This document shows, one piece after another, positions 1 through 64,000 of a DNA stretch of 64,000 nt. The translations under genes and the position numbers were made by a program. The stretch's first letter is position 1. Every line of letters begins with the position of its first letter. The notes beneath the pieces were generated by a model. It was not told the DNA's origin. It made no database searches and was given only the letters and a program-made list of their open reading frames with translations. Origin of the DNA: Ylistrum balloti (Eukaryota); the NCBI RefSeq assembly GCF_031769215.1, contig NW_026782359.1, positions 62,001 through 126,000 on the forward strand, in the 5' to 3' direction.

Positions 1-2790
1 CCACCTTTTAGAGGCAAACATTGATACCTTGTCCCTGAATTGACAACCTTTCAGAGGGTAAACATTGATACCTTGTCCCTGAACTGACCACCTTTTAGAG
101 GCAAACATTGATACCTTGTCCCTGAACTGACAAACTTTTAGAGGGTAAACATTGATACCTTGTCCCTGAATTGACAACCTTTCAGAGGGTAAACATCGAT
201 ACCTTGTCCCTGAATTGACAACCTTTTAGAGGTAAACATTGATACCTTGTCCCTGAATTGACAACCTTTTAGAGGCAAACATTGATACCTTGTCCCTGAA
301 TTGACAACCTTTTAGAGGTAAACATTGATACCTTGTCCCTGAACTGACCACCTTTTAGAGGCAAACATTGATACCTTGTCCCTGAATTGACAACCTTTCA
401 GAGGGTAAACATTGATACCTTGTCCCTGAACTGACAACCTTTTAGAGGGTAAACATTGATACCTTGTCCCTGAACTGACCACCTTTTAGAGGATAAACAT
501 CGATACCTTGTCCCTGAACTGACCTTTTAAAGGGTAAACATCGATACCTTGTCCCTGAACTGACAACCTTTTAGAGGGTAAACATTGATACCTTGTCCCT
601 GAATTGACAACCTTTCAGAGGGTAAACATTGATACCTTGTCCCTGAACTGACCACCTTTTAGAGGGTAAACATTGATACCATGTCCCTGAACTGACAACC
701 TTTTAGAGGGTAAACATTGATACCATATCCCTGAACTGACAACATTTTAGAGGATAAACATCGATACCTTGTCCCTGAACTGACCACCTTTTAGAGGATA
801 AACATCGATACCTTGTCCCTGAACTGACAACCTTTTAGAGGTAAACATTGATACCTTGTCCCTGAATTGACAACCTTTTAGAGGCAAACATTGATACCTT
901 GTCCCTGAATTGACAACCTTTTAGAGGTAAACATTGATACCTTGTCCCTGAACTGACCACCTTTTAGAGGCAAACATTGATACCTTGTCCCTGAATTGAC
1001 AACCTTTCAGAGGGTAAACATTGATACCTTGTCCCTGAACTGACCACCTTTTAGAGGCAAACATTGACACCTTGTCCCTGAACTGACAAACTTTTAGAGG
1101 GTAAACATTGATACCTTGTCCCTGAATTGACAACCTTTCAGAGGGTAAACATTGATACCTTGTCCCTGAATTGACAACCTTTTAGAGGTAAACATTGATA
1201 CCTTGTCCCTGAATTGACAACCTTTTAGAGGCAAACATTGATACCTTGTCCCTGAATTGACAACCTTTTAGAGGTAAACATTGATACCTTGTCCCTGAAC
1301 TGACCACCTTTTAGAGGCAAACATTGATACCTTGTCCCTGAATTGACAACCTTTCAGAGGGTAAACATTGATACCTTGTCCCTGAACTGACAACCTTTTA
1401 GAGGGTAAACATTGATACCTTGTCCCTGAACTGACCACCTTTTAGAGGATAAACATCGATACCTTGTCCCTGAACTGACCTTTTAGAGGGTAAACATTGA
1501 TACCTTGTCCCTGAACTGACAACCTTTTAGAGGGTAAACATTGATACCTTGTCCCTGAATTGACAACCTTTCAGAGGGTAAACATTGATACCTTGTCCCT
1601 GAACTGACCACCTTTTAGAGGGTAAACATTGATACCATGTCCCTGAACTGACAACCTTTTAGAGGGTAAACATTGATACCATATCCCTGAACTGACAACA
1701 TTTTAGAGGATAAACATCGATACCTTGTCCCTGAACTGACCACCTTTTAGAGGATAAACATCGATACCTTGTCCCTGAACTGACAACCTTTTAGAGGTAA
1801 ACATTGATACCTTGTCCCTGAATTGACAACCTTTTAGAGGCAAACATTGATACCTTGTCCCTGAATTGACAACCTTTTAGAGGTAAACATTGATACCTTG
1901 TCCCTGAACTGACCACCTTTTAGAGGCAAACATTGATACCTTGTCCCTGAATTGACAACCTTTCAGAGGGTAAACATTGATACCTTGTCCCTGAACTGAC
2001 CACCTTTTAGAGGCAAACATTGATACCTTGTCCCTGAACTGACAAACTTTTAGAGGGTAAACATTGATACCTTGTCCCTGAATTGACAACCTTTCAGAGG
2101 GTAAACATTGATACCTTGTCCCTGAATTGACAACCTTTTAGAGGTAAACATTGATACCTTGTCCCTGAATTGACAACCTTTTAGAGGCAAACATTGATAC
2201 CTTGTCCCTGAATTGACAACCTTTTAGAGGTAAACATTGATACCTTGTCCCTGAACTGACCACCTTTTAGAGGCAAACATTGATACCTTGTCCCTGAATT
2301 GACAACCTTTCAGAGGGTAAACATTGATACCTTGTCCCTGAACTGACCACCTTTTAGAGGATAAACATTGATACCTTGTCCCTGAACTGACCTTTTAGAG
2401 GGTAAACATTGATACCTTGTCCCTGAACTGACAACCTTTTAGAGGGTAAACATTGATACCTTGTCCCTGAATTGACAACCTTTCAGAGGGTAAACATTGA
2501 TACCTTGTCCCTGAACTGACCACCTTTTAGAGGGTAAATATTGATACCATGTCCCTGAACTGACAACCTTTTAGAGGGTAAACATTGATACCATATCCCT
2601 GAACTGACAACATTTTAGAGGATAAACATCAATACCTTGTCCCTGAACTGACCACCTTTTAGAGGATAAACATCGATACCTTGTCCCTGAACTGACCACC
2701 TTTTAGAGGATAAACATTGATACCTTGTCCCTGAACTGACAAACTTTTAGAGGATAAACATTAATACCTTGTCCCCGACATGACCTGCTT
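1..2790. repeat. Satellite A: 43-44 bp tandem array, organised as a 956-bp 22-mer higher-order repeat (~2.9 copies); extends past the window start
   Basis: Monomer GATACCTTGTCCCTGAA(C/T)TGAC(A/C)ACCTTTTAGAGG(G)TAAACATT. GATACC recurs at 23, 67, 110, 154 ... 936, 979. The sequence at position 1 recurs at 957 and 1913. The rare variant GATACCATATCC occurs at 719, 1675 and 2587. Confidence 0.97.
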
Positions 2791-2799
2791 TTGAAGGTA

Positions 2800-3830
2800 C
2801 ACATCGATACTCAGACTTGTCTTACATTAGAATATACACATAGTTACCATGACTCTGACCTGACCTACATTAGAAGGTACAAATTGATACCATGACTCTT
2901 ACCTGACCTACATTAGAAGGTACACATTGATACCTTCACTCTGACTTGACCTACATTAGAAGGTACACATTGATACCATGACTCTGATCTGACCTACATT
3001 AGAAGGTACAAATTGATACCATGACTCTGACCTGACCTACATTAGAAGGTACAAATTGATACCATGACTCTGACCTGACCTACATTAGAAGGTACACATT
3101 GATACATTGACTCTGACCTGACCTACATTAGAAGGTACAAATTGATACCATGACTCTTACCTGACCTACATTAGAAGGTACACATTGATACCTTCACTCT
3201 GACTTGACCTACATTAGAAGGTACACATTGATACCTTCACTCTGACTTGACCTACATTAGAAGGTACACATTGATACATTGACTCTGACCTGACCTACAT
3301 TAGAAGGTACACATTGATACCTTAACTCTGACTTGACCTACATTAGAAGGTACACATTGATACCTTCACTCTGACTTGACCTACATTAGAAGGTACACAT
3401 TGATACATTGACTCTGACCTGACCTACATTAGAAGGTACACATTGATACCATGACTCTGACCTGACCTACATTAGAAGGTACACATTGATACCTTCACTC
3501 TGACTTGACCTACATTAGAAGGTACACATTGATACATTGACTCTGACCTGACCTACATTAGAAGGTACACATTGATACCATGACTCTGACCTGACCTACA
3601 TTAGAAGGTACACATTGATACCTTCACTCTGACTTGACCTACATTAGAAGGTACACATTGATACATTGACTCTGACCTGACCTACATTAGAAGGTACACA
3701 TTGATACCATGACTCTTACCTGACCTACATTAGAAGGTACACATTGATACCTTCACTCTGACTTGACCTACATTAGAAGGCACATATTGACACACTGCCC
3801 CTGACTTGTCTTACATTAGAAGGCACATAT
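2800..3830. repeat. Satellite B: 43-bp tandem array (~24 copies) related to satellite A
   Basis: Monomer GATACCATGACTCTGACCTGACCTACATTAGAAGGTACACATT; a hand alignment to satellite A gives 31/43 identities. Three variants (CATTGAC, CCATGAC, CCTTCAC) cycle with a 129-bp period over ~3400-3780. Confidence 0.95.
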
Positions 3831-4138
3831 TGACATCCTGACTCTGACTTGGCCTTCCTCAGAATTTGCAATTAGATTTCCTGACTCTGACATGATATGT
3901 GTTAGAATGTACACGTTGATAACCTGTCCCTGATCTAACACTGAGGGTATACATGAAGGTAAACACTGATATCCTTTCCCTGACATACATCTGAAGGTAG
4001 ACACTGATATCCTATCCCTGACATACATTTGAAGGTAAACGCTAATACCCTGTCATTGAGCTACCTTTCAGCGTTAACACTGATACCCTGTACCAGACTT
4101 GAGGCTCTTGCTCTCACTCATTTGACATACCTTTGAGA
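3831..4138. repeat. Degenerate satellite monomers running up to and across the PAAT exon splice donor
   Basis: Decayed units such as CCCTGACATACATTTGAAGGTAAAC (~4016-4040) match the exon/intron junction TTTGACATACCTTTGAGAGT (4121-4140). Confidence 0.7.
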
Positions 4139-4711
4139 GTTGTTCAACAGGCTTTGATCAGTTCTGCTCTCCGGAGTTTCGTTGTTCCCATCAAGATGAA
4201 CTGTTCTGGTCTGAGACACTTTGCCACATATGTTTTTTAACATCTGGTACATATCTCCTTCTTCCACCCTATCATTAGAGTTCTCAGGGAATGATCCTAC
4301 TGCAGAATCTCTTGATCCAGATACATTCAGTGACGGTATTGCGAACATATTTGCCTGATTTGCTGACGTTGAATCAGTTTGATGATGTGTTTCTGTTTTA
4401 TCATTAGTAACTAAGGGTTTATTTAAATCGTCATTATTATTCCGGAATCCTAATCTAGATGTTCCCGCTTCAGAAATATTCCTTGAATCTGAGTGGTTAC
4501 CTACCAGAGGAGTATCCCTAAACCCTAACTGGCCAGATTGTGTGGTGTCTCTTTGGATGCCCTGTGAACCAGACTGGGTTGTAGTAGACATGTTAGAGAA
4601 CATGGACATGAGACCCATTAGCTCCATCATTCCTGGTCGAGGGGAGCCAGCAGATGCCTGTGATGTTTGACCAAGCATTCCTTGAAGACCTGACACAGCA
4701 CTTTTTTTGTT
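4131..4711 (-). CDS. C10orf88: PAAT (C10orf88) homolog, coding exon 4 (low-complexity region plus MYQMLKNICGKVSQ); the gene continues beyond the window start
   Basis: Acceptor TTTATTCTCAG and donor AAG|GTATGT at 4130. MYQMLKNICGKVSQ resembles human LLPFLQNLCSQVNH. The conserved C-terminal helix is missing, which implies further exon(s) before position 1. Confidence 0.82.
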
Positions 4712-5515
4712 CTGAGAATAAAGGACAAAACTTGTGTCAAACAAAGTAAGAAAATCCAGATCTGTGCAATTAATGTGACATGGGAATATCTAGCTTAGTT
4801 GACCAGTGAAAAAACACAAAATAGGGCAGGTGACCCAGGGTTTTCCATAATTTTGTTAGTTGTAGGCTGTGTAGTGAAAGTAGGAGGCTTGCCTGCCGTG
4901 TACGTGTGCGGAACTTTATTACGGAACTGGATTGGTGTAGGCGGCCAAATGATCAAAGTAGCTGTGTCAAATTGGCCGGCAACAAGCTCTTATGGAAAAC
5001 CCAGTGACACCATATCATTCCTTGACTGAATAGGGAATCAACCACAGTTATCTGGGTGAAATACAAGCTCCTTACCACTACATCATTCAACCATTCAAGG
5101 CTGATTACTAATTTGTTGCCCTAGCTTATGACCGAGATCCATGATTACAATATATGTATAACAAGTAATATGATGTAAAATTCACTGATCTAAAAAGAAA
5201 ATAATTCAAAATAATGAGGAATGATAGTGTGATAAAACATGACTAAATGCTTTTAATATCTATGGTAAAGATAAGTACAAAAATACTTAGTTATTACAGA
5301 ACAGATATGAGTGTTACAAATGTTAAGGGAGATAACTCCTACAAAAAAGGATAAATTTTTTCTGCAGAAGGATAGTTAACCTACAAGACATTACATAATA
5401 TTACATAATACATCTTTGGTTATCGTTTGATAGTTAAACAACAATACAGATTGGTGTCAAGTAAGGGGTATGTAAATTTAAGGATGAGTTCACATATAAA
5501 TTACATGTATATGTA

Positions 5516-5645
5516 TATGGTCAGTTGGGTAGTGCAGTGGTAACAAAGTTGCTGTTCACTTAGGCAACCTTGGATCTGAAAAAAATTTTGGCTCATTTCC
5601 CCAAACAAAATGGTTTTCCTCAAGTTCTCTGACTTTCCTATAAAA
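5516..5645 (+). mobile_element. Possible decayed tRNA-derived SINE in a PAAT intron
   Basis: A-box-like GGTAGTGCAGTGGTAA followed by GGTTTTCCTCAAGTTCTCTGACTTTCCT, which resembles SINE body motifs. It is highly degenerate. Confidence 0.3.
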
Positions 5646-5790
5646 GTTTGGTTTTTATTTAAACAATGTACATATAAAAGCCAGGAGAGGAAAATCTCGA
5701 AAAGGGAAGAAATATGAAGTGATATTGTAGGCTTGTATCAAATTAACACTTTCTAAGATTTCAAAGTTATAAAAAGCTAATTTACTTTAC

Positions 5791-5985
5791 CAGTTGGAAT
5801 TGTTCCACTGATCTCATGAGCTGTTGTGCTGCTGGTGACATTGTATCTGTGTCCACAAAACTTTTGACTTTATCCATGTTGAAGGACGATGAAACCTCTA
5901 CATTATCAACATCCTCTGCCTCTGGGTTAAGGATCAGCACAATGTTGTAGATATTGAACCTCTTCATGTTACTGGTGCTAGGAAA
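5791..5985 (-). CDS. C10orf88: PAAT (C10orf88) homolog, coding exon 3
   Basis: Acceptor TTTCTTCCATTATAG and donor CTG|GTAAAG; 195 nt, phase 0/0. FNMDKVKSF...MSPAAQQLMRSVEQFQ matches human IDLDKVQTIM...LSPGAQQLMDMVRCQQ. Confidence 0.88.
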
Positions 5986-6758
5986 CTATAATGGAAGAAA
6001 CTACAGGTGTACACAAGTATAACAATAGAATATATAAATGATTAGTTATGTCGTATTAATGAATCAAGTTAGCCTTCACAGAATAACAGGTGTTTCATAT
6101 ATAATTATGTTTTGGTTATGGTTCAAAGTATCCTCTCGAGAATTAACAGGGGGTATTACTATATATGTACAAATCTTTGACCGTGATAACATCTAATTGA
6201 TTGATTCTTCTGAACATCGAGGGTAGAATAAGCCAGCTTTTTATATTTAAACAAATAAATATTAAATAATCCCTAATTATCTTCTTCTAGGGAAGTACAA
6301 GGGGAGAATCTGAGATATAACTATGACAATTATAACAGCATATTAACATTGTAACACTATGACCCAGAAATGCACTATACAATTTTTTGACAAAGTCAGT
6401 ATTATTGATAGAAAGACTTCAGAATTTTCCATTCAAACTAGATTTATATAGTCAAAGAATGAGGGCACGGTCACTACAGCATTGACCTACAATGAAGATC
6501 CATTAAGGTGTGATGCTCCCTATCTGTTGCGGTTTGTGTTTCTCAGAAAACTAATAAACAGATTAGGCACGGCTGTCATGGTTGGTCAATACATTTTCTC
6601 CAATTGTTTTAGATGGCTATCGACAGGCATTCCATATATTATTCAGTAAGGTAGCTACCAGGTACCACAAAGAGTCCCCACCTCAAAATCACCCTTACTG
6701 TTCCTAGGACAATCAATCTAGCAAACAAACAAATATTAATATAAGCAGTAAATCATAC

Positions 6759-7098
6759 CTTGAGTGTAAATCCAAATAAGGTCTCTCTGAGTCGGACACG
6801 ACAACTAAACATGTCACTCTGGTTTTCTCCACCTTCTGCGTCTAAGCAAGGCATACGCTTGCCCCTTGATGTTGTCATGTACCCCTCACAGGTGTCATAA
6901 ACCTCCAGTGACCTGGATTGACTGATAATGTCCACCCCTAGAACACTGACTCGGTACTGTGGTTTACTAGTTATGGAGAGTGTACAAGGTTCCCTGGAGT
7001 CTCCAGTCAGCTGGTCATTACTGGCACATTCCAAGGTCAAACAGCTGTCCATGAAGTTATTAGGGGGGATGTAATCTGTCCCACTGGTCTCCAATGAT
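6759..7098 (-). CDS. C10orf88: PAAT (C10orf88) homolog, coding exon 2
   Basis: Acceptor TTTTACAG and donor AAG|GTATGA. EPCTLSI...IISQSRSLEVYDTCEGYMTTSRGK matches human NPCFLYL...ILSSARNMEVYLGEEYCGTSRGK as I recall it. Confidence 0.88.
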
Positions 7099-7450
7099 CT
7101 GTAAAACAATATTCAGTTTGAACCTGATCTATTCAATCATTTAACCTGACAACAAAACTGATACATATTCTAAACCTTTGACCACCCATTAAAATACAAT
7201 GAAACTTTGCTGTAGAGATTATCAGTAAAATTTCCAAAAACTTAACAATTTCAATTTAACTCATTAAACCTGTACTACATAGAAGAAGCCATAATACCAA
7301 ATACCAATAAAGATGCCAATGGTGACTACATGCCCATTTATCACCATTCCTCAGAGAGGTGAACTAAAGATGTATCAGTATACAAATAATATCATTTCAT
7401 AGTTTTAAAGATCAGGTTCTATGTTTATTTTCATTGCTCTAACTACATAC

Positions 7451-7545
7451 CCATCTATACTATCAAACAGGTAAGAGACAACACAAGCTGGGTCCTTGTC
7501 AAACTCCCAGGATGGAAGGACTGTGCAGTAGTCTACACCAGCCAT
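7451..7545 (-). CDS. C10orf88: PAAT (C10orf88) homolog, first coding exon (MAGVDYCTVLPSWEF...SIDG)
   Basis: ATG at 7545; donor GG|GTATGT at 7450. The phase-2 end fits the next exon. PSWEF resembles the N-terminal SSWDV motif of vertebrate C10orf88. Confidence 0.75.
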
Positions 7546-9764
7546 GGACACTTCAACACCAACACTCTTCATAAAGTAAAGAAAAAATGGGATTTGCATA
7601 GTCAAATATATAATATATAAATATATAAGAGTATACAGTATGTATACACATGCATAGAGATAAGGATAAATATATTTGTACTCTTGTAGTAGAACTGGAC
7701 TGGGCTAGCCTACTGAAAAGGAAATTGTTGCAAGCTTAGAAGGAATTGTTGATTAAACAAGCACAAATCTAGAGAAAGTTAAGAGAAAAATGTTGTATCT
7801 TTACATCAATGTATGATCAATAACTATTGCGATATTGTAAACTATATAAAACATTACCTGAATACTAACCATTGCAGGGGTTGCTAGTATTTGATGTTTT
7901 TATATAGGAAGAAATTCTAACGATAAGTCTATGACTAAGACAAGAAAAAATCATGGATATTTATTCAGAACCCTTTGGACTACATCATGTGCAAACATGT
8001 CAGGTGTATATACAGAGTGGACACTGTATATACACTATATCACTACCTTTATAAACTTGTAGAAATGTTATAATTTGTCTCTATGCTTGTTTGGTTTACT
8101 TAATTGACACATAGATTTTAGTTTGAATTCTTCAACTATCAAAACAATCAGTCTTTGATTTTCTGTGTTTATGAAACTCTGTGATGTAAATAGGATGTCT
8201 AGATCTGCTCTGCATTAAAAATATATACAACAACATGGAGATATTGAGTGGAAAATCTTGACAACATAAAAGCAACATTTCGACATTCAGGATAAATATA
8301 TATGTATACATTATTGTATTCTTTATTCTATTTTTTTTCTTTTTTAACAGGTGGACGCAATTTTATGTATCATCACATAGTCAACTCTAATAGATAGTAT
8401 TGCATTATCAATGTGTACTAGAATTTCATAGGAGACCAAGAACACGTAAAATTGTGAACTGAATATTCTGCGAAGAAAATGGAACATGCAGCCCCGCCCC
8501 CGCAGTCTAAGCTTATCCCAGAAAACTATACCAGATGTACAACATATATTTCGCCCATGCTATGTGACCTTGCGCATTGTTACCTTGTGGTGACAGTGTG
8601 GTATTTATGGAGTTCCGTCAGTATCCTTCGTGATGGTTATTACTAGCCTATTGCGATCACGACAAATCATCTACATTTATGATAAAGCGAAACGTGATTC
8701 CTTGGTCTAGTCATGCTTTCATTTTATTGTTGACACTTTTACCACATAAAAGAGTTCGGTCAGGGGCATGTAAGCCTGTTTTCGCAAACAGTATTGATTA
8801 TCTCCCTTTGGTCGTATTTTCCAAGGTAGCAATACACAGTTTCTGAGTGTGAATGTACGTGGGTGGTATTTTTAATTTATTATTTTACCCTATTATAACG
8901 TTGTTTTTTAAATGACAACAAATAAATCCTTGCTAAATTTGCAATGTCATTTTGAAGCGGACAACTTGGGGCTTCAGAATAATATTTTAGCATGGTGTTA
9001 GAGATTACCATTTGAGCAGTCTCCCTCCTGTGTTTACGCAGCAAAAACTAGGTAGAGAAAATTCCCTTTATTATTGTCAGCACGTGTTCATGCTGTGAAG
9101 CCGATCTGAGCTGCAGTTTGCTGAAACGTAAGAAGTTTGTTACCACGACATTGGTATTTATTTTCAAACAGGTGTTCAGAGCTAAATTCCTCCTATGAAG
9201 TTGTAGTTTTGGATTGAAATTTGTCGGGTTTTTCCCCGCATAAGCATTTGTAGAGTTGGTAACCGTGGCAATCAAAAGTGAAATGTAAAAAGGGATTTTT
9301 TTTGGTGGATACAATTTTACATTTCTCTACTGTTACCGTAATTTTCATGTAGTTTAGTACGAGCGAAAACGCACCTTTGTGAAAACAACGTTATATTCCG
9401 AAATTACTTTAAAACGTCGTCTGCTTTCAGCATTACAGTCGAGGTCATACATGTTTATAACGTAACAAGATGGATCCGCCAACATAATGGCCAAATCAAA
9501 CTACCAGCAAGAGAAAACATAGTCATTCTGCTCTCTGGATAGGAATGCGACCACACAAACTAATGCAACAGTGATCAGTGGATCCATACACACAGACAAA
9601 AGGTAGGAATCCTGCCTGAAACCGATGTACAAACCAACTTATGCCATTTGGCAACGGGATCAGCAATTACTCTGAGCAATGTCTTTTAGCCACCATCCAT
9701 GTAAAAGATCATCACAGAAATTTACAATTTGGAAAGGATATCGCTTGTATAAATCGATTCAAAG

Positions 9765-10177
9765 CTAGGTCTGAAACTCCCACAAAAACCTCCCAAACAG
9801 CAGTCACTACACATTCTTCTCCGAAGCGCCCTAGGTCTGAAACTCCCACAAAAACCTCCCAAACAGCAGTCACTCCACATTCTACTCCGAAGCGCCCTAG
9901 GTCTGAAACTCCCACTAAAACCCCCCAAACAGCAGTCACTCCACATTCTACTCCGAAGCGCCCTAGGTCTGAAACTCACACAAAAACCTCCCAAACAGCA
10001 GTCACTCCACATTCTACTCCGAAGCGCCCTAGGTCTGAAACTCCCACAAAAACCTCCCAAACAGCAGTCACTCCACATTCTACTCCGAAGCGCCCTAGGT
10101 CTGAAACTCACACAAAAACCTCCCGAACAGCAGTCACTCCACATTCTACTCCGAAGCGCCCTAGGTCTGAAACTCCC
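9765..10177 (+). repeat. 66-bp minisatellite (~6.2 copies) encoding a 22-aa unit RPRSETPTKTSQTAVTPHSTPK
   Basis: CTAGGTCTGAAACTC recurs at 9765, 9831, 9897, 9963, 10029, 10095 and 10161, all in frame in ORF 9641-10255. Confidence 0.97.
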
Positions 10178-10950
10178 GAATCGACTTCAAAACATGACGG
10201 GACTTCGCCTGCTTTATCCATCGACTCTTTTTCATCCCACGGCTGGGCCAGCTAAAGCATAATTGGGAACCTAGAGTATACAATTCGATAAGATATAGAC
10301 ACAATTAACGCGAAAACGCCAAGTTGATGAATTTTCACATACAAAACATTGTGAAAACCACTGATATCTTATGTATTTTCCTACTCCATCTGGACAACCT
10401 GTCTCCCAGCCATAACTTTCACGCGAAACTTGGGATGAGGGAAACCGCATCTCCCTTTTCAAATACCAAGATGAAATAGTGGAACGTACAATAAATGGAA
10501 CGTTAAATCAGCTTAATTTCCTGATGGGCGTGAGATAATAGTGATGCTGGAAATCAACTTCAACCTTGTAATCTGCATTGTAAACGTATAAATTCCCTAC
10601 CGTCTGGAAAGACTTTTAAAGAGGAATTCAATGCCGTGATCTATGAACTGGAGGAGTGTCTGGACAAATACACGTTTTCACTTGCAGTCTTAATCAGTGG
10701 TGATTTCAATGCCTCAGTGTATAGAAACCCTGCAAATGATAGAGCTCAACATTCTCAAAGAATTCGATGATCTCGTACTTCATGTCCACGCCTAACTGGA
10801 ACGGGGCAACTGTAATCAGTAGTATCGAAATGGTATCCGCGACAATCTAAAAACTACAAACATTATACCAGATATCAACCCAAACCACGAAAGGAAAAAA
10901 CCTAAAAGACTGAGATCAAAACGAAAACGTAAAATTAAAAGAATAAAACA

Positions 10951-11250
10951 GAAATAAGTAAAACAAGGTAGCGTGTGCTAGTAAGATAGAAATAAGTAAA
11001 ACAAGGTAGCGTGTGCTAGTAAGATAGAAATAAGTAAAACAAGGTAGCGTGTGCTAGTAAGATAGAAATAAGTAAAACAAGGTAGCTTGTGCTAGTAAGA
11101 TAGAAATAAGTAAAACAAGGTAGCGTGTGCTAGTAAGATAGAAATAAGTAAAACAAGGTAGCGTGTGCTAGTAAGATAGAAATAAGTAAAACAAGGTAGC
11201 GTGTGCTAGTAAGATAGAAATAAGTAAAACAAGGTAGCGTGTGCTAGTAA
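10951..11250. repeat. 38-bp minisatellite (~7.9 near-identical copies) inside the LINE remnant
   Basis: Unit GAAATAAGTAAAACAAGGTAGCGTGTGCTAGTAAGATA, starting at 10951 and 10989 and continuing. Confidence 0.97.
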
Positions 11251-12816
11251 ACTTGCCAGATAGGCCTGAGAGTGTGTTGGGCCACCACCAATCATGCTAA
11301 CCAAGTGCTGGTCATGAAGAGCCGTTCCATGAGGGCTCAGAGGATGGCCACCACCAGGAAAAGGCGGAACAGATATCGAGAACAACATGAAGAGCAAAAA
11401 CAATGGCAAGACATGCTACAATTCTATATGTTAATCCTTCGTAGGCATACTGGAATCCTCAAGACGGACGGGGATTCCTTGAAACGCCCCTGCTGATATA
11501 CCAAAATGGAACATACAATCCACCAACCACGAGAAAGTACGTCATGTTAGGAAGAAAAAGTCGGATGACATCCTCGAAATTTATGGATGGAATTTTATCA
11601 ACTCAGCATTACAAGCGTTACAATAGCCTTCTACTAAAGAGACCGGAGGATATATTTTTAAGATTTTTAATAAGACTTTTCAGAATGCAACATACCACCA
11701 GTTCACATGATCTTGAGTTACTTTCCGTAAAACTTGTCTGGTATGCTTGAAAATGTAGACTGTTTCAAAAATTAGAACGAGTGTATCATCAAACCTGGCG
11801 AGAGTATGGTCACAACCGATGGAAAGGCCCTCATAGTGTCGTATAGGCTTCATGACAGAAACATGCAGTTGATATGGACGAAAAAATGGTCCTTTGGAGG
11901 AAACAGCGTATTACCTGATGGGACCAGGCATTCAAGATCAAAGAAGAGAAAAAAAACTGGTTCATGACAAGACACTTAAGCCCACACATGGTGTGTATAT
12001 ATAGTCCCGTGACTGCACTGTGATAGTGAGACATTGGGTTACTCCCATTCAGAAATGGAAAACATCGAATATATTTGTCCATATTCTATATTGGTCGGTC
12101 ACATCAAACAATGAATGCGTGATATTTTTCCCCAGAAAATTGCCAGTTAAAATCAAACCTTGGAATATTCATTAGCAGGTAAATAGTCATACAGAAAAGA
12201 CATGAGAAGATTAGAGCTAGAACTTTAACCTTATGAGGTTGGGTCAAAGGTCATTGTACGATATGTTATAGAAGTGCAATATATTCCCCGAAACAGCTGT
12301 ACAAATCAACACTAGTCTCATAACTCAACAAATCAACCTTTAGCTCATCTGAACTCGATAACAATTCAAGTGCTAGATTCAATGCATATCACATCATGGC
12401 AAAATAGTTGGAGTTGACAAAAACTCATTTTAAAGTCGTTCTTGATTAACTCATGTGCTGTTTTATTGTTAAATGATATCTCGTATATCAAAGGAGCACT
12501 AGTGCATAGTTCAACAGCGGAGGTGTGAGAACGTAACTTAGATAAATCATCCAATAATATTTCATGATTTTGTAGTTTGTGATTCAATTACCAAAGTGTT
12601 AATGTAGGAATGATCTGTGAATATTTCTACCCATTCTGTACATCTATTGGAACAATTGTCGTGTAAATAATTGAGAGTCACCAAACTATGTCTTACTGAA
12701 TAGAGTCTGTTATTGTACATGAATATACTACATAAGTGGTACCAAACAATTCGAGAACCAGTACCGGAAAATGAGGCTAATCATATCTTGCTATCGTAGT
12801 CTGAAGGTGATTAAGG

Positions 12817-12900
12817 TACTGTAAATAATCTATATTTCGCGTGGGATTTATTTTCGCGTCAGTACGGGAGCAGTGCCAATCACGAATTCAAATTTCTCGT
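12817..12900 (+). mobile_element. Possible MITE end (TACTGTAAA...ATTTTCGCG type); related copy at ~43045-43218 ending in ACAGTA
   Basis: A TACTGTAAA terminus with TTTCGCG-rich subterminal repeats. The LOXL intron copy has similar GCGC/TCGC motifs and a TTTACGTTCACAGTA end. Confidence 0.35.
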
Positions 12901-13029
12901 GACAACTTGGCATTCCTTTGTTTTCTTTGTTTTACAGACACTTCAGTTTTACGTGGAGATGCACTAGAAATTAAACATGATGGAGTCGAATAATGAGTAA
13001 ACTGCATCATGCAGCTGTTTCGTCCTTAT

Positions 13030-13630
13030 GTGTCTTTTGTACAAACTATTTATATTTCTCCACTTGGTGGATATGAATACTAATGTGAACGGTTTTCCCC
13101 GATTTCTGTATTCACTATGTGACATTAAAAAGATTGACAATAACTCGAAGATGAAGATCTATAAAAACCGTCCGGATCAACTCCTATAGAACGATCAAAC
13201 GATCCTCTCTATTCAGGCGATCTATAAACAATAATTTACCTTTCTCTTAAAAGACGTGGTTTCTACTTACGGATATATACATACTAAGCAGATAGATATT
13301 GTTTTATGCAGCAATAACAACTCTTTGTGATTTTCTTTTGATGTATTTTCATATCTTTCAAGATTCCTAACAAATGAACATTGGCCCACAACACGAACAA
13401 TGGCGTAACTAACAAGATATTCCCATTACGGGCACATGATGTCAGGAGCCTTCCGTATTTGCGGATTCCTAATCCTCTGTAGAGTTTGGTGAGGCATCTT
13501 TCCAATCAATAACTCTTAGGTAGCAGTTCATTTCCGGATTTTGCGATGTTTATGATAAGTTTTTTTATATTGATGTCTACTCAATTCTAATTATCTGTTC
13601 ATATCGATCTTCAACTCCAGATTGTTATTG
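13030..13630 (+). pseudogene. Highly decayed Penelope-like RT fragment
   Basis: CAAGATATTCCCATTACGGGCACA (~13413) resembles the QxIPMGT segment at ~23546. TTCCGGATTTTGCGATGTT (~13533) resembles an FRYxDDV codon string. Both are frameshifted. Confidence 0.35.
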
Positions 13631-13689
13631 TGTTGTGACGATACCGTACATGAAGTTCCTGCTTAGAAAATTAGAAAATATGAACAAAA

Positions 13690-14340
13690 GTCATGGAGAC
13701 TCCAGGAAAATAAAGGAGAATAAAACCAGGTGTTCCAGAAGAGTAAGCCTCTTCTGCTTCATCGACGACACCTGTCATGTCAGCATTGGTATATCCATGT
13801 AATGTCACTTTCTAGAACGAGAAAAAGGTATAGAACAACGTGACCAACGGGCAAACTAACGAGCATCATATCCCACAAAGAAACAGAATATTTCTCAATA
13901 AGATCACTATGAGGACCGTACAAATTACATCAAGTTGTAACTTTTGAAAACCTGTGTTATGCGTTTGTAAGTTGACATTTCTTGCACGAAAATCGTGAAA
14001 ATTGGAACGGGCACTTGGATATCGAATGGAATCCAGAAATGGAAAATTCACAATAGGGAAATTCAAATTATTACGCGTATCATACAGTTTGGGGGAAAGC
14101 TGTTCATATTGGTGTCGTTTTAGGAAAAGATCGAAATCATCTGCTGATGCAGTAGAGTCTATTGTGTCCTTTGTTTCCAATTCTGGTGGGTATATACGAT
14201 GGACGTGGTCAATAAATTTCTTGTTATTTAGAAACAATATATCATCTAATACTAAAAGATCCCGAGGTAAAGGCCAAAATAAGTTCGAACAAAAATGTTT
14301 GAATCTCAAGCGAAATTTGTCAGAAGTGTCCATATAACAT
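13690..14340 (-). mobile_element. Penelope-like element (Naiad/Chlamys-type) RT C-terminal fragment plus 3' tail
   Basis: The ORF reads LDDILFLNNKKFIDHVHRIYPPELETKDT...KLYDTRNNLNFPIVNFPFLDS, the typical invertebrate PLE RT thumb signature (IYPxELEIKDTT, KLYDKRDDFxFxIVNFPFL). The NIPxxPAYGV segment is deleted. The tail motif lies at 13726-13779. Confidence 0.85.
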
Positions 14341-17300
14341 GAAAGTTGTTTTTATGATAAAACACTTCTTACATGTGTTAGTTTTACTAGTAGTAAACCC
14401 ATGTTAGTTCCGTAAATATAAAAATGTTCGAATATAATATGTACTAATCTGTGATATTCTAATTCTAGATCGACCAAACTTTGACGTTATATCGAGAGAT
14501 TTACAGAATGTCGACCGTAATATCGTACCTAAAGATATCACAATGCACTCTTAAAATGTATCAGTAGATTACGCAATAGACACAGAAGCGAATAGCACAT
14601 TCCAACAAAACCAAGAACGGACACAGTAATGCTAAATAATGAATCAAAGTGCAACAGACAGCTGTTCCTTTCCTCTAAGGTCACATGTGATGGAAGAAAA
14701 TCATGTACTGCTAAGATTTAATAATTCATTTCTATATCTTGTGACACAAGTATCGGATAATCGAATTTCATTGCGTCAAGCTAAAAGCAGAAGCATTTCT
14801 AAATAAAATCATGATGATGACAAACACAACTATATCTTTCAGTGGTCGAATATCATTGATATTAATAAATTACTTTACTAACAATAAGCTGAAAACTCAC
14901 AAAAGGGAATGTAATCCAATATTTTCAATTAGCTCATTAGCAGGCCGTGATTGCTGATTATATTTCAAATAAAGACCTATGAAGGTGAACGATGTGATAT
15001 CCGAAGGGAATATTGAAAGACCTGACATTCCTTACTACCAACTGTGATTTAATTGATACAACTGGAGGAAGTCACGGTTTGACATCATTGGTATTATATA
15101 TATACAATTTTGTTTATTCGAAATACCGAATTAATTTAAAACGTTGTCAATCAGTAGGTTAATCTTCCAATTTGACAAAGTGCTCGAGTTTGCGGTATTG
15201 TCTCACCAATATGTTTCAGTTGCTTGGCAAATTTGAGTTCAAGTTGTTATTGTTTCAAAAGAAAAAGAAAACAAACACAAAAACAAAAGAAAACAACCCG
15301 CCCCCAAAACAAAACCCAAGCAAACAAAACAAAGCATTGCCAATACGAAGACCTGCTCAAGATTCAGTACTTCGTATAGTGCTTTATGGTGAATGTAAGA
15401 TCTCTCACGGTTCATAGGTCAAATAGTCAACCTTAAACATAAACTATCAACTTTTACCGCTGTCACTCAAGTTCGGGGCGGATTTTCCCATTCACACCCA
15501 GAGCGAAGTACGGTGACAGTTTTAACAGTACATACAACAGTAGAATGGCAATCAAATGACTGCTATAGAGACGTAAAGTAGTACCCGTGTATTTGATTAC
15601 AAAGTGACTTATTTCCTAACTTATTGTTCGCTTGACTGCAGCAGCATCATTAATATTTTACAGCGTATCATATTGAGATGGAGGTTGAAGTACTGTAGAC
15701 ATTAGGCACTTATTATCAGGTGATGTGACGCCGGTTCCAGTGTTCTTCACCAGATATGGATTAATTACTACACTGAGAATCGGTAAATAAGCACACGCCA
15801 GCTTTAGGGCTCTTGGCACTACTTAACATCCCCAGTTATCTCATATTTATAGCTAAATTTCTCGTCTTATCTACCACTATCGAGATGGCAGGAATGAAAT
15901 TGACCAGAATCTAGCTCGAGTAGTGGATTTGTGACATAAATAACTGCGTAATTTAGTAATGTTTGTAATGTTCTTTAAGTTCCCCTAAAAGGCATAACCA
16001 AATCCAGGTCTAACGCCCATCTACCCAGATTTTAGCCAACATCTGTAGACACATTAAACGGTATTTTTTAAAAAAAGTTCATCTTTGTATCATTGTTTTT
16101 GTGAGATTAATCTTGTGAAACATACGTTTCATTTCTTGAATGGTCAACCAGGAATTAAACCTGCTAATCTATTGTATGATGCGACCATCGCGATTAAGGT
16201 TTGATGAAAACAGCATATATCTATTGAGTAATGCGACCATGTACTGACAGAAGTCATCCCGATATATTTCACCACAAAACATCTATGGATAATCCGTTCT
16301 ATGATTATATACTGCGTTATCGTATTCTAATGTCTGTATGTAATGTCTGTACAAATGTTTTTTAAAAATACGATTCTAATATCTTACCAAATCAGTAATT
16401 ATTTCTATTTTTGACAGGGATTTTTAGATATTGACTCCAAATAAACAGATTTCACGTCAATGTCCTTCAAACTTCGTATTCTCTTAGATTTGATCTTTAA
16501 GCTGGTTTGTTTTGGAAAGGAAACCCAGAACGCTGTAGGAGGTAATGTAGCAGATAGATTTAACGAAGTGGACAGATATCGTATTAATTGAAGCGTTACT
16601 TAGATGTAATTGTTGTTTTCTCAATATATTGCTGAAATCTTCTATCAATATGCCTTGCAGTAGGTCATGAAAAAATGAAAGATAATTTATCAGCAAACTG
16701 ATATAATATCGCCACCATAAGTATGAGAGTTGTCAAGAATACAAAAGAATTTTTTTTCAAAACTTTTTCATTTTCCCTTTACACCGTATCAACATTATCA
16801 CCTATGTTTGCAACATAATGAAATGTTATTAACAACTAATACAGTAGCATGTTCAGAACGTTTCGATTTTATTAACATATATCAATGACACAGAGAAGCT
16901 AAACCCTTGGATTTCGAAGTTGTCCCCGAAACAAGGTCAATGCAAAATAGACACATTTAATAGGAAAAAAACAGACTGTTCATTAATAACGATACTTATA
17001 GCAAAAATACAAGCGGTAGCTCAATTTATATAACGGAAATAATTATAACATATATGTACATGTAGAGTATTGTACCAGATTGTGATTTGTCATCCTGGTT
17101 TTAATATCTAGTACATTTATTGTCATGACTAAACAAATATATATCCAATTTCTACGGACCACCAACACAAATGTGTCCTATATCATCGTACATTTCGGGG
17201 GAAACGGGTGGCATCCGCTGTAATGAAGATTTGTGATCAAACGACATTTTCTCACGATATACAATACATACTAACCATATCTAGGCGGAACTTGAGTACT

Positions 17301-17589
17301 ACACTTCAACTGTACTAAAAACACTTTAATTATAGATAATTACATCCATTTTAGTGTTTATAGCCACATCCATTGATAAAACGTGTGTGCCTTGCACACA
17401 ATACCACATAAGATGTACTTGTCACAGTTAACATAACATCCTGTTTATACCTGGCGAGTGTCTTAATCTAACGTTAAAACAAACTAAAACAAGTTAAATA
17501 ACACAGTAATCGAAATGTGCAAAAGAAGTTTGTAACATCTGCATTGAGCAATTTGTCGAAGCTAAATTGGTTGCCTCCGATCAGATTCA

Positions 17590-18726
17590 CTATCTAGTCA
17601 TGTTTTCACTGTTGCTCGAGTTCTGGCTGTAACTTATGGCGCGGATACTTTGACGTATAGAGCTCCCTGTCCCACTTGTCGACACCGCGTTTTTGCACGC
17701 GAAACACTTGAAGATGGCGCGCCGTATTTTATCGTTAATGACACCATAAAGAAAAGGATTGACACATGCGTTTGCAAGGGCGATACAAACTGTAATAATG
17801 AGAGCAATTGAAGGAACCTGCATATTATCCATCATGCCATCGATGAGAATTATGACGAAAACAACGAAGATTGGGAGCCACATCAACATGAACAGGAACA
17901 CAAGCAGTAGTAATGTTTTTATCAATTTCACGTCTCGTTGATCACGATTTTTTCGGGTCTTCAGGGAATTTGAATTTAGTACGTCGACTCTGTTGTGATT
18001 ATGTAAAATAGCACGTCGTGACCCCACAAATTTGCGAATAATTTTGAAATAGTTCATACTCATGACAGCAATTGGAATGACAAAACCAAGCAAACAACTA
18101 AGAACAGTGAAGAAGATAGATGCACGGAACCCACTTGTCTTTGGCCACGACAAAGTACATATAGTGACGTAATCATGTCCGAACAGAAACGATCTGGTGT
18201 GAAAATACAACGCAAGTGGAATAAAGCACAACAAGCAGACGACCCACGTGATTATGATAATGGCGACTGCCACTTGTGGGGTCATCTTCTTGGAAGTTGT
18301 TTTATTAATACATATATGTCGGTCAATACTAATCACAGTCATAGTCCAGATCATGACCATGGCACAAGTAAACAGAAGGTAAACAAATACTTTGCACACA
18401 GCATTACCAAAAATCCAATCACCTGTTAAACGCGTGATTGCAATGAAAGGACTTCCGAATGAAAACAAAATGTCTGCCATTGCCAAATTGGCTATCATGC
18501 AGTTGGTAACGGTTCGAGTGCTCTTTGTTTGGAACATCTGGTAAAAGATCAGGATATTACCGAACATGGAAAATAGAAATAGGACAATGAATACCAATGC
18601 CTCTATGTAAGGTAGTCCCGACCATGGACGGTTGAATTCCGACATGAACGTGAAAAAGGAAGAGTTCCCAAAACCGTACTCGTGAATGCCGTAGAACCAG
18701 GACTTGTTGAAGTATGAGTCCCCCAT
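17590..18726 (-). CDS. FFAR4: Class A GPCR, free fatty acid receptor 4 (GPR120)-like; intronless CDS, 378 aa
   Basis: Seven hydrophobic segments with GN (TM1), NLAMAD (TM2), IDRH (TM3), MWLP (TM6) and NPFLY (TM7). FFAR4-like motifs include FFTFMSEF, ITRLTGDW, CTLSWP and DVKLIKTLLLLV. The track start at 18753 is a GTG directly after a TGA; the first in-frame ATG is 18726, in ACCATGG context. Confidence 0.9.
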   Translation of the reverse strand: MGDSYFNKSWFYGIHEYGFGNSSFFTFMSEFNRPWSGLPYIEALVFIVLFLFSMFGNILIFYQMFQTKSTRTVTNCMIANLAMADILFSFGSPFIAITRLTGDWIFGNAVCKVFVYLLFTCAMVMIWTMTVISIDRHICINKTTSKKMTPQVAVAIIIITWVVCLLCFIPLALYFHTRSFLFGHDYVTICTLSWPKTSGFRASIFFTVLSCLLGFVIPIAVMSMNYFKIIRKFVGSRRAILHNHNRVDVLNSNSLKTRKNRDQRDVKLIKTLLLLVFLFMLMWLPIFVVFVIILIDGMMDNMQVPSIALIITVCIALANACVNPFLYGVINDKIRRAIFKCFACKNAVSTSGTGSSIRQSIRAISYSQNSSNSENMTR

Positions 18727-19599
18727 GGTGATATCATCAGCGTCCTCATTCACTCATTGTTCATGATCTGGAGATATAAATTATTGATTAATAACATTTA
18801 AAATTAGCATTGAAGCAATCGATAACATGCAAATATATACATTAACATTACATTTTCAACATTACATTGCCTGTTACTATGGTGACGTTCACGTGGAACA
18901 TGATAGTTATATATTATAGCAGGTAAAGGCAATTTGTCGAACTTCATTGAAACATAGGGCAAGTGCACGGCTATATTTAGGTCCTTAGCATTACTGACAA
19001 GTACTCAAAGGACAAATTAGCTTTAATGTTGAATTCATTATTTGGCTCTACTGTATCGAATTATTAGTTTTATTGAAAAGTGCAATTCACTTAATACTTT
19101 TTAATGATATCATTTCCTTGTATCAGCTATGTAAACAGAAAACTAAAACATACAGAAGTATATTGTCAATACTCATCAGCAAAGCTATTTATGACTTCTA
19201 CGTAAGGTAGACGGAACGTTTGTCAACTTAGAATACAAAATTGCAAAAAAAGATATGATATTTGTATTGTTAATCATTAACAGATTCTGAAAGTTAATGA
19301 AATTAACCACGTGTTTAAAAGGAAACATACTGAAGGAACGTAAATCTTCAAATTCCCAACTTCCATTTATAGACAAAGGATTTTTTATCAAACTATTTTG
19401 ATTAAGACTTTTGTTTAACCAATATGTATGTATCTGCTGTTTGACCGGTTCCTTAAAACACAGGAAGAAGTATTGGAAACTTGTTCATTGTGTCTAATGA
19501 AAGGATTAGACGTGAAAACATTTCTTGCTGTACTTGGTCCCTCCTCTTACATTAACGTCATTAACCATAAACAATCACAAAAGGTATAAAATGATAATG

Positions 19600-19950
19600 A
19601 TGATAAACAAGAAAACCCAAGTGTAAAATACTGGAAGGGGAAAACAGAAACACCCTAACAAATACTTATTGAAATAGACAACATCATCAATACAAAAGTG
19701 ACATTCAAGAAAAAACAAACCATCAGCACACTTATGGAAATTACCGTTGAGACACATGTGTGAATTAGAAAACGGGGCATCACAATTTACAAATATGAAC
19801 TTTAAATTGGTGTGAAATAGAAAGCAAAGAAAACATCGTCAACACACAGAAAGATAAACATAATCTCGATGTTTACGTGAAGGAGGACAACTTGCCCAAT
19901 ATTTGAGACGTGGTCGCCGGATTAAATTAGGTCCAAATGCTACTAAAATC
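19600..19950 (-). pseudogene. Possible very decayed PLE RT remnant
   Basis: The minus strand reads GTCACTTTTGTATTGATGATGTTGTCTATTTCAAT, resembling TFRYIDDVL..N with a frameshift. Confidence 0.3.
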
Positions 19951-21086
19951 GATGAAAAGATTATTAAAATCCTAAGTTTGACGAGCTTTGAATAACGTAC
20001 CTCTTCTTATTTTAAATGTCTATACATGTATGCTTATGACAGACCCGTAATTATTGTCGATTGGACCATCAGCAATAATCAAATTCTACGAGAGGGTTTA
20101 CAGGTATAAGAATTTAGGGACTATTACTATCATTACACTAACAGTCTAACTGGATATTCACGCCACGAAAACGGGCATGCTGTTATAAATCGCCAGATAA
20201 CTCTTTTTCGTCGGTATTACAACATCTACGATAGGAAAAATAATTCTGACGCAAACCTTGTAGCTGTCTAGCATACTGATTTCATTTCATTCTAGAAGCT
20301 ATCCAGACAGTCATTCAAAACTGTTTTTTAGTTTAAGTCCTAAATCAAGATAAAGTCATTATTTTGAATTCCCTATCTCCGACATCCTACCAATATAGAC
20401 AGACAAAACTCCTAGCAGACTTGACAAACCAGATGCACAAGCCATTCTACTGTAAGAATAGACCTAATTAATTAACATCCAAACATAAAATAATCATGTA
20501 GGCTGATTAACATTACATAAATATCTATACATGGCAAATTAATGTCTTTGGGAAATATTTCTGATTCCACAAGACCTTTCTAACTTCTCTGTCCAAGCGC
20601 CTGTCTACTTGTCCGAACCGATGTAAGAGGACGTTAACTAAGTTAATACTAAGGTAAATACGTTGCAGCTTGTTCAAGTTTACACAAACATTATTACGGA
20701 AAAAAGTCAAAGACTTGACATATATAGTTCATTACAGCTAAGTCGAAATCAAACAAATTGTATCAGAATCAATTTTATAAGATAAGGCTGTAATGCCAAT
20801 GCCTAGCGTTGTTTTGACAACCAAAAATGGCTAGCATGACCAAGAGTTGACTTATGCTAGATGTGAATTATTATGGCAAAACTATGAATTCGAATTGCAA
20901 ACATCACAGATCAAATACAGAGTTACATTATCAATAGCCTTAACATGTTTTTTTTCTTCTCTATTTCCTTCTCTTGCTTTGCATAAAATGTCTTAACCAA
21001 TATTGTACAAAAGTCACTCCAGCGAATAGCAACTTTTAACACAAATTCAGATAAGATACAGCACAGTCAAACAATATATAAAATTT

Positions 21087-21130
21087 CATCATACAGTTGT
21101 TTCGTCCTTCTAGGAACTGACAGTGATGCA
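21087..21130 (-). ncRNA. Decayed type I minimal hammerhead ribozyme (PLE-associated); partial copies at 13003-13027 and 21485-21510
   Basis: The minus strand reads TGCATCA-CTGTCAG-TTCCTAGAAGGAC-GAAAC-AACT-GTA-TGATG. Stem I (CATCA/TGATG), stem II (TCCT/AGGA), GAAAC and the GUA site are present, but the CUGAUGA core is mutated. Confidence 0.65.
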
Positions 21131-23339
21131 ACGGGCCTAAATTGTAAAGATAGGAGGCGATTAAAGATAATCCTAAGTGATCGAAAGAAATTTAAAAATC
21201 TAGATGTGGAGGTGCACTAGTCCCATACTTAAAGTTAATTTCGTATATCATATCTCTGGTCATTTTTGAAAGAACGTAAAGTACATACGTATTTTCTAAA
21301 TTGTTCCACTATTCGCATGAATTAAAACGTGGCATACAGGTTACGGCAAATATTGGGGACGAATCGTCCACCAGCAGTGTCTATCACCTGCAATCTCGAA
21401 AATTGTACAAAAGACACATAAGTGAATAGCTTCTTTGTATACAAATTTGAAAAAGACACAGTCGAGCCAAACAATGAATTAAACTGCATCATACTGTTAT
21501 TTCGTCCTTCACGGTAAATTGATACGAGATGATCACCTACATAGCATGAAATTACTTATCATGTAGTGTTCTTTATGAAAAAGACTTTCATACCATCTTT
21601 TCCGTTGAACGTTGATAAATAATGTTACAGTGATGTCATACATTGTAATTGTATTTGACGTCAACATGGAGATCATTAATTAAAACGAAATGTACTTATT
21701 GCTAAAATAATGGACGTTTTCGTTTGATTTCACTTCAAATGTGATAAATAACAGTTAACGAGCACCTTTGATACTTTGACAGACAGTGTGAAGTTCGAGC
21801 ACAACTTATACCACATATTCCATTCAAGAGAAAATATAGTTATTCATATGGAAAAGTGAATTAGTTTCTTACTTCTTCACTCCCTATAGGATACACGTCT
21901 CATATCCCACCTCTCACTGAAAGCTGTACACAAAAAAGTATGCTGGTATGTTACTAATAATATCACGATATAATTACATTACAAATGACAAAGCCTATTG
22001 TTTGTTACTTTTTTACACTCTGTTGTGGTTGGTTGTCTATGATGTGGTAATTTCACTGAGAATAGCATCAACGTCATTTTAAATCATACTTCATTAGTGA
22101 ACTGAAATACAAAATGTTTTAACAATTATAAGCATTACCTACTTACCTGATGGCGAATCTTCAGACTTACAGCTGGGGTTATTCAGCTCAATCACTTCTT
22201 ACACAAAATCCTGTTTTATATAATATTCAAAGTAATTAATAAGTTATCACCATCAAGAGTTGTTTGATAAAACAAAAACATCCGACGAAAGTATTTTGCC
22301 AGCAGAACTTTTTATCAGCAGTAGTTTACTTTTTTTCGGAAAATGCACAGCAAATATGTCGAAGTGTAATATATAGCTGTTTCCGCAGATCTTTTAAAAA
22401 AATAGTCCTCGGAACACCATAGGATATCTGATATCTACAGCAGTTTTATCCGTGTTCATGAGCAATATATTTCCTCGTCTCTTGATAAGAAATTTTCTCT
22501 GTAAACCAGGCATGTTTCAGATGTCTTGATATGAAGACAGCTAAACATTAGTGCTTGGTGCACGCAATTACTTAAGTATATAAGGATATCCTTTCAGTCC
22601 ACTTAACCAACACATATCTGTGTCAATCTGGTAATGCCCTCGATAATCACATCTACTTACACCGCCAGGCGCAGAAAATCGCCTACCCATGTAGTCGTGT
22701 AAATCAATTGATTGAGCTGTAAATTATTACAGGTAATTTGTCATCTTAAGTTAATATTGGTGTTCAATATCTGCTTGTTATCAGCCACTGTAGCAAAAAC
22801 GCTTGGGAATAGGACCAGTAGTAAATCTTACACTCAACAGCCAGACTGTTCACGTCATCCTCATCCCTAATAAAACTAAACTCGTTTCAAAATAGATATA
22901 TTTTAAACAGATAAAAATTAGCGACTCAACTATCATTGTTTAAACAAGACTGTTATACCCAGCACGTCCTAGTCAAGGCTTACGAGTGCAGTTTTAATGA
23001 TACGATATCTTGGTCGATAGTACAGATATATGGTGCTACCCGTGTCAGAGTACTGTATTGACACACGTTGATTATACCACTACTGGTCTTAATAAGTACC
23101 CTTCACAGTTATGTATTACACTGGATGGCAGAGTACTATCCGCCATCCCCGCTCATAGTGTTGATAACACATTAAGCATTGTCGCTTTGATACCTCCTTT
23201 TTGATAGATTAAACTGTGGATTGATATATACTTGAAATACTGCAACAACAACAAGAAAATGCCAACACGTCAACATAAGCGTAATCTAACCCCAAATTCA
23301 TTAAAAGCAGGAGAAAATATGAGCAAAAGAAAGATTTAC

Positions 23340-23800
23340 TTAGACACTCCTGAAAAAGTACAAGACGATTAAGTCTAGGTGTTCCAGAAGTCAGGTAAAT
23401 ATTGGTCAATCCAGGTAAGTGATGTCACGTTCTCAAATGAGAATACGGTATACCACAACAGAGCCAAAAGGTAAACTAACGAGCATCAAACACGTCCAGC
23501 TTTATATCGCACAAAGACATATATCCGCCAGATCCGCCAACAAACAAGACATTCCCATGGGAACAAACTGGGTCCCTCTCTTAATTGAATTGTCTTTTTT
23601 CCCATACGATTTAAATTGACGTAAAAGGCCATAATGACCTTTATTTTCAGTTTCAGATGTCTTATTTTTAAACAGCGAGAATTTTTCATTGACTATAGTT
23701 ATCGTATGTAATTGAATCGGATCACAAATCTCACCGAAATTGGAAATGAAGGACATGATAGACTCGGCCTTTTCATACAACGAAATCACATGGACTGTTT
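23340..23800. mobile_element. Penelope-like fragment: minus-oriented 3' tail joined to a plus-oriented RT core remnant
   Basis: 23340-23510 aligns with 13690-13870 (AGGTGTTCCAGAAG ... AAACTAACGAGCATCA). The plus strand then reads QDIPMGTNWVPLLIELSFFPY and ISPKLEMKDMIDSAFSY. Confidence 0.75.
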
Positions 23801-37080: not shown

Positions 37081-40000
37081 TAAATCTTAATCAATCTTAG
37101 TAAGTAATATCACTAAATGTACTGACTAGCAGCACACACTTCCAGTTTCATATCGCACACTTAAAACGAAACGGATATAATAGAAAATTAAATTATATAT
37201 CAAGATATTCTTTTAAACGATACATAAAAATATAAACAAATCAAAACTTATTATTTATTTGTAGCACAAAATGCACGAAAGCAAGCAAATATATGGGACC
37301 AATTATATTTTTATACGGCTCCTGTAGGCCTTCGTTGTTAGCACGGAAAAACTAACCACGGAAAAACATAGCTTTAAGATGAAGCGATATATCCACATGA
37401 TATTCAGAATTCAGCAACCCACGTGCAAGTAGTCCAAAATTTTCTCCCAACCAAGAGGGAATGAACATCACACACGTATGACATCGCTATGTGGAGGGCA
37501 TTCTTCACCATTCTGAGTCAGCAACAGTTAGTCATGCCACACAGCTGAGACGCCGGATGAAATTATGTTTGAAGGAAAGTGGAAATGGGAGGAACTACAG
37601 AAACATTCTACATTTTAGATATCAATTAGTTCGACAAGTGTTTCCGTCAAGCTGTATCTATTGAGTTGACAGATATGTGACTAAAGACCACACCTGTCAT
37701 ATGGAGGTGATATTCGTCACTATTTCCGAGACAAAGTCAATCAACATCATAGTTATTACCACAAGGACAAATAGTTTTAAAAATGTATTTACATTTGACT
37801 ATTTCTAATAAAATGGTTAGGGTAGTTGTTTTGGTGTTATTGTACATAATTAAGGGTATAATGGCTATCTAGATGATTTATTACACATCACCACTTTCGA
37901 GATCTTATCAATAGAAAGTTGTATGTTTACCTATGTTATGATATGATAAAACTACTTTCGACCTATAACATTGTTTTCGTGAATTATTTGAAGATATCAT
38001 ATAAATAGACCATTACCTGAATTTGACCTTGACGCCACAATGCAGGTCACAAAGGATAGGTGTACTGGGAACACTTTACAGAAGCAGGTGCTCGTTTCTG
38101 CACCCTTCATTTTATGTCTATATAAATCATTAGATTCTGTTTCTTATCTGGTCATACATACCGAATCTATAAAAAACATATAAAAAACAAGGTTATATCC
38201 CATTTGTTATCTTTATTATTATACTCAGTATAATAACTTTACAATCGTTTTAGTTATGTTATTTATGTGGCGACGAAATACTCCTACCATATACGTGTTG
38301 TGTAAGGCATGATGTTATCTCTTTTTTTCTTTTAAAATGTTTTCTAAATTTATCAAAGTGTTTTTAACGAGTAAATATTCATGAAAAATTCACCGTTCTC
38401 TTGAGGATGAAATAGAGTACGTGCTCTATACTGTCTTTGTAAAGTATTATCAGATATTGATGTGCTCTTCTGTAGACTAGTTCTCCTTGTACAGCTGTAC
38501 ATGCCTACATGCACGTATAACAACACATGTTCTATACCTCCTGTAAAGAATCACAAAGGACGTCTGTGCTGCTCACATCCATGTTCGTATCTTCCACCTC
38601 CATAGTTTCTGTACCGATGAACAAGTTTCAAAATTATAAACAGACATGCATTCCAGTTGCATGAAAATCGTTTTAAACTCCTCCCGTCATGTTTGAGATT
38701 TTCAATGTGCACGTTTCAAACTTCATCACCATTGAAGATTGTTGATCTTGCAAGCGTTTAAAGTCATGCAGCTTCCTGTTGCCGCTGCTTGTCATGAGAC
38801 TGGTTTATATCTGGTATATTGACATCACGTGCTGTCTAGATGAGTTATCATGATCTGTCCTGGTATTTATTTCGTAACAAAGAGAGGTCGATTAAGGATT
38901 AAAACCATAACAAACAGCGATCCCCTGATTAACGATATGTGATATTTTATTGTAATGTTAACAAGTATCGGTAAAAATTAGAATAAACTGCTCTTCACAC
39001 ACCTCCAAAAAGCAAGCCATAAAGACATAGTCGGTACAGAATATCATATGTACACAATTATTTTATCATTATTTTTTGTAGCACAATAATTTGTTGGAAG
39101 TATTAAAGTATATTTTCATGTTTGTTTTAATATACAAAAGAATGTAACTGTTGGTTTGTCGGCAAAGGTCTGTAGACGTCTATATATACATTAGCTTACT
39201 CTCATACTGACAAAAGTTAAAAGGGACCCCGAGTGCTTTCATCCATGCTGAGGTACATAAAAATGTTATGTATGCATACGTTACGTAAATACCTTGTAAA
39301 CTTTCGTCTGTGAATGTTACATCGCCACAGGTTTCTACCAGTCCTGTCGTCTCTGTCCTGACGCTGATATATCTTACCACTACAGAGGTTATACTCCAGC
39401 CTCAACACATTTCTCTTTTCTGCACATTTTTCTTAATCTATGTATGTGAAAATATGATGTGTTGGTCGATGACTATAATAAACCACCATGTTACATATCA
39501 ATTAACCATGTATCTATTTTATCATACTAATTCCTGTTCATATTCCCGTTGTATTAGAACAAGATTAGAATAACCGCAGCATATTTCATCTTCTTCATAC
39601 AGCGCATTGTTCTTACGTTGAATTCTCTTTGTCGATTTGATAATTCAATTCTTGCGCTTATTATCCCTTCTTTTAAAAAGCGTTTATTTGGTCATAAAGA
39701 TCAAATTATTCTGTGTACGTATTGGTTTGCGTTCATTGATATTAAATTTGCCATGGTATGAACAATGGAATATCGCTGCGATTCTCACTGCATGATCACG
39801 TATCGTGGTCTTATTTCTGATATAGAAATCAAAAGAAATTTTAGCTTACAGTTTCATTTATTAGACAAGTTATACACATCAGTAATAAATAAATCCAAAT
39901 AAAGCATGAAAAACACGTGCGTAATCAATATATACATACACAGTGGTTGTTAAGGAACCCGCTCGACATTTAAATGTCAGTTTACTTATTCTTTGTTCTA

Positions 40001-41887
40001 CAATAGTTCATGGCAATACTGCTACTCATGAACGTGACACTTTCATGACATGATAATGTTTTGATTGTGAGAGACAATAATAACATAGGTAACACTAAAA
40101 ATTCTTTACTTCATTGTTACAATGATTACGTCACACATTGTTTACATACATATATACATCAACACCGGGGTATGACAGTGGTACTAGAGTGCTATTGTCC
40201 ACATGTTCTCTTGCGTTCAGAATTAATATCCTTACATTTAAGGAGTGATGACGGCTGTTAACTTATGCACGTCTAATTATAGGTGTGAAATGGTCGAAAA
40301 AGGGAAATTAAGTGGTAAGTTGTTTTAAGGCTTCCTGCTGCACTCATTGCCCTATATCTCTGTAAAGGTTTGGCTTAAATACTTGTATTTGCGGTTTACC
40401 AAAATATCATTAAGTCTTGAAAAAGGCTTGATTTCTTCAAAAATCTAGTACTTGACCAAAAATATATTCAGAAAAAGCTTTGCATGATGTCACTGTGTTA
40501 TAAATTACCAGGAAAGAAACATTCTGACGACATATGCCAGGTTTTATTATCCCATTCTAGGACGCAGATATAACAATGTCATCTTATATATGATCATAAA
40601 GTATTTATAAAAAAAATATCTTGCAATGCTATATCTATATACTCGAAGGGTCACTAGCTCCTTACATTTCGGTGACAATGTAACTTCGTCCAACACATAT
40701 AAAACAAACGCAGCTTCGAGGAGATGGTGTCTAATAGACTATATACAACATATACAATTTCAGTTAGTTCCCAGTTTTGGTCATAAATAATGAATTTTGA
40801 ATTGAATTAAACTGAACTTACAAAACACCCCAAATAAAACTTGTCATGTTGATTAATAGAAATACAATACATGACGATCTGAAACTATTGAGGAAACATA
40901 TATGAGAAAATTAGTTAGATCTTTATATCTTGATATGATATTTGCTTTAGTTGGTGAGTATGCTATTCCTCGCGCCATACACAGTCAATGGGTTACGTAA
41001 TGATATGGACAGGTCATATAACCTAGTGTCATGGTTGGTAATACTGCACACAAAATACAATACTAGTTTCATATGAATTGTGAAAATATATTGTTGATAT
41101 ATAGATCACAGCATGTTTGCTTAAAATATTCAACGAGTAAATATTGCAATATTTGCAAAAATATATCTTAATTTGCATTAGAACCACAACTTTACATACT
41201 GTACATACTGTTTCACATTCACGTCATCTTTTATCACAGAAATATCAATAAAACACACTCACACAAAAGCAATACACATGACAACTCATCATACTAACTA
41301 ATGGATTTCAATGGTAACCTCTCGTGCTGACGTCTCGTGGCTAGGTGTGGGTGTTTTTACCCGCCACAGCCTCCACACGGATGCCATTGGTGTGTACTCC
41401 ACGTGGATGATTCACACTAAATATCAGCTCTATATCTGATGTAAGTAATGCTGTTGGGTTCTATGTTGGAAATAAGTTCCATACAATACAGCTGACATAC
41501 ACAAAATATGAAAGACATTTGGTATTATAAGCTGTGTACCTTATGTTTTTCACTATTATGGACCCTCCGATTATTGTTAGTAGTGTCGGTCACTGTTAAC
41601 ATCACACATGTATGTCGGCCGGCTTATCACGGACAAATGTGTTTCTACACCTGAGTGTTATAATCAACATAAACACTTCTCTAGTTAGTCAAATAATATT
41701 CAACATCTATTATACTAATTCTCACAAAGTCTGCCAATCCCAATCACGACTCATTTTATGAAACAGATGCAACATTATGGCATCAAGTAAGAATGATTCC
41801 TGAAGATATCAGTAACGATGCGTAGTTATTGGACCTCTCAAAACTTCTAATGGAGTTGAATATTTTGTTTTGTCCCTTGTGTCAGGA

Positions 41888-42016
41888 TCAGTCTAGTAAA
41901 CTCCCTAGTTTACATTGGTGTATTCTGGCATGGTATCCGGCATAGTCTAACTTGCATGTGATTACATTGTTATCGTAATTGAGTTCTGCTATCAGTAAAG
42001 AAGGATTTACCTCGAT
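41888..42016 (-). CDS. LOXL2: Lysyl oxidase-like, last coding exon (IEVNPSLLIAELNYDNNVITCKLDY...GSLLD*)
   Basis: Acceptor TTTTTATTTCAG; 129 nt ending in TGA at 41888. Contains the LOX C-terminal motif VNP...E..Y.NN...C. The symbol denotes the LOXL2/3/4 family. Confidence 0.92.
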   Translation of the reverse strand: MEVNPSLLIAELNYDNNVITCKLDYAGYHARIHQCKLGSLLD

Positions 42017-42738
42017 CTGAAATAAAAAGACACCAATATAACATAGCGCAAAGACATGATCTCTAAACTAAATACGCTTAAAAATCTTACTTTGACCTGC
42101 TTCATACACTTAAATTATGGTCAATGCTACACTTAAATTGATTGCGACACACAAACGACATAAGGATGATTGTTGTTCTGGTGTATTAGATTGGATTGTC
42201 ATCATTCTGTTTGGTTACATGCCATTTCTGAAACGTTACTTTAACTTATGATTCATTATAGCCATTAGTGCCAATCAAAGTATTTAAGATATTCAGGAAA
42301 TTTGTACTTATAGATTTGTAATCTAGATCATGAATTCTCGCAAGAAACATTTATATTGTTTATTTATACACATCGTGAGTTTCGGTTTTCTTTTAAACCA
42401 AGAGATGGATATCATTTTCCAATGTAACAGGACTGACGACAATCTATAGTATCCACAGGGAGGTTAATGTGTTTCTAGCATGACGATATGTCTATAATCG
42501 CTGTAGATCTGTGATATTTAAAAGATACTATCTTTATTGCCCGAGAGGTTTTTTTTGACAGAAAACGATTTGCATACTTTTGTAAAAGCGTGAATTCTTG
42601 TCTGTGAAATTATTCTATTATGCAGGTAAGAAAGAAAATGTAAAATTAGGTAATGATTACAGCTTTAAAGACAGAAAAGTTGAATCAAGATGGAACCTTT
42701 GTTATGCCTTATATAAGGGCTGTGACTATCCTGTTTAC

Positions 42739-42833
42739 CTTAAATACATATTCCCCAGTCTTCAGATCCGTTATATCTATCCACTGGCAGTCTATATCCG
42801 CCATGTAGTTATCAGAACAACCGACAGAAATAC
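42739..42833 (-). CDS. LOXL2: Lysyl oxidase-like exon with the LTQ tyrosine ([32 protein letters not shown])
   Basis: AG and GT boundaries, phase 1/0; contains [11 protein letters not shown]. Confidence 0.95.
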
Positions 42834-43355
42834 CTGTAAACATATATAGATATCAACTACATTTACAGAAAAAACAATAAATAGTTATATCACTGATGTT
42901 GTCTTTCAAATTCGGATTTAACTACAACAGCATATTAAACAATTACAGTGAAACGTTCCTCATGTAATGTATGGAACTTGTGACAATTTGACATTTCAAT
43001 GGTTTCGTTGCAATCGAAATGAAATCTTATTTTACAGAATTTCTGCAAATGTACATTTATTGGCGCATTTAAATTTTAGCGCATTTTCGATTTTGTACAA
43101 ATCAGCGCAATAATGAATTCGCTCTTTCGCAAAAATTGCTCTAATGCAATGATGTTTTAGTGCAATATCGTATCGCGAAAACTGCGAAGATTACCGCCAA
43201 ACATTTACGTTCACAGTATCAATCGTGAAACCATAATGACCAATCGACAAATCCATTTTGTAATGATAAAAAATGACATCGATCTTTCTACTGTTATTGT
43301 ATGTTACAATGTTTAATCATACGTGATTCAAAGAGGAATACAGATATTTCATTAC

Positions 43356-43513
43356 CCTGCTGGCCGTAGTTTTGACACCTGTACTTTGGTCGAACCCCAC
43401 GACCACATTCGGAGTCTTCGAGACAAAAGCTGGCCTTCAGACCCTCGGCCATAAGGTTACCGTTATGGTCCGTGATATCGTAGTGGGCGAATACCTCCAT
43501 ACTATGGTAGTGC
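43356..43513 (-). CDS. LOXL2: Lysyl oxidase-like exon with HYHSMEVFAHYD and the LTQ lysine (AEGLKASFCLEDS)
   Basis: Acceptor TTTTTGACAG and donor G|GTAATG; phase 2/1. Confidence 0.95.
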
Positions 43514-44674
43514 CTGTCAAAAATCAGATGTGTTTGATATTTACTAAATATGAAAATTGAACACTAGATAACTTCTTTTTAAAAACAAGACAGGGGTGTT
43601 ACAAGCAGTTAACACGGGAGTGAAAGAAAAAAGCATGCCTGAATGAACACGTGATCTGTTTTTATTATATCACATTCATCTCGTGACACGCACCTTGATC
43701 CGTTATTGATAGGTGCTCAATAGACAATGATTGACATTCTTATTCTTAAACGCGATCATTAAGGAAGGTCCTATCAAACCTGTTAAATTGATCCACATCG
43801 AACAAATCGTTAAGACGAAAACCAATCTACCCGTGGAAGATCAGGTTGAATATTGATACATGAGGTATTTACCAAACACGATGTTTTACAATGCGAAACA
43901 TTGTCACATTTTCTATTATGTCCGAATCCCACGTGGATTTCACAATAGAAAATTCTCGCCTGCCACATATCATAATTGGTATTTGAATATGGTGACTTTA
44001 ACATGAGACGATATGGCATATTCTGCAAATCATAATTATTATGTACTTAGTATATTGTATTGTTCTTTCTGATATCGATATTAACGTGCTTCGTTGTGAC
44101 CTTACGTATATTCCCATTGATGTAGTATATGACAGAACCATCGATTATTGACCTTAATCCTAGATATTTGTTAGCGTGGTCTACATCCAAGAACGGGGCA
44201 TATCAAAGCATAGATCACTTCCTCAAATCCATCGAATTCAATTTTCTTCTTATTATGATTTCTTCAATTTTGCAAATTCATGGAATTAAGGGTCAATATA
44301 TTACTCATCGAAATTTTGATTGAACTTCCATAACTGGCCTGTTATCCAGGCCTGTCAGTCTTTGCCGGAAACAATAACAAGTGATCCACTAGAAATATAT
44401 GTAAAGAACAGTCGAGCAATTATGACGTCAAAATAGAAGACATGCAATTTACCGATATTTTTACTTGTACATGTAAGTCTCACGTGCCTCTTTATAGCAT
44501 GATTTATTATTGATAACATATACGTCAACTCATCCCTGATGTTAATGTTGTGTAATTTCAGCACATTTAACAGACGTCATTTTCTCTCATCTCAGTTTCA
44601 AGTGTGTCTTATATTTAAGGCATACACCACTTCCGCCTGTGATTCATGGAAGCGTAAAATGATATTTTACTTAC

Positions 44675-44792
44675 TGATGACATGCGTGCCATTCCCATTC
44701 ATGGCGTCTCTTGGTCGGATTGAAGTCAGCCGTTCCGCGATTGCTTACAACACTGGAAAATCTCAAGAGTCGTCTCGAACTTCTTCGCCATC
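44675..44792 (-). CDS. LOXL2: Lysyl oxidase-like exon ([18 protein letters not shown]...WEWHACHQ)
   Basis: Acceptor TTTGATAG and donor CA|GTAAGT; encodes the first half of the copper talon. Confidence 0.95.
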
Positions 44793-45004
44793 CTATCAAA
44801 CATAATGAAATACGGTGATTGTGCAACTATATTGAACTTATTTCAAACATTGATGAGTAAAAATGTGTGCAAACTAATTTCTTTGAAATCACAGGAAAAA
44901 CAAATTATTTAGATCTTTAAATATCAAAGGCATTACGTACTCACGGAAATAAAAAGTTACTAGTAGTCTATAATTGTAAATATCCAGACAAACATGAAAC
45001 CTAC

Positions 45005-45148
45005 CATACGGATTATTTCTTTGTAAAGCGTAAGCGGAGGAAGATAAACACTGTTCCTCCATTGCGCATGTCAAATAAAAAAGTGCTCTATCCTGCAGGA
45101 ATGCAGTAGTCTCCAACATATATGTACTCGGCTCAAGATCAGGTAATT
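45005..45148 (-). CDS. LOXL2: Lysyl oxidase-like exon, start of the catalytic domain (ELPDL...CAMEEQCLSSSAY)
   Basis: Contains the LPDL and CAxEExCLSSSA motifs; acceptor TATTGTAG and donor G|GTAGGT. Confidence 0.95.
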
Positions 45149-46601
45149 CTACAATAGTTGAAAGAAACAAACATTTTATAATTATTATTTATTATTATTT
45201 ATCTATACTGTAAATAAACTGAACGTTTCACTGTTGACGACATTATTACATATGTATTAAATCATTGCCTGCAATAAATATATTATATGGAATAAAACTA
45301 AAAACATAAAAACCATACTGTTTTAATATGTTTTCTAGTCGTTTAATCAATTGCAGCACCTGTTTCATACTCTGTGTGTGGCAAGGCTTCATACAACAAT
45401 ATACTAACACGTAGATTTGGCAAATTAACAACAGTGTTAAGTTGGCAGTGAATAACATCAACCGGAACCTTTCCAATAAAGCAATATTATAAGTAATGAA
45501 CAAGAGAAAATTATAATGTGTCTTTTTAGTGCTTAACATACTATATTCCAGCCTTTATTTCACAAACGTTCCCATTTAATTGCCTGCAATATCAATCTGT
45601 AAATTTTACGACCTGTGATAGGCGATAATCGAGCCCAGATGTTCCCGATTACTGTGGAGGTCAATATAAAACCTTCTGGTTTCGGAACACTGCAGAAATC
45701 TGATATTTCCTTTTAAATGAACTGCATACAGACCCTTTTGTAAGCTAAATGCAATTTCAGCTTTACCTCAGTGCAAACTAATATAACAACTACGCTCGTT
45801 CGCTGTTCATTTCATTTATAATATACATGATTGTCAAAATTTTGTAAAAGCGACAGAAGTAGCTCACATTGCTCAAGGTCCATAGTATGAAATATACTGT
45901 TTAAGTCAAAAGTGACTGATCCTGGTGACCTTAGGTTATATTAAGGTTTTATGTTTCATCTGTATTCCTATTATGGCATTTCTTATCTTGATCGAAGTAT
46001 TCTTTATTAGTTTTTCATGTATCATTTTTTACATAAATATGCTAATGTAAAGTAAATATGTAAAGGTATTTCATTCAGAAAGAAAAATTATGCTATTATC
46101 GAGACTGAATATTCTCTTGAGAAATTTCAAAAATCAAAATAAAATTTAAATCAGTATTAAACTGCATGAAAGATAAGATTATATATAACATTAAATACTT
46201 TTGTGTCAGTAAATTTATCAGGGTAGGCTATTTTGTATACTATTCTGTTCTAGCAATCATATTTGTATGATAATTTAAGTTTAGAATTTTGATACATTTA
46301 AACAGTTCGATATTGAAATTTTGTTCGATGTACCTTACACCTTCCTGGTATCCAGAACGGTGGAAAGGTTTGATACCTGATAAAGATTAATGACAACGTT
46401 TTATACAATTCTCTTGTCGACTTGGTAATGAGTTTGTACATGAATATATGTTTTAAGCTCAATTGTATCGATTGATGTAATTGTCTTTTTAAGCACATTA
46501 TAGTACCTTACAAGTGACAACTTATGATCACTGGTTATGAGAATTAACTTCCTTACATAACATAGTAAAGGAAAACATTAACGTGAGGTTTTTATGCTCA
46601 C

Positions 46602-46761
46602 CTTTTGCGCACACGATCCCTGCTACAGAGTCGGCCCTCCTACACCTCATGCCTCCTCCCTCATGTTCCATCCACTGGCATTCATTCAAGTTCTCCTCCT
46701 TTCCTGTGCATCTCACAGAGTAGAAATATTTATTCAAATTTCTTCCTCCGAACACAGAAGT
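46602..46761 (-). CDS. LOXL2: Lysyl oxidase-like exon, C-terminal half of the last SRCR domain
   Basis: Reads VRCTGKEENLNECQ...CRRADSVAGIVC; acceptor TTTTAATCAG and donor G|GTGAGC. Confidence 0.92.
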
Positions 46762-49614
46762 CTGATTAAAATAGAACAAATATCTTTGAATTTTCATCAT
46801 TTCATTCCAATTACATCAGCTAAGCATACCTTTTTCAATAGCAAGATACGAATCAAAAATGTTTCAGCATATCGAAAGGGACTTAAGATACCCTGACTCA
46901 GTTTTCATGTATTTGAAAATATGGGTATATCAAAGAGATAATTTTTGCAGATAAAAATACGCATAATGTAACATATATAGAATTTACGATTTTGACATAT
47001 GTGTAGTATAATTTGAATTTGGGTTCTATTTGAAGTGCCTTGTAAATAACTGGGTGTGATTTTATCGATGAAGATTCATATTTCACAAAAAGAAATGTGT
47101 ATGGTTTCCCTAAGATCGAGTGAATGCGGAGTCACAAATAACTGTATAAATATCAATAAGCATTTTTCAAAGTATATAACAATATTGTTTTTCTTTTCTA
47201 AAAAGAAACACAAAGATGTAAAAAAAATTCAACATTGTGAGTCAGATGAATACAGGTCATTTAAATGTTAAAGCGAAATAATAAAAAAAGACCAAAGAGA
47301 AGCTGGACCAATGCTGTCGGTCTTTTAGATAAGGTTTAAAAAGAAGTCATCCTTCTTAAAACTACCAAGTAAAGAACAAGAGACTGACGATCACCAATGC
47401 AAAAGACATTATTCATTCAAACTGGGTCGTCTAGGATCAAAGACAAGAGTTCTACTGATCCAGCTCATCACCAGTACATGTCATGCCCTCTGACGAGAAG
47501 TACTCGTACATGTATTTTAACTGTTGGTGTAATTACTTAAGCAAATCTACTTTATTAGAGGATTGTGAAGTGCTTTATCACACGACTGTCTGACATAAGA
47601 GTTCAGAGCTAAATGCACTGTTTAGCATGTCTGGTTATTTCGATGACCTTGTCAGTGTTTAAATCAGAAATTTTAATAAATTTGTCATGTTCCTGTCTAT
47701 AAACAATGAATTTAAGATAAGAACACTACCCGAACATGATCATGCTTATTTTGATATGTTAGCGCGATGATCTCGTATCAGTCCAAAGGCTTCTAAAGAG
47801 TGTGATATCAAAATAGTTATATCACGATCTTTTTATCACACATTTTGGTGACGTCACAATTGAACTGATTACCTGATATCAAACCCAAGCGGATAAAGAA
47901 ATAATACATGTTTAAATTCGCCTGAGAATATGATAAATTCATTTAAGTAAAATCTTTGTCCAAAAATAATATAATCAAAAGATGTAAGGAAATAAAAACA
48001 AAAATGACAGTATACAAAAGGAAATATTTCATGTACCTCTCTATGATATTAACATACTGTCTAACCAAGGTCGTGAAAGCTAATTATATTTTACTATCTG
48101 AAGTATAATTGATAGGTACGTTAGGAAAACAGGTACAACCAACTGTTAGAAAGCGTTTAGCTTATAAATTAGTCTTTATATCTATTATGTGAAAAGTAGG
48201 CAATATATTTATATATTGTATTGATAGGCCATTCCACATAGATAATTAACCACGTTGGTCTACAACTGACTCACAGAAGGTTTGTAAAATCGGTATCATT
48301 TTGATAAACCGAGGTCATTATACAAATATTTAGAATGCGTCATCAATTAGTCATTATAACGTACACCTGAACAGAACTATTTATGATCACAAGAACAAGT
48401 TTTCCCTCTTGAAGAGTTACTCTTTGGCACATCTGAAGTGCCAGTTTTGCTTTGTAATTTTAGACAACTTAGAGTAAAATGTCCTGTAGGCAAGATACAT
48501 GTACGGTCAATTACGGAAGTATGAGTCAAATGGTTATTGATAATAATGACACTATAGAAAAAGAAACAAACATATGATCATGTCAACGCAAAGTTGACGT
48601 CAATAGCAAAGAGATAAATATAAATTTTGAGTTTACAGTCAAGTCATCATCATGGATCTAGTTGAAAGAAAGAAAGAAACAAATAAATAAATAAAACGAA
48701 GTGAACCATGGGAAACTAGGAAATAGGATCAATAAGAGGAAAGTAAACTTGAAAAAAGCAAAACGTCGTTGGGAGGGAAGAGTTGATGAGGAGAAAAAAA
48801 GAAGCTTAAACAACGGGCGACAAAGTGGCATCAATGATGAGAAAACAGCGCGAGCAAGATAAAAAAATTATCTTAAAAAACATGATTAGGAACCGAGAAG
48901 GCATAAAGGAAACGACAAATAACATCAGAAACACCATATTGAAAGGAAGACCAAGCCTTCTTCAAAAGGTCAAAAGAAAAGAGATATAAAGGAAAGGCGG
49001 CAGTAGTGTACAAGTATTCTGGAGGGTAAAGTAATTTCTCTAACACTACAAGTCGCACCTGTCATGGCGTCTATTACGATCGCAATCTGTATGTTTATAT
49101 ACATATCGAAATACATTAAGTTTTTGCGTGATAAGATAAAATCTTGTGCAAGCTGCAGACAAGTAGTTGAGCTCTAATTAACAATGATATTATTGTGTTT
49201 TGATTTCTACCTTAACGAGAATTTCTGTGAACGTCTGTAATTATATTTTTGCATAAAGATTCAAAATGGCATTTAAGGTTTGTTGGTATTTGCTAATACA
49301 TGGGCTTTCCGTTTCTAACTTTAGTTGGTGAATTCGGTTTTGAGATGGAGGGTTCTGTTGGAATGGTCAATGAACGAAAAAGAAAATACAGTCTTCACTA
49401 CAGGAACAGAAAAACTGAGACTTTTTTGTGTCTCAATGGATGTCCAAAAGAGACATTTCAGATAGAAAAGTACATTAACGTCATTACAGTGTCCAGTTGG
49501 ATTTTCAGTGGATCTGTATTTACCTGGCATCCTAGTAAAAGTACATCAAAAGTACATCAAAATAAGAATAGATGATAGTGACGACAAAATTAGTAACAGT
49601 GACTGAAAACTTAC

Positions 49615-49785
49615 TGTTGTGTTTTGTTGTGCGAATCCTATCCCGAGATGTTTACACGTAACAATAGCTTCCTTAAATGTCCATTGGTCACCACAAATGA
49701 CCCCGTACTCTGTCTGTCCATTGGGTAACACCTCCAGTCTTCCATCTGTTCCTCGTCGTCCTCCAGCTAAACGCACCAGGATTTT
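49615..49785 (-). CDS. LOXL2: Lysyl oxidase-like exon, N-terminal half of the last SRCR domain
   Basis: Reads VRLAGGRRGTDGRLEV...YGVICGDQWTFKEAIVTCKHLG; acceptor GATTGTAG and donor ACA|GTAAGT. Confidence 0.93.
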
Positions 49786-51655
49786 CTACAATCAAATTTT
49801 TAGTAGTAATGAAAAAGACGAAATGAGAAAAATACTCTTATTTTATTATAAGAGTCCTTTATCAGGCTATCCTTCTTGCGAATCGTCCTCTTGGTACATT
49901 TTTAAATGTATCAAAGGGCAACCTAATTATTCAAGCAACACTTATAAGATCGATACAAATGCTTCCGACAAAAATATTAAGGATGTAAATGAAAGTTATC
50001 CAGGTTTCTCATATCAAATGATCTGTTGATATTCAAGATTTGACATAAGATGTTTGTAATATATACTTTTGGTTATATGTCTATGAATCAAATGGTTATC
50101 GCGAGATCGCTCCACATTTTAACAGCTGCCAGTGACAACCACGAAAACACAGAAAACGTAAAGGACCATTTCACGTATCTAGTGAAATATAAGAAAGCAT
50201 ATTCCTATATCAGATGCCAGTGATAGGACTGGTTTATTATGTGCAAAATAAACATTCATCCGTGCGCCCCACGTCCATTTGAAGCCATTCGTCCGGATAA
50301 AAAACTGAGGCGTCAGATTGAGATATATATGTGGTCTTAATGGTTTGCTTGAGTGCATAATGAAATTATGAGTAATGTTAGTGTTAAATAACAAACTTAC
50401 AAAGATATCCAGCGAGTGTAACGAAAATGGAGGTAAGATGTTCCCACAGTAATTGTCAAATATGTGCACAAACTGCAATTGAGTCTTGTAAAAAGGAGAA
50501 ATTAACGAGTGAGATAGCCTAAATATAGTTATGTTCTAAATAAAAACAACGCTATTGTCAATCATTTCGGTGTATGAATTTCACCATCTAAACACAAAAG
50601 GTAAAAAGTAATTCAGGGTCAAAACCCCTCTTCTCGTAACAAGATATCATATATCTACACAAAAGATGGATGGCGTAGGGACGGTGAGGTAGGACGCTAT
50701 AAGTCTAACCACGGTCACCGCGATCTTATCATGTATCCAGTAAACAATGGGCAGTAAGAGGAGAGTCCAGCACCTGATACTGGGCTTCAGACAACTCATT
50801 TGATAACATTATATCTAACGACAACACAGCCATAATCTCACCAATAACAGACTCTTATTACAAACTGTAGACGGCTTGAAAGCGATAGCGTTTTAATTGT
50901 TGAAAGAAGTTTGATTCAATTATATTTGTCTTAAATAATATGACATTTGTCCGCAATGGTTTAGTGCGATCCTTGTCAACATGCATGCTTTTGTTGTGGT
51001 CACATGATACGGGCTGCCTCTGCTGAATCTGCTGTTAGTGGATATCTGTAGCATGATTAGTATATACATGTACTAGTGGTCAGAGTACTCATAATCGTTC
51101 CCACAAAAGCACCGTCATATAAAATTAATATTCCCTATATAAACGAGTGTGGGTGGTCAAACGTGAGCATTGTGTGTGTCTTAAATCGTGTATTCACATC
51201 ATGTAATACCCAGACGAACTCTTAATCTCAACTATATCTATACTCACAATATATTCATATAATTAGTCACAGCTCTACCACGGAGTCTGAAGGTTCATAG
51301 CGTTCTCAAATAACATTCAAGCAATGATATTCTCAAAACATTTCGCATTGTTTATTTTTGAAGATTCGCTTTTGATCAGATTTTATGTAGTTAATGTGCC
51401 TAGATAACACATAGCATTGCCTAAAATAAGATAATGTTGTCTGTTGCTACAGATAGCAAAGCACTAGATTCTTAATTGGAAAAGGTATAACTTGGTATTT
51501 ACAAACAAATCAAACGACAACCACAAAATTATAGTTTTATAGCTTTTTGCTATTACGTGCATTCACAATTACTATCTTTCAGTTGAAGTACTTTGTAGCC
51601 TATCCACAGAAGGACAATTTGCTAGTCGTTAACACTACAGCACATATATACTCAC

Positions 51656-53313
51656 GTTTGCAGGAGTTCTGTGCCTGCCGTGGTGATGCCTGTGTCTATG
51701 GCCACTACTTCCGTTCCTATACCGTTCCATACCATTAGGGTATATCCGGTTGTCGTCCGTCAAATTGTTTCTTGAGTCTTGTCTTTGTGATTCGCTAACT
51801 CGTTGGCGTGTCGCACCTCCATACCCCGTATTTGAATTTGATTCCACGCTGTTGATACCATTGAAGCTAGGAGCTTGTGTAACTGCGGTATCTGCCTTCA
51901 TTTCATCTTCCCTTGATGGTGTTGATGTCGTTGTAGTTGTTGTCGTGGTTGTTGTGGTGGAAGGAGCTGGTATCGCCTCGCCAAATACTGCTTTGCGCAT
52001 TGCAATATATTGAGCTAAAGTTTTCCGTTCTGCTCTTGTTCCTGGTTTAGCTACCAAGATTTTGCCGTTACTAAGCTTCAACACCCATCGCTTTAGGACC
52101 CTGTCCATGGTCCATCTATTGACCGTAAGATTCGGTCTCGTTGCCTCTTCCCTAGATGCTAAATTGTCAATAGCAGCTCGTCGTGTTGTCGGTCTAGGTA
52201 ATGCTGAAGTCGGCTTAGGTGTTGTTGTTGGTTTAGGCGTCGTGGTTGTTGTCGGCCTTGGGGTCGTTGTTGTTGCTGTTGTTGGCTTAGGTGTAGGAGG
52301 TTTTGGTGTTGCGTCATGGATTACAGGCACGATGGAATTATCAAGAACATTGCTGATCACAGTATCGATGGAATTAGCATTCGTGTTTTCAATAGAATTG
52401 CTGACAGCTTGCACTTGAATCTCGTTGTTGTCAGCCGCTGGGGTAGGTGCAATAGGCCTTGGCGTTGCTGTCACTGGTTTAGGTGTTGTCGGAGGCGGGC
52501 TAGGTTTGACTGTAATTGGTTCTGGTGTAGTCGGTTTTGGTGTTGTGGTAGTTGTAGTTGTTGGTTTTGGTGTTGTGGTAGTTGTAGTCGTTGGTTTTGG
52601 TGTTGTGGTTGTTGTAGTTGTTGGTTTTGGTGTTGTGGTTGTTGTAGTTGTTGGTTTTGGTGTTGTGGTAGTTGTAGTCGTTGGTTTTGGTGTTGTGGTA
52701 GTTGTAGTTGTTGGTTTTGGTGTTGTGGTTGTTGTGGTTGTTGGTTGCGGTGTAGTGGTAGTAGTTGTAGTTGTTGGTTTTGATGTTGTGGTAGTTGTGG
52801 TTGTTGGTTTTGGTGTTGTGGTTGGCTTTGGTGTTGTAGTTGTTAGTTGCGGTGTAGTGGTAGTAGTTGGTGTGGTGGTAGTTGGTCTAGCAGTTGGAGC
52901 GTGAGTAGCGGATATGATAATCCTATCGTGGGAAATCTCGTTATCAATCCCATGCACAATATGATGATTCTGATCCCTATCGGAAATTGAAGAACCAGGA
53001 TTGATATCAGGGAGAATGACGTAGCCAGTATCCCGGCCGTCCATGAGTGCAGCAGGACCAGTATCGACGGCGCTTCGGGATGGCTTCGGAGTGGTGGTTG
53101 TGGTTGTAAGCCTAGTAGTGGTTGGTTTTGGAGTTGTTACCTTTGTAGTGGTAGAGGTAGTCGTGGTAATATGGTCTCGACATTTTACTCCAGCAGACGT
53201 GTATCGGCCCGCGCAGAACCTGTGCCTTGTACCCCGTCCATACCCAGGATACCTACACTGCGTAAGGTGGATCTCGTTTCCCCGACAGTGCATATACGAC
53301 ATCCACTTAAAAC
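51656..53313 (-). CDS. LOXL2: Lysyl oxidase-like giant exon: C-terminal half of an SRCR domain plus a ~500-aa Thr/Pro-rich mucin-like linker
   Basis: Acceptor CTCTGTTTCAG and donor AAC|GTGAGT; a 1658-nt open frame in phase with the next exon. It begins WMSYMHCRGNEIHLTQC...CAGRYTSAGVKC (SRCR). Confidence 0.88.
52533..52800 (-). repeat. Coding 30-bp tandem repeat (PKPTTTTTTT decamers)
   Basis: GGTTTTGG recurs every 30 bp from 52533 to 52713, with PQP and SKP variants at ~52743 and ~52776. Confidence 0.95.
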
Positions 53314-56300
53314 CTGAAACAGAGACAAAGAGCTGTGTGATATCAGTATATTGAGGAAATATATTTGATAGACTCATATAGGATATCTTTCTCAGAAACA
53401 TCATCTTGTCAAAATATTTCTTATTGATTGCTATTTTTCATACCGTATATCAAGACTACCGAGGTCATATTGATGTTTCGGTTGACCTCGAGAATCTGGT
53501 AATACCATACAGTATAATTTTCCTTCTTCATCACATTGTATTACGATTTGGATAAAAAAAAGAAACAACACTTAAATTTTGTCACTCGGTCAAATCTGGA
53601 CACAATTTTATACTATTGCTAAATATACGCGGAATATTTTGATATAGAATTCATACTTCAGACACATTTATTCCATATTGTACGATATTAATGTCCCAGA
53701 TAATTTAAACTGTTCGATAATTTGTACCACTGGCAAGGATATTGATATTTTCGGTTTAGAAATATCTAATTTCATTCCCCTATTGATCGCCCCCATTTTA
53801 TGTTTTCAGTAACACGTGGTTGTTTATGATCACCAATAGGTAAGATATTGGCTTACTGTAGAAAGTAGTTCTCATCACCCTAACATTACTATTTTCTTCA
53901 TGTGGGTGCTATCACAGGGAGGATGGGATAGGTGGGGTTACTGTGCGTGACTTAGAACAAGAAACTAAGAACTGGTACAAAAGTCTGTTTAGCAAAGCTT
54001 ACTGAGCACAATAATTTCCTCAATAAAGATTGCTTAAAAGCTTTGTCAGTCGGTATAATGTAGATGTCATCTTTTCCGAGATATTCTGACAGGGTGACAG
54101 TCCGGAAAGGCAGACGGTCAACATTGTCATAATCAGAGAGAACTGTCAATGGAGGCATGAATGTCGAAATCAGGATGACACTCAGGTAGCCATATAATGT
54201 GACAGAGTCGGTATTGAAAGATAGGCAGCCGTCAAAAGACAATTGAAAATATCAAATTACATTGTTTTACCGCTGATAAGTGGTAAATATTCCTGTTAGG
54301 TTTCTGTTTGAATACAAATTTAGTGATATTTTATCAAAAATCTATAATTATACAGATTAAATATAACTAATTTTTTTTAATGCCAACGGATTTCGTAAGA
54401 ACGATAGTTGTGAAAGTATACAATGAGTCAACAGTACGATGTCAATATAAGGAACATTCAAGTGCTGGACATTAATATATTTTACAGCTTTAGATACACA
54501 TCAATTTGTACTGCTATATTGTTAACACAACATGAATGAGGGTTTATGATTGGTTACGACTATAATCCCACCTATCTTTCATTTGATTGGAGAGCTAAAT
54601 AATGACTGATAGGGCAGTTTATAGCAGGGCTGAAGTATGACTGGTATGTGCTGGAGTGCTTTGTAACCTGTGTTAGTACTAAGCTCCATTAGTCACAATC
54701 GTACCACATCAATGCCAAACTTCCATTTCATCGCACCACATTTAGCAAATGATGATTGAGTTGATAAATTAAATCTACATTGCATTTATATCGTGAATCA
54801 AATCGCGTTCGAAACTCCAGTTAGCTAATTTGTGTAAGGTGAACTTGGTTAAGCGTATTGCTAATTATCTGGCTGACTTATTTGATGATGTATGATATTA
54901 TAGTTATATGATAAATAATTGATTTCACAAGCATATTATCTTACATTGATACCAAAACCTACAGCAGGATGCATATACGATTTCAAATAATGGTCATTTA
55001 ATTTAATTCGAAACGTTCACATATTAAAAGCATAATACATCTTCAAAAAGCTTTATTCTTTAAGAGATTAATGACCGAAGTGCTTAATAATATGTGTTTT
55101 AAATTATGATTTAGATAGAATTACACAGCACTAAACGTGATGTTAGTTATGGATGACTAAAGATGAATACCATGAGAATACCAGTTTTCTAGAACTCTAT
55201 CTTAATGGCCCACATTCTGCAGATATTGTACGACATGGAAACAAATAAATGTTGATAAATATATAAGTAATTATTGTAACAATTGAATAGAATTACATTA
55301 CAAACCTGTCGATTAATGATCATATACATTAATTGATAATAACAAACGATCAATATACATGCTATGAGATGTATTTCTTTCTGATATGAAATTGCATCAT
55401 ACATTACTTATCATTACACACTAGAAATGTAGTAGACTGTATATGAAAATACCGTATTCATTATTCAAATAAAAAAAACCAAGACTTATCTTCAAGGTTT
55501 TTTTCGGTCCATTTACCTGTAAGAGCAAATATCATTTTTCTACTGCATTTTTCGGATCAACATTAACAGCTAGATAAAACTAATTCGCTATCGTGACACG
55601 ATTTGTGTAGCGCTGATAATAATCACTGACGAGCGTATACAACAGACGCCAATTATTGCTGATATTAACATTGACAGGGTTTAATTATGACATAACATAT
55701 GTCTTTTCAGTGAACAATATCCGATGTTCCACTCTTGATTGTGAGATAATGATGTGTTTTATTCAAACCATATCCTAATTGTTTTCATTTACTGTATTGC
55801 AGAAGGTTCTATTTAAACATAAGATTCGTGTTTGCACAAATTACGGTCTCCAGATGTCCATCAGAAATGCACACACTTGTGAGATATCAATTAGCTGCTC
55901 TGCTGGTAGGTACTTAGGTTCTTTGATCAAACAGGTGCCCCTTGTAACACTTTCGTGTAGCTCATTACAAATAGAAGGAAATCCACCCTTATTTGACAGC
56001 ACATTCTTTGATTGTCAATTGAGCATACTCAGATAAATTAACAGGAAGTGGATGTTACATACCAAGGGGTTACGATTGTAGCGATAGCCAACCACATGGC
56101 CATATACATGGTCGATATCTAGCGTCAGAATACAAGTACTGGTGGTAAGGGTATTCACCATTACTCTCAAATACTGTTAAACTGTCAGAAAATCAATATC
56201 TGATTCAAGTGACTTTTTGTATCGATACTTACACTTGTTCGACCATTGACAGAATGTTCAATTCTTACGGATTCTAATGCATGCAGAACATATTTTGTGT

Positions 56301-59300
56301 ATCTGTATTTAAATATGTTTTACAGTTTAAGGAGACAGAAACACTTACGTAGAGTAATACATTTTATTATATAAACGGATTCAAACAAATTTCATGTACA
56401 ATACTTCTGTCCATCCTTACGAACAAATACGTATTCACTTACGAGGTAAAGAATGTGTATCCTGTATGGTGATAGACGCTATAAGAAACGTACCGAAATC
56501 TAATAAGGTAAATTTGCACCATTGAATAACATTCCATTCTGATACTATGTAGACGAAAGATTTATTTTGACACTTATATTCGTTCAAATACATTTACGAT
56601 CTCCAGACATGCATTTGTTCATTGTTTGTCGTCTATGTAGCAGGTAAGGTGAGCATGGAGATTAAGGGGGGATTACGTCAGTACATTAAGTGTGGATAAG
56701 GTTATAAGTTATACATATGCCAGAAGTTGCATAGGGCGGGAAATTGTGTTGTGTTTCTTCAACCTGGTAGAGAAAACCTTCGACTCTACCCAACCGGTCG
56801 TTAGTGACCTCTCCATTATGACACAGTAGGACCTTACCACTGATGTATTGCCATGGTACCCTTAAACTAAAGGGTTAATCGGATATAAATGTATTAAAGG
56901 GGAAAGCAGCAATGCTCTGATGAGATGCGACACGAGAACTGTTTATATGTACATTGTCACCAAATTAAGTCGTATCAACTGGCGATTAAGTTTTGAACAA
57001 TGATATATTTTATCAGTATACCGGCATGCAAAACTGTCTAAGATTACGGAATGATATGGACATAATCAAAATGTGATGAACTGCGTGACCAGATCCCTTC
57101 TTTGTGCCCTTGTGAGAGGAAGTGTATTTGTATGTAGTATGTTACTATCCTATACGTGATAATGTACACAAAACCATTAAAACCCAACATTCCGAAATAT
57201 ATGTTAAGTCGCACGTTAGTTTCTGATTTATCTTTGGTTCAATAGAATCACACTAATGAATTAAAAAGGACCGATTTGCTTCACAAATCAGAACTAATTT
57301 GTCTCTACTTAAACTAACTGGTTTTCTAATCGCTGAATTACACCCATATAAGCACCGAGATATTAGATCTGATTCTCAACATCAATCACATAGAAACTAC
57401 GCTATGCCTTCAAACTGTACCACGGCTTTGAGACCTGGCCACCTAAATGGATTCCTTCAAACGTAAATGAATGCTCATTGGTCTAACATGGGCTTCAAAG
57501 GGCTAGGGTCAACCTGATGTCAACCCTACCAATTTACACCTTTAGAGGAAATTAAGGAGCTGAAAGGTATTGTGATTAGCTACTTGTGCGAGTGGCTACA
57601 AATCTTTGTCGCACGCATCATTGACAACAAATCACTTGGCAACATGAAAATAAACTACTGATGGGCCGTAAAATAAACGTCTCGAATACCTGCCGAATAC
57701 TTTAGATTGTCAAAAGAAGCCTTTTGTTGCACAAACACAAATCAAACACGAGATGATTAAATCAAATGTGTTTTTTCTTACTTTGAAATAAAACAACAAA
57801 TGTTTCATGTAAAAGGGCATTAAAACGTTAATTGTTTCTACAATTACTTTGAAAGTATCACGTATTTCTTGCTAATGTTTGCGGTTGTTTGTGTCTAGAC
57901 TCTGGGTGTTGACATATTCCTTTTCTCTGTATTAGGACATACAGGATAAATTTATTTCGCTGACACACAAATCACGTAACCACTGTCCGACAAATAAGAG
58001 CTACATATACAAATAAGAATACTATCATGACTTATTTGTCATAGTTTGTTATTTTCCTAGATTTGACAATAAGTAACAAGTCGCCATTCCTTTACTACTG
58101 AAGTAAGCGATGTCATATAGTTTACATGTACTTATATCCATTATGAATTATGCATTCGGTTATTCAACTTCGACAGAATATGAAATATCGAATAATTAAA
58201 ATGGACAGTAGTTACTTTTGATTGTGTTGAATTGTTTTGATTTAGTGAAAAGAAATCGTTTACATCATTACAAGTGAACATGGTGTAGGTTGCAAAACAG
58301 ATATCACTTCATGTGCCTACAGCACTGTTTTCCTCAAGCTGGTATATATATATGTATATATATTTAAAGATAAATCCTCACATTTGAATACGTCAGATGA
58401 GGTAGTATTATCTGTCAGCTACAGCTGTGTTTGTTTAACATGGCAGAAATATTATGACATGTTTTCGTACGGATTCATGTGGTATCATTTTGATGTGTTA
58501 ACTTAGTAAACCATATCGTCATTTAGAAGAGGAAACGAACGTCCCGCAGTAAACATAACCATCATTAAACTCCATATAGGTTACAAGCGATGGTCGTATG
58601 TAACCGTCCCGGATACAGAAACATGATCAGAATGCTATCAAACACAAAATATCTTTTGTGCTTTGTGTATTATTGACATAATTAATACAAACAGTGCTTA
58701 CAAAAGCTCACAGCAGACTCTGTACACGCATGTTTATACATTAAAATTTAACAGTTGGTTATAAAACAAAGAGTGTACATTAAACATAGGATCGTTATTT
58801 ACGCGGTATTGATATCTATATTCCTAAATCCATGGATTCTGGATGATTAATGTGGTGACCATCCCGTCTGATAGAATTGTACATAAGGCGCTCCAGTGAA
58901 TATTACTTTCTTGTTACACACACTATGACACAATTATCATACTGCGTCATACGAATGTTTTGTATCTAGGGGTCTGAAGTATCGACACAAGATGTTCCTG
59001 AAGTAATTACGGGTGTAAATTACCAGACTGCCAGGAAGAAGTTAACGTCAGGAAGTAAAAATCATCGGAATCATGGAAATTGCTTGGGACACGTCACGGT
59101 GGTGATTAGGTTTTGAACAGATTGGCTCTGGTACACGTCATAATATCATGTCAGAATCAGTAAAGTGTTTCTGTCGTTCCTTTGCTAATTGGTATGTTTC
59201 TTGCAATATAAACGCCCATAGGATGTTGACCTAGCAAGCGTTCTCTTGTTATGATGTTAGTAGTGAATATTGTTTTCCTGGATCGTCTAGACTCTTGTTT

Positions 59301-62300
59301 TCATTTCCATCTAACGATATGTACTATGACCTTCAGATATAGATATTTCATCAATTTCGTTTCTTTACACCGTACAATACAATGATATATATTTGCTATA
59401 GGACATAGCAATATTTATGTACGTGGAAACTGTATCATAAGATTGAAGTCGACTTCTTAATACTGAAATTTTGTGGTTTTCACAAAATCGTCACAAACCA
59501 GCACTTCATATCAGTTTTACATAACGTAAAACTGAGCAAATTATTTGTCACGAAAAACTTACACGTGCATATCCTCATCTGTAACGTCATCACTGAATCA
59601 CACAAAGAAAACACAATGAAACAATTTCATTACGAAAACATAATCATGTCATTATGTCATGATTTGAGTATTCGTAGTTTAAACTCCCGACATTGCAGTT
59701 ATTATGAATAAACCCATTCTCATGTTATTATGATATCATACACAGGAAGTCCCTGATAATAATGAAAACACGCCAATAATGTCTGGTTTCACTTGTATGT
59801 CCTATGAAAGGTTTCACGTTACAAACGGCATACAACAGCGTTAATATCATATTTACACAGTGTGCACACTGAATTAAAGCAGATATAGGATTACAATATC
59901 ATTACTTTTTATCATCAGAGAACAAATAATATTCCGGAGAATTATATCATTCCTTACCCTGTTTTTCGATGAAAGGTTGCTACGCAGCAGGCTATGCCTC
60001 GAGTGATAAGATACAGATGGTCACACAATAGTTTACAACTCTGATGCGAAGGTCATCCTCCATATTTTCAATTACATGGTGACGTTAGGATAAAGTCCAT
60101 TATGTTATTTCCACATCTGGTTTTGTAAATGCTGGCACACTTCGTTGTTATATTACACTGTACCATTATATGGTTTTAAATATACAAATTCAAATGTTGG
60201 CGTGATTTTATATGATTTATGTTGCATTCATTTAAAATATAAACATGAATTAAGTGTACGAATGACGCCCATCTGCAGCACATGGACACATAAACAACAT
60301 GGTTTTGAAATGATGTTCACTTATACTCTGATTTCATTTTGCTGTGAGTTCTTCCTACCTACGTGGGGATCAGTACTGGATTAAAATGTCCATTAGTATG
60401 CTACCGTAAAGCTAACACATTGTCGTGTTTGAAAGTTTGACGTAAAAGCATTGATTACGGTCAGTTAAAAGGGGGAAATAAAGAACGAATGAGATAATAA
60501 AAAAGGAAAAAAACGTCTTGACGTATAAACAATCTCAACATTAAAAACCTTGCCAATAAACAAAAAATCCACAAAGTGTTCCGACTTAAAGTGAGGGCCC
60601 AATAGGGTATAAATAGTTTACTGGTAGTGGTAGAGATAATGAGATTGTTACAGGAGCATGCATTTAAAATACCAATTAAAGAATAATGAAATTAATCAGT
60701 GTGTAGATGATGTCACTATCCATGTGACAATAGTACACTTTCATTTTCAGTTTCGTGACGTATTCATTTTTCTGGGTTTTCCTGCTATCGCATGGAACGC
60801 AGTTTTTTTCTGTAAGGTTTCGTTATGTGATCTCCTACAGACCTACTAACATTCCGCGATAAACTCAAGTCTGTCAGTCACAATTATGTACTGATAGGAA
60901 ACTACAAAACCCACCAAACCCACTTAAAATGTGTCTGTATACGTGTTTACTCACCACGTACAGTACTATGGAAACACACAGCCAGTTTTTATTAAAAACA
61001 CATCGTCTCTCAAACCCCTCCAGCCTTTATTATTTGATCGTTAGTTGCAATTATAATTTAATGTTAATTATACCCTAGATTACATTTCAATGATGATACT
61101 TCCCAGTATTGCACCCGATGATAGTTTCAGAGAACGTTTAGGCTAATTTTATTCTACTTACCTACAACATAAGCAGAAAACGACATATTAAACTGTCTTA
61201 ATTGGCAATGCATAATTTGACAACGAGAGACTAAATATTCACAGTGAAATGAATGACACAGTCTAGATACTACCCTTGAACTAGTTACTGCATCTATTTA
61301 ATGCCTGAGAGAACCCCAAAGATAGCAATGTCATTTAGTATACGTTCTAAATTGTTCGCTGAAACATTATTGCGACATTGGAGGAATTCACATTTAAATA
61401 ATGAATGACTAGGAATAATTTTCCCATTACACGGTTGTACTTTTGTATTGCATGATATCACATAACCCATAGAGATACTTGAAACCATAACTGTAACCTA
61501 CAAGGTAAGAAACAGTTGTTTGTAGATGAATATTATTAGAACATATGGAAATTGTATTGTTTTGTAAGGATGTAGTATCAAAAACATCACGAAGGAGTTA
61601 GTTTAATAATATGATATAATTAGGAATGCAGAAGTAGAGCATAAGGATCTTTTACATTGCAAAGGTTATGCAGTAACCTGTTGTGATGTCTATAATTTCT
61701 AAGTGATTAAGCAGACTTATTGAAATCCAAAGATCGCCACCACATGAGGTGTTATAACCCTGTAAAATGTTAATGGCAAATACGCACCTGTAATCTGTAA
61801 TTTGTTATGTAACGCCTGCACATCACGTCATTCCTAACTCGGTACATGCCCACGTTTTACTACATATTTTGAAGAGTGCATATTTGTAAGATGTTAGATA
61901 ACGACGAGATTCCGCACGTGGTTCTGAAGACGTCCACTTAACATTGCATTGGTTCGGAGCCATTATGGTTTCACTGCAGCATTTACGTGATTTTAACAGA
62001 AAGGATACAATCATCAGAGAGGTAGAACTAGTAATTATTTCTAATGGCTATCTTTCTTCAAACTGTCTGGTCCAAATCAACCATTTCCACAAATAATTGG
62101 TTTACGACATAAATGCAAATTATGCAAACTACGCACCTTTACCTCAAATATTTTGCTGACTTGTTATTTTAAGAGTTGTTATATAACATAATTACGCATG
62201 TTCTCATTTATATATTTTTATGATGTGTGTGAAACTGAAATAGATAAAAATCTTTAATTGAGGAAATTGTTAAAGCGAAATGGTACCTCTATCTCTTCCT

Positions 62301-64000
62301 CACTGTTTCAGCTACGATAACGCACACCTGTTGATTTATGTGGTGTGAGAGAGGGTTGCAAGCTTCGATGGTCACTTGAAAGAACGTGTTTAAGACTATA
62401 AGATCCGGTAGGCCTACTGACTTTCAGAACGCTTTCATCATTGAAATTACTTTTCGCTCTCAGTATTACAAACTTGGAAGGTTAATGGAATTGTATCCTT
62501 AAGTAATTTCAGGATGCTGATGTAAGGTAGTATTAAGCCTTGAAGCATTGAACGATACATATATAAACTACATTTTTGAAAACTTCACTAAATATGCTGG
62601 TTTAAGTTCACAATGCTTGTGCAAAAAGGATATGTTAAAGCTATTGTGAAAAGGATGGCTATCTACCATACAAATGACCTACTGGCCCAGGGTTTAGAAC
62701 AAAGGAACCCCTGCGTGCTGTTTTCTCACACAGATGATGAATGGGCAGCATTGTTCAAATATGTAACCGACACACAGTCTCATATTGTTTATATGTACAT
62801 TCTCCACGTAAGCCATTCACATTTTGTCACAAGTCTAGTGAGTATGACGTCTAACAGTACTAGATTTCCGAGTTAAAAATGTCTGACATAGTTATATTTT
62901 GGCGTTATTCTTTTCCGGGATCTGGTTTTATATAAATATTTCTAAAATACTGTTTCTTTTATCTTCAGCATTATGTGTAATAACACCAATGACCATGTAA
63001 GAATAGCATTAATACCAACATGTCAGCAGAATATACAAAACAGGTAAAACATTGAACAAAACAACGTTTTACACAGAGATCATCGAAAAAGTACTAAGAG
63101 GATAAAATCAAGTGTTCCGGAAGGGTCTGTGTCTTCAGCTTTATCAACGACATATGCAAGTAAATAACATCATTTTGTGAAAACGAAATCACCAGGCCAA
63201 CCAACATTGCGAGAACAAATCTAAGGAGATCATTTCCCAATGATATCACAGTTGCGATCATAAAACTTCCCTAAATTTCGTTAAACGTCCATCTCTCAAA
63301 ACCCTGTGGTGTCATTCTGTTTGTCAACTGCGGGTATTTTGAATGAAGAATCGTGATATTAGGACCAACGCCTCGATTATTTAATTGATTGTGGCATGAC
63401 AAACCTATAGGATTGGAGGCTTGGATATTACTAGAAACTATAACTAGAAACAGAATCTTAACGCTAGGGAACAATTCGAAAATCACTTTATCATACAGGT
63501 TAGTAGAAAGCTGTTAATGTTGTACCAAACAGAAAAGTTAGCTACCTTTCTCAGACATCCACTTTAAAAAGGTCTGGCGTTCAAATCTCCACATTTAGTT
63601 TAAGTCGGAAGGGATAAAATATATATGAGATAAGCTAGACTTGTATTACACAATTTGACCTTGTTGTAATCATGGTATAAGTCTTGTATATATATACATG
63701 TCTTGATATATGTTTAAAAGTCAATGCTAGTTATATTTCCCCTAACCATGTCGAAAAAAGATGAAAGGCTTCACAGTAATATAGAAATGGTGTTACAAAA
63801 ATAACATCGGCATTATTAAACAGTTAGCTACATCTTTTTTCTTTGAAGACAAGCGGTGTGTTCGGATGCTGATGTATTGTTATAAATGTGGTTTCTTTGT
63901 TTGCACTTACAATAATATAAAGGAATTCTTCTATTGTCTGATTTTGTATCTGGAAATGCTTGAGAAAATCTGGTTATGTATGCTAGGTCACTACAAATCT

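What the first reader, a model, noticed from the sequence alone, without database searches (positions are those of the whole stretch)
51656..53200. Lysyl oxidase with a ~500-aa mucin/lubricin-like Thr-Pro-Lys insert between SRCR domains
Seen: one 1658-nt exon encodes half an SRCR domain, then ~500 aa dominated by Thr and Pro with near-perfect PKPTTTTTTT decamers. It splices in frame to a second SRCR and an intact LOX catalytic domain. Established: vertebrate LOXL2/3/4 have four SRCRs with short linkers and no PTS mucin block. Inference: this may be an O-glycosylated bottle-brush spacer that projects the enzyme. Its regularly spaced lysines could also make the protein its own cross-linking substrate, suiting a structural-enzyme hybrid for byssus, periostracum, shell matrix or mucus. 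This is the best candidate for an undescribed system in the window.
Basis: partly seen in the sequence, partly recalled or inferred. Interest (0 to 1): 0.75.

Follow-up and report, generated by a model that had tools for sequence, protein, structure and literature searches.

The report
Scallop lysyl oxidase with mucin-like linker
This is the single lysyl oxidase (collagen cross-linking enzyme) gene of a scallop, and its long threonine/proline-rich "mucin" stretch is real; the same kind of linker sits at the same place in the lysyl oxidases of other molluscs, so it is a lineage-wide feature and not a one-off invention.

Summary
On the minus strand, a 1658-nt exon (53313..51656) has AG/GT borders. 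It encodes the C-terminal half of an SRCR domain plus a 507-aa linker (30% Thr, 13% Pro; 9.6 copies of a 30-bp unit = TTTTTTTPKP). It joins in frame to SRCR2 and an intact lysyl oxidase domain. The full model has 9 exons and 964 aa; exon 1 lies 3.4 kb beyond the window. It is the only LOX locus found in this 648-Mb pectinid genome.

No RNA run of this species was available. Spliced transcript contigs of Argopecten run from the decamer array through exons 2-9 and match my exon borders.

The claim of an undescribed system is only partly supported. The Argopecten irradians ortholog has the same architecture. Every mollusc ortholog examined has a Thr-rich SRCR1-SRCR2 linker, 69 to 545 aa long; one is auto-named "mucin-2-like". 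Arthropod orthologs have about 45 aa. No paper found describes this.

The linker is a mosaic: four PTS blocks separated by conserved islands. One island is a roughly 50-aa folded mini-domain found only in scallop, oyster and mussel LOXLs. A His/Arg-rich motif precedes SRCR2.

Lysine is not conserved in the repeats, which argues against the self-substrate idea. The most likely role is an O-glycosylated spacer, possibly cleaved off.

The parts
51656..53313 (-). Exon 2 (1658 nt): SRCR1 C-terminal half plus the whole 507-aa inter-SRCR linker
   Evidence: AG/GT borders, phases fit. 76-78% identical to the Argopecten and Pecten orthologs. An Argopecten transcript contig aligns to 52675-51668.
53177..53313 (-). 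C-terminal half of SRCR domain 1
   Evidence: Pfam SRCR positions 63-99, E 0.006 for the half domain. The N-half is in exon 1 outside the window (L006 3630..3369).
53066..53176 (-). PTS block 1 (37 aa)
   Evidence: At least 70% Thr/Ser/Pro in 20-aa windows.
52916..53065 (-). Non-PTS island A (DTGPAALMDGRDTGYVILPDINPGSS...)
   Evidence: Conserved between the window and Argopecten.
52439..52915 (-). PTS block 2 (about 159 aa), holding the TTTTTTTPKP decamer array (30-bp unit x 9.6 at 52533-52822)
   Evidence: Short-read contigs of a second individual break inside the array.
52319..52438 (-). Non-PTS island B (...SIDTVISNVLDNSIVPV...)
   Evidence: NVLDNSI-PV is invariant in the three scallops.
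52181..52318 (-). PTS block 3 (46 aa)
   Evidence: conserved PKPTSALPRPTTRRAA end.
51965..52150 (-). Conserved mini-domain of about 50-60 aa (W..D.....WV...G..LVAKPG.R....Y...R)
   Evidence: Alignment A2: 6 invariant columns in 15 copies. AlphaFold pLDDT 78, four strands plus a helix. Only bivalve LOXL linker pieces match it among 1.84 billion representatives.
51896..51985 (-). PTS block 4 with a run of 11 Thr
   Evidence: the Thr run is invariant in the three scallops.
51884..51913 (-). REDEMKADTA motif, counterpart of (E/D)RMK(A/S)DDP in mussels and oysters
   Evidence: The resemblance to BMP1/tolloid cleavage sites is an inference.
51668..51703 (-). His/Arg-rich motif GHRHRHHHGRHR just before SRCR2
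   Evidence: RHRHHHG-HR is invariant in scallops. Similar motifs occur in mussels and oysters.
49615..49785 (-). Exon 3: SRCR2 N-terminal half
   Evidence: Pfam SRCR E 3.4e-8; AG/GT, phase 0/0; transcript block 49776-49619.
46602..46761 (-). Exon 4: SRCR2 C-terminal half
   Evidence: Pfam SRCR E 2e-4.
45005..45148 (-). Exon 5: start of the lysyl oxidase domain
   Evidence: PF01186 positions 1-44.
44675..44792 (-). Exon 6: LOX domain, first part of the copper-binding WHxCHxHYH motif
   Evidence: PF01186 positions 46-85; aligns to human LOXL2 5ZE3 residues 276-309.
43356..43513 (-). Exon 7: LOX domain with HYHS and the LTQ lysine (AEGLKASFCLED)
   Evidence: PF01186 E 1e-18; aligns to 5ZE3 residues 311-362.
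42739..42833 (-). Exon 8: LOX domain with the LTQ tyrosine ([14 protein letters not shown])
   Evidence: PF01186; aligns to 5ZE3 residues 364-393.
41888..42016 (-). Exon 9: end of the LOX domain and the stop codon
   Evidence: PF01186 positions 163-204.
41487..41627 (-). Conserved block in the 3' untranslated region
   Evidence: 76% identity to the Argopecten transcript contig L008 2421-2564.

Best explanation
What it is. The window holds exons 2-9 of the only lysyl oxidase gene found in a pectinid scallop genome. The predicted product is a secreted copper/LTQ amine oxidase of the LOXL2/3/4 type, ordered signal peptide - SRCR1 - 507-aa linker - SRCR2 - LOX domain (964 aa).

The linker. The large exon encodes the linker, which is a mosaic. 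Four Thr/Pro-rich mucin-like blocks are present, one enlarged by a recent 30-bp tandem expansion. They alternate with conserved islands: a small folded beta/alpha mini-domain restricted to scallops, oysters and mussels, an EMKAD motif, and a His/Arg-rich motif next to SRCR2.

Distribution. A Thr-rich linker at this position is shared by the mollusc orthologs and varies in length through repeat gain and loss. In Mytilus the annotated isoforms also differ by one linker cassette.

Inferred mechanism. The Thr/Pro blocks are O-glycosylated in the secretory pathway and form a stiff, hydrated, protease-resistant stalk. The stalk separates the SRCR2-LOX catalytic unit from SRCR1 and the mini-domain, which act as binding or localising modules. 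Because this is the only LOX gene found, the enzyme is most likely the animal's general cross-linker of collagen-type matrix and not a tissue-specific structural protein. The conserved motifs may allow proteolytic release of SRCR2-LOX.

Shown: gene structure, domain content, catalytic motifs, orthology, distribution of the linker, and its inclusion in mRNA of relatives.

Inferred: glycosylation, spacer role, substrates, processing.
For: - Gene model: 9 exons, all GT-AG, phases fit.
- Domains: Pfam SRCR and Lysyl_oxidase on the exons.
- Catalytic motifs align to human LOXL2 5ZE3.
- Only one LOX locus was found in the 648-Mb assembly.
- Orthologs with the same architecture: Argopecten irradians 903/918 aa and a partial Pecten maximus model.
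- Spliced transcript contigs from three runs extend open-frame from the decamers through to the stop codon and are colinear with my exons.
- Full-length ORFs of 946-959 aa sit on 3.2-4.8-kb contigs of relatives, too short to hold introns.
- Linker table: 26 mollusc orthologs, T 11-28%, length 69-545 aa; three arthropod orthologs 44-48 aa.
- The tree of the SRCR2-LOX part follows the species tree: molluscs 99/96, scallops+oysters+mussels 100/98.
- Mini-domain: A2, pLDDT 78, restricted distribution.
- The exon stays open in a second individual.
- Published background: LOXL2/3/4 is the only LOX type in protostomes (PMC4448552).
Against: - No RNA of this species could be examined; the only run found holds DNA.
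- The transcript contigs of Argopecten stop inside the repeat array. The 5' third of the exon is therefore supported only by annotated models and by full-length contigs of more distant bivalves.
- O-glycosylation, secretion and enzyme activity are untested.
- The count of one LOX gene is a lower bound by the tool's own statement.
- Half of the 12 polymorphisms in the exon change the residue, so much of the linker is only loosely constrained.
Confidence: 0.72

Rival explanations
1. Pro-region model. The SRCR1-mucin-mini-domain part is a targeting or latency region that is cut off outside the cell. A tolloid/BMP1-like protease would cut at the MKA|D motif, or a basic-residue protease near the His/Arg-rich motif, releasing active SRCR2-LOX. 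This would parallel BMP1 processing of vertebrate pro-LOX and the removal of SRCR1-2 from LOXL2. It is compatible with the best explanation and adds a step to it.
For: - (E/D)RMK(A/S)DDP is conserved after the mini-domain in mussels, oysters and other bivalve fragments, within otherwise variable sequence.
- BMP1/tolloid-related enzymes cut DSP-PP so that the new N-terminus starts DDPN (PMC3398931).
- BMP1 is cited as activating LOX.
- From my own knowledge: pro-LOX is cut at G|DDPY.
- RAER|K inside the mini-domain is invariant in scallops.
- Argopecten has RRRGSR just before SRCR2.
Against: - In this window the motif is EMKADTA: the Asp is kept but DDP is lost.
- The window has no R-x-[KR]-R site.
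- No cleavage data exist for any mollusc LOXL.
- Short-motif resemblance is weak evidence.
Confidence: 0.25
2. Neutral expansion. The Thr/Pro blocks are tolerated low-complexity sequence that grows and shrinks by replication slippage and unequal crossing-over in a disordered linker. Beyond keeping two domains apart, they have no function of their own.
For: - Linker length ranges from 69 to 545 aa among orthologs, and repeat units differ between lineages (TTTTTTTPKP, TTTTTTTTTKP, TQPTSAT).
- DNA copies are 90% alike, so the expansion is recent.
- Argopecten isoforms or alleles differ by 15 aa inside the array.
- 6 of 12 polymorphisms are non-synonymous.
Against: - Thr enrichment of the linker is kept in every mollusc ortholog examined, across bivalves, gastropods, a chiton and an octopus.
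- The linker stays long in all bivalve orthologs measured.
- The blocks are interleaved with strongly conserved islands.
Confidence: 0.2
3. First reader's model. The protein is a structural-enzyme hybrid for byssus, periostracum, shell matrix or mucus, and the regularly spaced PKP lysines are oxidised by the protein's own catalytic domain so that it cross-links itself into the material.
For: - 17 of the 26 linker lysines lie in [PS]KP context at regular spacing.
- From my own knowledge: KP-type cross-linking domains exist in tropoelastin.
- Lysyl oxidases are reported at a barnacle adhesive interface (reference cited in PMC9168380).
Against: - The lysine is not conserved: PRP alternates with PKP in Argopecten, and the Physella repeats (TQPTSAT) have no Lys.
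- Long linkers occur in the oyster, freshwater-mussel and snail orthologs as well as in the scallop and mussel ones.
- This is the only LOX gene found, so it must serve general matrix cross-linking.
- The scallop byssus secretome paper has no SRCR or mucin term in its text, and lysyl oxidase appears only in a reference title.
- Inference: dense O-glycans would shield the lysines.
Confidence: 0.07
4. Gene-model artefact. The Thr/Pro stretch is intronic or is removed by internal splice sites, so the mature protein has a short linker.
For: - No RNA of this species was available.
- Mytilus isoforms skip a 204-aa linker cassette.
- The Pecten maximus model starts inside the exon.
Against: - Argopecten transcript contigs from three runs read open-frame from the decamer array to the stop codon.
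- Annotated Argopecten isoforms X1 and X2 both keep the array.
- Bivalve contigs of 3.2-4.8 kb carry complete 946-959-aa ORFs.
- A 552-codon open frame is kept in two individuals, with no indels.
- The Mytilus short isoforms still retain the first PTS block.
Confidence: 0.03

Closest known systems
Vertebrate LOXL2/LOXL3/LOXL4 (structure of human LOXL2, PDB 5ZE3)
   Same: Same catalytic domain, with WHxCHxHYH copper site and LTQ Lys and Tyr in place. SRCR domains lie N-terminal to it. Same superfamily, the only LOX type in protostomes (PMC4448552).
   Different: Two SRCR domains instead of four. A 507-aa Thr/Pro-rich mosaic linker lies between them, where the vertebrate proteins have closely spaced SRCRs. 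It also has a lineage-specific mini-domain and a His/Arg-rich motif.
Predicted mollusc LOXL orthologs in public databases, e.g. Argopecten irradians XP_069140617/8 ('uncharacterized protein'), Magallana gigas K1PQV8, Mytilus trossulus XP_063431972, Physella acuta 'mucin-2-like'
   Same: Same order SRCR1 - Thr-rich linker - SRCR2 - LOX. Argopecten has the same decamers and the same islands. They are orthologous by tree.
   Different: Repeat number and unit differ. Oysters and mussels have two copies of the mini-domain, scallops one. Gastropods and non-pteriomorph bivalves lack it at the sensitivity used. None of these records has been studied experimentally as far as I could find.
Mucin-like O-glycosylated linkers and stalks of other secreted enzymes and proteins (lubricin/PRG4 KEPAPTT repeats, bile-salt-stimulated lipase C-terminal repeats, Thr/Pro linkers of fungal cellulases); named from my own knowledge
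   Same: Tandem Thr/Pro-rich units with interspersed basic residues between or beside folded domains. Expected extended, glycosylated, protease-resistant spacer.
   Different: No sequence homology. None of the flanking domains of those proteins appears on the big exon: Pfam gives only SRCR there. Here the spacer sits inside a lysyl oxidase and is interrupted by conserved folded or motif islands.
Propeptide of vertebrate LOX and proline-rich region of LOXL1
   Same: A non-catalytic, largely disordered N-terminal region precedes the catalytic domain. In LOX it is removed by BMP1/tolloid proteases (cited). A motif resembling such sites occurs in bivalve linkers.
   Different: A different LOX subfamily that has no SRCR. 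There is no sequence similarity, and cleavage is unproven here.

Membership tests
Lysyl oxidase family, LOXL2/3/4 type | Lysyl_oxidase catalytic domain (Pfam PF01186), complete | tested here: met
   Five exons cover profile positions 1-204, each above the cut-off. They are colinear with the orthologs.
Lysyl oxidase family, LOXL2/3/4 type | Copper-binding histidines (WHxCHxHYH) | tested here: met
   WEWHACH | Q | HYHS spans exons 6 and 7 and aligns to WIWHDCH / HYHS of human LOXL2 5ZE3.
Lysyl oxidase family, LOXL2/3/4 type | Lys and Tyr precursors of the lysyl tyrosylquinone cofactor | tested here: met
   AEGLKASFCLED aligns to AEGHKASFCLED. [14 protein letters not shown] aligns to GCWDMYRHDIDCQW. 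That these aligned residues are the LTQ residues is from my knowledge of LOXL2.
Lysyl oxidase family, LOXL2/3/4 type | N-terminal SRCR domains | tested here: met
   There are two SRCR domains, each split over two exons. Vertebrate members have four.
Lysyl oxidase family, LOXL2/3/4 type | Orthology to bilaterian LOXL2/3/4 by phylogeny | tested here: met
   The tree of the SRCR2-LOX part follows the species tree. The scallop orthologs P0001 and P0002 stood in for the window, because the joined model was not built.
Lysyl oxidase family, LOXL2/3/4 type | Secretion signal and amine oxidase activity | not testable with these tools
   Exon 1 begins MGYSVLLAVCMYGMLFGVSRG, hydrophobic as a signal peptide would be. 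This is by inspection only; there is no activity assay.
Mucin-like (PTS) domain | Extended blocks rich in Pro, Thr and Ser, arranged as tandem repeats | tested here: met
   Four blocks have at least 70% T/S/P; the largest is about 159 aa. There is a 30-bp unit x 9.6 copies.
Mucin-like (PTS) domain | Dense O-glycosylation | not testable with these tools
   No predictor or data were available. This is inferred from composition only.
Gel-forming mucins / lubricin | Flanking VWD-C8-TIL and cystine-knot domains (mucins) or somatomedin B and hemopexin domains (lubricin) | tested here: not met
   Pfam finds only SRCR on the big exon, and only SRCR-type families (SRCR, SRCR_2, weak Hepsin-SRCR) plus Lysyl_oxidase on the full-length orthologs. 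The name 'mucin-2-like' on the Physella record reflects composition only.
BMP1/tolloid-activated pro-enzyme (as vertebrate pro-LOX) | Cleavage motif with Asp at P1' (x|DDP type) between pro-region and enzyme | tested here: inconclusive
   RMK(A/S)DDP is conserved in mussels and oysters. The window has EMKADTA. There are no cleavage data.

The most novel reading that the evidence does not exclude
Mollusc lysyl oxidases carry a so far undescribed regulatory and targeting region. It is a glycosylated mucin stalk that holds the enzyme in mucus-coated or matrix surfaces. In scallops, oysters and mussels it also holds a lineage-specific folded mini-domain (a new binding module), a tolloid-type cleavage motif and a His-rich metal-binding motif beside SRCR2. 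Together these would control where and when the only LOX enzyme found in the genome is released and loaded with copper.
Probability: 0.2. Interest if true: 0.55.

Novelty: new variant of a known kind. Interest (0 to 1): 0.36.

Why it matters
Lysyl oxidases have been studied almost only in vertebrates, where the non-catalytic regions decide localisation, activation and substrate choice.

If the mollusc enzyme is built as SRCR - mucin stalk - mini-domain - SRCR - LOX, three things follow:
- It is a natural example of a matrix cross-linking enzyme fused to a mucin-type spacer.
- It offers a small lineage-specific domain to test for binding to collagen, chitin or other matrix.
- It offers a possible parallel to BMP1 activation of LOX outside vertebrates.

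For genome annotation, it explains why these genes are auto-named "uncharacterized protein" or "mucin-2-like".

The locus itself is an ordinary ortholog, so the value lies in the family-wide pattern and not in this window.

Tried and rejected
- RNA evidence for this species. Laying it showed contigs running straight through introns, so it holds DNA; it gave polymorphism data only.
- Third word-based protein search, with the 177-aa tail alone, meant to catch short transcript-derived ORFs: nothing.
- Earlier notes of the scan, by place and by words: nothing.
- Local motif and tblastn search for the SRCR1 N-half inside the window: absent. It lies 3.4 kb beyond the window end.
- Pfam family PF27926, listed in the precomputed domains of one mussel protein: not in the local library, and no such hit on rescanning.
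- Fold comparison of the mini-domain. Foldseek against PDB gave nothing at E <= 0.001 (best 0.23). Atlas neighbours are unrelated bacterial proteins with TM 0.5-0.65 on a 62-residue model, which means little.
- The one non-LOXL hit of the mini-domain profile with several stretches (P0132, repeats WAEDP.LGRWV) is a different repeat family and is taken as chance resemblance. P0134 is low-complexity.
- Literature searches for a description of the mollusc LOXL linker found none. The library lacks most subscription journals, so absence is not proof.
- No complex prediction was sent, because I make no binding claim.
- The spliced protein model was never joined or sent to any search tool. Every search was exon by exon by reference, or with database orthologs.
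- The N stretches at 33972-35076 were left untouched.
Full report
**1. The observation**

On the minus strand an exon runs from 53313 to 51656 (1658 nt). It is preceded by ...tttcag and followed by gtgagt. Its 552 full codons have no stop.

The first 45 residues match the C-terminal part of Pfam SRCR, positions 63-99. The other 507 residues are 30% Thr, 13% Pro, 6% Ser and 5% Lys.

Tandem Repeats Finder reports a 30-bp unit in 9.6 copies at 52533-52822 with 90% matches. This encodes seven perfect TTTTTTTPKP units; the linker holds 16 PKP in all.

One correction is needed. The linker is not a uniform PTS block. About 270 aa lie in four Thr/Pro-rich blocks, at 53176-53066, 52915-52439, 52318-52181 and 51985-51896. 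Between them lie non-repetitive stretches.

**2. The gene**

Pfam finds SRCR halves at 49785-49615 and 46761-46602, and Lysyl_oxidase pieces on five further exons down to 41888.

A word-based protein search with the non-repetitive tail of the big exon found two scallop proteins. One is Pecten maximus "lysyl oxidase homolog 3-like" (555 aa, 80% identical). The other is Argopecten irradians "uncharacterized protein isoform X2" (903 aa, 69% identical).

The Argopecten protein has a signal peptide, SRCR1, the same decamers, the same islands, SRCR2 and LOX. Aligning it to the DNA placed all exons. It also showed that exon 1 (signal peptide and SRCR1 N-half, 262 nt) lies outside the window. Exon 1 is at contig C502 129630..129369, that is 3.4 kb beyond the window's end, so intron 1 is about 14 kb.

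All nine exons have AG/GT borders and fitting phases. The lengths add up to 2895 nt, or 964 codons plus stop. I checked phases and translated each exon separately. The joined protein was not built for, or sent to, any search tool.

The copper-site histidines and the Lys and Tyr of the LTQ cofactor are in place when the exons are aligned to human LOXL2, PDB 5ZE3.

A six-frame scan of the whole 648-Mb assembly with the LOX profile found only this locus. By the tool's own statement that count is a lower bound.

**3. Is the exon in the mRNA?**

No RNA run of this species was available. The only run found holds DNA, because its contigs run through introns 1, 2 and 3. It still helps in one way. In a second individual the covered parts of exon 2 differ by 12 substitutions, six synonymous and six not. 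There is no indel in the exon, while the introns carry indels and a 55-bp deletion.

Evidence from relatives is good. The Argopecten cluster contains 451-aa proteins from Logan assemblies. The three contigs that carry them come from runs SRR19746223-5 and are 2.1-2.7 kb long. They are spliced transcripts.

The open frame continues upstream of the called start to the very end of each contig. It passes through the mini-domain, PTS block 3, island B and into the TTTTTTPKP/PRP array. The contigs end inside the repeat, as short-read assemblies do.

At DNA level the longest contig aligns to the window in blocks. These blocks reproduce my exons 2 to 9 and a block of the 3' UTR.

Both annotated Argopecten isoforms keep the array and differ only by 15 aa inside it. 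Several bivalve contigs of 3.2-4.8 kb carry complete ORFs of 946-959 aa, too long to leave room for introns.

It remains formally open for the 5' third of the exon in this species.

**4. How widespread is the insert?**

A search with the SRCR2-LOX part of the Argopecten protein returned the family. I located SRCR1 and SRCR2 in 39 of these proteins and measured the stretch between them in 29.

| Group | Inter-SRCR linker |
|---|---|
| Arthropod orthologs (3) | 44-48 aa |
| Vertebrate LOXL3 (2, SRCRs located only) | four or five closely spaced SRCR matches |
| Mollusc orthologs (26) | 69-545 aa, 11-28% Thr |

Lengths in the mollusc orthologs (aa):

| Species | Length | Species | Length |
|---|---|---|---|
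| Haliotis | 69 | Solemya | 423 |
| chiton (Liolophura) | 81 | Magallana gigas | 440 |
| Patella | 104 | Argopecten | 450 |
| Octopus | 178 | Nucella | 481 |
| Lymnaea | 175 | Saccostrea | 505-536 |
| Arion | 200 | Physella | 509 |
| Mya | 284 | Potamilus | 541 |
| | | Mytilus trossulus | 545 |

Mytilus, Potamilus and Mya have TTTTTTTTTKP-type repeats. Physella has TQPTSAT repeats, and NCBI's pipeline named that protein "mucin-2-like".

A maximum-likelihood tree of the SRCR2-LOX part follows the species tree. Molluscs form one group (99/96), bivalves one (96/91), and scallops, oysters and mussels one (100/98). These are orthologs, and the Thr-rich linker is an old feature of the mollusc gene whose length changes by repeat turnover.

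In Mytilus, annotated isoforms differ by a 204-aa cassette that holds one PTS block, one mini-domain and the His-rich motif. There the linker length may also be regulated by splicing.

The insert is common, but I found no paper that describes it. The evolutionary study of lysyl oxidases states only that the LOXL2/L3/L4 type is the sole LOX of protostomes and varies in SRCR number (PMC4448552). Other hits mention mollusc LOXL only as a differentially expressed gene, for example in clam infection nodules (PMC4769524).

**5. What else is in the linker**

Comparing the three scallops shows strongly conserved islands.

The clearest is a stretch of about 50-60 aa, with pattern W..D.....WV...G..LVAKPG.R....Y...R, at 52150-51965. 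A local profile found it once in scallops and twice in oysters and mussels. It did not find it in Solemya, Mya, Potamilus, gastropods or Octopus.

With an alignment of 15 copies, AlphaFold predicts four short strands and a helix, with mean pLDDT 78 and 86-88 in the core. Neither Foldseek against the PDB nor the Atlas shape search gave a meaningful neighbour.

The profile of this alignment, scored against 1.84 billion representative proteins, found 13 proteins at E <= 0.001. All convincing ones are bivalve LOXL linkers or fragments of them. This is a small, apparently folded module restricted to the LOXL of pteriomorph bivalves.

Downstream of the module, mussels and oysters share (E/D)RMK(A/S)DDP. 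Scallops have EMKAD(T/A)A. BMP1/tolloid proteases cut dentin sialophosphoprotein so that the new N-terminus begins DDPN (PMC3398931). From my own knowledge, they cut pro-LOX before DDPY. The motif is therefore a candidate processing site; this is an inference from a short motif.

A His/Arg-rich motif (GHRHRHHHGRHR, 51703-51668) directly precedes SRCR2 in scallops. It has counterparts in mussels and oysters. Metal binding or a basic cleavage site are possibilities, both untested.

**6. Mechanism**

Shown:
- the gene is a complete and apparently functional LOXL;
- the linker is translated in relatives;
- its composition is conserved across molluscs;
- it contains conserved islands.

Inferred:
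- the Thr/Pro blocks are O-glycosylated and form an extended, hydrated spacer between SRCR2-LOX and the N-terminal SRCR1 and mini-domain, which would act as binding or localising modules;
- the region may be cut off.

Because only one LOX gene was found, a general role in cross-linking collagen-type matrix is more likely than a byssus- or shell-specific role.

The self-substrate idea is weakened in three ways:
- the repeat lysine is not conserved (PRP alternates with PKP in Argopecten, and Physella repeats have no Lys);
- long linkers occur in the oyster, freshwater-mussel and snail orthologs as well as in the scallop and mussel ones;
- the linker of this species itself tolerates amino-acid polymorphism.

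**7. Comparison and novelty**

By every sequence feature tested, the protein is a member of the LOXL2/3/4 type. It is not a gel-forming mucin or a lubricin relative. Pfam finds only SRCR on the big exon, and only SRCR-type families (SRCR, SRCR_2, weak Hepsin-SRCR) plus Lysyl_oxidase on the full-length orthologs.

Functionally the linker resembles the glycosylated Thr/Pro linkers of other secreted enzymes. That comparison rests on my own knowledge and was not tested.

The locus is an ordinary ortholog of records already in public databases. The architecture as a family-wide variant, together with the mini-domain, appears undescribed in the literature I could search. I rate it a new variant of a known kind, of moderate interest.

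**8. Limits**

- No expression data exist for this species, and there are no biochemical data for any mollusc LOXL.
- The single-copy count is a lower bound.
- Other lophotrochozoan phyla were not surveyed, because only the best 120 of 1927 hits are listed.
- The N stretches at 33972-35076 were left as they are.

Noticed in passing
window 51965-52150 (-); alignment A2: A 50-60-aa mini-domain inside the linker is predicted to fold (pLDDT 78). Among 1.84 billion representative proteins it matches only LOXL linkers of scallops, oysters and mussels. It has no Pfam family in the local library and no structural neighbour.
   Followed up: yes
P0007 vs P0124/P0009 (Mytilus): Annotated Mytilus isoforms differ by a 204-aa linker cassette (PTS block + second mini-domain + His-rich motif). 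Linker length may be regulated by alternative splicing in mussels. In scallops the equivalent sequence is fused into the single big exon.
   Followed up: partly
window 51884-51913 (-) and orthologs: The motif (E/D)RMK(A/S)DDP is conserved after the mini-domain in mussels and oysters (EMKADTA here). It resembles BMP1/tolloid cleavage sites.
   Followed up: partly
window 3-3753: Satellite with a 43-44-bp unit, about 87 copies at 91% matches, with a higher-order period of 304 bp. It runs to the window's start.
   Followed up: no
window 9765-10177 (ORF 9641-10255, +): A 66-bp tandem repeat, 6.3 copies at 96% matches, lies inside a 204-aa ORF that would encode 22-aa Pro/Thr/Ser-rich repeats (PRSETPTKTSQTAVTPHSTPKR). 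There is no Pfam match, so coding status is unknown.
   Followed up: partly
window 10950-11250: A 38-bp tandem repeat, 7.9 copies, 99% matches.
   Followed up: no
window 17590-18753 (-): An uninterrupted 387-aa ORF encodes a rhodopsin-family G-protein-coupled receptor (Pfam 7tm_1, E 1e-51). It looks like an intronless GPCR gene about 23 kb downstream of the LOXL gene on the same strand.
   Followed up: partly
window 33972-35076: Five N stretches (997 N in all) are embedded in sequence whose frames read as Thr, Leu or Tyr runs, so the surroundings are low-complexity.
   Followed up: no
window 49965-50021 and 49576, 49422, 53554 (introns): The second individual (run X1) differs by a 55-bp deletion in intron 2 and small indels in introns 1 and 3, but has no indel in exon 2.
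   Followed up: yes
window 41487-41627 (-): A block of the 3' untranslated region is 76% identical to the Argopecten transcript, so part of the UTR is conserved.
   Followed up: no
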